NCBI GenBank assembly: GCA_038145175.1
Contig: JAYQPE010000006.1
Span: forward strand, 2,346-66,345
Length of the DNA stretch: 64,000 nucleotides
Direction: 5' to 3'
Origin: Actinomycetes bacterium
Lineage (GTDB): Bacteria; Actinomycetota; Actinomycetes; S36-B12; UBA5976
Shown here piece by piece: positions 1-64,000 of this stretch; positions within the stretch are counted from its first letter, which is position 1; every line of letters begins with the position of its first letter. The position numbers were made by a program, and so were the translations under genes. A model generated the notes under the pieces. The model searched no databases. It saw only the letters and a program-made list of their open reading frames with translations, and was not told where the DNA came from.

Positions 1-82
1 ATCCCCAGTTTATTTGTCACTAAGAGTTAGTTCATCTATAGGTATTGCATCCTTAAATAACCTCAATTAAAGGAGATAGAAA

Positions 83-511
83 ATGAATGAAATCATGACA
101 GCCGTAGTTGGTAATGCTGTAACTGACGTGTCTTTGAAAACACTTCCATCAGGCAGGCAGGTTGCGACTTTTCGAATAGCAAACAATCCAAGAAAATTTG
201 ATAAATCAGCAAATAATTTTGTTGATTTAGATCCAAACTTTTTACAGGTCAATTGTTGGGCAGCTTTAGCCGAAAATGTCTCAAACAGTATTCAAAAAGG
301 TCAACCTTTGGTCGTGTTTGGAAAACTAAAAATAAAACAAGTAATTGATGGTGATAAAAATTCAACTTTTGTTGAAATCGATGCAATTTCAATTGGTCAT
401 GATTTAGCCAAAGGTGTTGCAGAATTTACCAAGATAAGAAAAAATCCTGAATTTTATGAAAGTGAAAACTGGGCTGAGCCTAAATCAGGAACTCAAAAAA
501 CTGTTGCATGA
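83..511 (+). CDS. ssb: Single-stranded DNA-binding protein, second paralog (SsbB-like)
   Basis: OB-fold SSB motifs (VVGN, VATFRIA, VNCW, KGQPLVVFGKL); AGGAG RBS; no acidic PF tail; upstream of ettA as in other actinobacteria. Confidence 0.85.
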   Translation: MNEIMTAVVGNAVTDVSLKTLPSGRQVATFRIANNPRKFDKSANNFVDLDPNFLQVNCWAALAENVSNSIQKGQPLVVFGKLKIKQVIDGDKNSTFVEIDAISIGHDLAKGVAEFTKIRKNPEFYESENWAEPKSGTQKTVA

Positions 512-533
512 CGGCTTTGAGTAATCTTAAGAT

Positions 534-2204
534 GTGGCCGAATTTATTTACACCTTATCCAAAGCGCGAAAAGCTCATAACGACAAAGTTGTTTTAGACG
601 ATGTAACTTTGGCTTTTTTGCCTGGAGCAAAAATAGGTGTAGTTGGTCCAAATGGTGCAGGAAAATCTTCTCTGCTTCGAATTATGTCTGGTAAAGACGA
701 AGTAAGTAACGGTGAAGCAATGCTTGCACCTGGGGCAACTGTAGGAATCTTAGAACAAGAACCTCAACTAAGTGATAACAAAAATGTATTAGAAAACGTT
801 GAAGAAGCAGTTGCTGACACAAAAGCGAAATTAAATCGATTTAATGAAATTAGTGAACAATTGGCTAATCCTGAAGCTGATTACGACAAATTATTAGCAG
901 AAATGGGAAAACTACAAGAACAACTAGATCATTTAGGTGCATGGGATTTAGATTCACAACTAGAACAAGCAATGGATGCTTTAAGGCTTCCACCAGCAGA
1001 TGCTGATGTAAAAGTTTTATCCGGTGGAGAAAGAAGAAGAGTTGCCTTAGCAAAACTTTTATTGCAACAACCAGATTTATTACTACTTGACGAACCAACT
1101 AACCATCTCGATGCCGAAAGTGTTTTGTGGCTAGAGCAGCATTTAGAAAAATATCCAGGAACAGTTGTTGCAATCACACACGATAGATATTTCTTGGACA
1201 ATGTTGCGCAATGGATCTTGGAACTTGATAGAGGACATACTTACCCATACCAAGGAAACTATTCAACTTATCTTGAAAAAAAACAAGAAAGATTAAAGGT
1301 TGAAGGTTTAAAAGATGCAAAATTAAGAAAAAGACTTGAAGATGAATTGGAATGGGTTAGATCAAGTCCAAAAGCCAGACAAGCTAAATCAAAATCAAGA
1401 TTAGAACGATATGAAGAAATGGCAGCGGAAGCTGATAGAACTAAAAAACTTGATTTTGAAGAAATTCAAATTCCACCTGGCCCAAGGTTGGGCAATCAAG
1501 TTATCGAAGTTACAAATTTAACTAAAGGTTTTGGCGATAAATTATTAATTGATAATTTATCTTTTACACTTCCTCGAAATGGAATTGTGGGAATTATTGG
1601 ACCAAATGGTGTAGGTAAAACCACTTTGTTCAAAATGCTTTTAGGAAATGAAAAACCAGATTCTGGTGAAATAAAAATAGGGGATACTGTAAAAATTTCT
1701 TATGTTGATCAAGGAAGATTAGGAATTGATCCAAAGAAAACTGTTTGGGAAGTTGTAAGTGATGGATTAGATCACATTAAAGTTGGCAACATTGAAATTC
1801 CTTCTAGAGCATATGTATCGACTTTTGGATTTAAAGGACCAGATCAGCAAAAACCTGCAGGAGTGCTATCTGGTGGAGAACGAAACAGATTAAATTTAGC
1901 GCTAACTTTAAAACAAGGTGGAAACGTTTTGCTTCTAGATGAGCCTACAAATGATTTAGATGTTGAAACTTTGGCAAGTTTAGAAAAAGCACTTTTAGAT
2001 TTTCCAGGTTGCGCTGTGGTAATTTCTCACGATCGTATGTTTTTAGACAAAGTTGCCACTCACATGCTTGCTTACGAAGGTGATTCTCAATGGTTCTGGT
2101 TTGAAGGAAACTTCGATTCTTATGAGAAAAATAAAGTTGAGCGACTAGGACCAGAAGCGGCAAGACCTCATAGAACCACTTATAGAAAACTAACTAGAAA
2201 TTAG
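534..2204 (+). CDS. ettA: Energy-dependent translational throttle ABC-F ATPase
   Basis: Two ABC domains (GPNGAGKS, LSGGE, LLDEPTN; GPNGVGKT), no transmembrane segments, typical MAEFIY N-terminus. Confidence 0.95.
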   Translation: MAEFIYTLSKARKAHNDKVVLDDVTLAFLPGAKIGVVGPNGAGKSSLLRIMSGKDEVSNGEAMLAPGATVGILEQEPQLSDNKNVLENVEEAVADTKAKLNRFNEISEQLANPEADYDKLLAEMGKLQEQLDHLGAWDLDSQLEQAMDALRLPPADADVKVLSGGERRRVALAKLLLQQPDLLLLDEPTNHLDAESVLWLEQHLEKYPGTVVAITHDRYFLDNVAQWILELDRGHTYPYQGNYSTYLEKKQERLKVEGLKDAKLRKRLEDELEWVRSSPKARQAKSKSRLERYEEMAAEADRTKKLDFEEIQIPPGPRLGNQVIEVTNLTKGFGDKLLIDNLSFTLPRNGIVGIIGPNGVGKTTLFKMLLGNEKPDSGEIKIGDTVKISYVDQGRLGIDPKKTVWEVVSDGLDHIKVGNIEIPSRAYVSTFGFKGPDQQKPAGVLSGGERNRLNLALTLKQGGNVLLLDEPTNDLDVETLASLEKALLDFPGCAVVISHDRMFLDKVATHMLAYEGDSQWFWFEGNFDSYEKNKVERLGPEAARPHRTTYRKLTRN

Positions 2205-2206
2205 TC

Positions 2207-2851
2207 GTGAAAATAAAATTTAGTCCAGATGAAATATTAAGTTTAAGAAATTTCTTAGAAAAACTGATTTTTTGGGACAAAAGAACTTTTTTAAGAATCC
2301 AAATAAAAGGCAGCAATATTGGTATTTTTGGCTCAACTCCATTTAACTGTTTAGTATTTATAGCACTTCCGTTACAAAAAGAATATGAAGAAACAGATCT
2401 AGTAACTTCTTGTTCTGAAATATTAAATCAATTAAGTGATGAAAAAGTATTAGAAATAAAAATTACGGATTCAAATAAAGTTGCACCTGAACTTGCACTT
2501 TTGCCTCCACAAGGTCCTTGGATGCCAGGCGAAAAAGGTATTGCAGGGGATGTTTTCCCAATGGTAAAGGAAAGATTAAACCGTTTAAAGTCTCAAGTTG
2601 AACCTTTACAAATGTTGCAAAATGACAAAAATAAGGGAACGGTAACTGAAGATGCCTGGAATGAAAATTTATGGGGCGGAATTACTTTTGGTGCATTAAA
2701 TGTTGCAGCAGGACTTGGAATGTTATCTTTTCCAAATTCAAGAATTAATGCAGCAACTTGTCAAGGATGGAAGAGATTTGTCACTCCAAGTGGACAAGTA
2801 TTTATTAGACCTTTAAAAGCTGTAAGAAATTTACTTTCAGTAGTTAAATAA
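2207..2851 (+). CDS. Conserved actinobacterial hypothetical protein (possibly Rv2474c-like)
   Basis: 214-aa ORF tightly coupled to ettA; LLPPQGPW motif; syntenic position between ettA and glbO. Confidence 0.6.
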   Translation: MKIKFSPDEILSLRNFLEKLIFWDKRTFLRIQIKGSNIGIFGSTPFNCLVFIALPLQKEYEETDLVTSCSEILNQLSDEKVLEIKITDSNKVAPELALLPPQGPWMPGEKGIAGDVFPMVKERLNRLKSQVEPLQMLQNDKNKGTVTEDAWNENLWGGITFGALNVAAGLGMLSFPNSRINAATCQGWKRFVTPSGQVFIRPLKAVRNLLSVVK

Positions 2852-3230
2852 CTTCGTCACTTCTTGTATTAACCATAGAATTTGCAGCCATTTGTAAGTA
2901 ATTCCAAATCTTAGTTTCTAACTCTGAACTTAAATTTTGTTTTTTCAAAGCATTTTGCATATGTGTTAGCCATGCATCTCTTGCTTTAAAATCAATTGCA
3001 AAAGGCATATGGCGCATTCTTAATCGAGGATGTCCTCGTTTTTCTGAATAAGTTGTTGGGCCACCCCAATATTGCATTAAAAAAAGAGAAAGTCTTTCAA
3101 TTGCTCCTTCAAAATCGTTTTCGGGATACATTGGTTTAAGAATTGGATCAAATTTAACTCCTTGATAAAAATCATTTACTAAATTTAGAAAAAAAGTTTT
3201 ACCCCCAAATTCTTCAAAGTCAGATGACAT
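2844..3230 (-). CDS. glbO: Group 2 truncated hemoglobin
   Basis: FL.QYWGGP.TYS..RGHPRLRMRH.PF signature. Confidence 0.92.
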   Translation of the reverse strand: MSSDFEEFGGKTFFLNLVNDFYQGVKFDPILKPMYPENDFEGAIERLSLFLMQYWGGPTTYSEKRGHPRLRMRHMPFAIDFKARDAWLTHMQNALKKQNLSSELETKIWNYLQMAANSMVNTRSDEVI

Positions 3231-4735
3231 TATTTTTCTTCGACTATTTTTTTAATATTTTTAATCATTCCCGGGAAGACAAATACGTGAAATGGTGCAA
3301 TTAGCCACCAATAGCTATGTCCAGCTAAACCTTTTGGGTAAAAAATTGCGGTTTGTGTCAATTTACTTTTGTGTTCATCTATTTTTTCAACTTTGAATTC
3401 AAGCCAAGCTTTTCCTGGCATTTTCATTTCAGCTCTAAGTCTTAATAAATTGTTAGGTAATTTTTCTTCTACTCTCCAAAAATCAAGGGTTTCTCCAACG
3501 TTTAAATGATGTGGATCTCTTCTGCCTCTTCTTAAACCAACTCCACCAACAATTCGATCTAGTATTCCTCTGATTTCCCAAGCCCAATCAAATGAAAAAT
3601 ATCCATTGTTACCACCAATGGCTTCTACAACTTGCCAAACTTTCTCAGGTTCTGCGTCTATTTCTTTTATTCGAATATCTTTATATAAAGATCCACCTGA
3701 CCATTCAGGATCACTTGGAAGTGGTTCACTTGGAATTCCAGGAATTGACGCACTAGACCAACGAGTTGAAACTTGTGCATCCCTAACTCGCATTAAAGCC
3801 AAATCAACTGCTTTATCAAAATTTGTTAATCCTTCTTTTGGATCCGGTAAATATTTTTTTATTTCTGAATCATGGCAAATAACTTCATTGATGAGACTTC
3901 TGACGAGAGGTCTTGCAATTGATCCAGGAACAGGAGTTACAAATCCCACCCAAAGACTTGAAAGTCGTGGAGTAAGTAATGGAACGGGGATAATTATTCT
4001 TTTTCTTAAATCTGCAACTTTGGCATATCGATTCATCATGTCTTTGTAAGTGAGAATGTCTGGTCCACCTATATCGAATGCTTGATTTAAGTTCTCGCTG
4101 ATTCCAGCACTTCCTACTAAGTAATAAAGGACATCTCTAACAGCGATGGGTTGGATTTTGGTTTTAACCCATTTAGGAGTAACCATTATTGGAAGTCTTT
4201 CCGTTAAGTATCTGAGCATTTCAAAGGAAGCAGATCCAGAACCAATTACGACTCCAGCTCTAAGTTCAATAGTTGGCACACCCGAATTTCTTAATATTTC
4301 TCCAGTTATTTTTCTTGACTCAAGATGTTGAGAAAGTTTTTGAGAAGGAATTAATCCTCCTAGATAAATAATTCTTTGGACATTATTTGACTTTGCAGCA
4401 TCTGCAAAAATTTGTGCCATTTTTGTTTCTATGTCAACAAATTCATTACCTTTATTTAAAGCGTGCAAAAGATAGTAAGCAACATCTACATCTTTCATAG
4501 CTTTTGCTACATCGTTAGGATTTAATGCATCACCTGAAACTATTTCAACTTTGGAATACCAAGGTAAATCTCTCAATCGATCAGGAAATCTGGCAAAAAC
4601 TTTTACGTGATAACCAACATTTAAAAGTTCGCGAATTAATCTGCCACCGATGTAGCCAGTAGAACCTGTAACTAAACAAGTAGCATTTTCACCATTTGGT
4701 TTTTTTCTGATTTTTACAGACATTAAATCAACCAT
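3230..4735 (-). CDS. NAD(P)-binding SDR/epimerase with C-terminal DUF2867 (YbjT-like)
   Basis: TGSTGYIGG Rossmann motif; GSGSASFEM; C-terminal LDFWRVE...LRAEMKMPGKAWL. Confidence 0.85.
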   Translation of the reverse strand: MVDLMSVKIRKKPNGENATCLVTGSTGYIGGRLIRELLNVGYHVKVFARFPDRLRDLPWYSKVEIVSGDALNPNDVAKAMKDVDVAYYLLHALNKGNEFVDIETKMAQIFADAAKSNNVQRIIYLGGLIPSQKLSQHLESRKITGEILRNSGVPTIELRAGVVIGSGSASFEMLRYLTERLPIMVTPKWVKTKIQPIAVRDVLYYLVGSAGISENLNQAFDIGGPDILTYKDMMNRYAKVADLRKRIIIPVPLLTPRLSSLWVGFVTPVPGSIARPLVRSLINEVICHDSEIKKYLPDPKEGLTNFDKAVDLALMRVRDAQVSTRWSSASIPGIPSEPLPSDPEWSGGSLYKDIRIKEIDAEPEKVWQVVEAIGGNNGYFSFDWAWEIRGILDRIVGGVGLRRGRRDPHHLNVGETLDFWRVEEKLPNNLLRLRAEMKMPGKAWLEFKVEKIDEHKSKLTQTAIFYPKGLAGHSYWWLIAPFHVFVFPGMIKNIKKIVEEK

Positions 4736-4786
4736 GTATGTAATTTTGCCTTGTTATTTTGAATTTGGCTATTTGACAGTTTCTTT

Positions 4787-5719
4787 TTATCTTTGAGTTG
4801 GATTATTTGGATTTACAGTAGTTGGAAACGGCCTTGCCAGCACAGGAACTCGAACATTTTCACGATCAAAAGCCACTTTAAGTTTTTCTCTTATTTCTCT
4901 GGCGCTTTGCATTGGCTTATCAGGGGCAGTTTTTGCAGTTATTCTGACAAAGACTGCATCTCCTGAAACTTGTTCTACTCCAGCGTATTGAGGTGCGTCT
5001 AATAACATTCCTGAAAATGCTGGATCATCCAACATTTCTTTTCCGACTCTTTCAATTATTACTCTTATTTTTTCTAAATCTTCATCGTATGCAATAGGAA
5101 CATCAACGACAGCTACAGTCCAACCTTGACTTCTATTCGCAACTCGTAAAATTTCTCCATTTCTTACATACCAAACCACGCCACTCATATCTCTTAATCG
5201 AGTAACTCTTAAATCGACTTCTTCAACTGTTCCAATTGCCGGACCTAAATCGACTACGTCACCAACGCCGTATTGATCTTCTAAAATAATAAATATTCCT
5301 GCAAGAAAATCTTTAATTAAAGTTTGAGCTCCAAAACCTAAGGCAACACCTGCAACTCCAGCACTTGCTAGAAGTGGTGCAACATTAATTCCTAAAACAC
5401 TTAAATCGCTCATAATTGCAACAGTCCAAATCACAATAGTTGCAGTGCTACTAAATAATTGACCAATGGCTTTCACTCTTTGCACGGTACGTTGTTGCAT
5501 AACCATTGCAGATAATTCAGCAGTATTGTCAGCAACTTTTTTATAGGCAGGAGCTTTATCTTTGGCTCTCTTTATGGCACTTTTGACAAATCTTGAAATT
5601 GCAATTCTGACAATCGCATTTAAAACTAATGCGAAAAGTAGAATAAATAAAACTTGGATAGGAACACTAGACAAATAGTCAGTAATTATTTCCAGCACAG
5701 AATTTTGAAAATTTAGCAT
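4787..5719 (-). CDS. mscS: Small-conductance mechanosensitive channel (MscS family)
   Basis: LLASAGVAGVALGFGAQ..IKDFLAG pore helix; GDVV..G.VEEV.LR.TRLR. Confidence 0.9.
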   Translation of the reverse strand: MLNFQNSVLEIITDYLSSVPIQVLFILLFALVLNAIVRIAISRFVKSAIKRAKDKAPAYKKVADNTAELSAMVMQQRTVQRVKAIGQLFSSTATIVIWTVAIMSDLSVLGINVAPLLASAGVAGVALGFGAQTLIKDFLAGIFIILEDQYGVGDVVDLGPAIGTVEEVDLRVTRLRDMSGVVWYVRNGEILRVANRSQGWTVAVVDVPIAYDEDLEKIRVIIERVGKEMLDDPAFSGMLLDAPQYAGVEQVSGDAVFVRITAKTAPDKPMQSAREIREKLKVAFDRENVRVPVLARPFPTTVNPNNPTQR

Positions 5720-5782
5720 GTTACCAAGATTACTCTTAGTCTCGATTGTCTATAAATAAGAGTTCGCAGTAAAGTAATAAAT

Positions 5783-6148
5783 ATGAGAGATTTACGAAGA
5801 ATTGTTCAAGTTATCACACTTACATTTTTTCAAACATTGTTTTTTTTCGAACCTGCATTTGCAGTCTTTCGAGATGATGGTGATGAACCAGGAAATCCAA
5901 TTTCAGGTTTTGCATCGATAGTTATTTTTGTGGGAGGACCTTTATTGATCATTGGAATAGTAACTGTGGCAATCCTTGCTCCACAATGGACCAGAAAAGC
6001 AAAATTAGAATCTGGTTTTGTCTCACATCATGAAAAATGGTGGCTTAATGGACCTGGAGAAGAAGCGCACGATTTTGATTTTGTTGAAATTGACGAAAAT
6101 TTAGGAAAGTTAGTTCCCAAAGTAGGTGGCGTAAGTGCGAAGTGGTGA
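5783..6148 (+). CDS. Small membrane protein, CtaJ-like respiratory supercomplex accessory subunit
   Basis: Signal-like N-terminus, RDDGDEPG, one TM helix, C-terminal GGVSAKW; overlaps the DUF5130-like gene next to pepN as in mycobacteria. Confidence 0.55.
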   Translation: MRDLRRIVQVITLTFFQTLFFFEPAFAVFRDDGDEPGNPISGFASIVIFVGGPLLIIGIVTVAILAPQWTRKAKLESGFVSHHEKWWLNGPGEEAHDFDFVEIDENLGKLVPKVGGVSAKW

Positions 6149-6515
6149 TTTTTTTACTCAAGATGAACAAAATCAGATTGCAAAATCAATTGCAGTAGCT
6201 GAAGAATCTAGTGAATTAAATTTTAGTCTTTACGTTGGAGAATTAGAAGAAGCAAGAAAAGAAGCGATTAAACTCCACTCTTTACTTGAAAATAATTCGC
6301 ATACTGTTTTAGTTTGTGTTGATTTACAAAATCATGGAATTGAAATTGTGACAGGTAACTTTGCGTCAACATTGGTTGATGATCAAGCTTGTAAACTTGC
6401 GGCGGTTTCAATGGCGAATGCTTTTGCAAATATTGATTTTGTCGGTGGACTTATTCAAGGATTTGCAATACTTGGTTCACATGCATATAAACCAAAATCT
6501 TTAACAGATTTTTAA
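6135..6515 (+). CDS. DUF5130/TPM-domain protein (CtaI-like)
   Basis: FSLYVGEL, VLV.VD, IEIVTG motifs; synteny with pepN. Confidence 0.7.
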   Translation: MRSGDFFTQDEQNQIAKSIAVAEESSELNFSLYVGELEEARKEAIKLHSLLENNSHTVLVCVDLQNHGIEIVTGNFASTLVDDQACKLAAVSMANAFANIDFVGGLIQGFAILGSHAYKPKSLTDF

Positions 6516-9073
6516 TTCAAGCTGTCAGCTTTTTGGGCTTTTAGCGCTCTTGCTAAAGAATCACGTTGTTCAACGACTATTCTTCTTGCCCCAACTGCTA
6601 AATCTTTATTCTTTTCTAAGAAATAATCACATTTAGTTATTACTTCATTATTTATATTGGTGCTGGGAAATAAGCCAGATACTAATGATTGCCCAATTTC
6701 ATGAGTTCGAGCATTCCAAAGGGATGCAACTGATTCGAAGTACTTATCTACAAAGTTTTTAAGCACTTCTTCATGATCCATATATGAAATTCCGGCAAGT
6801 ATTGAATGAAGTTCAGAGTTAGTTAAATTTTCATTATTTATAACTTGATCCCAAGCTTTTTGTTTTGCTTCAAGACTTGGCATGGCAGCTCTGGCACCAG
6901 CTGCGTGCTCACGACCCATAACTGTGTCATCTCTTTTTAGTTCTTCTTCAATTTCTTTTTCACCGCGTTTTCCAACGACAACTAATCTTCTTAGCAACGC
7001 CCATCGAAGATCAGTATCAACAACTAAACCTTCAATTTTTTCAATTCCATCAAGAATATTCATAACTTTGGTAATTTGTTCATCCGTTGTTGCCACAGCA
7101 CTAAATGTTCTGATTAATGCAAGTTGTCTATCAGAACCAGGTTTTGCCTCTTTTATTAATCTCTCTAAACCTTGCGCAAGTTTTATGTTGTAATTTCTTC
7201 TGTTTTTTCTATCTGCAAATACATCAATTGCACTTCGACATTGCATTAATACCTGTTGAACAAGTCCAATATCGGATTCTTTTTCAATTCCTGCAAGTAC
7301 TAGATCTAAATATTTTCCAGTTCCAACTTCAGCATCTCGCACCATGTCCCACACAGCACCCCAAATCAGAGCTCTCGATAAAGAAGATGCGATTGTGGCA
7401 ATTTCTTTTGTCGCAGTGTTCAATGAATGTGAATCTAATCTAATTTTTGCGTAGGTTAAATCATCATCGTTAATAAGTAATAAAGATGGACGCTTACTTC
7501 CCACTAATTCTTTAACTTCTGTGTGACTTCCAACAACATCGACTTCGATTCTGTTTATTCGCACTAATTTTTCTTTTTGTTTTTCATAAACCCCCAAAGC
7601 AAGTCGGTGTGGTCTTAAAACCGGTTCTAATCCAGGAGGTGAACTTGGAGGTTCTTGTTTAATAGTCAATTTAGTTATTACATCCTTGGAATCAACTTCA
7701 ATTTCAGGTCGAAGTAAAGTTGCGCCAGAAGACTCAAGCCAAATCTTTGACCAACTATCTAGTTCTCTACCTGAAGAAACTGAGAGTTCAGTTAATAAGT
7801 CTTTTAATTCAGTATTTTTCCAAGCATGTTTGTCAAAGTAATTTTTTAAACCTTTTAAGAAATTTTCTTCTCCTACCCATGCAACTAACTGCCTTAAAGC
7901 AGATGCACCTTTGGCATAAGTAATGCCATCAAAATTTTCGTAAACAGAATCTAGATCTGGCATATTTGCAGCAATTGGATGAGTTGAAGGTAATTGATCT
8001 TGTCGATAGGCCCAGGCTTTTCTTTGTACATGAAATAAAGTCCAAGCTTCGTTATATTGCGTAGCACCTGTGCTAGCCCAATGTGCGGCCCATTCAGCGA
8101 AAGATTCGTTAAGCCATAAATCATTCCACCATTTCATGGTCACTAAATCGCCAAACCACATATGAGCAAGTTCATGCAAAATAGTGTTTGCTCGCGATTC
8201 ATATGCAGTTCTAGTAGTACGAGATCTAAAAATATATTCGTCTCTGAAAGTTACGCATCCAACATTTTCCATTGCACCAGCATTAAATTCTGGAACAAAA
8301 ACTTGATCATATTTTTTAAATGGATAGCCAATTTGAAATTTGTCTTCAAACCATTTGAAACCTTGTTTGGTCACTTCAAAGATTTCTTCATGGTCTAGGT
8401 ACTGAGAAAGTGATGGTCTGACATAAATAGCAAGTGGGTAGGTTCCATATTTGCCCGTGTAAGAATCTGTTTTTCTTGCATAAGGTCCTGCACAAATTGC
8501 ATAAAGATAAGAAGACATTTTCGGTGTTTGATCAAATGTCCAAATGGAAAAATTTTCTTCAATATTTTTTGGTAATGGAGTTGCAGAATTGCTTATTACT
8601 GTCCATTTACTTGGTGCTTTAACAGTTAAATTCAAAACACCTTTTATATCTGGTTGTTCAAATACCGGAAAGACTCTTCTGCAATCGGGAACTTCAAATT
8701 GAGTGTAAATATAGACTTCATTATCAACCGGATCTATGTGTCTATGTAATCCTTCACCAGTATTCATATAAGAACATTGAGCTTTTATTTTTAATTGGTT
8801 TTCTTTTTTTAGATTTTTTAATTGAATCCGTGAACCATCAAAAACATTTTTTACATCTAATTCTTCGCCGTTTAACCAAATTGACTCAACTAATGGAGAT
8901 ACCAAATCAATCCAAGTTGAAGAATTGTCTATTGAATTGAAATCTATGGAAGCAAAGCAAGAAAACGTATCACCTTTACCATCGAGTTCAAGACTTACTC
9001 GATAAACGGGATCACTAACTAATCCTGCTCGCTGGATGGCTTCATTACGGGTGATGTTTAAATTTTTGCCCAA
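6512..9073 (-). CDS. pepN: Aminopeptidase N (M1 family)
   Basis: GAMEN and HELAH..E motifs; start moved to TTG at 9073 (GAGG RBS; N-terminus matches N.TR.EA of homologues). Confidence 0.95.
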   Translation of the reverse strand: MGKNLNITRNEAIQRAGLVSDPVYRVSLELDGKGDTFSCFASIDFNSIDNSSTWIDLVSPLVESIWLNGEELDVKNVFDGSRIQLKNLKKENQLKIKAQCSYMNTGEGLHRHIDPVDNEVYIYTQFEVPDCRRVFPVFEQPDIKGVLNLTVKAPSKWTVISNSATPLPKNIEENFSIWTFDQTPKMSSYLYAICAGPYARKTDSYTGKYGTYPLAIYVRPSLSQYLDHEEIFEVTKQGFKWFEDKFQIGYPFKKYDQVFVPEFNAGAMENVGCVTFRDEYIFRSRTTRTAYESRANTILHELAHMWFGDLVTMKWWNDLWLNESFAEWAAHWASTGATQYNEAWTLFHVQRKAWAYRQDQLPSTHPIAANMPDLDSVYENFDGITYAKGASALRQLVAWVGEENFLKGLKNYFDKHAWKNTELKDLLTELSVSSGRELDSWSKIWLESSGATLLRPEIEVDSKDVITKLTIKQEPPSSPPGLEPVLRPHRLALGVYEKQKEKLVRINRIEVDVVGSHTEVKELVGSKRPSLLLINDDDLTYAKIRLDSHSLNTATKEIATIASSLSRALIWGAVWDMVRDAEVGTGKYLDLVLAGIEKESDIGLVQQVLMQCRSAIDVFADRKNRRNYNIKLAQGLERLIKEAKPGSDRQLALIRTFSAVATTDEQITKVMNILDGIEKIEGLVVDTDLRWALLRRLVVVGKRGEKEIEEELKRDDTVMGREHAAGARAAMPSLEAKQKAWDQVINNENLTNSELHSILAGISYMDHEEVLKNFVDKYFESVASLWNARTHEIGQSLVSGLFPSTNINNEVITKCDYFLEKNKDLAVGARRIVVEQRDSLARALKAQKADSLN

Positions 9074-9179
9074 TTTAACCTCTATGAATAAAGTATGTAT
9101 AGCAATCTTGGCACGAGCCTTCAAGACTTGGCATAGGCTGGTGTAAAGATTTACCAAAACTTATTTTAAGGATTGAAAT

Positions 9180-9782
9180 ATGACGACAAATGCAAAATTT
9201 TGGTTTGATCCATCTTGTCCTTGGGCTTGGATGACCTCACGTTGGGTTTTGAATGTTGCAGCACAAAAACCAATTAACGTTGAATGGAAAATATTTAGTT
9301 TGGGAGTTTTAAATGAAGGTAGAGATTTAAAACCTGACTATCGAGAAAGAATTAACAAGACTTGGGGACCAGTCAGAGTGCTGGCAGCAGCGAAAAGACA
9401 AAAAGGCGCAGAAGTTTTACTTCCTCTTTATACAGCAATTGGAACTTTGTTTCACCCTGGTGCAAAACCAGTTGCCAAAGAAACAGTTTTAGAAGCTTTA
9501 AAAAATATAAATTTGGATGAATCATTAATCGAGGCATATGACAATCCAGATTTTGATCAAGATTTAAGAGATTCAACTAAGGAAGCTTTAGATCTTGTGG
9601 GAAGTGATGTTGGAACACCAGTAATTTCTGTAGAAGGCGTGGCGTTTTTTGGACCGGTAATAACTCCTGCACCAAAAGGTGAAGATGCTGTGAAACTTTG
9701 GGATGCAGTAGTTGCAGCTGCAAGTGTGCCGGGCTTTTTTGAATTAAAAAGAACTAGAACCGCAAGACCAATCTTTGATTAA
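9180..9782 (+). CDS. DsbA-family thioredoxin-fold protein (Rv2466c-like)
   Basis: FWFDPSCPWAWMTSRW, VGTPVI, AFFGPV; divergent from pepN. Confidence 0.85.
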   Translation: MTTNAKFWFDPSCPWAWMTSRWVLNVAAQKPINVEWKIFSLGVLNEGRDLKPDYRERINKTWGPVRVLAAAKRQKGAEVLLPLYTAIGTLFHPGAKPVAKETVLEALKNINLDESLIEAYDNPDFDQDLRDSTKEALDLVGSDVGTPVISVEGVAFFGPVITPAPKGEDAVKLWDAVVAAASVPGFFELKRTRTARPIFD

Positions 9783-9783
9783 C

Positions 9784-10248
9784 ATGAAAATTCATTTAGG
9801 TTGCGACCATGCTGGTTTTGAAGTCAAAGAAAAACTAGTTAAATATTTAAAAGAAAAGAATCATGAAGTAGTAGATCATGGGGCACACGTATATGACGCG
9901 TTGGATGATTATCCAATTTTTTGTTTTCTAGCCGCAGAACATACTGCTAAAGATAATTCATCTTTAGGAATTGTCTTAGGTGGATCTGGTAATGGAGAAC
10001 AAATTGCTGCAAACAAAATTAAAGGAGTTCGTGCAGCACTAGCTTGGAGCGAGGAAACAGCAAAACTTGCTCGCGAGCATAACAATGCAAATGTAATTGG
10101 CATAGGTGCCAGAATGCATTCCTTTGAAGAGGTAACAAAAATTGTTGACTCATTTATTAACACTAAATTTTCAAATGATGAACGTCATGTAAGAAGAATT
10201 AACCAGTTATCCAAGATGGAAAATACTGGGAAGTTACCTAACCAATAA
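9784..10248 (+). CDS. rpiB: Ribose-5-phosphate isomerase B
   Basis: DHAG, DDYP, GGSGNGE, AREHNNAN, RH.RR motifs; ATG at 9784 preferred. Confidence 0.93.
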   Translation: MKIHLGCDHAGFEVKEKLVKYLKEKNHEVVDHGAHVYDALDDYPIFCFLAAEHTAKDNSSLGIVLGGSGNGEQIAANKIKGVRAALAWSEETAKLAREHNNANVIGIGARMHSFEEVTKIVDSFINTKFSNDERHVRRINQLSKMENTGKLPNQ

Positions 10249-10252
10249 AAGT

Positions 10253-10327
10253 TGGAGCGGGTGACGGGAATCGAACCCGCATATCCAGCTTGGAAGGCTG
10301 GAACTCTAGCCATTGAGCTACACCCGC
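10253..10327 (-). tRNA. tRNA-Gly (TCC)
   Basis: Reverse complement GCGGGTG...CCAGC-CTTCCAA-GCTGG...GGTTCGATTCC...CACCCGC-TCCA; CCA encoded. Confidence 0.97.
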
Positions 10328-10418
10328 AAATATTTGTAAGTTCATCTTAGGTTTTCACTAATTCTGAACCTGATGGCAGACTCAATTATTGTTAACAACT
10401 ACGATTGAAAAGCGCTCG

Positions 10419-10491
10419 CGGGGCGTAGCGTAGTGGCTAGCGCGCCTGCTTTGGGAGCAGGAGATCGGGAGTTCGAATCTCCCCGCCCCGA
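10419..10491 (+). tRNA. tRNA-Pro (TGG)
   Basis: CGGGGCG acceptor stem, CCTGC-TTTGGGA-GCAGG anticodon arm, GTTCGAATC T-loop; CCA not encoded. Confidence 0.97.
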
Positions 10492-10517
10492 CACAAACCA
10501 AATCAAGGAGATTAATT

Positions 10518-11807
10518 ATTAAAGTAAATAGCACAATTGAAAATTTAACTCCCACACGAATTAAAGTTTCAATAAAAGTTCCTTTTACTGAATTAAAGCC
10601 AAGTCTTGATTCTGCATATCAAAAAATTGCTAGCCAAATCAATGTTCCAGGATTTAGAAAAGGAAAAGTTCCTAATAAAATTATTGATCAAAGAGTGGGA
10701 CGTCCTGCAGTTTTGCAAGAAGCTGTAAATGAAGCAGTTCCAAGAGCATATGCCGAAGCATTGAAAGATAAAAAATTTTATCCAATTGGAAAACCTGAAG
10801 TAGATGTTCAGGAGTTAGCAGAAGATAAAGATTTTGTTTTTTCAGCAGAAGTAGATGTGAGACCAGATTTTGAATTACCAAAATATAGAGGACTAAAAGT
10901 AACAGTGGAAAAGCCTCGAGACATAAAAGAGGATGTAGAGAAAGAATTAGAAGACTTAAGAACTAGATTTTCTAGTTTAAGTGCCGTAGAAAGAGCTGCT
11001 CAAGATAAAGATGTAGTAATTCTTGACATCGTGGGTAAAAAAGATGAAACCCAAGTGAATCAATATTCAGGTCAAGCACTTGCTTACACAATTGGTACAA
11101 ATGGATTGGTTCCAGGTGCAGATGAAGCTTTGAGGGGTAAAAAAGCTTCTGAAATAGTCAATTTTGAATTTAAACCCGAGGATGGTCCATTTAAAGATCA
11201 AACAATCAAGCTTGAAATAACAATAAACACAGTTAATGAAAAAGTTTTGCCTGATGCAGATGATGAATTTGCCAAAATGGCTAGTGAGTTCGACACTCTT
11301 TCTGAATTAATGAAAAATTTGGAAGAAAAAGTAAAAAATTCAAGAGTTATTGAACAAACTTATCTTGCTCGCGACAAAGTTTCTGATGAACTAGTAAAGC
11401 TTATGGAAAAAGTTCCTTTGCCAGAAAATGCTATTCAAGCAGAAATTGATGCTCATTTTAAAGATGGTCATGGCGATGATAGCCATAAACAAGAAGTTGA
11501 AAAAAATACAAGAAGATCTATGCAATCTCAATTTATATTGGACCGAATTGCTGAAGATGAAAAAATAGGGGTTAGCGACGCTGATCTTTCTGAATGGATT
11601 ACCCAAAACGCAATTCAGTATCGGATGGAACCAAAAACTTTCGCTGATGCACTAGTTAGATCGGGTGAAATTAATTTGGTTATGGGTGAAATTAGAAGAA
11701 GCAAAGCACTTACTCTTGTGTTAACTCAAGCAGAAGTTAAAGACTCCGATGGTAAAGCTGTCGATGTAGCTAGTGTTTTAAAACCATTTACAGCACCTGA
11801 GGAATAA
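10518..11807 (+). CDS. tig: Trigger factor (apparent non-canonical ATT start)
   Basis: Frame is open upstream of the listed ORF and encodes ..NSTIENLTPTRIKV..VPGFRKGKVP (ribosome-binding motif); AAGGAG lies 7 nt before ATT at 10518. Confidence 0.9.
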   Translation: MKVNSTIENLTPTRIKVSIKVPFTELKPSLDSAYQKIASQINVPGFRKGKVPNKIIDQRVGRPAVLQEAVNEAVPRAYAEALKDKKFYPIGKPEVDVQELAEDKDFVFSAEVDVRPDFELPKYRGLKVTVEKPRDIKEDVEKELEDLRTRFSSLSAVERAAQDKDVVILDIVGKKDETQVNQYSGQALAYTIGTNGLVPGADEALRGKKASEIVNFEFKPEDGPFKDQTIKLEITINTVNEKVLPDADDEFAKMASEFDTLSELMKNLEEKVKNSRVIEQTYLARDKVSDELVKLMEKVPLPENAIQAEIDAHFKDGHGDDSHKQEVEKNTRRSMQSQFILDRIAEDEKIGVSDADLSEWITQNAIQYRMEPKTFADALVRSGEINLVMGEIRRSKALTLVLTQAEVKDSDGKAVDVASVLKPFTAPEE

Positions 11808-11809
11808 AT

Positions 11810-11826
11810 TTTCCCTCATAGCGAAC
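11810..11826. promoter_or_regulatory. ClgR-like operator upstream of clpP1
   Basis: TTTCCC-TCATA-GCGAAC versus consensus GTTCGC-N5-GCGAAC; candidate -10 TAAGGT at 11865. Confidence 0.6.
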
Positions 11827-11904
11827 ATTCTTGTTTTCAAGATGAGAATTCTTGAAAGACAGGTTAAGGTCGAAGTAACAAGAAATTAGGAGAGTATAAA
11901 TATC

Positions 11905-12516
11905 GTGTTTCAGGATGAGCAAATGCGAAATCCAAGTGGTCCAGGAAGTTATGACGACCAAATATTTCAAAGACTTTTAAAAGAAAGAATTATTTTCTTA
12001 GGCACACAAGTGGAAGATTCTGTGGCAAATATGCTCACAGCACAATTATTAGTTTTAGCAGCAGAAGATCCTGAGAAAGATATTTATCTCTATATAAATT
12101 CCCCAGGCGGATCAATTTCTGCAGGCATGGCAATTTATGACACAATGCAATACATTCCAAATGATGTAGCAACAGTTGCGATGGGCTTAGCCGCATCCAT
12201 GGGTCAATTTTTATTATCTGCTGGTGCAAAAGGAAAAAGATATGCACTTCCTCACGCAAGAATTATGATGCATCAACCATCAGGAGGAATTGGCGGAACA
12301 GCTTCTGACATCAAAATTCAAGCAGAGCAAATGCTTCATATTAAGAAACAAATGGCTAGATTAATTGCTGAACATACTGGGCAAAAAATTGAACAGATTG
12401 AAAAAGACTCAGATCGTGATCGTTGGTTTACAGCAGATGAAGCAAAAGACTATGGCTTTGTAGACAAAGTTGTTAGATCAGCCAGTGATGTTACTGGTCA
12501 TGGAGGAACTAGATAG
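11905..12516 (+). CDS. clpP1: ATP-dependent Clp protease proteolytic subunit 1
   Basis: [26 protein letters not shown]. Confidence 0.95.
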
Positions 12517-13155
12517 ATGAAATTTGAATCTAAATTAAATTCAAAGTTAAATCCACAATCTCGCTATATTCTTCCTGAATTTAGGGAAAGAACTGCAAAT
12601 GGCGAAAGAGTTCACAATCCATACACCAAGTTATTCGAAGAAAGAATTATTTTTCTAGGTGTGCAAATTGATGATGCATCTGCTGATGATGTGATGGCGC
12701 AATTATTAGTTTTAGAATCACTTGATCCAGAACGTGATATTTCAATGTACATAAATTCACCTGGTGGTTCTTACACAGCAATGACTGCAATTTATGACAC
12801 GATGCAATTTATTAAGCCCCAAATTCAAACTATTTGTTTAGGACAAGCTGCAAGTGCTGCTGCAGTAATTCTTGCTGCTGGATCTCCTGGTAAAAGATTT
12901 GCGCTTCCTCACGCAAGAATTCTGATTCACCAACCTTATACAGAAGGTGGCGGTCAAGGTTCTGACATTGAAATTCAAGCAAATGAAATTTTAAGAATGC
13001 GTTCTGAGATGGAAGGAATTTTAGCTAAACATACTGGCAAGAAACTTTCTGAAATTCAAAAAGATATTGAACGTGACAAAATTTTGACTGCAGAAGATGC
13101 GCAAAAATATGGCGTAATTGACCAAGTAATTAGTTCCAGAAAGAATTCAAATTAA
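12517..13155 (+). CDS. clpP2: ATP-dependent Clp protease proteolytic subunit 2
   Basis: [32 protein letters not shown]. Confidence 0.95.
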
Positions 13156-13158
13156 ATA

Positions 13159-13185
13159 ATTTTGTTCGCTGATTGTGAACAAAAT
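13159..13185. promoter_or_regulatory. Inverted repeat: ClgR-like box and/or terminator-like hairpin between clpP2 and clpX
   Basis: ATTTT-GTTCGC-TGATT-GTGAAC-AAAAT. Confidence 0.55.
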
Positions 13186-13269
13186 GTTATTCAAGTGACA
13201 AATGTACTCAATTTTGTGGGTGTTTCAGGGTAACGTTTCTTTTAATCACTAAAAAATAGGAGCGCTAAA

Positions 13270-14547
13270 TTGGCACGTCTTGGAGAAGGAACAGATCCAT
13301 TAAAGTGCTCTTTTTGCGGCAAGGGTCAAAAGCAAGTTAAAAAATTAATAGCTGGCCCTGGTGTTTATATTTGTGATGAGTGTATTGAACTTTGTAACGA
13401 AATTATTGATGAAGAATTGCAAGAGACTACCGATTTACCTTTTGATGAATTACCAAAACCCAAAGAAATTTATCAATTTTTAGATAATTATGTAATTGGT
13501 CAAGAACATGCTAAGAAAGCATTGTCTGTTGCTGTCTATAACCATTACAAAAGAGTTCAAGCTGGTGCAAACGATAGAGCAAAAGATGATGCTGTTGAAC
13601 TTGCTAAATCGAACATTTTATTACTAGGGCCTACTGGTTCTGGAAAAACTTTATTAGCCCAAACTTTGGCAAGGCTATTGAATGTTCCATTTGCAATTGC
13701 AGATGCAACAGCACTAACTGAAGCAGGTTATGTCGGTGAAGATGTTGAAAATATTTTATTAAAACTTATTCAAGCTGCAGATTACGATGTTAAGAAAGCA
13801 GAAACTGGAATTATTTATATCGATGAGATAGATAAAATTGCTAGAAAGAGTGAAAATCCATCAATTACAAGAGATGTCAGTGGCGAAGGTGTTCAACAAG
13901 CTTTATTAAAAATTTTAGAAGGCACTACCGCTTCAGTTCCTCCACAAGGAGGTAGAAAGCATCCTCATCAAGAATTTATTCAAATTGATACCAGCAATGT
14001 TTTATTTATTGTTGGCGGAGCTTTTGCTGGTTTAGATAAAATTATTGAATCTAGAATTGGCAAAAAATCTCTTGGATTTACTGCTGATTTTACTGACCTT
14101 GATAACACAAATCCTGGAGATATTTTTGGCAAAGTTATGCCTGAGGATTTATTAAAATTTGGCATGATTCCAGAATTTATTGGCAGACTTCCAGTTGTGA
14201 CAAGTGTTACTGCTCTTTCTGAAGAAGCACTTATGCAAGTCTTAGTTAAACCAAAAAATGCACTCGTTAGACAATATGAAAGATTATTTGGATTAGACAA
14301 TGTTGAATTAGAAATTACAGAAGATGCCTTAAGAGCAGTTGCTGAATTAGCACATCTTCGAGGCACAGGCGCTAGAGGCTTAAGAGCGATCATGGAAGAA
14401 GTTTTATTAAATGTTATGTATGACATTCCAAGTAGAAAAGACATTGGAAAAGTTGTAGTAAATCGTGACACTGTGTTGGAAAACGTAAACCCTACTTTGG
14501 TTCCAAGAAAAGAACTACCGGAGCAACCTGAAGAAAAGTCTGCTTAA
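13270..14547 (+). CDS. clpX: ATP-dependent Clp protease ATP-binding subunit
   Basis: CSFC..C..C zinc finger, [15 protein letters not shown]; TTG start with AGGAG. Confidence 0.97.
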
Positions 14548-17096
14548 GGCAATTTAATTTCTAGTTTGAGTTCTCCAGTTTGAATTTTGTAAGATAAATT
14601 TTTGATGTTTCCTGCTGCAATTAAATCTTTTTCAGCTTTCTTTAAGATTTCAATTCCTTCATTATTTGAATTTATAACTAAATCTAAAACTTCGGCTTTC
14701 ATGGAAAGTTGCTTTTCAGTTTTTGCTTTTCTAATTTCTGCTAATACTTTGGTCACTAATTCAAGGTTTTCAACTCCAATATTTCTATTTGCAGAAATTT
14801 CTTCAGGTTTTGGCCAGCTTTGAAGGTGTACTGAATCCTTTTGCCACCAAGACCAAACCTCTTCACTTACAAATGGAACGAAAGGAGCAAAAAGTTTCAA
14901 TAAGGTATGAATGGTTATTCCCAAGGCTGCTTTAGCCGAATTGGCAGATTCTTCACCTTGTTTTCCGTAGGTTCTTTCTTTAACAAGTTCTAAGTAGTCG
15001 TCGGTGAAAAACCAAAAGAAGGATTCAGTTACTTCCAAAGCTTTTGTGTAGTCGTATTTTTCAAATGCTTTTGAGGAAGCCTCCACGACTTGGGCTAATT
15101 TGTTTAACAATGCATGGTCTACTTCAAGTTTTACATCATCTTTTTTCAACGTTGCATTTAAACTTAAAGCAAATTTACTTGCGTTAAGAATTTTTACAGC
15201 TAATCTTTTTCCAATTTTCATCTGACCTGTATCAAATGCAGTATCAGTGCCAGGTCTTCCCATCGCAGCCCAATATCTCACTGCATCTGAGCCATACTCT
15301 TTTAATAAATCAATTGGAGTGACTACGTTTCCTTTTGACTTACTCATCTTTTTTCTATCCGGATCTAAAATCCAACCGCTAATACTGGTGTTTTTCCAAG
15401 GAAGTGAATTTTCTTCTAAATGACTTCTTACAACAGTTGAAAATAACCAGGTCCTAATTATTTCATGTGATTGTGGTCGTAAATCCATAGGAAATATTGT
15501 GTTAAACAATTTGTTATCTATTCCCCAAGAACCAGCAATTTGTGGTGTTAATGACGAAGTGGCCCAAGTATCCATCACGTCTGGATCACCAATAAAACCA
15601 TTTGGTTTATTTCTTTGTGATTCACTAAATCCTTCAGGACAATCACTTTGCGGATCGATTGGTAATTGATTTTCTTTAGGAATTAAAATTTGATCATAAA
15701 TTGGATTAGCATTTTCATCTAATTTGTACCAAATGGGAAGTGGCACACCAAAAAATCTTTGTCTCGAAATTAACCAATCACCATTTAGTCCTTCAACCCA
15801 ATTTTGATATCTAACTTTCATGTAATCAGGATGCCAACTTAATTCATCCCCTCGAGATAAAAGTTGTTTTCGTAAATTCTGATCTCTACCACCATTTCTT
15901 ATGTACCATTGCCTTGTAGTAACAATTTCTAAAGGTTTATCACCTTTTTCAAAAAATTTAACAGTATGAGTTATTGGTTTTGGTTCACCAATTAATTGAT
16001 TTGATTTCTTTAATTCTTCAACTAAAATTTCTCTAGTTGTGTGTGAAGTTTTTCCAATAATTTTTGAAAAAATTTCTATAGCCTTATCTGTTTTTATCCA
16101 TTCAGGTAAGTCATTTTGAATTTTTCCATCCCAACCAATTAATCCTCTTGTGGGTAAATTAAATTCTCTCCACCAAACTACGTCTGTCACATCACCGAAA
16201 GTACAAATCATGGCGATTCCACTACCTTTTTCAGGATCTGCCAAATGATGAGCAACAACTGGTACTTCAACTTCAAAAAGTGGAGTTGTTACAGTTTTAC
16301 CAAAAAGTGACTTGTATCTGTCGTCTTCTGGATTTGCCACTAGTGCAACACAACTTGGTAAAAGTTCTGGACGAGTGGTTTCAATAAACACATCTGAGCC
16401 ATCTTCTTTTTTAAATGCAATTTTATGAAATGCCCCAGGTCTTTCTCTATCTTCTAATTCAGCTTGGGCAACTGCAGTTCTAAAAGTTACATCCCAAAGA
16501 GTTGGAGCTTCAGCTTGATAAGCTTCGCCTCTATTTAAGTTATTTAAAAATGCTTTTTGGGAAACATATCTAGCCCTTTTATCTATCGTTTGATAGGTGT
16601 AATTCCAGTCAATAGATAAACCTAAAGTTTGAAACAATGATTCAAAAACTTTTTCATCTTCTAACGTTAATTTTTCACATAATTCCACAAAGTTTTTTCT
16701 TGAAATGGGAATTTGTTTATCTGAAGGCTCTTTAGGTGGTTCAAAATTTGAAATATATGCAAGGGAGGGGTCGCAACGAACTCCAAAATAATTTTGGACC
16801 CTTCTTTCTGTTGGTAAACCGTTGTCATCCCATCCAATAGGGTAGAAAACTTTTTTGCCAACCATTCTTTGATATCGAGCTATTAAATCTGTGTGAGTGT
16901 AAGAAAATACGTGCCCAACGTGAAGAGATCCGCTTACTGTTGGAGGAGGAGTATCTATTGAGTAGACAGAATTTTTGTCGCAATTCTTATCAAAGGCGTA
17001 TGTGTTTTTACTTACCCAAGAATTTCCCCATTTTTCCTCTAAACCATCTAATGATGGTTTTTCAGGAACTTGAGGGTAAATTGCAGAATCACTCAT
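14544..17096 (-). CDS. valS: Valine--tRNA ligase (short type, no evident C-terminal coiled coil)
   Basis: [15 protein letters not shown] and KMSKS motifs; ATG at 17096 lies 7 nt after a TAAGAT -10. Confidence 0.93.
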
Positions 17097-17131
17097 GGAT
17101 GCAATCTTATGCAATACATAGTATTTAATTA

Positions 17132-18445
17132 ATGATGGTCAATTTAGACGCAGTTTCGGCACTTTCTAATCGTTTTCCTGAAAATAAAATTAATCCATCC
17201 CTAGATCGAATATTGATGGCAATGGATTTAATGGGACAGCCTCAAAACAATTTTAAAACTATTCATATAGCTGGAACTAATGGAAAAACCAGCACTTCTC
17301 GAATGATAGAAAGACTACTTCGAACCCTTGACTTAAGAACAGGACTATTTATAAGTCCTCATTTAATTCATCCTCGAGAAAGAATTGAAATTAATGGTCA
17401 AATTATTTCCGAAACTAGATTCCAAGAAATATTTGAGGAAATAAATCCTTATTTAGAAATTATTGATCAAAAATTTGTAGATGCACCTATGACATTTTTT
17501 GAAGTTTTAACTGCGATGGGTTTTTTAGCATTTTCTGATGAGCCAATTGATGTTTTATCCCTAGAGGTTGGCATGGGAGGACGATGGGATTCAACGAATG
17601 TTGTTACACCAGAAGTTTCTGTAATAACAGCAATTGGATTAGATCATCAAGAATTTTTAGGATCAAGCATAAAAGAAATTGCATTTGAAAAGGCTGGAAT
17701 CATAAAAGAAAATATTCCAGTGGTCATTTCAAAACAAGTTAAAGAAGCAAATCTTGTTCTAAATGAGGTGGCGTTAAGCAAAAGTAGTCAAACAATTAGA
17801 GAAGGTATTGAATTTGATGTTTTGGAAAGAACAGTTGGTGTTGGTGGACAACAATTGAATATTGCAACTCCTTTTGGAAATTATCAGGATTTATTTTTAC
17901 CACTTTTTGGTAAATTTCAAGCATCAAATGCTGCATGTGCCTTAACAGCTGTTGAGATTTTTTTAGGAAAAAAACTAGATCTCGAACTTGTTCAAGACGC
18001 GTTTGCTGATTTTAAGTCACCAGCAAGATTACAAATTGTTAAACGAAATCCAACAATTTTGGTGGATGCAGCGCATAACATTTCAGGCGTTCAAAACACT
18101 CTTGAAGCAATAAATGAAACTTTTAAATTTAATAACAAAATATTAATTATTGGCTTTATGAAGGACAAAGATATTGAAGAAATGCTTGATTTACTAAAAG
18201 GTTATGCTCAGGATGTAATACTGACCCAAGCAAATTCAACAAGGGCGATTACTGCAGAAGATTTGAATAAAAAAGTAAATATGATTCCAAATTTTTCACA
18301 AAATATTACTTGGAAGAGTAGTTCAAAAACCGCTCTCGAAGATGCAGTTGAAATTGCAAAAAGTAAAAATAATTCAACTGGCATAATTGTGTTAGGTTCA
18401 ATAGCTTTAGCTGGAGAAATACTTCAGCATTCCAAATCTGTTTAA
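17132..18445 (+). CDS. folC: Dihydrofolate/folylpolyglutamate synthase
   Basis: HIAGTNGKTS, EVGMGGRWDSTN, DAAHN. Confidence 0.95.
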   Translation: MMVNLDAVSALSNRFPENKINPSLDRILMAMDLMGQPQNNFKTIHIAGTNGKTSTSRMIERLLRTLDLRTGLFISPHLIHPRERIEINGQIISETRFQEIFEEINPYLEIIDQKFVDAPMTFFEVLTAMGFLAFSDEPIDVLSLEVGMGGRWDSTNVVTPEVSVITAIGLDHQEFLGSSIKEIAFEKAGIIKENIPVVISKQVKEANLVLNEVALSKSSQTIREGIEFDVLERTVGVGGQQLNIATPFGNYQDLFLPLFGKFQASNAACALTAVEIFLGKKLDLELVQDAFADFKSPARLQIVKRNPTILVDAAHNISGVQNTLEAINETFKFNNKILIIGFMKDKDIEEMLDLLKGYAQDVILTQANSTRAITAEDLNKKVNMIPNFSQNITWKSSSKTALEDAVEIAKSKNNSTGIIVLGSIALAGEILQHSKSV

Positions 18446-18453
18446 GGATTATT

Positions 18454-18795
18454 GTGAGAGCACTGACTTCTGCTGTTATTAGTTTTGAAATTTTAATAAT
18501 CATTTTATTCATTCCAGCTGCACTTCAAAATGATGAACTTGATAGTAATCTTATTATTTATACTTCTTTAGTTTTGATTATTTTTTCTTTAATAATTTTA
18601 GGTTTGTTGAAAAAAAGAATTGGATTAATTCTTGGCTCAGTGTTGCAGGCAATATTGATTGGCTTAGGTTTTTTTGTAAACTGGATGTATGTTCTAGGTT
18701 TGATATTTTTAGGATTATGGGTAGCTTCAATAAAAATAGGCAAGAAAACTGATCAAATGAAGAGTTCACTTAAACCTAAAACAGACTCAAAGTAG
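18454..18795 (+). CDS. DUF4233-like membrane protein
   Basis: Hydrophobic 113-aa ORF between folC and ndk, the usual actinobacterial position. Confidence 0.7.
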   Translation: MRALTSAVISFEILIIILFIPAALQNDELDSNLIIYTSLVLIIFSLIILGLLKKRIGLILGSVLQAILIGLGFFVNWMYVLGLIFLGLWVASIKIGKKTDQMKSSLKPKTDSK

Positions 18796-18827
18796 TATTA
18801 GATCAATAGGAATTGAAGGGATTTAAA

Positions 18828-19238
18828 TTGAGCGAAAGATCATTAGTTTTAATAAAACCAGATGGTGTTAAACGTGGTTTGGTTGGCGAAGTTTTAAGAA
18901 GAATTGAAACTAAAGGTTGGAAAATTATCGCATTAGAAATGAAAAAGTTAGATGAAAAGACAGCAGCTGCGCATTATGCTGAACATGATGGCAAGCCATT
19001 TTTTAAAGATTTAGTTTCCTTTATAACTTCCTCAGAATTAGTGGCATTAGTTATTGAAGGTCCCAATGCAATTTTGGGTTGGAGACAAATGATGGGTGCA
19101 ACTAATCCTGCAAATGCTCAACCAGGAACAATCCGGGGAGATTTTGCAACCGAAACGCAAAATAACGTCACTCATGGTTCTGATTCTCCAGAGTCAGCAT
19201 CCAGAGAGATTGGTCTTTTCTTTCCAGGATTAAAGTAG
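18828..19238 (+). CDS. ndk: Nucleoside diphosphate kinase
   Basis: IKPDG, PGTIRGDF, N.THGSDS; TTG start at 18828 preferred. Confidence 0.95.
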   Translation: MSERSLVLIKPDGVKRGLVGEVLRRIETKGWKIIALEMKKLDEKTAAAHYAEHDGKPFFKDLVSFITSSELVALVIEGPNAILGWRQMMGATNPANAQPGTIRGDFATETQNNVTHGSDSPESASREIGLFFPGLK

Positions 19239-19280
19239 TTTTACGTAATATAAATAGCAAAAATAAATTAAAGGATAATT

Positions 19281-20315
19281 GTGGCTGGATTTAGTGGTGG
19301 TTTTCTAGGTCGTGACTTAGCAGTTGATTTAGGAACTGCGAATACTTTAGTTTACGAACGCGGTCGCGGAATTGTTTTAAATGAACCATCTGTTGTTGCA
19401 ATTAACCAAAACACAGGTGGAATTGTTGCAGTAGGTGCTGAAGCAAAAAGAATGGTTGGAAGAACTCCAGGAAACATTGTTGCTATTCGTCCCTTAAAAG
19501 ATGGAGTTATTGCAGATTTTGATACCACCGAAAGAATGCTCAGATATTTTATTCAAAAAGTTCATAAACGTAGATTTTTAGCGAAACCAAGAGTTGTAAT
19601 TTGTGTTCCAAGTGGAATTACAGGCGTTGAACAACGCGCAGTTAAAGATGCAGGTTATGCCGCAGGAGCTAGAAAAGTTTACATAATCGAAGAACCAATG
19701 GCTGCTGCAATTGGAGCAGGTTTACCGATTCATGAACCAACAGGAAACATGGTCGTAGATATTGGTGGAGGAACTTCAGAAGTTGCTGTGATTTCTTTAG
19801 GTGGAGTTGTTACTTCTTTATCTATTAGAACCGGTGGAGATGAACTTGATGATGCGCTAGTTCAATTTGTTAAAAAAGAATATTCTTTAATGCTAGGTGA
19901 ACGAACTGCAGAAGAAATTAAAACCACAGTTGGAACTGCATTTCCTGTGCCAGATGAATCTTCAGCAGAATTAAGAGGACGAGATTTAGTTACTGGATTA
20001 CCTAGAACAATTGTTGTTACTGCTGAAGAAATAAGAAGAGCACTTGATGAACCATTAACCAGAATTGTTGATGCTGTTAAAACTACACTTGATAGAACTC
20101 CACCAGAACTTTGTGGAGACATAATGGATCGTGGAATTGTATTAACTGGTGGGGGAGCTTTATTAAAAGGTTTAGATGAAAGATTAAGACATGAAACTGG
20201 AATGCCAGTAATCATTGCAGAGCAACCTTTGAATTGCGTAGTAAATGGTTCAGGTAAATGCGTTGAAGAGTTCGAGGCTTTACAACAAGTATTGATCTCA
20301 GAACCACGCGCCTAA
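19281..20315 (+). CDS. mreB: Rod shape-determining actin MreB
   Basis: [27 protein letters not shown]. Confidence 0.97.
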
Positions 20316-20336
20316 TAGCATGATCGGCGGTTTGCC

Positions 20337-21263
20337 GTGAGAGATTCAACTAGATTAAGAACAGTTTTAGCAGTGTTATTACTGCTTTCATTTACTTTTG
20401 TTGCCCTTGAGTTAAGAACTTCAGGAAGTGGCTTAACTAAATCATTACGAGAATTCACAGCTAATGTAATTTCACCCATTCAAGAATCATCTAGTAATTT
20501 CACAAATTCAATAAAAAATTTTTCTAACACTTGGACTGAAATTAGAACGGCACGAAGTCAAGTAAAAGATTTACAATCAGAAAATTTATTACTTAAAGAA
20601 GAACTTGCAAAATCAGAAGAAAATAGAAGAAGGGCAGCAGAGTTAGATGCTTTACTTAAATTAGCTGGAATTGGAACTTATGAAATAGTTCCTGCAAAAG
20701 TAATTGCTATTGGTTCAGCACAAGATTATTCATGGACCATCACAATTGACGTTGGACAAATAGATGGAATAACCACCGATATGACGGTTTTAACGGGTCA
20801 AGGATTAGTTGGAAGAACAGTTTCAGTTGCAAATTCATCTTCCACAGTTGCACTTTTGGCAGATCCCTCAAGCAAAGTTGGCGCAAGAATTGGCGGTAAA
20901 GGCGAATTAGGATTCATTGGCGGAACGGGATTACCAAGTGAACTTGAATTTGAATTATTCGATCCAATTGCAGAGATAAATAAAGGAGATCGAATTGTCA
21001 CATGGGGTTCAGAGAATGGTCGACCTTTTGTTCCAGGAGTTCCCATTGGTGAAGTTATTTCCATTAAATCCTCACCTGGCTTATTAACCAAATCTGCCCG
21101 AGTAAAACCTTACGTTAATTTGTCCACACTTGATTTAGTAAGTGTTGTGGTGGAACAACCTCGAATTGATCCAAGAGATTCATTGTTACCTCCAGCTCCT
21201 GTTACTCCAACTCCAAGCCCTTCAATCTCGATTTCCCCAAGTCCAAGTCCTAGTGTGGAATAA
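20337..21263 (+). CDS. mreC: Rod shape-determining protein MreC
   Basis: TM helix, coiled coil, GLVG and PGVPIGEV; Pro/Ser-rich tail; follows mreB. Confidence 0.92.
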   Translation: MRDSTRLRTVLAVLLLLSFTFVALELRTSGSGLTKSLREFTANVISPIQESSSNFTNSIKNFSNTWTEIRTARSQVKDLQSENLLLKEELAKSEENRRRAAELDALLKLAGIGTYEIVPAKVIAIGSAQDYSWTITIDVGQIDGITTDMTVLTGQGLVGRTVSVANSSSTVALLADPSSKVGARIGGKGELGFIGGTGLPSELEFELFDPIAEINKGDRIVTWGSENGRPFVPGVPIGEVISIKSSPGLLTKSARVKPYVNLSTLDLVSVVVEQPRIDPRDSLLPPAPVTPTPSPSISISPSPSPSVE

Positions 21264-21265
21264 GA

Positions 21266-21787
21266 ATGAATGTATATAAATATTTCGCTTTAGTAATTTC
21301 TATAGTTATAGCGGCTGTTCTTCAACCTACTTTTTTTGCAAAACTTTTTCTTCCGGGAGCAACTCCAGATATTTTAATTGTGGTTTTAACAAGCTGGGCT
21401 TTATTGAAAGGTCCTGCTGTTGGAGCAATTGCTGGCTTTTTAACTGGTTTTTTAATTGATGTTTTACCTCCAGGAGATCATTTAATGGGAATATCTTCAA
21501 TATTCTTGACAATAATTGGGTATTTAGTGGGATATTTGAGCCAAAATCAAAGTAGATCTTTTGTAAGACCATTAGTAATTTCTGCATCAGTAGCAAATGT
21601 TTTCTTTATTGTTAGAAGTATCTGGGCAAATATTTCAGGAGCAGAATTTTCTCTAAATATTTTTGCAGTTAATTTTCTAACTCAAGGTCTTTACGCCGCA
21701 TTACTTGCAGTGTTTATTTATCCAGCGATTGGTTTATTAGATAAAAAATTGGGACCTATATCTAGAGCAGAAGAATTAAGAGTATAA
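21266..21787 (+). CDS. mreD: Rod shape-determining protein MreD
   Basis: Polytopic membrane protein with PD.L and GF..GFL.D motifs. Confidence 0.88.
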   Translation: MNVYKYFALVISIVIAAVLQPTFFAKLFLPGATPDILIVVLTSWALLKGPAVGAIAGFLTGFLIDVLPPGDHLMGISSIFLTIIGYLVGYLSQNQSRSFVRPLVISASVANVFFIVRSIWANISGAEFSLNIFAVNFLTQGLYAALLAVFIYPAIGLLDKKLGPISRAEELRV

Positions 21788-23974
21788 ATGCAAGATAAAA
21801 CTCATATTCGTCTAAGAATTTTAAGGGCAGTTTTGCTTTCCTTAATGTTTACTTTGGTTGGAAGATTGTTTTATATACAAATCACTTCTGGAGAAGATTT
21901 TCAACAAGCTTCACAACGTAATGCTTTTAGAGAAGTTTTTACACCTTCAGTTCGTGGACTTATATTAGATCAAGTTGGAAGGCCTGTAGTTGCTAATAAA
22001 TCAACCGTAGTAATTAGTGTTAACACTCGAATTCTTGAATCTTTTGAAGATAAAGGAGCATCGGTAATTTCTAAATTATCTTCGGTTTTAAATCTACCTG
22101 AAAATGAAATAAAAGATAGACTTACTCCTTGTGGAACAAAAGGTGCAAAAAAACCACCTATTTGTTGGTCTGGATCACTTTTCCAACCAATTCCAATTGC
22201 GCAAGATGTGGATAACAAAATTGCATTACAAATTATGGAACAAAGAAGTGATTTTCCAGGTGTTACAGCAGAATTAAACGCTTTAAGACAAATTCCTAGA
22301 CCATTTGATGTAAACATGGCACACATTATTGGCTATGTAGGACCGGTCACAGATAAAGAAATTGATAAACAAAAAAAAGAAGGAATCTCTTCACAAGATT
22401 TTGCATTACAAAATAATGACAAAATTGGAAGATCAGGTGTTGAACGTTTTTATGATGCTTGGTTAAGAGGAAAACCTGGAGTAACGGTTTTAGCTGTAGA
22501 TAAAGCATCAAATATAAAAGGTGTTGTAAAAGAAATTGATCCAGATCCTGGTAAATATGTAGTGTTAAATATTGATGCTAAATTGCAATCATTAGTTGAA
22601 GAACAGTTAGCTGCAGCCATTGAAAGAGCTCGAGCAAAAAATTATGTAGGTGAATCGGGTGCCGCAGTTGTTGTTGATGTTACAAATGGTCATGTATTAG
22701 CTATGGCAACTTATCCAAGTTATGATCCAAGAATTTGGCTTGGTGGAATCACGAGTGAACAATTTCAAGCTTTATCTGATCCAAAATCAGGGGTTCCATT
22801 AATTAGTAGAGCTACACAAGGTTTATTTGCCCCAGCTTCAATTTTTAAAGTGATTTCAACTGCTGCAGCAGCAGAAAACGGTTTTGATTTGAATGACATT
22901 TATCAGTGTCCTCCGCAAATGGAAATCGGTAACCGTGTTTTTAGAAATTATGAATCAATTGGTTTTGGCGCAATTACGATGCAACGAGCTCTAGAGGTTT
23001 CTTGTGACACTGTTTATTACGACATTGCAAACAAATTATGGCTTAGAGATGGTGGGTTAAATCCAGTAGACAATCCTAAAGACGCATTAGAAAAAATGTC
23101 ATTTGCCTTCGGCTTAGGTTCAAAAAGTGGCATTGATTTACCTGAAGATAATAAAGGTCGCGTTGGAGGAAGAATATTTAAAAAAGAATTTTGGGAAAAA
23201 AACCATGAAGTTTGGTGCGAAAGAGCTGAAAAAGGGTATCCCGAAGTTGCAGAAAAAGACCCAGAGCGAGCAAGAATGTTGCAAAAGTTTGCTGTTGAAA
23301 ACTGTACCGAGGGAATGCGTTTCCGAGCAGGAGATGCAGTAAACACTTCCATTGGCCAAGGTGACACAGTTGTTACACCTTTACAAATGGCTATGGTTTA
23401 TGCCGCTATTGCAAATGGTGGCACAGTTTATGAACCAAGAGTTGTTAAAGCAATCATGAACCCTGATGGAACGATAGCACAACAAATAAATTCAAAAGTA
23501 AAAAGTAAATTACCTATTTCTGAAGAAACTTTAAAATACATTCAAAAATCTTTGGTGGGTGTAACAATTTCAGGAACTGGAGCACCACCATTTATAGGAT
23601 TTCCACTTTCTAGAATTCCTGTTGCAACAAAAACTGGAACAGGTGAAGTATTAGGTAAACAATCAACTTCTTGGTTTGCAAGTTATGCTCCTGCAGATAA
23701 TCCGAAATATGCTGTGGTGATGATGGTTGCTCAAGGTGGAACTGGATCTGGAACTTCGGCTCCAAGTGTAAGAAGAATTTATGAAGAAATATTTGGCGTA
23801 AGAGGAAACACAATTGATCCTGATTCAAGTATTTTATTTGGTGGTTCACCAAATAATTCATTACCAAAAATAAGACTTGATGGATTACCTAATTATCCTG
23901 AAATTGATGAATTATTAAATCCAAGTCCTTCACCTTCAATTTCTGATTTAAGTATTACGAAAGCTTCTTCATGA
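21788..23974 (+). CDS. mrdA: Penicillin-binding protein 2 (class B transpeptidase)
   Basis: RG.ILD..G, S.FK (SIFK), SCD and KTG motifs. Confidence 0.93.
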   Translation: MQDKTHIRLRILRAVLLSLMFTLVGRLFYIQITSGEDFQQASQRNAFREVFTPSVRGLILDQVGRPVVANKSTVVISVNTRILESFEDKGASVISKLSSVLNLPENEIKDRLTPCGTKGAKKPPICWSGSLFQPIPIAQDVDNKIALQIMEQRSDFPGVTAELNALRQIPRPFDVNMAHIIGYVGPVTDKEIDKQKKEGISSQDFALQNNDKIGRSGVERFYDAWLRGKPGVTVLAVDKASNIKGVVKEIDPDPGKYVVLNIDAKLQSLVEEQLAAAIERARAKNYVGESGAAVVVDVTNGHVLAMATYPSYDPRIWLGGITSEQFQALSDPKSGVPLISRATQGLFAPASIFKVISTAAAAENGFDLNDIYQCPPQMEIGNRVFRNYESIGFGAITMQRALEVSCDTVYYDIANKLWLRDGGLNPVDNPKDALEKMSFAFGLGSKSGIDLPEDNKGRVGGRIFKKEFWEKNHEVWCERAEKGYPEVAEKDPERARMLQKFAVENCTEGMRFRAGDAVNTSIGQGDTVVTPLQMAMVYAAIANGGTVYEPRVVKAIMNPDGTIAQQINSKVKSKLPISEETLKYIQKSLVGVTISGTGAPPFIGFPLSRIPVATKTGTGEVLGKQSTSWFASYAPADNPKYAVVMMVAQGGTGSGTSAPSVRRIYEEIFGVRGNTIDPDSSILFGGSPNNSLPKIRLDGLPNYPEIDELLNPSPSPSISDLSITKASS

Positions 23975-25161
23975 GTTACTTATCGGTTAATAAATCAAAA
24001 GCAATTAAAAGAAATAGAGTTAATGATTCATTTTTTATTGGTTACGACTGGGTTTTAATTACAAGTGCTTTGTTGCTTTCTGTTATTGGAGCTGCTTTGG
24101 TTTATTCCGCATCTAATCAAAGATTGCAAGATGCAGGACTACCGTCAGATTTTTATCTACAAAGGCATATTTTTAATTTAATTTTAGGTTTAATTTTAGG
24201 TTTAATTGTTTCTCGTTTTTCATTTAGGACAGCAAGAGCATATGCAATTGTTATTTATGCATTTGCAGTAATTGGTTTGTTACTGGTCTTAATTCCAGGT
24301 GTAGGTAAATCTCAAGGTGGAGCTCAAGCTTGGCTAGCATTTCCTGGAGGTTTTACTTTTCAACCAAGTGAGTTTACTAAAGTTGCCTTAATTACTCTTC
24401 TTGCAATGGTTCTGACTGAAAAAAGAGATTCAGAATTAGTTCCACACGATAAAGATGTCTTACTAGGTTTATCTCTAGCTGGAATTCCTGCATTACTTGT
24501 TTTATTACAAAATGATTTTGGAACTGTGATGATTATTGGGGCAACTTTGTTAATGGTTTTAGTTGCTTCTGGAACTAAATTGAGATGGGTTTTTGGTTCA
24601 CTTTTCGCAGTACTTTTTGCCGGCTATATTGCATCTCAACTTAATTTTATTAAGGATTATCAATTAAAAAGATTAGCAACTTTTGTTGATCCAACTCTTG
24701 ATCCACTAGGAGCTGGATATAACACTTTGCAAGCAAAAATTGCTATTGGCTCAGGCGGTTGGTTTGGGCAAGGTTATTTAAATGGACCTCAAACTCAAGG
24801 TAAATATGTTCCAGCACAAAGAACCGATTTTATTTTCACAGTAGCTGGAGAGGAGCTAGGTTTTTTTGGAGCAACTTTAGTAATTCTTTTAATAGGTTTA
24901 ATTTTGTATCGATTATCAAAGATTGCCTTGAAAGCCCCCGATAGATTTGGACGTTTAACAGCCGTGGGTGTTGCAGGTTGGTTTGCTATTCAATCGTTTG
25001 AAAATATTGGAATGAATTTAGGAATTATGCCTGTAACTGGAGTGCCGCTTCCTTTTGTTTCCTATGGCGGTTCTTCCATGTTTGTTTCGTGGATGGCAAT
25101 TGGATTAGCGGTTGCAATTGGACGAGAAATTGATGATCGGGTCACCCCGATAATTCGCTAA
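23971..25161 (+). CDS. rodA: SEDS peptidoglycan glycosyltransferase RodA
   Basis: FQPSEF.K, AIGSGG, TDFIF..GEE.G, P.TG.PLPF.SYGGSS. Confidence 0.93.
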   Translation: MSYLSVNKSKAIKRNRVNDSFFIGYDWVLITSALLLSVIGAALVYSASNQRLQDAGLPSDFYLQRHIFNLILGLILGLIVSRFSFRTARAYAIVIYAFAVIGLLLVLIPGVGKSQGGAQAWLAFPGGFTFQPSEFTKVALITLLAMVLTEKRDSELVPHDKDVLLGLSLAGIPALLVLLQNDFGTVMIIGATLLMVLVASGTKLRWVFGSLFAVLFAGYIASQLNFIKDYQLKRLATFVDPTLDPLGAGYNTLQAKIAIGSGGWFGQGYLNGPQTQGKYVPAQRTDFIFTVAGEELGFFGATLVILLIGLILYRLSKIALKAPDRFGRLTAVGVAGWFAIQSFENIGMNLGIMPVTGVPLPFVSYGGSSMFVSWMAIGLAVAIGREIDDRVTPIIR

Positions 25162-25243
25162 AACAGGCTTGAATTCTCTTTTTCTTCTCGTATCTAAGGC
25201 GTCTTTTGAAAAATGAGGGTTTAAGTTGTGAGATACTTTAGGT

Positions 25244-25523
25244 ACTGGTTAAACACCTGGTTAATTCCAAAGGTGAAGAGAACCAAAAAAGACTTAGCCG
25301 AGCAGCGGTGCTCGGAAGAACGACAAAAAAGATTTGCGTAGTGCCAAATTGGTAATTAGACGAATTTATTTGAAGTTCTAAACAAAAGACCTTAAGAAAC
25401 TTTTAGGTTTGAATTTAATTATTTGAACCAAACAGTTTTACCAACACAAACAAATTTGTGTAGGTAAACAAGCTTAGTAAGCATTGCTTATCTGCACTAA
25501 AAAGATTTAGGAGTAAAGCCGTT
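25244..25523 (+). ncRNA. Long structured 5' leader of rne (candidate cis-regulatory RNA)
   Basis: 362-bp gap in a compact genome; several hairpins plus a long-range TAGTGC/GCACTA pairing; candidate -10 GATACT at 25232. Confidence 0.55.
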
Positions 25524-27383
25524 ATGGCTGACGAAGAAAAACCATCCTTGCGTAAGCGTTTTCGCATCGCAACATTTTCAGCATCAGAAGATTCACCAAC
25601 TCCAGTTGTAGAAACTCCAGTTGGTTCACCTTCTGTTGCTTTTCAACAAGCAGTTGTTCCACCAAGAGCACCTGGTGCAAACAAACCAGATTCTGAAAAT
25701 AAAGAAGAACGTGGACTTTTAAGACGTGCTCGCGGGGTAAGAAGAAGACGTGGCAGTGAAGATGAAGTAGAAAGTAATGAAACAAAAGAAAATAATTTTA
25801 CTAAAGAAGATGACGCAACTGAGGCAACCCATAGAAGAATAAGAAAAAGAGTCAGAGCAACAGATGTTAATTCTGAAGAAGTTGCTGCAGAAGATCCAAA
25901 TACAGTTGTTCGCGTTCGTGCACCTCGAGAAAGAACTTCTAATAGATCTTCAACCAGAATTGATGCAAAACGCCAAAGAAGAAAAGACGGAAGAGATTCT
26001 GGGAGAAGAAGAACACCAGTTTTAACTGAAGCTGAATTTCTAGCTCGCCGCGAAAGCGTTGATCGCGTTATGGTTGTTCGCCAAAATTTAGATCGAATTC
26101 AAATTGCAGTTTTGGAAGATAACATGCTTGTTGAACATTATGTCTCCCGCGGACAATCTGCATCTTTAATTGGAAATGTTTACTTAGGAAAAGTGCAAAA
26201 TGTTCTTCCAAGTATGGAAGCTGCATTCATTGATATTGGACGTGGCAGAAATGGTGTGCTTTATGCAGGAGAAGTTAATTGGGATGCAGCCGGACTTGAT
26301 GGGCAACCAAAAAGAATTGAACTTGCATTAAAAACTAATGATTCTGTTTTAGTTCAAGTTACAAAAGATCCAGTTGGGCAAAAAGGTGCAAGACTTACTA
26401 GTCAAATTTCTTTGCCAGGTAGATATTTAGTTTATGTACCAGATGGATCTGTTACTGGAATAAGTAGGAAACTTCCTGATGTGGAAAGAACTAGATTAAA
26501 AAGAATTTTAAGAAACATAGTTCCAGAAGGTGCTGGAGTTATTGTTCGAACGGCTGCAGAAGGTGCAACTGAAGAACAGTTACAAAAAGATGTTGCAAGA
26601 CTTCAAGCACAGTGGGAAAATATTCAAAATAAAACAAAAGATAGTAGTCCTGCTTCACTTCTTTATTCTGAACCAGATCTTGCAATCAGAGTTGTCAGAG
26701 ATATTTTCAATGAAGATTTCAAAAAACTAATAGTTGCAGGAAATGATGCATGGGACACTATTGAAGAATATGTGAAATATGTTGCTCCAGATTTAGCTGA
26801 TCGTTTAGAAAAGTGGAATGGCGAAGGTGATGTATTTGCAGCGAATCGAATTGATGAACAAATTTCTAAAGCACTTGATCGTAAAGTTTATCTACCTTCA
26901 GGTGGATCTTTAGTAATTGACAGAACAGAAGCCATGACAGTAATTGATGTCAATACTGGCAAATTTATTGGTCAGGGTGGAAATCTTGAAGAAACAGTTA
27001 CTAAAAATAATCTTGAAGCAGCAGAAGAAATTGTTCGACAATTAAGACTTAGAGATGTGGGTGGAATCATTGTTATTGATTTCATTGATATGGTGCTTGA
27101 ATCAAATAGAGATCAAGTTTTAAGAAGACTTGTTGAATGTTTAGGTAGAGATAGAACTAAACATCAAGTGGCCGAAGTCTCATCATTAGGTCTGGTGCAG
27201 ATGACAAGAAAAAGAATCAGCACTGGATTATTAGAAACTTTTTCAGAAGCTTGCGAACATTGCAATGGTCGAGGGGTAAAGGTGTTTTCTGAACCGGTAG
27301 ACCACAAACACTCAGATAGACGATTCAAACGAGAAAACACTGAGGCAACAGAAGCAAATTCTGAAGAGACTGCCAGGCAATAG
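25524..27383 (+). CDS. rne: Ribonuclease E/G
   Basis: S1 domain GNVYLGKV..VLP.MEAAFIDIG; IDVNTG; IDFIDM; C..C.G.G Zn link; Arg-rich N-terminus. Confidence 0.95.
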   Translation: MADEEKPSLRKRFRIATFSASEDSPTPVVETPVGSPSVAFQQAVVPPRAPGANKPDSENKEERGLLRRARGVRRRRGSEDEVESNETKENNFTKEDDATEATHRRIRKRVRATDVNSEEVAAEDPNTVVRVRAPRERTSNRSSTRIDAKRQRRKDGRDSGRRRTPVLTEAEFLARRESVDRVMVVRQNLDRIQIAVLEDNMLVEHYVSRGQSASLIGNVYLGKVQNVLPSMEAAFIDIGRGRNGVLYAGEVNWDAAGLDGQPKRIELALKTNDSVLVQVTKDPVGQKGARLTSQISLPGRYLVYVPDGSVTGISRKLPDVERTRLKRILRNIVPEGAGVIVRTAAEGATEEQLQKDVARLQAQWENIQNKTKDSSPASLLYSEPDLAIRVVRDIFNEDFKKLIVAGNDAWDTIEEYVKYVAPDLADRLEKWNGEGDVFAANRIDEQISKALDRKVYLPSGGSLVIDRTEAMTVIDVNTGKFIGQGGNLEETVTKNNLEAAEEIVRQLRLRDVGGIIVIDFIDMVLESNRDQVLRRLVECLGRDRTKHQVAEVSSLGLVQMTRKRISTGLLETFSEACEHCNGRGVKVFSEPVDHKHSDRRFKRENTEATEANSEETARQ

Positions 27384-27482
27384 ATAAGGCTAATTTCCAG
27401 ATTTAGTAATCTAGGAAGACACCCTTTCCACTTGGCAAAATTTGGTTTTGTAAAAAGAAAGCATTAAAAGGAGAAAACGACA

Positions 27483-27797
27483 GTGTATGCAATAGTGCGT
27501 TCCGGTGGACGCCAAGAAAAAGTATCTGTTGGTGACACTGTTGTCATGGATCGACAAGACGCTAAACCAGGATCAAAAATTAATCTTCCAGCACTAATGG
27601 TTGTAGATAATGGAAAAATTACTCATGATGCACAAACTTTGTCTGCAACAAAAGTAGAAGCTGAAGTAATTTCACATGATCGTGGACCAAAAATAAAAAT
27701 TCAACATTACAGAAGCAAAACTGGTTACAAACGCCGTTTAGGACATCGCCAGGAATTAACAACTGTAAAAGTTACAGATATCAAGGTAGGTAAATAA
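27483..27797 (+). CDS. rplU: 50S ribosomal protein L21
   Basis: MYAIVRSGGRQ.KV; GHRQ. Confidence 0.97.
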   Translation: MYAIVRSGGRQEKVSVGDTVVMDRQDAKPGSKINLPALMVVDNGKITHDAQTLSATKVEAEVISHDRGPKIKIQHYRSKTGYKRRLGHRQELTTVKVTDIKVGK

Positions 27798-28052
27798 ATG
27801 GCATCCAAAAAAGGTGTATCAAGTACTAGAAACGGTCGCGATTCCAATGCTCAAAGACTTGGAATTAAAAGATTTGGCGGACAACTAGTTGGCGCTGGCG
27901 AAATTATTGTTCGTCAACGTGGAACACAATTTCATCCCGGTGTAAACGTGGGAATTGGTTCTGATGACACATTGTTTGCTTTGCAACCTGGTGCTGTGAA
28001 ATTTGGATCACGTCGTGGACGTCGTGTTGTAGATATCGTTCCGGCTGAGTAA
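27798..28052 (+). CDS. rpmA: 50S ribosomal protein L27
   Basis: [14 protein letters not shown]; IIVRQRGT. Confidence 0.97.
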
Positions 28053-28071
28053 CCCGTTAAAAATTTTTTAA

Positions 28072-28103
28072 AAAAGGGCGGGCAGAAAAATGTCCGCCCT
28101 TTT
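28072..28103 (+). terminator. Intrinsic terminator hairpin after rpmA
   Basis: AAAAGGGCGGGCA-GAAAAA-TGTCCGCCCTTTT GC-rich stem with a short U tract. Confidence 0.8.
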
Positions 28104-28129
28104 GAATTTAATAAAAAGGTGGTGATGAA

Positions 28130-29479
28130 ATGTTTATAGACCAAGTACTCATTCATGCAAAAGCTGGTAACGGTGGAAGTGGTTGCACATCAGTTCATCG
28201 CGAAAAATTTAAACCACTTGGCGGTCCAGATGGTGGCAATGGTGGTCGAGGTGGAGATGTTGTCTTAGTTGTTGATTCAAATGTAACAACTCTTTTGGAA
28301 TATCACAGACATCCACATCAAATTGCTCCAAATGGAAAACCAGGTCAAGGAAGTCATAACAATGGCGCAAATGGTCCTGATTTAATTTTGCCAGTACCTG
28401 CTGGCACAGTTGTATATTCAATGCAAAATGAAATTCTTGCAGATTTAGTTAAACCAGATATGCGTTATGTAATTGCTGAAGGTGGTGCTGGTGGTTTAGG
28501 AAATGCAGCACTTTCTTCTAATAAAAGAAAAGCGCCAGGTTTTTCTTTACTTGGTGAACCTGGAGAAATAAATGATGTAAAACTTGAACTTAAATCTTTG
28601 GCAGATGTTGCACTCGTTGGTTTTCCAAGTGCTGGAAAATCAAGTTTAGTTTCAGTTATTAGTGCTGCCAAACCAAAAATTGCTGACTATCCATTTACAA
28701 CATTGGTGCCAAATCTTGGTGTTGTAGAAGCAGGTGAAGAAAGTTTCACGGTTGCAGATGTTCCAGGATTAATTGAAGGTGCAAGTGCCGGAAAAGGTTT
28801 AGGACTGGAATTTTTAAGACATGTGGAAAGATGTGCAGTTTTAGTTCATGTAATTGATTGTGCAACTTTGGAACCAGGACGAGATCCATTGCATGATTTA
28901 GATGTAATTGAAAAAGAACTAGAGATCTATGGTGGATTACAAGATCGACCAAGATTGGTTGCTTTAAACAAAATAGATGTTCCAGATGCTAGAGAATTAG
29001 CAGAAATGATGATTCCTGAATTAGAAAAAAGAAATTTAAAAGCATTTATGATTTCAGCAGTTACTAGAGAAGGTTTAAAAGATTTGATATTTGCGATGTC
29101 TGAATTAGTAATTAAATGGCGAAAAGATCATACGGAAGATGAGAAAGCTCGAATAATAATTAGACCAGAAGGTGTTGGAAATATTGAATTCAAAGTTAAA
29201 AAAGATGGCGAAAGATTTTTTGTTACGGGAAGTAAAGTAGAAAGATGGATCAAACAAACCGATTTTGCAAATGATGAAGCAGTGGGGTATTTGGCAGATA
29301 GATTTGCCACTTTAGGAATTGAGGATGCACTTAGAAAAGCTGGAGCCACACCAGGAGTTGAAGTTGCAATTGGAGAAGGCGATGACGCTGTACTTTTTGA
29401 TTGGGATCCAGAAATTGATTCCGGTGTCAAAAATATTCGTGGCCCAAGAGGCACAGATATTAGATTGGATGGAAGATGA
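28130..29479 (+). CDS. obgE: GTPase ObgE/CgtA
   Basis: Gly-rich Obg domain, [21 protein letters not shown]. Confidence 0.97.
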
Positions 29480-30618
29480 GTAAAGATTTAAGAAATCTAA
29501 TTTCTACATCCAAAAGAATAGTTGTTAAAGTTGGCTCTTCTTCGATTACTACAGCTCAAGGTGGAATTGATGAGCAAAAAATAACTCAAATCGTAGAAGC
29601 AATAGCAAAGCATCATAAAAAACAGCATGAAATTGTTCTAGTTTCATCAGGTGCTATAGCTGCTGGTCTTGCGCCATTGAAACTTGATTCACGTCCTAAA
29701 GATTTATCTCTACAACAAGCCGTTGCAAGTGTGGGACAAAGTTTATTAGTGAATAAATATTCCCAAGAATTTTCAAAATACGATATAAATGTTGGTCAAG
29801 TCTTGTTAACTGCAGAAGATATGAGCAGGCGTTCGCATTATCGAAATGCTCAAAGGACTTTTAGTAAGTTACTAGAAATGAAAGTTATCCCAATCGTTAA
29901 TGAAAATGACACGGTGGCTACTGATGAAATTAGGGTTGGAGATAACGACAGATTAGCTGGAATTGTTACTCACTTAATTAATGCCGATGCATTAATTCTT
30001 CTTTCAGACGTTGATGGACTCTATTCAGCACCTCCAGGAAATATTAATTCTAAATTTATTTCTGAAGTTAAAGATTTCACGGAAATAGATACTTTAGAAA
30101 TTGGTGGAGCAGGCACAAGTGGTGTTGGAACTGGGGGCATGTTTACAAAAGTTCAGGCTGCTCGAATTGCAAGTGCTGGAGGTGTAACAGTTTTAATTAC
30201 TGATGCGAAAAATCTTGAATTAGTACTAAATGGAAAAGAAGTTGGCACTATATTTTGGCCAAAGAAAGCCAAATTATCCGCAAGATCACTTTGGATTTCT
30301 CATGCTGCAGATATTGAAGGCCAAATAAAAGTGGATCAAGGTGCAGTAAATGCACTTTTAACCAAGCAAGCTTCTTTATTAAGTGCAGGAATTAAAGAAG
30401 TCTTTGGAGATTTTGAAGATGGTGCAGTAGTTGAGGTAATAGATGAAAATCATAAAGTAATTGCAAAAGGGCTTACTAATTTTGATTCGTCAGAACTACC
30501 AAAAATGATGGGAAAAAATTCTGCCAAACTTTTTGAGGAATTTGGCTCAGGTTATGAAAAAGAAGTCATTCATCGTGACGATTTAGTTTTAAGTGCCGAT
30601 ATAGTTGTGGATAACTAA
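29476..30618 (+). CDS. proB: Glutamate 5-kinase
   Basis: VVKVGSS, NEND, GDND, GTGGM.TK, PUA domain. Confidence 0.95.
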
Positions 30619-30628
30619 AGAGATAAAA

Positions 30629-31924
30629 ATGACAAATGTAAACCTAAATCCAGTCGAAACTTTAGCAAGAAGTGCTAAAGAGGCAAGTTATAAATTATCG
30701 CAACTAAACAGAGAAGTTAAAGATAAAGCACTTAATTTAATGGCTAAGGATTTAGTAGAAAAATCAAGTGAAATTGTTAAAGCAAATGAATTAGATATTA
30801 AAAATGCTATTGAGAACAAAGTTGATAAATACCTGATTGATCGTTTAACCTTAAATGAAGCAAGAATCAAAGAGGTAGCCAAAGGCTTAATTGAAATATC
30901 GCAATTAAAAGACCCTGTTGGTGAAGTTGTTAGAGGTTGGGTTCAACCAAATGGATTAGAAATTGAACAAATACGCGTACCTCTAGGTGTGGTTGGAATT
31001 ATTTATGAAGCACGACCAAATGTAACAGTAGATGCGGTAGGAATTTGTCTAAAAAGTGGAAACTCAGTTTTATTAAGAGGTTCATCTTCAGCTCAAAATA
31101 CCAATGCTGCCTTAATTAAAGTTATGCGTGAAAGTTTAAATAAATTAAATATTCCATCTGATGCGATTATTCAAATTCCTACTGATTCTCATGAATCAGT
31201 CAAACAATTAATGAACGCTCGAGGTTTAGTCGATGTTTTGATTCCAAGAGGAGGCGCTTCTCTAATTGAATCTATCGTCAATGACTCTAAAGTACCCGTA
31301 ATTGAAACTGGAGTAGGTAATTGTCATGTCTATATAGATGAATACGCAGATATTGATATGGCAGTTTCAATACTTGTTAACTCAAAAGTTTCTCGTTGTA
31401 GCGTTTGCAATGCCGCCGAAACATTTTTAGTTCATGAAAAAATTGCAGACGAATTTTTACCAAAAGCTTTGAATGAACTAAAAAATCATGAAGTTACCAT
31501 TCATGGAGACCAAAAAATAAAGAAGTATTGTGAAAAAGTTGGAATTAAATATTTAGAAGTAACAGATCATGATTGGACTTGCGAATATTACAGTTTAGAT
31601 ATTGCTGCCGGAATTGTGGGTTCACTTGATGAAGCAATTTCTCACATTAGAAAATGGTCTTCCAATCACACTGAGGCGATAGTTTCTGATTCGGTTCAAA
31701 ATGTTGAAAAATTTGTTAAAGAAGTTGACTCTGCAGCAGTAATGATTAACGCTTCAACCCGTTTTACAGATGGTGGAGAATTTGGATTTGGTGCAGAGAT
31801 GGGTATTTCTAATCAAAAACTCCACGCCAGGGGACCTATGGGATTACTAGAAATGACAAGTACTAAGTATGTTGTTAAAGGTAAAGGTCACATCAGAGGA
31901 AATGTTGGAGAAATTAAAAAATGA
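30629..31924 (+). CDS. proA: Gamma-glutamyl phosphate reductase
   Basis: VPLGVVGIIYEARPNV, VCNAAE, NASTRFTDG, KLHARGP; ATG at 30629 preferred. Confidence 0.95.
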   Translation: MTNVNLNPVETLARSAKEASYKLSQLNREVKDKALNLMAKDLVEKSSEIVKANELDIKNAIENKVDKYLIDRLTLNEARIKEVAKGLIEISQLKDPVGEVVRGWVQPNGLEIEQIRVPLGVVGIIYEARPNVTVDAVGICLKSGNSVLLRGSSSAQNTNAALIKVMRESLNKLNIPSDAIIQIPTDSHESVKQLMNARGLVDVLIPRGGASLIESIVNDSKVPVIETGVGNCHVYIDEYADIDMAVSILVNSKVSRCSVCNAAETFLVHEKIADEFLPKALNELKNHEVTIHGDQKIKKYCEKVGIKYLEVTDHDWTCEYYSLDIAAGIVGSLDEAISHIRKWSSNHTEAIVSDSVQNVEKFVKEVDSAAVMINASTRFTDGGEFGFGAEMGISNQKLHARGPMGLLEMTSTKYVVKGKGHIRGNVGEIKK

Positions 31925-32052
31925 TCAAATTGAGCGAAGTTGCCGAAAAGGGTGTAGAACTTCCATTTCATCCATTGGTGTTTGGATTTGGAATGTTTGG
32001 ATTATTAGTTGTGGCTTTAATTGTGGTCACAAGGTTAAACGCAGACAGATAA
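31921..32052 (+). CDS. Small single-pass membrane protein (43 aa), absent from the ORF track
   Basis: MIKLSEVAEKGVELPFHPLVFGFGMFGLLVVALIVVTRLNADR; GGAG RBS; ATGA overlap with the proA stop; ends 1 nt before nadD. Confidence 0.8.
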   Translation: MIKLSEVAEKGVELPFHPLVFGFGMFGLLVVALIVVTRLNADR

Positions 32053-32053
32053 A

Positions 32054-32617
32054 GTGAAATCCCGTATAGGGCTATTGGGTGGAACATTTAACCCAATTCA
32101 TTTTGGACATTTAGAAATTGCCAAAGCGGCTTTAAATTTATTGAATCTAGATAAGTTAATTTTTATACCTGCTGGTAATCCTTGGCAAAAAGGTGATTTT
32201 ATTTCTTTTGAGCATAGATTTAAAATGTTAAAACTTGCAATAAAAAATCTAGAGAATGTTGAAATTTCTGAAATTGAAAAAGATGAGATTAACCCCTCCT
32301 ACACTTATCAAACTTTAGAAGAATTACATTCTATTTATCCTGATTCTGAATTCGTTTTTTTAATTGGAAGTGATGGAATAAAAAATTTTGGTACTTGGAA
32401 AAAACCAGAATCGATTAAAACTTTAGCCAGAATCTATGTAGTTCCAAGACAAAATGATCCTATAGTTGACTGGCATTTTGATCGTTTGCAATTTAGTCCC
32501 ATTTCCATTTCTTCATCACAAATAAGAGAAAAAATAAAGAACCAAGAATCAATTGAAGAATTTGTTCCTGCAGAAGTAATCCAATACATCAAAGCCAACC
32601 AACTCTATAAATCTTGA
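32054..32617 (+). CDS. nadD: Nicotinate-nucleotide adenylyltransferase
   Basis: GGTFNPIHFGH, P.G.PWQK, ISSSQIR. Confidence 0.93.
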   Translation: MKSRIGLLGGTFNPIHFGHLEIAKAALNLLNLDKLIFIPAGNPWQKGDFISFEHRFKMLKLAIKNLENVEISEIEKDEINPSYTYQTLEELHSIYPDSEFVFLIGSDGIKNFGTWKKPESIKTLARIYVVPRQNDPIVDWHFDRLQFSPISISSSQIREKIKNQESIEEFVPAEVIQYIKANQLYKS

Positions 32618-32661
32618 GTGTGACATAATTATTACTAATGATAGAAAGTTTCGTTAATTAA

Positions 32662-33018
32662 GTGACAGCGTCTTTAAAGTCAAAAGAATTAGCCGCAATC
32701 GCAGCAAAAGCAGCCTTTGAAAAGCTAGCAACTGATGTAAAAATGATAGATGTAAGTTCAAGGTTTCCACTTTCAGATATTTTTTTGATCGCCTCAGTCA
32801 ACAATGTTAAACAAGCCCAAGCTGTTTCAGATGCAATCGAAGAGGAGTTAAATAAAATTGGTGTTAAAGCTATCAATCGAGAAGGAAATTCTGAAAGTCA
32901 TTGGCTTTTGATTGATTTTTCTGAAATTTTAGTTCACATTCAATTAGAAGAAGATCGAGATTATTACGGTTTAGAAAGATTATGGAAAGACTGTCCAATC
33001 GAGGAATTACATGGGTAA
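32662..33018 (+). CDS. rsfS: Ribosome silencing factor
   Basis: REG....W.LIDF..I.VH; YYGLERLW.DCP. Confidence 0.92.
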   Translation: MTASLKSKELAAIAAKAAFEKLATDVKMIDVSSRFPLSDIFLIASVNNVKQAQAVSDAIEEELNKIGVKAINREGNSESHWLLIDFSEILVHIQLEEDRDYYGLERLWKDCPIEELHG

Positions 33019-33658
33019 AAGACAATTAGTTTTGTGGCGACATGGACGAACAAGTTGGAATTTAGAACAAAGATTTCAAGGTCAAACTGACATTCCATTA
33101 GATGAAGTCGGAATTTCTCAAGCAAAAAATGCTGCATCACTTTTGAAGCATTTGAAACCCAGTTACATAGTTTCGTCAGATCTTTCTCGAGCAAATCAAA
33201 CAGGTTCGATTTTGGCAGATTTGTTAAATTTACAAATTACAAAAGATAAAAGATTTAGAGAAACTGCTCATGGCGAATGGGAAGGTTTGACCTATCCAGA
33301 ACTAAAACAAAAATTTGGTGATGAATATTTACGCTGGTCAAATGGAGAAGAAATAAAACCAGGTAATAACGGGGAAACTAGAAGTGAAGTGGCCCAAAGA
33401 ATGGTAGAAGGAATTTATGATCATATGAAACTTGTGCCAGATGGAAATGTTTTTGTGGTGGCAACCCATGGAGGTGCTGCCAGAGTTGCCGCAGGAAAAT
33501 TAATGGGCTTACCACCAAAAACTTGGAGCTCACTTGGCATCATTAGTAATTGTTCGTGGATTGTTTTAGACGAACCATTAAATCCAGAACTTCCTTGGAG
33601 GTTGGTTGAATATAACGCTGGATCTTTACCAACTCCAGCCCTTAGTGACGACAGATAA
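33011..33658 (+). CDS. Histidine phosphatase family protein
   Basis: RHG.T.WN..RFQGQ.D, SSDL.RA, ATHGG. Confidence 0.88.
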   Translation: MGKRQLVLWRHGRTSWNLEQRFQGQTDIPLDEVGISQAKNAASLLKHLKPSYIVSSDLSRANQTGSILADLLNLQITKDKRFRETAHGEWEGLTYPELKQKFGDEYLRWSNGEEIKPGNNGETRSEVAQRMVEGIYDHMKLVPDGNVFVVATHGGAARVAAGKLMGLPPKTWSSLGIISNCSWIVLDEPLNPELPWRLVEYNAGSLPTPALSDDR

Positions 33659-33704
33659 AATTTAGTGGAATAAGTTTTCGATAGAGTTACATTTCAATTA
33701 TTTT

Positions 33705-33777
<73 letters not shown>

Positions 33778-33787
33778 CAAATTTTTG

Positions 33788-33796
33788 TGTTACATT
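33788..33796 (+). promoter_or_regulatory. Extended -10 promoter element for the riboswitch-pnuC unit
   Basis: TG-T-TACATT, 12 nt before the aptamer P1. Confidence 0.5.
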
Positions 33797-33807
33797 TTAT
33801 TTAAGAA

Positions 33808-33907
33808 ATTGCACGGGAGTTCGAACTTCATCGGACTGAGAAAGTGACAAAACTTGTGTCACTGACCGTTTAGACCGTTTGGGTAATGCCAGATCGGGAG
33901 GAGTGAT
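33808..33907 (+). ncRNA. TPP-class riboswitch, variant lacking the J4/5 pyrophosphate pocket
   Basis: P2 ACGG/CCGT, P3, CTGAGA, P3a AGTGACA/TGTCACT, P4 CCG/CGG, P5 TTTGG-GTAATG-CCAGA; SD GGAGGAG lies inside the aptamer 3' end. Confidence 0.88.
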
Positions 33908-33908
33908 C

Positions 33909-34481
33909 ATGATTGTTATATTTACCGCTTGGAATTATCAAGTAACACTTTTGGAAATTTTTGCCGTACTTGCATCCTTAATTGGTGTTTGGTTAGGTAC
34001 AACTGGAACTCGAATTACATGGCCTTGGTGGATTTTAAGTAGTTCTTTATATGGAATTCTATTTTTCAATTTTGAATTATATGCAAGTGCCATCTTGCAA
34101 TTTGTATTTATTGTTGCAGCAATTTGGGGTTGGTTTGGTTGGGGTAAAGATGGTGCAAAACCAAGCAAATTAATTATTAAAGAAAAATTAATTTGGTTTG
34201 CACTTTCTTTAACTTCTTGGCTAATACTTGCACCATTACTTGCTCAAATTGGAGCGGCTGCAACTTGGTTTGATTCCTTTATTTTAGTAGGAAGTGTAGT
34301 GGCACAAGTATTAATGGTGAGAGAAAAATATGAGGCATGGCCAATTTGGGTTGTTGTTAATGTGGTGGCAACATTTCATTATGCAAGACAAGAACTATGG
34401 TTTACCTCTCTTTTATATTTAGTATTTATTTTTATAGCTTTTGTTGGATGGAAAAAATGGTTAGAAAAAGTAAATATTTAA
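33909..34481 (+). CDS. PnuC-family vitamin transporter, probably thiamine-specific (PnuT-like)
   Basis: Trp-rich polytopic protein; DS, Q.LM and W..W...N motifs; downstream of the TPP-class riboswitch; ATG at 33909 follows GGAGGAG. Confidence 0.88.
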   Translation: MIVIFTAWNYQVTLLEIFAVLASLIGVWLGTTGTRITWPWWILSSSLYGILFFNFELYASAILQFVFIVAAIWGWFGWGKDGAKPSKLIIKEKLIWFALSLTSWLILAPLLAQIGAAATWFDSFILVGSVVAQVLMVREKYEAWPIWVVVNVVATFHYARQELWFTSLLYLVFIFIAFVGWKKWLEKVNI

Positions 34482-34482
34482 A

Positions 34483-35085
34483 ATGCAAATTCAACAATTA
34501 TCAAATCTAGTTGGATTTGTTAAAGCCTCTAAAAATTACTGTGGTGCAAATAAACTAATTTGTATTGATGGACCTGCAGGGTCTGGGAAAACAACTTTAG
34601 CAACAAATCTTCAAAAACTATTGGATAATTCTCACGTTATCCACATGGATGAAATTTATGAAGGATGGCAAAATGCATTGAATGAAAACTTAGTATTAAA
34701 TATAAATAATTGGATTATCTTTCCTATGAAAAATAATGAGCCTATTATCTACAATAAATTTGACTGGCATCTTAATTTGAGAAATGATTTAGTTATTATC
34801 AATGATTATAAATTTATAATTTTAGAAGGAGTAGGTTCAGCAAGTCTAGGGATTAGAGATAGATCTGCGTTAAATATCTGGATTGAGGGGCGCCAAGAAA
34901 TTCTATTAAAGCGAGTTTTGGATAGAGATGGAGATCAAATAAAAGAAGAAATGCAGCTTTGGCAAATAAAGGAACAAGAATATTTTTTAAAACACGACAC
35001 AAAAAAACATTGTAATATTTGGATAGATGGCAATTTTGAGCAAGAAATAGATACCGCATCACAAATCGTTTTGCTCAATCGGTAA
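34483..35085 (+). CDS. P-loop nucleoside/uridine-kinase-like protein
   Basis: [11 protein letters not shown] Walker A, HMD..Y.GW, ILEGVG, R...RDG lid; 1 nt after the transporter gene. Confidence 0.8.
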
Positions 35086-35095
35086 ATTTTACCTT

Positions 35096-37582
35096 GTGAA
35101 TTCTCAACCAGATAATAATGAGCAAAATGTTGCATTAGATTTTGATGCAATACAAGCTAAATGGCTTCCAATCTGGGAAAAAGAACAACCATTTAATTCA
35201 TCTGACGATCCAAACGATAATCGACAAAGAATCTATGTTTTGGATATGTTTTCTTACCCATCAGGTGATTTACACATGGGACACGCAGAAGCTTTTGCAA
35301 TTGGCGATGTAGTCGCAAGATATTACTTTCAAAAAGGATTTAATGTTTTTCATCCAGTAGGTTGGGATTCTTTCGGATTACCTGCAGAAAATGCAGCAAT
35401 AAAAAGAGGCGAAAATCCAGCCAACTGGACCTATAACAATATTGAAACTCAAGCGGAGTCATTTAAACGCTATGCAATTTCTTTTGATTGGAATCACAGA
35501 TTACATACTTCAGATCCTGAATATTATAAATGGACTCAATGGTTATTTATACAATTTTTCAAAAAAGGTTTAGCCTATAGAAAAGCTTCTAATGTTAATT
35601 GGTGTCCATCTTGTCAAACAGTTTTAGCAAATGAGCAAGTTGTAGCAGGAGAATGCGAAAGATGTAACTCAGTAGTAACAAAAAGAGAACTAACTCAATG
35701 GTATTTCAAAATTACAGAATATGCTCAAAGACTTTTAGATGACATGTCGCAAATAGAAAATACTTGGCCAGAACGAGTTTTGACAATGCAAAAGAATTGG
35801 ATTGGTAAATCTGAAGGTGCTTATGTTGATTTTGAAATTGATGAATTAAATAAAAAAGTTACTGTCTTTACCACAAGACCAGATACTTTGTTTGGCGCTA
35901 CATTTTTTGTTGTAGCAGCTGATTCAAAACTTGCTCAAGAACTCGTTGCAGAAGATAAAAATACAGAATTAAATAAATATATTGAAGAAGTAAAAAAAGC
36001 AACTGATATTGAAAGACTTTCAACAGATAGACCAAAAACAGGTATATTTCTTGGACGTTATGCAATAAATCCAGTCAATAATGAAAAATTGCCTATTTGG
36101 GCATCAGATTATGTTTTGGCAGATTATGGAACAGGTGCATTAATGGCTGTTCCTGCACACGATCAGCGCGATTTAGATTTTGCAAAAACTTTTAAATTGC
36201 CAGTCAGAGTTGTTGTTGAAACTGGAGAAGAAGATCCAAGTAAATCTTTTATTGCTACAGCAGGTGATGGAAAATTAGTAAATTCAGATTTCTTAAATGG
36301 TTTAGATAAACAAAAAGCCATTAAAGCAATGATTGAGTACTTAGAAAAAAATAATTTTGGTAAAGGTGCGACAAACTTTAGATTAAGAGATTGGTTAATT
36401 TCTAGACAAAGATATTGGGGAGCACCAATTCCAATTATTCACTGCCCAAAATGTGGGGAAGTTGCAGTCTTGGATGAACAATTGCCTGTGAAATTACCTG
36501 AACTTGCTGGAGAACAATTAGCACCAAAAGGAACTTCACCTTTAGCTGCTGCAACAGATTGGGTTAATACAAAATGCCCAAAGTGTAATTCCGATGCAAA
36601 AAGAGATACAGACACAATGGATACTTTTGTGGATTCTTCCTGGTATTACTTGAGATATCCATCAGCACACGATAAAGAAAAAGCAATAGATCCAAAATTG
36701 TTAAGACGTTGGTTACCGGTGGCACAGTATGTTGGAGGAGTTGAACATGCAATTTTGCATCTTCTTTACAGCAGATTTTTTACCAAAGTTTTATTTGACT
36801 TAGGTTATGTGGAATTTAATGAACCTTTCAAAGCACTTTTAAATCAAGGTCAAGTTATTTTAAATGGTTCTGCCATGTCAAAATCAAAAGGAAACATGGT
36901 TGATTTAGGCGAACAAATTTCTGAATTTGGAGTCGATGCTGTTCGATTAACTATGGTCTTTGCCGGCCCTCCAGAAGACGATATTGATTGGGCAGAAGTT
37001 TCCCCAGGAGGCTCTAAGAAATTTTTATCAAGAGCTTGGCGTCTATCAAAAGATGTTAAATCAGAAAAAGAAATTAATTTTAACGATGGAAATTTAGAAT
37101 TAAGACAAAATGTCCATCGAACAGTAGATGAAGTGACCACATTAATTGAGTCATTTAGGTTTAACGTGGCAATTGCTAGAACCATGGAATTAGTTAACGT
37201 AACTAGAAAAGCAATAGACACAGGATGTGGAGCAAGTGATCCCGCAGTTAGAGAAGCTGTTGAAACTATCGCAATAATTCTTTCTCTATTTGCCCCTTAC
37301 ACTGCAGAAGAAATGTGGCAAACCTTAGGACATAAAGACTTAATTATAAAGGCAGGCTGGCCACCTGTTGATCCAAAATTACTGGTCAGACAATCAGTTG
37401 TTTGTGTGGTCCAAGTATCTGGAAAATTGAGAGCTCGTCTTGATGTTTCACCTGATATCTCAAGTGATGAATTAGAAAAACTTGCTTTAAATGAACCAAA
37501 TGTAGTAAAAAATCTAGATGGAAGACAGGTTAAAACAGTTATTGTTAGGGCACCAAAGCTAGTAAATATAGTCCCTGAATAA
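35096..37582 (+). CDS. leuS: Leucine--tRNA ligase
   Basis: MFSYPSG.LHMGH, editing domain TTRPDT, AMSKS. Confidence 0.97.
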
Positions 37583-37656
37583 TCAACATTATTAACTTAT
37601 CCACAAATTTTTAACATTTACAGTCAATATTGACTTAAATTTGTGATTATAAATGA

Positions 37657-38349
37657 GTGCAAAATTCAGAGAACAAAATCTCAATAGACAGACTAATTAA
37701 AGAAATTATTAATCATAATATAGCTACAAGTAAAAAGAAAAAAATAAAGAAAAAGAATAATTATTGGCGGTTTGATTTTTCTAAGCTTAATTTAATCAAA
37801 TTAATCACAATAACTCTCATTTCCATTATTTTAACAATATTATATTTTCAAACAAATAAATCTAATATCACACTTAGTGAGACAATAGATTCAAATAACA
37901 CTTCAATCGATTCCTCAATCGTGGAAGTAAGTAAAATAAAAATATATGTTTCGGGTGAAGTAATTAAAAGTGGAGTTTATGAACTTCCAAATGACGCACG
38001 ATTAATAGATGCTTTAAATATTGCTGGAGGCCTATCAAGCAATGGGATAATTGGTGAAAATAATCTTGCCAGAGTTTTACAAGATGGGGAACAAATTAAT
38101 TTTGATAATAAAAATAATCCTTTAAAAAATAAAGTAACAAAGAATCTAAAACAGTTAAATTGTATAAATTTAAATGATTCTGATCTGAAGCAATTAGATG
38201 CACTTCCGGGCGTGGGACCTGTTCTTGCTCAAAGAATTTGGGACTACCGAGAAGCAAACGGAAGGTTTGCAGAAGTATCTCAATTATCTAATGTTGAAGG
38301 TATTGGAAAATCTAAGTTAAAAACAATCAGTGAAAAAGCTTGCGTCTAG
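37657..38349 (+). CDS. comEA: Competence DNA receptor ComEA
   Basis: TM anchor, SLBB domain (VSGEV..GVYEL), helix-hairpin-helix (LDALPGVGPVLAQRI; VEGIG). Confidence 0.88.
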   Translation: MQNSENKISIDRLIKEIINHNIATSKKKKIKKKNNYWRFDFSKLNLIKLITITLISIILTILYFQTNKSNITLSETIDSNNTSIDSSIVEVSKIKIYVSGEVIKSGVYELPNDARLIDALNIAGGLSSNGIIGENNLARVLQDGEQINFDNKNNPLKNKVTKNLKQLNCINLNDSDLKQLDALPGVGPVLAQRIWDYREANGRFAEVSQLSNVEGIGKSKLKTISEKACV

Positions 38350-40622
38350 ATAACGATGTAAGATTTCTTCCATTTGCAACTTTAATTTGGCTTATAATTC
38401 TTGGCAATCATTATTTATATTTTACATCTATTTTAATAATTGTCTTTATTTCGATGTCTATTTTCTTTTTAAGTTCTAGCAATAAGTTGTTTTCAACTTC
38501 GTTAATTCTTGTTGCAATATTGGCAATGACAACAAGCTATTTTCGCTCTAATGATTTTAATTTGCAAAATTTAAATTTGAACGAAAAGTTTGAATTGACT
38601 GGAGAAATTCGCTCCGATTTAATACCTTCGAATCTGCCAAAATTTGGAACATTAGATATGTTTTCTAAATATTACTTTAAATTCAAAATAGATAAACTAA
38701 AACAAGAAAAAACATACATCAAAAATGTTTCACACTTAGTAAAAGTTGATATAACAAATACAGAATACTTAGAATATGGAACTAAAATAAAATTAATTGG
38801 ACATCTAGAGCCATCAAATTATTTAAATTTTGACTATGAAATGACTCCGGAAAAGATAATATATTTAAATAAACCAACTTTCATAAATAGATCAATAAAT
38901 ACTTTTAGAAACAATTTTATTTTAAGCACTAAAGAAATCAATACTGAAGGCTCAGAGTTATTACCAGGTTTAATATTGGGAGACACTCGTTTTCAGTCAA
39001 AAACATTAAAAGAAGATATGAAATCAAGTGGACTTACGCACTTAACCGCGGTAAGTGGTGGAAATATAGCAATTTTAATCGTTGCTCTGGGTTTTTTACT
39101 TCGAAAAACAAAAATTAATTTTAAAATACAAATTCTATTTATTTTCATTTTTTTACTATTTTTTGCTTATCTAGTAAGAACTGAACCAAGCGTGATACGT
39201 GCCTCATTTATGGCATCAATTGTTCTAATTTCTGTGCTTTACGGGGTTTCTAAACAAGGAATTAATGCTTTGCTCATCACAATTTGTATCGCTTTACTGC
39301 TAGATCCAAATTTAGCTTTGAGTTGGGGATTTATACTTTCGGTTTTTGCCACTTTTGGACTCTTATTGTTTACTGAGCCCATTCTTGAATACTTAACAAA
39401 ATCTTTTCCTTGGTTAAATAAAAACTTACTCATAGTAATTGCCGTTGCATTGGCTGCCCAATTTTCAACTATGGGACTTGTGGCAGGCTTTACCGGTTTG
39501 ATTTCCATTTGGTCAGTAATTGCAAACACATTAGTTTCACCAATCGTTCCTTTAGTGACTATTTTAGGTTATTTAGGACTTATTGTTTCAAATATAAATC
39601 CGTCTCTTGCAATTATTTTTAATTTACCTGCTTCAATTTTTGCTAATTGGATAGTAACAATTTCTCATTTCTTTGCAGATCAAGAATTGAGCATAATTAA
39701 AATTCCCAATGGAATTGTAGGATTTTTAATTGCTAATTTTATTTTAATATTTATCATTTACCTAATTAAAAAATTACATATAACTATTATTCTAATTACT
39801 CTCATTTTTACTTTTATTTTTGTATCTATGAGTACTACATTATTTTTTCATAAGGCTTGGCCTGTAAAAAATTGGCAATTTGTCATGTGTGATGTTGGCC
39901 AAGGGGATGGTTTAGTCATTCAGGATTCGACTGGGAAAACTATGGTTGTTGATGTGGGTCCTGACGGTAAATTGATGACTAAATGTTTGAAAAAATTAGG
40001 AATAAAGCAAATAGATATTTTGTTACTTACCCATTTTCACCTAGACCACGTAGCTGGCTTAAAAGAAGTTATGAGAAATCATGAAATAAAAGCAGTTTTT
40101 ACTAGCTGGATAAAAGAACCGCACGAGGAATCAAAAAGAGTCGAAGAATTATTAAGAACACATACAATTAATTTCTTAATAAGTGGTCAACGAATTCAAT
40201 TAGGAGAAATTAAATTGACTTGTTTTTGGCCAACAAATAAAAAAATGGAAATTGAATCTGTAGCAAATAATTCAAGCCTTGTTGTTTTAGCAGAAATTGA
40301 TAATGCTTCAATTCTTTTAACTGGCGATATTGAACCGGCAGCGCAGGAAGTTATAAGAAATAAGTGGCAAAAATTAGAAGTGGATGTTATCAAGATTCCT
40401 CATCATGGATCTAAGTTTCAGGATGCTCTGTTTCCTGAGTGGTCAGGTGCCAGATTGGCTTTAATCAGCGTGGGTTCTGAGAATAGATATGGTCATCCAT
40501 CTAAAGAAGCAATTGAATTGTATGAAAAATCAGAAATGAAAGTTCTTTCATCGAGTTTGAATGGTTCTATTTCAATATTTATAAATAAGTATGATCAAAT
40601 TGAGTATTCCTCAACAGGCTAG
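38340..40622 (+). CDS. comEC: Competence DNA channel ComEC/Rec2
   Basis: GLTHLTAVSGGN, PSVIRA, MBL domain DVGQGD, THFHLDH, TGD, PHHGS, NRYGHP. Confidence 0.92.
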   Translation: MRLDNDVRFLPFATLIWLIILGNHYLYFTSILIIVFISMSIFFLSSSNKLFSTSLILVAILAMTTSYFRSNDFNLQNLNLNEKFELTGEIRSDLIPSNLPKFGTLDMFSKYYFKFKIDKLKQEKTYIKNVSHLVKVDITNTEYLEYGTKIKLIGHLEPSNYLNFDYEMTPEKIIYLNKPTFINRSINTFRNNFILSTKEINTEGSELLPGLILGDTRFQSKTLKEDMKSSGLTHLTAVSGGNIAILIVALGFLLRKTKINFKIQILFIFIFLLFFAYLVRTEPSVIRASFMASIVLISVLYGVSKQGINALLITICIALLLDPNLALSWGFILSVFATFGLLLFTEPILEYLTKSFPWLNKNLLIVIAVALAAQFSTMGLVAGFTGLISIWSVIANTLVSPIVPLVTILGYLGLIVSNINPSLAIIFNLPASIFANWIVTISHFFADQELSIIKIPNGIVGFLIANFILIFIIYLIKKLHITIILITLIFTFIFVSMSTTLFFHKAWPVKNWQFVMCDVGQGDGLVIQDSTGKTMVVDVGPDGKLMTKCLKKLGIKQIDILLLTHFHLDHVAGLKEVMRNHEIKAVFTSWIKEPHEESKRVEELLRTHTINFLISGQRIQLGEIKLTCFWPTNKKMEIESVANNSSLVVLAEIDNASILLTGDIEPAAQEVIRNKWQKLEVDVIKIPHHGSKFQDALFPEWSGARLALISVGSENRYGHPSKEAIELYEKSEMKVLSSSLNGSISIFINKYDQIEYSSTG

Positions 40623-40634
40623 GATTGAACCGTT

Positions 40635-41633
40635 ATGGCAAATATTGATTCAATCTTTTTAATAACGGGTAACACAGATTTACTAATTGACAGAGAAATC
40701 GCTGAACTTTTCAATAATTTAAAATCTAAGAATAAATTAATTGAAAAACAAATAATTTACGCTCAAGATGAAAATAGTTTTGATCAAATATTAGAATACA
40801 CATCTCCAAATTTATTTGGAAATACAACTTTACTAGTAATTGATGAAATAAATGTAGCTGAAGATAAACTAGATAGTAAACTTGTAGATTTTTTGAAAAA
40901 TATTGCCGATCAAAATATAGAAGATAATTATTTGGTAGTAGTTCACCGAGGAGGAGCTGGTGGAACTGGAATTGTCAAATCTTTACAAAAATTAAAAATT
41001 AAAGAAATAAAGTGTCCAAGTATTAAGTTTACTTCTGAATTTATTGATTTTATGAAGCAAGAATTTAAAAGAAATAAACGTGAAATTGATGAAGACGCAC
41101 TTTTGGCATTACGAGATGCAGTTGGAGAAAATTTAGATGAACTAGTTGGAGCAATCTCACAACTTTGTTTTGATGTTTTAGATAGAAAAATTGAACTTGA
41201 ACATGTTCAGAAATATTATCAAGGAAATGTTGCAGTGAAAGTTTTTGATATTTCAAATTCATTATGGGATGCGAATTATGAAAGTGCTATAAAAAATTTG
41301 AATGATCTTCTTGATCAAGATAATAATTCTGGTGTTTATATTGTAACTATAATTGCAAATTCTTTAAGAAAGTTAGTGAAATTAGCCTCTCTACCTAATA
41401 GCGCAAATGATTTTCAGGTAGCTCAAGAAATAGGTGTTTCTCCAAAACAAGTTCCTTACCTAAGAAAACAACTAAGAAATTGGAATCAGACTTCGCTAGC
41501 AAATGCTGTTGTTGAATTGGCCAAAGTTGATGCTTTCATAAGAGCTGGTTATGAAGGAACCTACCTTGATCAAAATCAAAAAAGATTTCTTCTTGAAACT
41601 ACAGTGAGAAAAATAGCCTTATCTGCTAAATAA
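40635..41633 (+). CDS. holA: DNA polymerase III delta subunit
   Basis: SPNLFG, VVVH.GG; conserved comEC-holA-rpsT synteny. Confidence 0.8.
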   Translation: MANIDSIFLITGNTDLLIDREIAELFNNLKSKNKLIEKQIIYAQDENSFDQILEYTSPNLFGNTTLLVIDEINVAEDKLDSKLVDFLKNIADQNIEDNYLVVVHRGGAGGTGIVKSLQKLKIKEIKCPSIKFTSEFIDFMKQEFKRNKREIDEDALLALRDAVGENLDELVGAISQLCFDVLDRKIELEHVQKYYQGNVAVKVFDISNSLWDANYESAIKNLNDLLDQDNNSGVYIVTIIANSLRKLVKLASLPNSANDFQVAQEIGVSPKQVPYLRKQLRNWNQTSLANAVVELAKVDAFIRAGYEGTYLDQNQKRFLLETTVRKIALSAK

Positions 41634-41634
41634 T

Positions 41635-41898
41635 TTATTTTTTAGATTTTGCTAATTTTTTGTTAATTGCAGATTTTTTATTTGAGGCTTGATTTTTGTG
41701 AATTACACCTTTTGCAACTGCCTTATCGAGCTGCTTACCTGCTTCTTTAGCTAATTTTGCAGCACCTGCATCACCTGCGGCTAGTGCTTCATTGAATTTA
41801 CGAATAGTTGTTTTGATAGCCGAGCGAACTGTTTTGTTTCTGTCGCGAGCAGCATTGTTTTGACCGATACGCTTAATTTGCGATTTAATGTTTGCCAA
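41635..41898 (-). CDS. rpsT: 30S ribosomal protein S20
   Basis: ANIKSQIKR; DKAV.KGVIHKN.A; TTG start. Confidence 0.97.
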
Positions 41899-42040
41899 TT
41901 TAAAACTCGTTTCTTTCGCTTAAAGTTGTGAGGCGCTTTATTGCTTCTCTCAAAGTACAGAGTAGCGTGTGACTTGAAAGTACTAATTAAGTACCCAAAA
42001 ATTGCTTCAATAACTTAAAGGAAAGACCTAATAATTAATC

Positions 42041-43894
42041 GTGAATCCTGATATAAATCCTGCAGGTCAAACTCCGGCAGAGCTAATTCGTAATTTTTGC
42101 ATCATTGCCCATATTGATCATGGTAAATCCACTTTGGCAGATCGAATGCTGCAAATAACTGGGGTGGTTGAAGAGCGCAATATGAGAGCTCAGTATTTGG
42201 ATCGCATGGACATAGAAAGAGAACGTGGAATCACAATTAAATCTCAAGCCGTTAGATTACCTTGGCAAGGAATTGATAATAAAAATTACATTTTAAATTT
42301 AATTGATACACCAGGTCACGTTGATTTTACATACGAAGTAAGTAGATCTCTTGCTGCTTGTGAAGGTGCAATACTTCTTGTGGATGCAGCTCAAGGAATT
42401 GAAGCACAAACTTTAGCCAATTTGTATTTAGCAATCGAATCAGATATCAAAGTCATTCCTGTTCTAAATAAAATAGATTTACCAGCAGCACAACCTGAAA
42501 AATATGCGGCTGAAATAGCTAACATAGTAGGCTGCAAACCAAATGATGTCTTAAAAGTTAGCGCAAAAACTGGTCAAGGCGTTAAAGAACTTTTAGATTT
42601 AGTAGTAGTTGAAGTCCCTGCTCCAGTTGGTGATGCAAATGCTCCAGCTAGAGCGATGATTTTTGATTCTGTTTATGACACTTATCGCGGAGTTGTTACA
42701 TACGTGCGCGTAGTCGATGGGAAATTGTTACCAAGAGAAAAAATTAAAATGATGTCATCTGGTGCCACACATGAGTTGTTGGACATTGGCGTTATTTCTC
42801 CAGAACCAAAATCAACAAAAGGTTTAGGTGTTGGTGAAGTTGGCTATTTAATAACTGGGGTAAAGGATGTTCGCCAATCAAGAGTCGGTGACACAATAAC
42901 TGATTCAATTAAACCTGCAAATAAAGCTTTATCCGGGTTTCGTGATCCAAAGCCAATGGTTTTTGCTGGATTATTTCCAATTGATGGAAGTGATTATCCG
43001 CTTTTAAGAGATGCGCTTGATAAATTGCAGTTAAATGATGCAGCATTAGTTTACGAGCCAGAATCATCTGTTGCTTTAGGATTTGGATATCGTTGCGGAT
43101 TTCTTGGTCTGTTGCATTTAGAAATTGTTAGAGAAAGACTTTCAAGAGAATTCGATTTAAATTTAATTTCTACTGCGCCTAGTGTGGGGTATCGAATTGT
43201 AATGGAAGATGGACAAGAAATATCAATTACAAATCCAAGTGAATTTCCTAATGGAAAAGTTAATGAAATATTTGAACCTATTGTCAAAGCGACAATTTTA
43301 ACTCCAAGTGAATATATAGGACCTGTAATGGAACTTGCCCAAGATAGAAGAGGTCAGATGCATAACATGGATTATTTATCTGAAGATCGAGTTGAATTAA
43401 GATATACACTTCCTTTAGCTGAAATTGTCTTTGATTTTTTTGATCAACTTAAATCTAAAACCAGAGGTTATGCATCTTTTGATTATGAACCTTCTGGAGA
43501 GCAAAGTGCTCAATTAGTAAAAGTTGATATTTTATTACACGGCGATCCAGTTGATGCTTTTTCTTCAATTGTTCACAAAGATAAAGCTTATTCCTATGGA
43601 GTTGAAATGACTTCTAGATTAAAAGAATTAATTCCAAGACAACAATTCGAAGTTCCGATTCAAGCAGCTATAGGTTCAAGAATTATTGCCAGAGAAACAA
43701 TTAGAGCGATTAGAAAAGATGTGTTGGCAAAATGCTATGGCGGAGACATTACTAGAAAAAGAAAATTACTTGAAAAGCAAAAAGAGGGTAAGAAAAGAAT
43801 GAAAATGGTCGGTAAAGTCGAAGTTCCTCAAGAAGCATTTGTGGCAGCACTTCAAACGTCTTCTGAAAATGGCGCAAAAGAAAAAAATAAGTAA
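42041..43894 (+). CDS. lepA: Elongation factor 4
   Basis: [32 protein letters not shown]. Confidence 0.97.
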
Positions 43895-43902
43895 GGTATT
43901 AA

Positions 43903-45093
43903 ATGGCGCAAGAATCCGAAGCAGATATAGCGCCTCTTGACGGAAACCTTGCAATAGATTTTAATAACCTGTTAAAAAAGCCTTTTTCTGTATATATTCA
44001 TGTTCCTTACTGCAAAAAACGTTGCGGATATTGTGACTTTAATACCTATACTCCAAGTGAATTAGATGCAAATGATCAAGTGGAAAGTTGGGCTAAAGCA
44101 ACTGTAAAAGAAATAGAATTTGCAAAGAAAATTTTGAAAAAAGATTTAATAATTGACACTATTTTTTTTGGCGGCGGAACTCCATCTTTACTTTCAAACA
44201 AAGAAATTTCTTTTTTACTGGAAGCACTAAAAGAAAATTTTAATTTAGCAAATGATGTTGAAATTACTTTAGAAGCAAATCCTGATGACATTACTGAGGA
44301 AAAAATTACATCTTGGCTTGAAAATCAAATAAATAGAATTTCAATCGGAATGCAAAGTTCATCTAAAAAAGTATTACAAACGCTAGATCGCACACACGAT
44401 ACTTTCAATATTAAAAAATCATCTAATTTGCTTAAAAAGCATGGATTAAAAAATTTTAGTTTTGATTTAATCTATGGAACACCTGGAGAAAGCTTAAAAG
44501 AGTGGCAAGAAAGTATTGAATTTGCACTTAGTTTAAACCCAACCCACTTATCGGCATATTCTTTGGTTATTGAACCTGGAACAAAAATGGGTAAAGATTT
44601 GAAAACAAATAAAATTCAAAATGTTAATGACGATCTATCTGCAGATAAATATTTATTAGCGGATGAAATATTGGAACAACATGGATTTTCTTGGTATGAA
44701 ATTTCTAATTGGAGTTCCAATAATTTAAATTCTCGACATAATTTAAATTATTGGAAAAATAATAATTGGTGGGGTTTTGGCCCAGGTGCTCACTCTCATA
44801 TTGACGGAATAAGATGGTGGAATTTAAAATTACCAAATCAGTGGAGAGAAAGATTGGAAAAACTTCAATCTCCTGCAAAAGCGCGAGAAGTATTAACTGC
44901 GGATCAAAAAATAAGTGAAGAAATAATGCTCTCATTACGGTTAAAGTCAGGATTAGACTCAAGAAAATTTAGTACTAATATAATTAATGACTTAATAAAA
45001 AATGATCTTATTTACTTACATGAACATAATTTAGTTTTAACAAAAAGAGGCAGATTGCTTGCAGATCAGGTTTTTGTTCAATTAAATAATTAA
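43903..45093 (+). CDS. hemW: Radical SAM heme chaperone
   Basis: YIHVPYC...C.YCDF, GGGTPS, YEISNW, HN..YW. Confidence 0.88.
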   Translation: MAQESEADIAPLDGNLAIDFNNLLKKPFSVYIHVPYCKKRCGYCDFNTYTPSELDANDQVESWAKATVKEIEFAKKILKKDLIIDTIFFGGGTPSLLSNKEISFLLEALKENFNLANDVEITLEANPDDITEEKITSWLENQINRISIGMQSSSKKVLQTLDRTHDTFNIKKSSNLLKKHGLKNFSFDLIYGTPGESLKEWQESIEFALSLNPTHLSAYSLVIEPGTKMGKDLKTNKIQNVNDDLSADKYLLADEILEQHGFSWYEISNWSSNNLNSRHNLNYWKNNNWWGFGPGAHSHIDGIRWWNLKLPNQWRERLEKLQSPAKAREVLTADQKISEEIMLSLRLKSGLDSRKFSTNIINDLIKNDLIYLHEHNLVLTKRGRLLADQVFVQLNN

Positions 45094-45155
45094 AAAACAA
45101 ATTTTCCACACAATTACCAAGCCAAAAGTGGCAGTTAAAATAAAAATAAAGTAAT

Positions 45156-45182
45156 CTAGCACTTGATAGGTTTAAGTGCTAA
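45156..45182. promoter_or_regulatory. CIRCE element (HrcA operator)
   Basis: CTAGCACTT-N9-AAGTGCTAA versus consensus TTAGCACTC-N9-GAGTGCTAA, directly upstream of hrcA. Confidence 0.88.
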
Positions 45183-45204
45183 TTAATGATAAGACGGTGA
45201 TTCC

Positions 45205-46218
45205 TTGGACGAGAGAAAGTTTGCGGTTCTAAGTGCAATCATTGAGGACTATGTTGCGACTCAAGAACCCATCGGTTCAAAGAGTCTTGTTGAAAGACAC
45301 AGTTTAAAAGTTTCGCCTGCAACAGTTCGAAATGAAATGGCTGTCTTGGAAGACGAAGGTTACATTGTTCAGCCGCATACGAGTGCTGGTCGAATTCCAA
45401 CTGACAAAGGCTACAGAACTTTTGTAGATCGATTAAATGAAGTACGACAACTTTCGCCAGCAGAAACAAGAGCTATCACACAAGTTTTAGAGGGCGCTAT
45501 TGATTTAGACGATGTGATGCAAAAAACTGTTAAATTACTATCGCAATTAACAGGTCAGATTTCTTTGGTTCAATATCCAATTCTTTCGGGATCAATTGTT
45601 AAACACATTGACTTAATTTCAATAAATGAAAAAAGAATTATGATTGTGCTGGTAGCAAATAGTGGAAGACTTGAACAAGTAACAGTCGAATTAGAAAATA
45701 ATGTAGATGAGTCCACTCTAGAATTATTACGAAATAAATTAAAAAATACGATTACTGATAAAAAATTTATAGAAGTATCAAATTTAATTAAAAATTTTGA
45801 AAATGATACAGAATTAAACAATAAGGTATTGGTTAGTAAAGTCATTGAAAAGTTGAAAGTAATGGTGACCCAAAAATCGGATCAGAAAATAGTAATAGCA
45901 GGTGCAAGTAATTTAGCAAAATTAGACTCAGAATTTAGTAAAAAATTATTACCAGTTTTGGATGAAATAGAAGAAAATGTAGTAATGCTCAAATTGATGG
46001 GTGAAATGGTCAACGAGGATGAGCTTTTCATAAGAATTGGCCACGAAAATAAAGTAGCCAACTTGCATTCAGCTTCAGTGGTCTCTTCTGGCTACATAAC
46101 AGGAGATTCATTATCAAAACTTGGCATAGTAGGTCCTACTCGAATGGATTATCCAGGAACAATTTCCGCAGTGAGAGCTGTTGCGCGTTATTTGGGAAGA
46201 ATTCTAGGAAACAAATAA
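45205..46218 (+). CDS. hrcA: Heat-inducible transcription repressor
   Basis: VSPATVRNEMA.LE..G...QPHTSAGRIPTDKGYR; GPTRMDY. Confidence 0.96.
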   Translation: MDERKFAVLSAIIEDYVATQEPIGSKSLVERHSLKVSPATVRNEMAVLEDEGYIVQPHTSAGRIPTDKGYRTFVDRLNEVRQLSPAETRAITQVLEGAIDLDDVMQKTVKLLSQLTGQISLVQYPILSGSIVKHIDLISINEKRIMIVLVANSGRLEQVTVELENNVDESTLELLRNKLKNTITDKKFIEVSNLIKNFENDTELNNKVLVSKVIEKLKVMVTQKSDQKIVIAGASNLAKLDSEFSKKLLPVLDEIEENVVMLKLMGEMVNEDELFIRIGHENKVANLHSASVVSSGYITGDSLSKLGIVGPTRMDYPGTISAVRAVARYLGRILGNK

Positions 46219-47334
46219 ATGGCAAATGATTATTATGACATTTTAGGTGTTGACACCGATGCAAGTGGTGATGAAATAAAAAAAGCTTATAGAAAACTTG
46301 CAAGAGAATTACATCCAGACTTAAATCCAGATCCATCAGCAGCCGAAAAATTTAAAGAGGTAACGGCTGCATATGAAACATTAAGTGATGATCAAAAACG
46401 AAGAATGTATGATTTAGGTTTTTCCGGCAATGGTCCAAGTGCTGGAGGTTTTGGTTTTGGAGGTCTAGGAGATTTCGTTGATGCATTTTTTGGATCCACT
46501 CAACAAAGAGGTCCAAGATCTAGAACTAGACGAGGACAGGATGCTTTAATTCAAATTGAAATTGAATTAATTGAAGCGTTCACAGGATTAAATAAAGATT
46601 TAACAGTTGAAACTGCAGTAGTTTGTTCAGTTTGCCAAGGAAGTTGTTGTGTACCTGGAACTTCTCCAACAGTTTGCTCGATGTGTAGAGGTAGGGGAGA
46701 TGTACAAGCAGTGCAACGTTCCCTTCTTGGACAGGTTGTTTCTAGTAGACCTTGTCCACAATGTTCTGGATTTGGAACAGTATTACAAAGTCCTTGTGCA
46801 GAATGTTCTGGAGAAGGAAGAGTTAGAACACGTGCAACATTAAATGCCCAAATACCAGCAGGAGTTGATTCAGGAACCAGAGTTCAACTTGTTGGAAGAG
46901 GAGAAGTTGGTCCTGGCGGTGGTGAAGCTGGGGATTTGTTTTTAGAAATTATTGTTAAACCACATAAAACTTTTCATCGAGAAGCAGATGATTTGCATAG
47001 TTTGATTAATATTCCAATGACTGCTGCAGCTTTAGGCACAAATTTTATTTTTCATACGTTTGACTCTGAAGAAAATATAACTATCAAACCCGGCACTCAA
47101 TCTGGAACCGTGATTACTTTGAGAGGAAAAGGAATGCCTCGACTTAGAAGAGAAGGTAATGGCGACTTACATCTTGAAGTTAACGTTGAGACTCCTTCCG
47201 CGATAAACGAAGAGCAAAAAAGCCTACTGAAAAAATTAGCTGAATTACGAAAAGAAGATAAATTAAATATTGAACCTGAAAAAATAAATGAAACTGGATT
47301 ATTTTCTAAAATAAGAGATGTGTTCTCAAGATAA
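46219..47334 (+). CDS. dnaJ: Chaperone DnaJ
   Basis: J domain HPD; four CxxCxG repeats. Confidence 0.95.
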
Positions 47335-47336
47335 AA

Positions 47337-48071
47337 ATGCAACCTGCTTATTTTATTGCTTTAACTGAAGATTTAAATAAGCAAATAATTACCTTAATAG
47401 GTGATGAAGCACATCACGCTATAAAAGTTAGAAGAACTCAATTGAATGAGACTATTTTTGTCACAGACACTAATGGATTAGTTGTTGAAGCAAAAGTGGT
47501 CGAAATTGGTCCAGGAAAAATACTCAAAGCAGAAACCATAAGTAAAAAGACCCATCAGATAAAAAAACCGCTTGTTTGTGTTGCTCAGGCAATCGCTAAA
47601 GGAGATAGAGCTGATTTATCTATAGAGCTTTTGACTGAGGTGGGTGTTGATCAAATTATTCCCTGGCAAGCAAACAGAAGCGTTTCAAAATTAGAAGATA
47701 AGGCAGACAAATTAATTCAGAAATGGCAAAATATTGCTAGAGAATCAACAAAACAAGCAAGACGACCTTTTATGCCAGAGTTATTGAATTTAGTAAATTC
47801 AAACGATTTAGTTGATAAATTTATTAATTACGACCAAATTATAATCTTAGATCCAGATTCACCATTTTACTTTACAGATGAAATCAAAAATATTTCAAAA
47901 AGTGTCTTACTTGTAATTGGCCCAGAAGGTGGAATAGATGAAACAGAGATGCTTTTATTTAAAAATTCTAAAGCAAGACTTGCAAGTCTTGGAGAATCAA
48001 TTCTTAGAACTTCTTCAGCAGGGGCAATTAGTGCAGCAATTTTACTTGCTCAAACAAAATGGATAAAATAG
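47337..48071 (+). CDS. rsmE: 16S rRNA m3U1498 methyltransferase
   Basis: H...VRR, TEVGV, IGPEGG, LG..ILR. Confidence 0.92.
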   Translation: MQPAYFIALTEDLNKQIITLIGDEAHHAIKVRRTQLNETIFVTDTNGLVVEAKVVEIGPGKILKAETISKKTHQIKKPLVCVAQAIAKGDRADLSIELLTEVGVDQIIPWQANRSVSKLEDKADKLIQKWQNIARESTKQARRPFMPELLNLVNSNDLVDKFINYDQIIILDPDSPFYFTDEIKNISKSVLLVIGPEGGIDETEMLLFKNSKARLASLGESILRTSSAGAISAAILLAQTKWIK

Positions 48072-48075
48072 TCAA

Positions 48076-48417
48076 ATGATTGATTGCTTATTTTGTAAAA
48101 TCGTATTAGGAGAAATTCCTTCTAGCAAAGTTTTTGAAAATGATGAATTTTTGGCATTTAATGATATTGATCCAAAAGCACCAGTTCATGTTTTAGTAAT
48201 TCCAAAAAAACACTTTGAAAATATTTCAGAATTAAGTAAAAAAGATGAAAAATTAACTTCTGGACTTTTGTCGGTAGCATCAAAAATTGCTGAACAAGAA
48301 AAATTAACTAATGGATTTAGAGTTGTGCTTAATACTGGGCTAGATGGTGGACAATCAGTTTTTCATGTTCATGCCCACGTTTTAGGTGGGCGTAGCCTAA
48401 CTTGGCCACCAGGCTAA
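48076..48417 (+). CDS. HIT family nucleotide hydrolase
   Basis: CLFC, HVHAH triad, WPPG C-terminus. Confidence 0.92.
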   Translation: MIDCLFCKIVLGEIPSSKVFENDEFLAFNDIDPKAPVHVLVIPKKHFENISELSKKDEKLTSGLLSVASKIAEQEKLTNGFRVVLNTGLDGGQSVFHVHAHVLGGRSLTWPPG

Positions 48418-48453
48418 ATGTCCAGTTTATTTGAACAAATATCATAAAAATAG

Positions 48454-49449
48454 ATGACCAGTCTAAGTAGCGATTTTCAATCTCGCATAATAATTCCAAA
48501 TTCTATTTCGATGTTTTCACTTCTTGGAACTAACGATGAGAATTTAAAAATAGTTGAAAAATCATTTCCTGAAGTTAATTTACATGTAAGAGGAAATGAA
48601 ATTAATCTTAATGGAAATGTAAATTCAGTAAAACTTGTTAATCAACTATTTGCTGAATTAATATCTTTGATTAGAACGGGTCAATCTTTAAATTCTGATG
48701 TAATTGAAAGATCTATTTCAATGTTGAATGCAGAAGTTCAAATAAGTCCAAGTAAAATTTTAACAGTTGATATTTTGACTTCACGCGGTAAATCAATTAG
48801 ACCAAAGACTTTTAATCAAAAAAAATACGTCGATGCGATTGATAATAAAACAGTTGTTTTTGGAATTGGACCTGCAGGTTCTGGAAAAACTTATTTAGCT
48901 GTAGCTAAGGCAGTTCAAGCTTTGCAAGCTAAACAAGTAAACAGAATAGTTTTGACAAGACCAGCTGTTGAAGCTGGAGAGCATCTTGGATTTTTACCAG
49001 GAACATTGTCTGAAAAAATAGATCCGTATTTAAGACCACTCTATGATGCCTTGCAAGACATGATTGACCCAGAAAAAATACCTAAACTTATGACGAATGG
49101 CTCAATTGAAGTTGCACCTCTTGCATATATGAGAGGTAGAACTTTGAATGATTCCTTTATTATTCTTGATGAAGCTCAAAATACCTCGCCAGAGCAAATG
49201 AAAATGTTTTTAACCAGACTTGGATTTGGTTCAAAAATGGTAGTTACAGGAGATGTAACTCAAATTGATTTACCGTCAGGAACAAAATCTGGATTAAAAG
49301 TAGTTCAAGATATTTTAGAGACTGTTGAAGATTTAGAATTTATTAATTTAACTTCTGAAGACGTTGTGAGACATAAATTAGTGAGTCGTATCGTTGAAGC
49401 ATATGAAACTTGGGATAAAAAATCTGATATAGGAAATAATCGAAGATGA
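48454..49449 (+). CDS. phoH: PhoH-family ATPase
   Basis: [28 protein letters not shown]. Confidence 0.93.
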   Translation: MTSLSSDFQSRIIIPNSISMFSLLGTNDENLKIVEKSFPEVNLHVRGNEINLNGNVNSVKLVNQLFAELISLIRTGQSLNSDVIERSISMLNAEVQISPSKILTVDILTSRGKSIRPKTFNQKKYVDAIDNKTVVFGIGPAGSGKTYLAVAKAVQALQAKQVNRIVLTRPAVEAGEHLGFLPGTLSEKIDPYLRPLYDALQDMIDPEKIPKLMTNGSIEVAPLAYMRGRTLNDSFIILDEAQNTSPEQMKMFLTRLGFGSKMVVTGDVTQIDLPSGTKSGLKVVQDILETVEDLEFINLTSEDVVRHKLVSRIVEAYETWDKKSDIGNNRR

Positions 49450-49886
49450 TTGACATAGAGAATAAAAGTTCGTTTGGAATTGATGAAAAAAAACTAAAGT
49501 TTTTTATAGATAGTATCTTTTCAGAATTAAATATTCCTAATCATTTTGCCCTTTCAATTCTTTACGTCGATGTTAAAGAAATGCAAGAATTACATTTCAA
49601 ATGGATGAAATTAAATACCCCAACAGATGTAATGAGTTTTCCAATGGATGAGGTAAATAATTCAGGCAGAACTAAAGATAAAATACTTGGCGATGTCATT
49701 ATTTGTCCAAGCGTTTCTTGGAGTGAAGCAACTTTTAGGAGAGAGAATCCTGCCCGATATTTTGTTTTCTTACATGTTCATGCAATTTTGCATCTTTTAG
49801 GACATGATCACCAAAAACTAAGACAAAGAAAAATCATGAAAAAACTTGAAAAACAAGTAATGGACATGATTGAGAAAGTTAAATAA
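49446..49886 (+). CDS. ybeY: rRNA maturation endoribonuclease
   Basis: PTDVMSFP, LGDVII, H..LHLLG.DH. Confidence 0.88.
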   Translation: MIDIENKSSFGIDEKKLKFFIDSIFSELNIPNHFALSILYVDVKEMQELHFKWMKLNTPTDVMSFPMDEVNNSGRTKDKILGDVIICPSVSWSEATFRRENPARYFVFLHVHAILHLLGHDHQKLRQRKIMKKLEKQVMDMIEKVK

Positions 49887-51170
49887 TTGAATAATTTAAC
49901 TAGTTTAATCATTATTGCTATTGTCATTGAAATTTTAGCTGCAGTTTTTATTGCGACTAAAACTGCTATTTCACGAACTTCTGAATCAAGAGTGGATGCT
50001 TTTGCCAAAGAAACTGAAAAAAACACAGCTAAACTTGAAAAAGTAATTGCAGATAAAACGAAACATGTCGCCTCACTTCAGCTTTTAGCACTTGCTTTAA
50101 CTTCTGCTGGGGGAGTATTTCTTACTTTTGTAATTATTAAAATCTATTCTGCAAACTCTTTTTCAATATTTTTATCAACCATAATTGTCTCATTATTAGG
50201 CTTTATTGTTTTAGGTGTAGCTCCAGAAACCTTGGGACGACAAAAATCAGACTCAATTGCCTATTACATGTCATCTATTTCTTTAATTATAAAACCAGTA
50301 ATTTGGCCAATTGCAAAAATTCTTGTTTCGATTGGTAATGCGTTAACACCTGGAAAAGGATTTAAAGACGGCCCATTTGCAACGGCAGAAGATTTACGCG
50401 ATCTAGTAGATCAAGCTGAAGAGGCAGATGTCATTGAAGACGAAGAACGTCAAATGATTCATTCGGTGTTTGAACTTGGTTCAACTGTTGCTCGTGAAGT
50501 TATGGTGCCAAGAACTGAAATGGTCTGGATTGAAAAAGGAAAAACACTAAGACAAGCAATTTCTTTAGCTCTTCGTTCAGGTTATTCAAGAATTCCAGTT
50601 ATTGGTCAAGATTCCGATGACATTATTGGAGTTGTTTATTTAAAGGATATTTCAAGAAGAATATTTGAAAATTCAGAGTCAGAAAGAAATGAATTAGTTG
50701 AACAACTTATGCGAAGTGCTTATTTTGTGCCTGATAGTAAACCCGCAGATGAATTATTGCGAGAAATGCAAGCAGCAAGAGTTCATTTAGCAGTAGTTGT
50801 GGATGAATATGGCGGTACAGCAGGATTAGTAACTATTGAAGATATTTTAGAAGAAATCGTTGGCGAAATAACTGACGAGTATGACACTCATATTGAAGAA
50901 GTAAATGAACTTGGTCCAAATGTATTCAGAGTCAGTTCTCGTATTCATCTTGATGATGTTGCCGAATTAATAAAAGTCGATTTATCAAGTGATGATGAGG
51001 GTGTTGATACTTTATCTGGATTCTTAGCTAAAAAAATTGATCGTGTCCCAATTCCTGGAACTTCAATCGATATAGAGGGATGGGAATTTGTGGCAGAAAG
51101 AGCCGCAGGGCGAAGAAATAAAGTAGGAACAATTCTGATTCGCAAAATTGAAAATTCTGAAACTGTATAA
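49887..51170 (+). CDS. CNNM/CBS-domain hemolysin-like (CorC/HlyC family) protein
   Basis: N-terminal TM region, CBS pair (EVMVPR, YSRIPV, VDEYGG.AG.VT.EDILEEIVGEI). Confidence 0.88.
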   Translation: MNNLTSLIIIAIVIEILAAVFIATKTAISRTSESRVDAFAKETEKNTAKLEKVIADKTKHVASLQLLALALTSAGGVFLTFVIIKIYSANSFSIFLSTIIVSLLGFIVLGVAPETLGRQKSDSIAYYMSSISLIIKPVIWPIAKILVSIGNALTPGKGFKDGPFATAEDLRDLVDQAEEADVIEDEERQMIHSVFELGSTVAREVMVPRTEMVWIEKGKTLRQAISLALRSGYSRIPVIGQDSDDIIGVVYLKDISRRIFENSESERNELVEQLMRSAYFVPDSKPADELLREMQAARVHLAVVVDEYGGTAGLVTIEDILEEIVGEITDEYDTHIEEVNELGPNVFRVSSRIHLDDVAELIKVDLSSDDEGVDTLSGFLAKKIDRVPIPGTSIDIEGWEFVAERAAGRRNKVGTILIRKIENSETV

Positions 51171-51218
51171 ATTACTGCTGAAGCACACTCAAATTAACTC
51201 ATCAGGCAAAATATATTT

Positions 51219-52136
51219 ATGAGCGAATTTAGAAGTGGTTTTGCTTGCATTGTAGGTAGACCAAATGTGGGTAAATCTACCCTGACAAATCAACTAGTTG
51301 GACAAAAAATTTCTATTATTTCTAAACAACCCCAAACTACACGTCATGCAATTAGGGGAATTGTTCATAATGAAAAAGGTCAAATTGTTTTAGTTGATAC
51401 ACCGGGAATTCATAAACCAAAAACACTATTGGGATCCAAATTAAATGAATTAGTGAAGCAAACCTGGTCTGAAGTAGATGTAATTATTTTTTGTATTCCA
51501 GCTGATCAAAAAATAGGTCCAGGAGATAAATTTATTGCTCAAGAAATAATGAAATATTCAAAAAAACCAAAAATTGGAATTCTAACTAAAATTGATAGTG
51601 TAAAACAAAATGTAATTGCAGAAAGACTAGTTGAGTTAGACAAATTAGCTAAAGATTTAGAATTTGAGTGGGAAGAAATAATTCCAATTAGTTCACAGAC
51701 TGGAGAAAATCTAGATAAATTAATTAATTTAATAATTAAATATCTACCTGAAGGACCAGAACTTTACCCACAAGAAGTAATTACAGATGAATCTATAGAA
51801 ACAATGATTTCTGAATATATTAGAGAAGCAGCACTTGAAGATTTAAGAGAAGAACTACCGCATTCTCTTGCAGTGGTGGTACAAAAAATAGAGACAGATG
51901 AAGATAGACCTGCGGATAAACCCCTAATGAAAATATATGCAGAAATTTATGTTGAACGAGATAGCCAAAAAGGAATCATAATTGGAAATAAAGGATCTAA
52001 ATTGAAAGAAATTGGATCTATATCAAGAAAACAAATAGAGAAATTAGTTGGAATGAAAGTGTATTTAGATTTACAAGTTAAAGTTGCACTTAATTGGCAA
52101 ACGGATCAAAATCAATTAACTAAACTAGGGTTTTAA
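51219..52136 (+). CDS. era: GTPase Era
   Basis: GRPNVGKST, QTTR, DTPG, KH motif GIIIG.KG. Confidence 0.96.
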   Translation: MSEFRSGFACIVGRPNVGKSTLTNQLVGQKISIISKQPQTTRHAIRGIVHNEKGQIVLVDTPGIHKPKTLLGSKLNELVKQTWSEVDVIIFCIPADQKIGPGDKFIAQEIMKYSKKPKIGILTKIDSVKQNVIAERLVELDKLAKDLEFEWEEIIPISSQTGENLDKLINLIIKYLPEGPELYPQEVITDESIETMISEYIREAALEDLREELPHSLAVVVQKIETDEDRPADKPLMKIYAEIYVERDSQKGIIIGNKGSKLKEIGSISRKQIEKLVGMKVYLDLQVKVALNWQTDQNQLTKLGF

Positions 52137-53281
52137 TAAATTTCTTTATTTTCCTGAATGTGTAGTTCGTCAATTATTTCGTAACGCTTTCCGTAAGTTT
52201 GAACTAATGCAATAACAGCAGCTGCAATAGGAACTCCAATTAATGCGCCTACAGGGCCAAAAAAACTAGCAAAAATAATTACAGAGGCAAAAGCTACCGC
52301 CGGATGAATGTTCATTGTCATTGATGAAACTCTTGGAGTTAATAAATAATTTTCAATTTGTTGATAGATTGTTACAAAAATTATTACAAATAAACCATCA
52401 ATTGGTTCATTCACAACTGCCACAATTGCAGGAATTATGCCACCTAAATAAGAACCTATTGTCGGAATAAACTGGCTAATAATTCCGGTGAACAGACCTA
52501 AAGGTAGCCAGTAGGGTACTTCAATAATTAATAAAAATACTGAAGTAATAACGGAATTTATCGTAGCTAAAATAACTCGGCTGATTACAAATCCACCTGT
52601 TTTTTCAGTTGCAACTTTCCAAACCGTTGTAAAAACAACTTGTTGTTTAGCAGGTAACCAACTTGCAATTGACCTTCTAATTTTCGGAGTCTCTGAAGCA
52701 AAATAAAAAGTAAATAGCAATAAAGTGAAGATTTTAAATAAAAATCCAGCAATACTTGTAACTAAACCAAAAATTCCTCCTGCAATACTTTGGGCAAATG
52801 TTGCAATTTGTGTATTTGAGATATTCAAAGATTCTTCAATATTTGAAGGACTTAAATTCAAGTCAAAACTATTATTAAGCCAACTTGAAAAACCTTCGAT
52901 TAAAGTTGGTATTTGAGTTATTAAACTGGCTAATTGCGATGCTAAAAGTTGGCCAAAGGCTGCAATAAATCCAACAACAAGTGCGACTAAAGATAATAAG
53001 ACTATAAAAGTACTCAAACCACGCTTAATACCTGACTTAGTTAGTTTTTCAACTAGAGGAGTAATTGCTATACCAATTAACCAAGCAAGAAGTATTAGAA
53101 ATAAAAAGTCTTTACTTTTGTTAAATGCCCATTCAACTAATTGAAAAAAAATAACAATGATTAAAACGGTAATGATGCTTCTTTGAATAAACCTTCTATT
53201 AACAGAAAACTCCCAGTTTGCTCCAGATCCACTTTTGCCTGAAATATCAGGTTGAGAATCCTGATTAGATGGGTTTGTCAA
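52133..53281 (-). CDS. AI-2E family transporter
   Basis: Polytopic; QFIP.IG, QQIENY.L.PR, G.LIGVP. Confidence 0.88.
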   Translation of the reverse strand: MTNPSNQDSQPDISGKSGSGANWEFSVNRRFIQRSIITVLIIVIFFQLVEWAFNKSKDFLFLILLAWLIGIAITPLVEKLTKSGIKRGLSTFIVLLSLVALVVGFIAAFGQLLASQLASLITQIPTLIEGFSSWLNNSFDLNLSPSNIEESLNISNTQIATFAQSIAGGIFGLVTSIAGFLFKIFTLLLFTFYFASETPKIRRSIASWLPAKQQVVFTTVWKVATEKTGGFVISRVILATINSVITSVFLLIIEVPYWLPLGLFTGIISQFIPTIGSYLGGIIPAIVAVVNEPIDGLFVIIFVTIYQQIENYLLTPRVSSMTMNIHPAVAFASVIIFASFFGPVGALIGVPIAAAVIALVQTYGKRYEIIDELHIQENKEIY

Positions 53282-53379
53282 TTTAGCTCCTTGTTCTACT
53301 TGATAACTCTACTTAACTTCATTCACTTAAGGAGTGTTGTGGTGAGAACAAAATAGGAATTTCCAGCAGAATAAGTCCT

Positions 53380-54111
53380 ATGCCTCAATATCGCGATGAA
53401 GGAATTGTGCTTCGTACTCAAAGATTGGGGGAGGCAGATCGCATCGTCACGGTTTTAACAAAAAATAATGGCCGGGTTAGAGCAGTTGCTAAGGGTGTAA
53501 GAAAAACCACTTCACGTTTTGGCGCAAGAGTTGAACCTTTTGGTCATATTGATGCGCATTTTCATTTAGGTAAAAGTTTAGATATTTTGAGCCAAGTTGA
53601 ATCTTTATTTTCGTATGGCGCAATTTTGTCGCAAGATTATGCAAAATGGACAGCCGGACAAGCAATGCTTGAAACTACTGAGCATTTAACTCCAGAAGAA
53701 AAAGAACCTGCTACTCAGCAATATTTACTATTAATTGGTGCTTTGAGATCTTTAGTTAAGGGTGAACATGATCCAAATTTAATTTTGGATTCTTTCCTTT
53801 TGAGATCTTTAGCAATCTCTGGTTATGCTCCTTCTTTTTATGATTGTGCAAGATGTGATAAGTCAGGTCCACATAAAGCATTTTCAGTTGCAACTGGGGG
53901 TGCCGTTTGTGATGAATGTAAGCCCTCAGGTTCAGTCGTTCCATCCTTAGCAACATTTGAATTAATGTCTGCTTTGCTAATTGGAGATTGGATAGTTGCA
54001 GATGCTTCAGAGCCAAAAGCCAGACGAGAGGCAAGTGGCATAATTGCTGCATATTTACAATGGCATATTGAACGAGGAATCAGATCTTTAAGAATGGTGG
54101 AGAGAAAATAA
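53380..54111 (+). CDS. recO: DNA repair protein RecO
   Basis: LGEADRI, AVAKGVRK, C..C...C..C zinc finger. Confidence 0.95.
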   Translation: MPQYRDEGIVLRTQRLGEADRIVTVLTKNNGRVRAVAKGVRKTTSRFGARVEPFGHIDAHFHLGKSLDILSQVESLFSYGAILSQDYAKWTAGQAMLETTEHLTPEEKEPATQQYLLLIGALRSLVKGEHDPNLILDSFLLRSLAISGYAPSFYDCARCDKSGPHKAFSVATGGAVCDECKPSGSVVPSLATFELMSALLIGDWIVADASEPKARREASGIIAAYLQWHIERGIRSLRMVERK

Positions 54112-54894
54112 TTGGTTAAAAGTAGAAAAAAATTTCCACCTGTCCCAAAACATAAAACTGGTGTTAAACCACCGGCTATTTCATCAACATTTATTCCAAA
54201 CCATGTAGCAATTGTTATGGATGGAAATGGACGTTGGGCCAAAGAAAGAGGATTACCAAGAACTGCAGGACATGAAGCAGGAGAACTAGCCCTACTAGAT
54301 GCCGTTTATGGCGCCCTTGAAATTGGTGTTAAGTATTTAACTGTTTATGCATTTTCAACTGAAAATTGGAAAAGAAGTCCTGATGAAGTTAAATTCTTAA
54401 TGAATTTTAATCGAGAAGTAATTCACCGGCGAGTTGAAGAGATGAATCAATTTGGTATAAAAGTTAGATGGGCTGGCCGAGAAGCTAGACTTTGGAAAAG
54501 TGTAGTTGATGAACTTAAGAAAGCTGAAAGAAAAACTTCAAAAAATGATCAATTAACTTTGACCATGTGTGTTAATTACGGAGGAAGAGCCGAAATTGTC
54601 GATGCTGTAACTGAAATTGCTCGCGATGTTAAGGCACGAAAATTAAGACCAGATTCGATTTCTGAAAAGAAACTTAAAAAATATTTATATGAACCAAACA
54701 TGCCAGATGTTGATTTATTTTTAAGAACTTCAGGAGAACAAAGAACAAGTAACTTTTTATTGTGGCAATCGGCTTATGCAGAAATGGTTTTTATGGATGT
54801 TTTATGGCCAGATTTTGACAGAAGACATTTATGGCAGGCTATAGAAATTTATGCCAAACGAGAACGTCGTTTTGGCGATGCCAAGCCTAATTAA
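54112..54894 (+). CDS. uppS: Isoprenyl (cis-prenyl) transferase
   Basis: HVAIVMDGNGRWA, YAFSTENW.R, R.SGEQR.SNF.LWQ. Confidence 0.93.
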   Translation: MVKSRKKFPPVPKHKTGVKPPAISSTFIPNHVAIVMDGNGRWAKERGLPRTAGHEAGELALLDAVYGALEIGVKYLTVYAFSTENWKRSPDEVKFLMNFNREVIHRRVEEMNQFGIKVRWAGREARLWKSVVDELKKAERKTSKNDQLTLTMCVNYGGRAEIVDAVTEIARDVKARKLRPDSISEKKLKKYLYEPNMPDVDLFLRTSGEQRTSNFLLWQSAYAEMVFMDVLWPDFDRRHLWQAIEIYAKRERRFGDAKPN

Positions 54895-55280
54895 CGACAA
54901 TTCTTACAAAGCCCAAATATTTCTATAACATGGCCTGAAATTTGGTAATTATTCTCTTGAGCAATTCTTTGCATCAAATTTTCTATCTCTGAGGTATTAA
55001 ATTCACTGGTGGTTGCACATTTTGTGCAAACTAAATGATGATGGTGATTTTTACTACAAATTTTATATAAAGTCTCTCCATTTTCACTTTTTAAACTATC
55101 AACTAATCCAGTTTCAGATAAGGCTTGCAAAGTTCTGTAAACAGTAGCAAGTCCTATTTTTTCTCCTCTAGAAACCAGCAATTTGTGCACTTCTTGAGCA
55201 GAACTAAATTTGGTAATTGATAGTAATAAATCAGAAATTGCTTTTCTTTGCTTGGTATTTTTAGTTAAAACACTATTCAA
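54891..55280 (-). CDS. zur: Fur-family regulator, probably Zur
   Basis: IGLATVYR.L, HHHHLVC..C, C..C C-terminus; AGGAG followed by TTG at 55280; next to uppS like actinobacterial zur. Confidence 0.82.
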   Translation of the reverse strand: MNSVLTKNTKQRKAISDLLLSITKFSSAQEVHKLLVSRGEKIGLATVYRTLQALSETGLVDSLKSENGETLYKICSKNHHHHLVCTKCATTSEFNTSEIENLMQRIAQENNYQISGHVIEIFGLCKNCR

Positions 55281-55282
55281 AG

Positions 55283-56023
55283 TTATTCTCCTAAATTCCC
55301 AATAATTAACCACATTGCAACAACACCAATTACTGTTGAAAGCATAGTTAATTTAGATGGATGTTTTGAATGAGCTTCTGGCAAAATATGTGATGTGGCA
55401 AGATAAATTATGATTCCAGAAAATGCAGCTAAATAAATTCCAATAGTTGCCTCACTTATTACTAGAGCACTACCAACAATTGCGCCACCTATCCTCATGA
55501 CTGCATCAACACTTAAAAGTGCAAAACCTGATCGTGACCATTTACCACTTTTAATTAGAAGAGAGACAGTGTTTAAACCATCACTAAATGCATGAGCTAA
55601 AAGTGCAATAAAAACGGTTATTCCTAATGCGGCACTGACTTGAAAGGCGATTCCCAAAGCTATGCCGTCTAAGAAAACATGCCCTGCCATTCCTAGCGCA
55701 CCCAGACCACCTGCAAAATTTATTGGATGCTTATGACCTGAAAATTCAGATTCTGTAGCTTCGTGCGATCCAAAAGTTTTTTCTAAAAAGTGAACTGCTA
55801 AAAACCCGACTACCAAAGATATTGAGACGACTTGTACGCCAGCAAAACTATTTGTGTTCATTTCAAATATTTCAGGTAATAGATCAAATGCCACAAGGCC
55901 AAGCAGTAAACCTGCGGAAAGTCCTAAAACAAGATGAAGGCGATCTTTACCTTTAAGCGCTAATAGACCTCCTAAAAATGTGGCCACAACTGTGATGGCG
56001 GCTAAGAGGATTGGGGTAATCAT
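55283..56023 (-). CDS. ZIP-family (ZupT-like) metal transporter
   Basis: Polytopic; DLLPE, H.FLDG, H.FSDG, ILPEAH metal motifs. Confidence 0.88.
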   Translation of the reverse strand: MITPILLAAITVVATFLGGLLALKGKDRLHLVLGLSAGLLLGLVAFDLLPEIFEMNTNSFAGVQVVSISLVVGFLAVHFLEKTFGSHEATESEFSGHKHPINFAGGLGALGMAGHVFLDGIALGIAFQVSAALGITVFIALLAHAFSDGLNTVSLLIKSGKWSRSGFALLSVDAVMRIGGAIVGSALVISEATIGIYLAAFSGIIIYLATSHILPEAHSKHPSKLTMLSTVIGVVAMWLIIGNLGE

Positions 56024-56049
56024 GAAAGTCTCCTTTATTGGTTACTTTC

Positions 56050-56080
56050 AAGTTATCTTAAATGAGAATGATTGTCAATA
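56050..56080 (-). promoter_or_regulatory. Sigma70-type promoter overlapped by a Zur/Fur box
   Basis: Minus strand TTGACA-N17-TAACTT; 7-1-7 palindrome TGACAAT-C-ATTCTCA (56063-56077) overlaps the -35 and spacer. Confidence 0.8.
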
Positions 56081-56383
56081 TCAAATTGAGGTAAATCTTG
56101 AGAAAGATGCATAAAGTAAAAGCCCTATAACCAAAATGCGAAGCAATCTTGAAGTTGGCACCAAAATCATCCACGAAAGAATCAAAAGCCAACCAAGAAA
56201 AAGTGCTATGAACATTAATGCGAAAAATCCAATCCAAAATCCCCAAGCTTCATTTGGGTTTGCAAGTAATCCAACTAAAAGTAGAAAAGTCATCAAAATG
56301 GGAATAACCCATCGAGGCAAAGCGTGTAACCGAACTAGAAATGGAGAACTAACTTTTGCCACATACTTTTGAAAGTCTGACAC
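56081..56383 (-). CDS. Small membrane protein (possibly DUF6703-like)
   Basis: S.P.LVRL..LPRW, three hydrophobic segments, LSW...P..R.LR; GAGG RBS. Confidence 0.65.
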   Translation of the reverse strand: MSDFQKYVAKVSSPFLVRLHALPRWVIPILMTFLLLVGLLANPNEAWGFWIGFFALMFIALFLGWLLILSWMILVPTSRLLRILVIGLLLYASFSRFTSI

Positions 56384-56432
56384 TTTAAGCCTCTCTGACT
56401 AAAACCCCTCGTCACCCTCTAGTCTGACGGAT

Positions 56433-56753
56433 ATGTTCGTAATTACTCAACATCAACCTGCAAATAGTGACGACTTCTTACAACTTGTAGAGGTCATGAC
56501 TGAGCAATTATCAAAAGAACCAGGTTTTATTAGATTGTCAGTAACAAGATCGGTTGATGAGCCAAGTACCTGGAAAATAGTGCAAGAGTGGGAGCAAATT
56601 GGTGATGCTCGCAGAGCAGTTAATTCATCAAAAAACAGAATGATTGTTTGGCCAGTTTTGTCCCAAGCACAAAATGAAGTTAGTTTTTTTGAGACTTTAG
56701 TTGAATATAAAGATGGTAAAAGTTCAATTTTTAAGTCAGGACTTAGCCAGTAA
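56433..56753 (+). CDS. Antibiotic biosynthesis monooxygenase-like protein
   Basis: PGF.....RSVDEP..W....EW pattern; usual neighbour of glyQS. Confidence 0.7.
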   Translation: MFVITQHQPANSDDFLQLVEVMTEQLSKEPGFIRLSVTRSVDEPSTWKIVQEWEQIGDARRAVNSSKNRMIVWPVLSQAQNEVSFFETLVEYKDGKSSIFKSGLSQ

Positions 56754-56807
56754 TAAAGCTGGTTTTAAGTAGGCTTAGGAAAGATCAATAAATGGATATG
56801 AGGGTTA

Positions 56808-58187
56808 ATGCCAATAGATAAAGTAGAAGCAGTCGTTAATCTGTGTAAACGACGTGGCTTTGTTTATCCCTCAAGTGAAATCTATGGAGGCACAAGATCT
56901 GCTTGGGACTATGGACCCTTGGGAGTTGCTTTAAAGGAAAACGTTAGAACTCAATGGTGGAATGCCATGGTTAAATCTAGGGAAGATGTAGTTGGACTTG
57001 ATTCATCAATAATTCTTGCTCCTCAAGTTTGGCAAGCATCAGGACACGTAGATGCATTTGTTGATCCATTAACTGAATGTAAAAAATGCCATAAAAGATA
57101 TAGAGCAGATCAATTAATTGAAAACTATGAAAACAAACATAAAAAAACTCCCGCAAACGGTTTAGCAGATATAGCTTGTGCCAACTGTGGCACAAAAGGT
57201 GAATTCACTGCAGAAAGAATGTTTAACGGAATGCTCACAACTTCAATAGGAATCGCAGAAGATGATGGAGCCCTGCACTATCTAAGACCAGAAACTGCCC
57301 AAGGCATTTTTGTCAATTTCAATAATGTTTTAACAACATCAAGAAAAAAACCACCTTTTGGTATAGCCCAAATTGGTAAATCTTTTAGAAATGAAATCAC
57401 ACCTGGAAATTTTATTTTTAGAACCAGAGAATTTGAGCAAATGGAATTAGAGTTTTTTGTTAAACCAGGAGAAGATGAAAAGTGGCATGAATATTGGTTA
57501 GAGCAAAGATGGAATTGGTATGTGGGACTTGGTATAAAAGAAAATAATTTAAGAAAGTTTGAACATCCAAAAGAAAAATTATCTCACTATGCAAAAAGAA
57601 CTGTAGATATAGAATACAAATTTGATTTTTCAGGTTCTGAATGGGCAGAATTAGAAGGAATAGCAAACAGAACTGATTATGATTTAAAAACTCACAGTCA
57701 AGCAAGCGGAAAAGATTTAGTTTTTTTTGATCAAGAATCAAATGAAAAATACATTCCCTACGTTATAGAACCTTCCGCTGGTTTAACCAGAGCCGTCTTA
57801 GCATTTTTATTAGATGCCTATGATGAAGACGAAGCACCAAATTCAAAAGGCGGCATTGATAAAAGAACAGTTCTTAGATTTGATCCAAGATTAGCTCCAA
57901 TAAAAGTGGTCGTATTACCACTTTCTCGAGATGAAAAACTAAGTCCATTAGCAAAAAAAATTGCCCAAGATTTAAGAAAAAACTACATGGTGGAATTTGA
58001 CGATTCAGGAGCAATCGGTAGAAGATATAGAAGAGCAGATGAAATTGGTACTCCATTTGCAGTCACGGTTGATTTTGATTCATTAGATGATAATTGTGTA
58101 ACAATTAGAGAACGAGATTCGATGAAACAAGAACGAGTCAGCATAAAAGAATTACCAGATTGGTTAGCACAAAGACTTTCCGTTTAA
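56808..58187 (+). CDS. glyQS: Glycine--tRNA ligase (alpha2 type)
   Basis: [37 protein letters not shown]. Confidence 0.96.
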
Positions 58188-58200
58188 AATTAGTTAATAG

Positions 58201-59361
58201 ATGAAATTAGTTACTTCAAGATTTGTTGTTGATCCTCCAGTTGTCCTGGCCCCAATGGCAGGAATTACAAATCAAGCATTTAGAAGACTGTGCAGAGAAT
58301 ATGGTGCTGGCTTATATGTAAGTGAAATGGTTACAAGTAGAGCTTTAATTGAAAGATCACCGGAAACAATTCGAATGGTTACACCTGATAAAGATGAAAA
58401 TATTAAAAGTGTTCAACTCTATGGTGTTGATCCGGAAGTCATGTCGAAAGCTGTTGAGTTATTAATTAGAGAAAATAGGGCTGATCATATTGATTTGAAT
58501 ATGGGTTGCCCTGTTCCAAAGGTAACTAAAAAAGGTGGTGGAGCAGCTCTTCCTTGGAAAAAAGATTTATTTAGAGAAATATTAAAAAGTGCGGTTGATA
58601 CTTCAAATAAGGTAACAAAAGAATTAAATCTAAAATCTGTCCCAATTACGGTAAAAATGCGTATGGGCATAGATGATGAGCATTTGACTTATATTGACGC
58701 TGCAAAAACTGCAGTAGATGTTGGAATTACCTGGATTGCATTACATGCAAGAACTGCAGAACAAATGTACTCAGGAAATGCATCCTGGTTAGATATTAAA
58801 AAATTAGTAAATGAATTAAAAGGAAGTAAAGTTCCTATTCTTGGAAATGGTGACATCTGGTCTGCTCAAGATGCATTAAGAATGATTGCAGAAACAGGGT
58901 GCGATGGAGTTGTGGTTGGTCGTGGTTGTCTTGGAAGACCTTGGTTATTTGGACAATTAAGTGCAGCTTTTCAAGGAAAAGAAATACCTCAAGATCCAGA
59001 TTTAGAGCAAATTTCATTAATCATTAAAAGACATGCAACATTACTTTGTGAACTTTATGGTGAATACAAAGGTATTAGGGATATTCGAAAACATATGGCT
59101 TGGTATTTAAAAGGATTCTCAGTTGGAAATCAACTTAGAACTTCACTTGCCATGGTTGAAAGTTTAGAACAACTAGATTTTTTACTTGAAAAATTAGACA
59201 AAAATCAATCTTTTCCAGAAATGGTACAAGATAAACCAAGAGGACGAGTCGGTTCAAGAAAAAAAGTATCACTTCCTCATAATTGGCTAACTTCTAGAGA
59301 AGTAAATAAAGAACAAGAAAAAGATCTTAGATTTGCTGAACTTTCAGTCAGTGGTGGATAG
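58201..59361 (+). CDS. dusB: tRNA-dihydrouridine synthase
   Basis: LAPMAG, DLNMGCP, HART, GNGDI, GRG.LG.PW. Confidence 0.92.
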   Translation: MKLVTSRFVVDPPVVLAPMAGITNQAFRRLCREYGAGLYVSEMVTSRALIERSPETIRMVTPDKDENIKSVQLYGVDPEVMSKAVELLIRENRADHIDLNMGCPVPKVTKKGGGAALPWKKDLFREILKSAVDTSNKVTKELNLKSVPITVKMRMGIDDEHLTYIDAAKTAVDVGITWIALHARTAEQMYSGNASWLDIKKLVNELKGSKVPILGNGDIWSAQDALRMIAETGCDGVVVGRGCLGRPWLFGQLSAAFQGKEIPQDPDLEQISLIIKRHATLLCELYGEYKGIRDIRKHMAWYLKGFSVGNQLRTSLAMVESLEQLDFLLEKLDKNQSFPEMVQDKPRGRVGSRKKVSLPHNWLTSREVNKEQEKDLRFAELSVSGG

Positions 59362-59991
59362 TTGTTTTTATTAAAATTTACTTTTAAGTTAGTTAAAATT
59401 CTTATTTATCTTGCTATTTTTATTAGCCTACTTTTTTTGTTTTATCATTCATACGGAGTTTATTCATCAAGTAAAGTACATTCTGTTGAAAAAACTGATG
59501 CAATAATTGTGCTTGGAGCCGCTCAATTTAACGGTCAACCATCACCAGTTTTTCAATCAAGATTAGATCATGCAGTTGAACTTTTTAACGAAAAAATTTC
59601 AAACACAATTATTACTGTAGGTGGAAAGCAAAAAGGTGATAAATTCACAGAAGCTGAAGCTGGGAAAAAATACTTGTCTCAATTTATTGCAAAAGAAAAT
59701 ATTCTTTCCATCAAAGATGGCAAAGATACTTTAGAAAGTTTTGAATTAATCAGGGAAAAATATCCTGATTTAAATAAAGTAACTTTAGTCTCAGATCCCG
59801 CACATTTATGGAGAAGTAAACTAATGGCTGAAGATCTAAATTTCGAAGTTTTTCTCTCAAGTACTACTCAAGGGCCTGGGAGTAAATTGACTACTGAATA
59901 TTTTATTCGAGAATTTGTTGCCTCAATGAGGTATAACTTCATGCACAATTTTCCAAGTCAGTGGGATTTACTAAAGTCAATATTGGTATGA
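59362..59991 (+). CDS. YdcF/DUF218 family membrane-anchored protein
   Basis: TM anchor; DAIIVLGAAQ, RLDHA, TEAE, VSDP.H..R. Confidence 0.85.
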   Translation: MFLLKFTFKLVKILIYLAIFISLLFLFYHSYGVYSSSKVHSVEKTDAIIVLGAAQFNGQPSPVFQSRLDHAVELFNEKISNTIITVGGKQKGDKFTEAEAGKKYLSQFIAKENILSIKDGKDTLESFELIREKYPDLNKVTLVSDPAHLWRSKLMAEDLNFEVFLSSTTQGPGSKLTTEYFIREFVASMRYNFMHNFPSQWDLLKSILV

Positions 59992-61226
59992 AATTTGATG
60001 ATGACCAATTATCACCTGGCTATGAACCATTTGATGAAGAACGATTTGTGAATGAGCCACCGAAGCGACATGGTAGAAGAGCATTTGCCAGAGATAAAGC
60101 AAGGGTTTTACATTCATCTGGATTAAGAAGACTTGCTGCTAAAACACAAGTGATGACTGCAGGAGCAGATGATTTTCCAAGAACAAGACTTACACATACT
60201 TTAGAAGTTGCCCAAATTGGAAGAGAACTTGGAGAGACTTTAGGTTGCGATCCTGATTTAGTTGAAACAGCATGTTTGGCACATGATTTAGGCCATCCAC
60301 CATTTGGCCATAACGGGGAAGAAGCTCTACATAAATTAAGTAAAGATTTTGGTGGATTTGAGGGAAACGCTCAAACTTTTAGGATATTAACTCGTTTAGA
60401 GTCAAAAACTTTTAAAAATGAAAAATCAATTGGATTAAATTTGACAAGGGCAACACTTGATGCCACAACGAAATATCCATGGGGTTTTGATGAAGAAACA
60501 CAAAAATTTGGTTTTTACGATCAAGATAAAGAAATTTTTCAATGGGTAAGAAAAAATATAAAAACACAAGATAAATCCTTCGAAACACAAGTCATGGATA
60601 TTGCAGATGATATTGCTTATAGCGTGCATGACATAGAGGATGCAATTTATGCAAATCATTTAAATATGGAAATACATACAAATACTAAAGACAGACAAGC
60701 GATAGTTGAATTGGCAAAAAGTGATTATGCAAAAGAATTAAATTTAGAAATATTGGAAGAGACTTTTGATGAATTAGTTGCTCAAGAGTGGTGGTTAAAA
60801 AAATTTACACCCGCTCAAATTGATTTGGCAAAATTAAAAAATATGACTAGTCACTTAATTGGTAAATTTACTGAAGAAATTGAATTCGCAACAAAAAGTG
60901 TATATAAAGATCAGATTCTAACTCGATATAACGCAAATTTAATTGTGCCAGAAAAAACTAGAGCTACGATTGCGATTTTGAAATCCATTGTTAATCTCTA
61001 CGTAATGCAACGCAAAGGGGCTAAAGAAAAATATGCAAAAGAGCAAGAAGTTATCTTTAGAATTTATGAGGGTTTACTTAACAATCCAGAAAGACTTTTA
61101 CCTCAATTTAGAGACAATTTAAAAACTGCACAAAATTCAAGTGAGCAAAACCGTGTCTTTATTGACCAAATTGCAAGCCTCACAGATGCTTCAGCCATCC
61201 GACTATTTAATGAATTTGTAGGCTAA
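59988..61226 (+). CDS. dgt: Deoxyguanosinetriphosphate triphosphohydrolase-like HD protein
   Basis: RRL..KTQV, RTRLTH.LEV, HDLGHPPFGH.GE, ADDIAY; ATGA overlap at 59988. Confidence 0.93.
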   Translation: MKFDDDQLSPGYEPFDEERFVNEPPKRHGRRAFARDKARVLHSSGLRRLAAKTQVMTAGADDFPRTRLTHTLEVAQIGRELGETLGCDPDLVETACLAHDLGHPPFGHNGEEALHKLSKDFGGFEGNAQTFRILTRLESKTFKNEKSIGLNLTRATLDATTKYPWGFDEETQKFGFYDQDKEIFQWVRKNIKTQDKSFETQVMDIADDIAYSVHDIEDAIYANHLNMEIHTNTKDRQAIVELAKSDYAKELNLEILEETFDELVAQEWWLKKFTPAQIDLAKLKNMTSHLIGKFTEEIEFATKSVYKDQILTRYNANLIVPEKTRATIAILKSIVNLYVMQRKGAKEKYAKEQEVIFRIYEGLLNNPERLLPQFRDNLKTAQNSSEQNRVFIDQIASLTDASAIRLFNEFVG

Positions 61227-61231
61227 GACAT

Positions 61232-63043
61232 ATGTCTGGACGAATTAGAAACGATGATATTGCTTTAGTTCGAGATAAGTCTCGAATAGATGAAGTAGTT
61301 AGAGAACATGTTGCATTAAAAAGTGCAGGAAGTTCTCTTAAAGGATTATGTCCTTTTCATGATGAAAAAACACCTTCTTTTCACGTGACGCCTTCTAAAG
61401 GATTTTGGTATTGCTTTGGTTGCGGAGAAGGAGGAGATGTCTTTAGTTTTATTCAAAAAGTTGAACATTCAACTTTTAGCGAATCAGTGGAAAAGTTGGC
61501 AAATAAATATAATATTGCACTTCGATATGAAGAAAATTTCACTAATCCTAATACAGGACAAAGAAGTAAAATCCTTGAAGCAAATAAATTAGCATCTGAG
61601 TTTTATCAAAAAAATCTTGAATCTTCAGAAGCTGAAATTGGTAGAAAATTTCTAAAAGAACGTGGCTTTGATAAAAATGCTGCTTTGCTTTTCAATATTG
61701 GTTATGCAAATAAGAATTGGGATAATTTAACAAAATATTTACAACAAAAAGGATTCACAGAGCAGGAATTAGTTCTTGCAGGTCTTTCAATTACTGGTCA
61801 AAAAGGAACTTATGATCGATTTAGGGGAAGATTAATATGGCCGATAAAGGATGCCAGCGGCGAAGTCGTTGGTTTTGGCGCTAGAAGATTATTTGATGAC
61901 GATCAAGGTCCAAAATATTTAAATACCCCAGAAACTTTAGTTTACAAAAAAAGTCAAGTTCTTTACGGATTAGATCAAGCAAAAAAAGAAATAACTTATA
62001 AGAAACAGGTTGTAATTGTAGAGGGATATACAGATGTTATGGCTTGTCATTTATCTGGAGTAAAAACTGCTGTAGCAACTTGCGGAACAGCATTTGGTGA
62101 AGATCACGCAAGAATTCTTAGAAGATTTTTGATGGATGAAGAGCAATTTACCGGAGAAATTATTTACACGTTTGACGGTGACGAAGCTGGCCAAAAAGCA
62201 GCATTAAAAGCTTTTAATTTAGATCAAACATTTTCAACTCGTACTTTTGTAGCAATAGAAAAAAATGGATTAGATCCTTGCGAATTAAGACAAAAAAGTG
62301 GAAATGATGCAATTGTTGCTTTAATAGCTGCAAAAGTTCCACTATTTGAATTTGTGATTAAGACTGCTATTTCTAAATTTGATTTAAATAATGCCGAAGG
62401 TAGAGTTCTTGCATTAAAAGCAGCAGCTCCAATTGTCTCTAATATTAAAGATAAAGCTTTAAAACCTGAGTACATAAGACTTTTATCTGGTTGGTTAGGA
62501 ATTGAAATTAATTCCGTTGAACAGGCAGTGAAAGATAATAATCGACAAATTAGAAATGTAGCTACAACTGCAAAAGTCGATCAAAACAATAAAGAAAACA
62601 TAGAATCTAGTATTGAAAAAGAAGCACTTAAACTAATTTTTCAATTTCCACTACTTGTATCGGACTGGATAAACCAAGTAAACGTAGAAACCTTTACCCA
62701 ATTAAAATTTAGGGATTTGTTTGAAGTCGTAGATAAGATGAACCTAAATGAAGATTTAATTACAAAAATATTAGAGAAAAATGAAGATGAGGAATTTAAA
62801 AATTTAATTGCTGCATTAAGTGTAGAGGATTTTAAAGCAGAGGTGGATAAAAAATATGTAGATTCAATTTTTGCTCGATTACTTGAATTAAGTACTTCAA
62901 GAACTATTGCAGACCTAAAGAGTCAATTACAAAGACTTGAACCTGAAACAAATACTAAGGATCACGATAAGTTGTTCAAGGACTTACTAGAACTAGAGGA
63001 ATATCGAAGAGCACTTCGAGAAAAGGCTATGGGAACTTCTTGA
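61232..63043 (+). CDS. dnaG: DNA primase
   Basis: CPFH.EKTPSF..C.GC, KYLN.PET, VEGY.DV, FDGD.AG. Confidence 0.97.
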   Translation: MSGRIRNDDIALVRDKSRIDEVVREHVALKSAGSSLKGLCPFHDEKTPSFHVTPSKGFWYCFGCGEGGDVFSFIQKVEHSTFSESVEKLANKYNIALRYEENFTNPNTGQRSKILEANKLASEFYQKNLESSEAEIGRKFLKERGFDKNAALLFNIGYANKNWDNLTKYLQQKGFTEQELVLAGLSITGQKGTYDRFRGRLIWPIKDASGEVVGFGARRLFDDDQGPKYLNTPETLVYKKSQVLYGLDQAKKEITYKKQVVIVEGYTDVMACHLSGVKTAVATCGTAFGEDHARILRRFLMDEEQFTGEIIYTFDGDEAGQKAALKAFNLDQTFSTRTFVAIEKNGLDPCELRQKSGNDAIVALIAAKVPLFEFVIKTAISKFDLNNAEGRVLALKAAAPIVSNIKDKALKPEYIRLLSGWLGIEINSVEQAVKDNNRQIRNVATTAKVDQNNKENIESSIEKEALKLIFQFPLLVSDWINQVNVETFTQLKFRDLFEVVDKMNLNEDLITKILEKNEDEEFKNLIAALSVEDFKAEVDKKYVDSIFARLLELSTSRTIADLKSQLQRLEPETNTKDHDKLFKDLLELEEYRRALREKAMGTS

Positions 63044-63107
63044 TTAGTGGCCACTTATTTATAAACAAAGCACAACTTGGTAAGTTTGAACTTACGCTAA
63101 AAGTTAT

Positions 63108-63180
63108 TCCCGCATAGCTCAATTGGCAGAGCACTCGACTGTTAATCGAGTGGTTCCTGGTTCGAGTCCAGGTGCGGGAG
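63108..63180 (+). tRNA. tRNA-Asn (GTT)
   Basis: TCCCGCA/TGCGGGA acceptor stem; CTCGA-CTGTTAA-TCGAG anticodon arm; GGTTCGAGTCC. Confidence 0.97.
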
Positions 63181-63205
63181 CAGAAAATATGGTTAGAGAA
63201 AACTA

Positions 63206-63913
63206 ATGCCAGGAAAAATAGCTCTTGTGGGATCTGGGGAGTGGCTTCCTGTGATGTTGGAAGTTGAAAGAGAACTATTTGAAAATCAAAAACCTGTGTA
63301 TGTCCAATTATCAACAGCTGCAGGATTAGAAGGAGAAAAAAGATTAAATCATTGGAAAGAACTAGGTTTTGAGCAATCAAAAAGATTAGGTGTTGAACAA
63401 AGATGGCTTCCAGTTTTTGATGAACAGTCTGCAAATAATTTTGAAATAGTTGAACAAATTAAAGATGCCGGAGTAATTTATTTAAGCGGGGGAGATCCTA
63501 CCTATCTTTCCGAATCATTAAGAAATTCTTTAGTTTGGGACGAAATTGTTTCTAAGTGGCAAAGCGGTGTGTCGATTGCTGGTTGCAGTGCTGGTGCAAT
63601 GGCTTTTACCGATTGGGTTCCCACTATGAAAATAAAATTAAACAGAAAAGATCAACACGTAAAAGGTTTAGGTTTACTTCCACATTTAAGAGTGATTCCG
63701 CATTTTGATCGTATGCTTGGTTGGATACCTGATTTATTGACTAGATATTTACTCAATACTCCAGAGAATGTGACATTACTTGGGATTGATGAAGACACCG
63801 CCTTAATAGGGGATGGGCATAATTGGAAAGTTAAAGGAAGACAATCAGTTTGGGTATTGACGAAAAATGGTAGAAAAGAATTTAAAACAGGAGAAAACTT
63901 AATTACTAATTAG
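63206..63913 (+). CDS. Peptidase S51 family (cyanophycinase/dipeptidase E-like)
   Basis: YLSGGD, GCSAGA nucleophile motif, IPHF, GIDEDTA. Confidence 0.82.
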
Positions 63914-64000
63914 ATTCACCATGTTTATACCATTTGGCATATTCAGGTTCTAATGGTTTTTTGTTTAGAATTAAATCTGCAGCTTTTTCTGCCACCATCA
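63906..64000 (-). CDS. C-terminal fragment of a GMC oxidoreductase (choline dehydrogenase BetA-like), cut by the window edge
   Basis: Reverse frame reads [30 protein letters not shown]; M.AEKAAD.I is the GMC C-terminal motif. Confidence 0.72.

What the first reader, a model, noticed from the sequence alone, without database searches (positions are those of the whole stretch)
33808..33907. TPP-like riboswitch with the pyrophosphate-binding pocket missing: candidate free-thiamine sensor
Seen: P1 ATTGC/GTGAT, P2 ACGG/CCGT, J2/3 GAG, P3 GTTCGA/TCGGAC, the invariant TGAGA, P3a and the L5 loop GTAATG are all intact. P4 (CCG 33875-77 / CGG 33895-97) stacks directly on P5 (TTTGG 33878-82 / CCAGA 33889-93) with only one bulged U (33894). 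Established: in canonical TPP aptamers (E. coli thiM: CCU-GA-UCUGG...CCAG-CG-UAGG) the J4/5 GA and J5/4 CG nucleotides coordinate Mg2+-pyrophosphate. Both are absent here. Inference: the ligand has shifted toward thiamine, TMP or a pyrimidine-containing precursor. The SD (GGAGGAG 33897-903) and the start-proximal P1 strand are part of the aptamer, so ligand binding would block translation directly without an expression platform. I recall junction-variant TPP aptamers linked to pnuC being reported, so novelty needs a literature check.
Basis: partly seen in the sequence, partly recalled or inferred. Interest (0 to 1): 0.9.

Follow-up and report, generated by a model that had tools for sequence, protein, structure and literature searches.

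The report
TPP-type riboswitch lacking pyrophosphate pocket
This is a real, conserved variant of the vitamin-B1 (TPP) riboswitch that has lost the loop which normally reads the pyrophosphate, and it controls a thiamine importer and a neighbouring kinase in a vitamin-B1-dependent bacterium; such variants were briefly announced in 2017 but never described in detail.

Summary
Window 33803-33916 (+) matches Rfam TPP (RF00059) at 42.2 bits, E 2.2e-7. That is below the gathering score of 54.3, and the shortfall comes from the model's J4/5 and half of J5/4 being deleted.

The deletion is not decay. In the host's family, 59 of 70 analysed TPP-like elements lack the junction. P2, P3, P3a and the fused P4-P5 helix are kept with covariation.

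Aptamer type follows the gene it controls:
- 54 of 55 junction-less elements precede a PnuC-family gene, and 51 of 55 also precede a P-loop kinase.
- All 11 canonical or near-canonical elements precede ABC-binding-protein or NCS1 genes.

The genome has ThiL but no ThiE, ThiD or TPK. The operon is therefore best read as a thiamine facilitator (PnuT) plus a candidate thiamine kinase.

The Shine-Dalgarno sequence is the 3' strand of P4, so control is translational.

The ligand shift cannot be tested here. McCown et al. 2017 state that P4-P5 variants bind thiamin about as well as TMP and TPP. Kang et al. 2017 reported a THI element upstream of pnuC (read as PnuT) in acI Actinobacteria.

Verdict: real, and a member of a known but undescribed variant kind. 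Moderate interest.

The parts
33803..33916 (+). Full extent of the match to the Rfam TPP model (RF00059). It scores below the gathering threshold.
   Evidence: 42.2 bits, E 2.2e-7, model positions 1-105; the only match in the genome; the family-specific model R1 gives 78.3 bits.
33813..33816 (+). P2 5' strand ACGG. It pairs with CCGT at 33866-33869.
   Evidence: helix 2 is paired in 100% of cells across 55 sequences.
33866..33869 (+). P2 3' strand CCGT.
33819..33836 (+). P3 hairpin: GTTCGA 33819-24 pairs with TCGGAC 33831-36.
   Evidence: helix 3 is 93% paired, and 4 of its 6 pairs show changes on both sides.
33836..33841 (+). CUGAGA, the J3-2 pyrimidine-pocket motif. It is invariant.
   Evidence: these columns are invariant in 55 of 55 sequences. 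The motif is identical to the Rfam consensus.
33843..33863 (+). P3a hairpin: AGTGAC 33843-48 pairs with GTCACT 33858-63.
   Evidence: helix 4 is 96% paired, and all 6 pairs show changes on both sides.
33875..33897 (+). Fused P4-P5 arm. CCG/CGG stacks on TTTGG/CCAGA with a single 3' bulge (T33894, or C33895 in the alternative register). The loop is GTAATG at 33883-88. There are no unpaired nucleotides on the 5' side.
   Evidence: J4/5 is deleted and J5/4 is reduced to one nucleotide; helix 5 is 89% paired, and 5 of its 8 pairs show changes on both sides; the minimum-free-energy fold gives the same arm.
33897..33903 (+). Shine-Dalgarno GGAGGAG. It overlaps the 3' strand of P4 and the junction.
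   Evidence: Read directly from the sequence; the start codon lies 11-19 nt (median 14) after P5 in 52 of 54 relatives.
33909..34481 (+). PnuC-family transporter gene (190 aa), read here as a PnuT-type thiamine facilitator.
   Evidence: PF04973 at 137.8 bits. TIGR01528 at 78.4 bits. PDB 4qtn (PnuC); the only Pnu gene in the genome; a homologue lies downstream of 54 of 55 junction-less aptamers.
34483..35085 (+). P-loop kinase (200 aa) of the uridine-kinase/PRK type, a candidate thiamine kinase. It begins 2 nt after the pnuC stop codon.
   Evidence: matches to AAA_18, PRK and PRK06547; a weak P-loop match to human NRK1; a homologue is present in 51 of 55 loci, and the 4 loci without it end less than 460 nt downstream.

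Best explanation
This is a translational OFF riboswitch of the TPP (THI-box) family. The internal loop between P4 and P5, which in canonical aptamers shapes the pyrophosphate pocket, has been deleted. What remains is one nearly continuous helix with a small, non-conserved 3' bulge.

The pyrimidine-binding half and the L5-P3 docking loop are intact, so the RNA should still clamp the aminopyrimidine end of thiamine compounds. It has lost the usual means of reading the diphosphate. It therefore most likely responds to the thiamine moiety whatever its phosphorylation state (thiamine, TMP and TPP as one pool).

The 3' strand of P4 and the following junction are the Shine-Dalgarno sequence. When the two arms are locked by ligand, the ribosome cannot load.

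The regulated operon is a Pnu-type thiamine facilitator (PnuT) plus a P-loop kinase. I infer that the kinase traps imported thiamine as TMP and that ThiL then converts TMP to TPP.

Shown here: the anatomy, its conservation and covariation, the gene association, the pathway gaps and the Shine-Dalgarno overlap.

Inferred: the ligand specificity, the kinase's substrate and the transporter's substrate.
For: Anatomy:
- The Rfam alignment deletes J4/5 and half of J5/4. P2, P3, CUGAGA, P3a, P5 and L5 all align.

Conservation:
- One search listed 79 TPP matches in the family. I analysed 70 and dropped the 9 with E >= 0.009.
- Of the 70, 59 lack the junction, 7 are fully canonical and 4 keep the 'CG'.
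- On 55 junction-less sequences, 83% of cells pair, against 71.3 +/- 0.6% in shuffles (0 of 500 reach the observed value) and 27-43% when partners are slid.
- 20 of 29 pairs show changes on both sides. Within the fused arm, pairs switch G-C to C-G and U-A to C-G.

Gene association:
- 54 of 55 junction-less elements have a PnuC homologue downstream, and 51 of 55 also have the kinase.
- None of the 11 canonical elements has either. Those precede solute-binding-protein/ABC or NCS1 genes.
- The split is seen within single genera (g3, g7) and within one genome, G030: L005 is canonical with a binding-protein gene, and L032 is junction-less with pnuC.
- At order level, all 15 binding-protein-linked aptamers examined are fully canonical. 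The 7 PnuC-linked ones range from junction-less to 'CG' retained.

Pathway:
- The own genome has ThiL (245 bits).
- It has no TPK, and no ThiE or ThiD above cut-off.
- It has no ThiB-like or NCS1 homologue of its relatives' transporters, and only one Pnu gene.
- NadA is present.
- Across the family: ThiE in 0 of 80 genomes of g1, g2, g3 and g7; TPK in 0 of 93; ThiL in 92 of 93.

Shine-Dalgarno overlap:
- The start codon lies 11-19 nt after P5 in 52 of 54 loci.

Literature:
- McCown 2017 reports that P4-P5 variants bind thiamin about as well as TMP and TPP (passages).
- Lang 2007 reports that the P4/P5 interface shapes the pyrophosphate pocket, J3-2 binds the pyrimidine, and L5 docks on P3 (passages).
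- Kang 2017 reports a THI element upstream of pnuC, read as PnuT, in thiamine-auxotrophic acI strains (passages).
Against: - There are no binding or expression data for this RNA. I found no RNA run that holds it.
- McCown et al. do not say which variants they tested, and their study is cited only as 'in prep', so its bearing on this complete deletion is an assumption.
- A closing P1 helix, part of the canonical fold, is not detectable in this class.
- A small 3' bulge remains at the old J5/4 position and could still help bind phosphate through metal ions.
- NCBIfam places the transporter with the nicotinamide riboside transporter PnuC, above its cut-off (78.4 bits against 42.45).
- The adjacent kinases resemble nicotinamide riboside kinases. 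The window's kinase gives a weak P-loop match to human NRK1. In family f4 the kinases carry AAA_28, which I recall is the NadR kinase-domain family.
- Not every PnuC-linked aptamer in the order has lost the 'CG' (L093, L115, L122, L123).
- The genomes are incomplete (own genome 94%), so absences are not proof.
Confidence: 0.6

Rival explanations
1. It is still a TPP-selective riboswitch. The diphosphate would be read in another way, for example through hydrated Mg2+ bridging to the backbone or to the residual 3' bulge. The deletion would then only retune affinity or kinetics for a transporter operon.
For: - A bulge of 1-6 nt always remains at the former J5/4 position.
- Near-canonical aptamers that keep 'CG' also precede pnuC in sister families (L093, L115, L122, L123). 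This suggests a continuum with a single function.
- TPP is the end product, and ThiL is present in 92 of 93 genomes.
Against: - The bulge varies across genera (C, A, U, UU, UGA, UGUGAA). Its sequence is not conserved, which does not fit a specific pocket.
- The 5' junction nucleotides are entirely absent.
- The loss follows gene type within single genera, which argues for a functional difference.
- McCown 2017 reports loss of discrimination for core variants.
Confidence: 0.25
2. The operon is a true nicotinamide riboside salvage unit (PnuC plus an NR kinase). The TPP-derived aptamer would then have been re-targeted to an NAD-related ligand such as NR or NMN.
For: - The transporter passes NCBIfam's PnuC equivalog cut-off.
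- Its best solved relative is PnuC, PDB 4qtn.
- The kinase's best PDB match is human NRK1, at E 0.0017 over the P-loop only.
- In family f4, the kinases after pnuC carry AAA_28.
Against: - The pyrimidine pocket (CUGAGA) and the P2/P3 core are invariant and identical to the TPP consensus.
- The genome has NadA, so NR salvage is not required.
- The genome has no other route to TPP: no ThiE, ThiD or TPK, and no other thiamine transporter homologue, yet ThiL is kept.
- No Rfam NAD+ riboswitch or pnuC-motif match appears here even at E <= 10.
- Panchapakesan et al. 2021 state that PnuT genes associate with TPP riboswitches (passages).
Confidence: 0.04
3. It is a decayed or ligand-independent relic. 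It folds and merely sets a constitutive low translation rate.
For: - The score is below Rfam's gathering threshold.
- There is no detectable P1.
- The single-sequence fold is not unusually stable (z -0.81).
Against: - 26 columns are invariant across 55 sequences from several genera.
- Compensatory changes occur in four helices.
- The variant-specific model finds a match in 143 of 151 genomes of the order, though it also scores canonical TPP aptamers.
- The link to one operon type is strict.
Confidence: 0.04

Closest known systems
Canonical TPP riboswitch (THI element, Rfam RF00059; E. coli thiM and thiB types)
   Same: - The same three-way architecture: P2, P3, the CUGAGA pyrimidine pocket, P3a, P5 and the GUAAUG-type L5 loop.
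- Linked to a thiamine-related gene.
- Translational control with the Shine-Dalgarno sequence in the 3' part of the aptamer.
   Different: - The J4/5 and J5/4 loop that forms the pyrophosphate pocket is deleted.
- P4 is reduced to 2-3 bp.
- There is no conserved P1.
- The score is below Rfam's gathering threshold (42.2 against 54.3), so standard annotation misses it.
TPP riboswitch variants with mutated pyrophosphate-binding core (Roth, McCown, Zhang, Lee, Breaker, 'in prep.', announced in McCown et al. 2017, RNA 23:995)
   Same: - Altered P4-P5 region.
- Found in many bacteria.
- Sometimes present in the same genome as a canonical aptamer. Here that is G030, the only genome where I saw both.
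- Proposed to have lost discrimination between thiamin, TMP and TPP (passages).
   Different: - Only two short passages are in print. No sequences, consensus or gene associations were visible to me, and supplements are closed.
- Membership of this complete-deletion, pnuC-linked form is therefore likely but unverified.
- I found no follow-up paper.
THI element upstream of pnuC (read as PnuT) in acI freshwater Actinobacteria (Kang et al. 2017, Sci Rep 7:42252)
   Same: - Streamlined, thiamine-auxotrophic Actinobacteria.
- A gene annotated pnuC is preceded by a TPP-type element and reinterpreted as the thiamine transporter PnuT (passages).
   Different: - The passages I read mention neither the missing junction nor the adjacent kinase.
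- I have not established that the window's organism belongs to that lineage.
HMP-PP riboswitch (thiS motif) and NAD+-II riboswitch (pnuC motif)
   Same: - The first senses a thiamine precursor.
- The second sits upstream of pnuC genes with the ribosome-binding site inside the aptamer.
   Different: - Both have unrelated architectures.
- Neither gives a match to this region, even at E <= 10.

Membership tests
TPP riboswitch, Rfam RF00059 | Score at or above the curated gathering threshold (54.3 bits) | tested here: not met
   42.2 bits, E 2.2e-7. No hit at the gathering threshold.
TPP riboswitch, Rfam RF00059 | Pyrimidine-sensor helix: P2, P3, the J3-2 CUGAGA motif and P3a | tested here: met
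   Aligned to the consensus. CUGAGA is invariant in 55 of 55 sequences. P2, P3 and P3a are 100%, 93% and 96% paired, with compensatory changes.
TPP riboswitch, Rfam RF00059 | P5 with the conserved L5 loop that docks on P3 | tested here: met
   GTAATG at 33883-88. The columns G.TAATGC are invariant or nearly so. The docking itself is inferred from Lang 2007.
TPP riboswitch, Rfam RF00059 | Internal loop between P4 and P5 (J4/5 and J5/4) that forms the pyrophosphate pocket | tested here: not met
   Both J4/5 columns and one of the two J5/4 columns are deleted in the model alignment. The same holds in 59 of 70 family elements.
TPP riboswitch, Rfam RF00059 | P1 helix closing the three-way junction | tested here: not met
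   The Rfam register is 33% paired. The best 5'/3' helix is 4.56 bp, against 4.66 +/- 0.13 in the cross-genome control. A 5 bp pairing is possible in the window alone.
TPP riboswitch, Rfam RF00059 | Selective binding of TPP | not testable with these tools
   Needs in-line probing or ITC.
P4-P5 core variants of TPP aptamers (McCown et al. 2017) | [quoted passage not shown] | tested here: met
   The definition is taken from the passages.
P4-P5 core variants of TPP aptamers (McCown et al. 2017) | Affinity for thiamin similar to that for TMP and TPP | not testable with these tools
   Stated in the paper for unspecified variants.
PnuT (Pnu-family thiamine facilitator) | Pnu-family fold | tested here: met
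   PF04973 at 137.8 bits. PDB 4qtn at E 4.3e-7.
PnuT (Pnu-family thiamine facilitator) | Thiamine-type riboswitch upstream, in a host that needs imported thiamine | tested here: met
PnuT (Pnu-family thiamine facilitator) | Transports thiamine rather than nicotinamide riboside | not testable with these tools
   NCBIfam's PnuC (NR) equivalog is passed at 78.4 bits, so sequence alone does not settle the substrate.
NAD+-II (pnuC motif) and HMP-PP (thiS motif) riboswitches | Match to the family's covariance model | tested here: not met
   Neither is among the 8 matches listed for 33760-33960 at E <= 10.

The most novel reading that the evidence does not exclude
The junction-less form may be a functionally separate riboswitch class that reads unphosphorylated thiamine (or the whole thiamine pool) rather than TPP. 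That would give cells two thiamine signals: canonical aptamers on ABC importers and junction-less aptamers on PnuT operons, as seen together in genome G030.

The kinases always encoded next to PnuT are uridine-kinase-like in this family and AAA_28 in a sister family. They may be previously unrecognised thiamine kinases. If so, they complete a PnuT, kinase, ThiL salvage route in streamlined aquatic Actinomycetota that lack ThiE and TPK.
Probability: 0.3. Interest if true: 0.65.

Novelty: new member of a known kind. Interest (0 to 1): 0.45.

Why it matters
- **Annotation gap.** Standard annotation does not see this element. 62 of the 69 family genomes with a TPP-like match have none above Rfam's gathering score. 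The operon is labelled 'NR transporter PnuC' and 'uridine kinase'. Vitamin-B1 uptake and its regulation in these small-genome, B1-dependent bacteria are therefore mis-annotated.
- **A natural experiment.** Within single genera the pyrophosphate loop is kept on ABC-importer leaders and lost on PnuT leaders. This shows how an aptamer's specificity determinant can be removed while the scaffold stays. It also offers defined sequences for testing the 2017 claim that such variants stop discriminating between thiamine, TMP and TPP.
- **A missing enzyme.** The pathway gap (ThiL present; TPK, ThiE and ThiD absent) points to the adjacent kinase as a missing thiamine kinase. That prediction is directly testable.

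Tried and rejected
**Approaches that gave nothing decisive**
- Rfam at the gathering threshold gave no TPP hit. The element appears only with the E-value threshold.
- Single-sequence folding is uninformative: z -0.81. It also offers an alternative pairing of the P3a 3' strand with AGUGAU at 33902-07 that is not conserved.
- The promoter and terminator scan found nothing between the upstream tRNA and the start codon. The transcription start is therefore unknown. The -10-like TAnnnT boxes that I saw 15-17 nt upstream of the aptamer in relatives (output) were judged by eye only.
- I looked for P1 three ways: the Rfam register, RNAduplex per sequence, and the longest helix against a cross-genome control. 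None supports a conserved P1.
- For expression, no RNA holder was listed. Two runs of one study hold 5-6% of the sampled words. I did not lay reads, because contigs cannot show a transcript start.
- The kinase's substrate stays open. PDB, NCBIfam, the homologue search and the Atlas give only 'uridine kinase family', 'hypothetical' or a weak NRK1 match.
- Five canonical-aptamer genomes (G027, G031, G035, G038, G072; 70-88% complete) showed no second, junction-less element with model R1. I documented the two classes in one genome only for G030.
- I did not run structure prediction, fold search or complex prediction. None would decide the ligand.

**Readings considered and rejected**
- The decayed-relic, NR/NAD-sensor and HMP-sensor readings; see the rival explanations.
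- An HMP signal is unlikely for the pnuC-linked form because its hosts lack ThiE.

**Literature**
- Searches found no full description of junction-less TPP aptamers.
- The library lacks most subscription journals, and supplements are closed. The supplemental files of McCown 2017 may show the variant consensus.

Full report
**What is in the sequence**

At the gathering threshold Rfam reports no TPP riboswitch in the window. With the E-value threshold, 33803-33916 (+) matches RF00059 over the whole model at 42.2 bits, E 2.2e-7. The curated cut-off is 54.3. It is the only such match in the 1.33 Mb, 94%-complete genome.

The model alignment shows where the score is lost. P2, P3, CUGAGA, P3a, P5 and the L5 loop align well. 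Both J4/5 columns are deleted, and one of the two J5/4 columns ('CG' in the consensus) is deleted. Lang et al. 2007 (PMC2018614, passages) state three things about the canonical fold:
- The interface of P4 and P5 shapes the pyrophosphate pocket.
- J3-2 binds the pyrimidine.
- L5 docks on P3.

The pyrimidine half and the docking loop are intact, and the pyrophosphate loop is missing.

**Is it more than chance or decay?**

I searched the 93 genomes of the host's family with RF00059.
- 69 genomes have a match, and only 7 have one above the cut-off.
- I fetched 70 of the 79 listed matches, dropping the 9 with E >= 0.009, and oriented them.
- 7 are fully canonical (CCUGAUCUGG...CCAGCG.AGGGA).
- 4, from genus g4, keep the 'CG' but have a shortened J4/5.
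- 59 lack the junction altogether.

On an alignment of the 55 junction-less sequences outside genus g6 (A1), 26 columns are invariant. Pair counts on the structure I named gave:

| Helix | Cells paired |
|---|---|
| P2 | 100% |
| P3 | 93% |
| P3a | 96% |
| Fused P4-P5 arm | 89% |

Overall, 83% of cells pair, against 71.3 +/- 0.6% in shuffles (0 of 500 reach the observed value). With slid partners, 27-43% pair. 20 of 29 pairs show changes on both sides. These include G-C to C-G and U-A to C-G swaps at the positions that replace the old internal loop. The structure was derived from these sequences, and the sequences are related, so the numbers lean in its favour. The compensatory changes in four helices are nonetheless plain.

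What remains of the junction is a 3' bulge of 1-6 nt whose sequence differs between genera (C, A, U, UU, UGA, UGUGAA). There are no unpaired nucleotides on the 5' side.

**P1 and the expression platform**

- The Rfam register is paired in 33% of cells.
- The longest 5'/3' helix averages 4.56 bp, no more than when 5' and 3' segments of different genomes are combined (4.66 +/- 0.13).

The Shine-Dalgarno overlap is conserved. A purine-rich run (GGGAGG, GAGGAG, GGAAGG) begins 1-3 nt after P5 and includes the 3' strand of P4. The start codon follows 11-19 nt (median 14) after P5 in 52 of 54 loci. In the other two my ORF caller failed. No terminator lies between the aptamer and the start codon. Direct translational control without a separate platform is therefore supported.

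**What it controls**

The first gene (33909-34481) is a Pnu-family transporter. It matches PF04973 at 137.8 bits and NCBIfam's PnuC equivalog at 78.4 bits, and its PDB relative is 4qtn. Two bases after its stop codon comes a 200-aa P-loop kinase of the uridine-kinase/PRK type. That kinase's only PDB match is a weak P-loop hit to human nicotinamide riboside kinase 1.

By tblastn:
- 54 of the 55 junction-less loci have the Pnu homologue downstream. The exception ends 1 nt after the aptamer.
- 51 have the kinase. The four exceptions end less than 460 nt downstream.
- None of the 11 canonical or near-canonical elements has either.

The canonical elements precede solute-binding-protein/ABC genes (PF13343, PF01547, then PF00528) or NCS1 permeases (PF02133).

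The split cuts across phylogeny. In genera g3 and g7, both kinds occur in different species. Genome G030 has both: L005 is canonical with a binding-protein gene, and L032 is junction-less with pnuC. Five other canonical-aptamer genomes showed no second element.

The four g6 elements are also junction-less. The one I tested (L056) precedes an NCS1 permease.

**Wider range**

A covariance model of the junction-less class (R1) finds a match in 143 of 151 genomes sampled from the order. R1 also scores canonical TPP aptamers, so I read 50 loci directly.

In 40 loci from nine other families:
- All 15 binding-protein-linked aptamers are fully canonical.
- The 5 NCS1-linked ones keep 'CG' with a one-base J4/5.
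- The 7 with a PnuC homologue as first ORF are junction-less (L106), reduced without 'CG' (L105, L107, L116), or near-canonical (L115, L122, L123).
- 13 were left unassigned.

Of the 10 loci read, three (L092, L095, L100) are from family f1, junction-less, and followed by the PnuC and kinase homologues. Six are from family f4 and one (L097) is from f5. Among the f4 loci, L078, L080, L084 and L089 are junction-less, L096 is reduced, and L093 keeps 'CG'. There the gene after pnuC carries AAA_28 (PF13521). I recall this as the family of the NadR ribosylnicotinamide-kinase domain.

Loss of the loop is thus a recurrent trend on pnuC leaders. It is complete in the window's family and partial elsewhere.

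**Which vitamin?**

The transporter and the kinases resemble nicotinamide riboside proteins, so I tested that reading.

For the own genome:
- NadA is present (322 bits), so NR salvage is not needed.
- ThiL is present (245 bits).
- There is no TPK, and no ThiE or ThiD above cut-off.
- There is no homologue of its relatives' ThiB-like or NCS1 transporters.
- There is only one Pnu gene.

Across the family:
- TPK is absent from all 93 genomes.
- ThiL is present in 92 of 93.
- ThiE is confined to genera g4 (4 of 5) and g6 (4 of 5), the genera whose riboswitches precede NCS1 permeases. It is absent from all 80 genomes of g1, g2, g3 and g7.
- G044, the g4 genome without ThiE, carries the junction-less pnuC element (L058).

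These hosts therefore need intact thiamine, a thiamine-to-TMP kinase and ThiL. The riboswitch-controlled Pnu gene and its kinase are the only candidates I found. The genomes are incomplete, so each single absence is weak. The pattern across 80 genomes is not.

Together with the invariant pyrimidine pocket, this makes thiamine far more likely than NR.

**What is already known**

- McCown et al. [quoted passage not shown] The work is cited as Roth et al., in preparation.
- I found no later account. Searches found none. Two later reviews from the same laboratory (passages) do not mention it in what I read.
- Kang et al. 2017 (PMC5301498, passages) describe thiamine-auxotrophic acI Actinobacteria with a THI element upstream of 'pnuC', which they read as PnuT.
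- Panchapakesan et al. 2021 (PMC7749635, passages) note that PnuT genes associate with TPP riboswitches.

So the kind of variant and the riboswitch-PnuT link are both in print. As far as my searches reach, four things are not in print:
- The complete deletion of the junction.
- Its strict tie to PnuT-kinase operons, against canonical aptamers on ABC importers within the same genera.
- The lack of a P1.
- The kinase prediction.

**Verdict**

The feature is real and conserved, and it is functionally tied to a thiamine-uptake operon.

The most likely mechanism is a translational OFF switch. The pyrimidine pocket still clamps thiamine compounds and the RNA no longer reads the diphosphate, so it senses thiamine, TMP and TPP as one pool. 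The anatomy and associations are shown. The specificity rests on inference and on two sentences about unspecified variants.

I rate it a new member of a known, though barely described, variant kind, with moderate interest.

Noticed in passing
window 34483-35085; L089:2229-2831, L078:197-1051(-), L093:1908-2768, L096:2180-2770: Two different P-loop kinase families sit directly after the riboswitch-controlled Pnu gene. In the window's family the kinase is uridine-kinase/PRK-like. In sister family f4 it carries AAA_28. The hosts have ThiL but no TPK and no ThiE. Both kinase families are therefore candidates for an unrecognised thiamine kinase. Public sources label them 'uridine kinase' or 'hypothetical'.
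   Followed up: partly
L056, L060, L061, L062 (genus g6 of the family): Four junction-less aptamers carry a GUCAUG or GUUAUG L5 loop and a long purine-rich 3' tail. L056 precedes a 453-aa NCS1 permease (PF02133). Genomes of this genus have ThiE (4 of 5). This leader may answer to a different thiamine-related signal, such as a precursor. The genes downstream of the other three loci were not identified.
   Followed up: partly
family-wide and window 33803-33916: Only 7 of the 69 family genomes with a TPP-like match have one above Rfam's gathering score. Standard annotation would therefore report no TPP riboswitch in most of these genomes, the window's own included.
   Followed up: yes
window 33858-33863 and 33902-33907: The minimum-free-energy fold pairs the P3a 3' strand (GUCACU) with AGUGAU, just after the Shine-Dalgarno sequence. 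AGUGAU is a near-copy of the P3a 5' strand. This could be an alternative pairing, but it occurs only in the closest relatives and is not conserved across the class.
   Followed up: partly
upstream of the aptamers in L001-L070 (output); window about 33786-33800: TAnnnT boxes resembling a -10 element lie some 15-17 nt upstream of the CACGGGAG start in many relatives. In the window, TGTTACATT looks like an extended -10. That would leave only about 8-12 nt of leader before P2, which fits the absence of a real P1. This was judged by eye only. The consensus scan found no promoter there.
   Followed up: no
window 30605-37582: The gene order is proA-like, nadD-like (PF01467), an rsfS-like ORF, a histidine phosphatase (PF00300), a tRNA, the riboswitch operon, and then an 828-aa ORF that looks like leuS. 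The other names are my reading of the translations. The thiamine operon is inserted in an otherwise housekeeping stretch.
   Followed up: no
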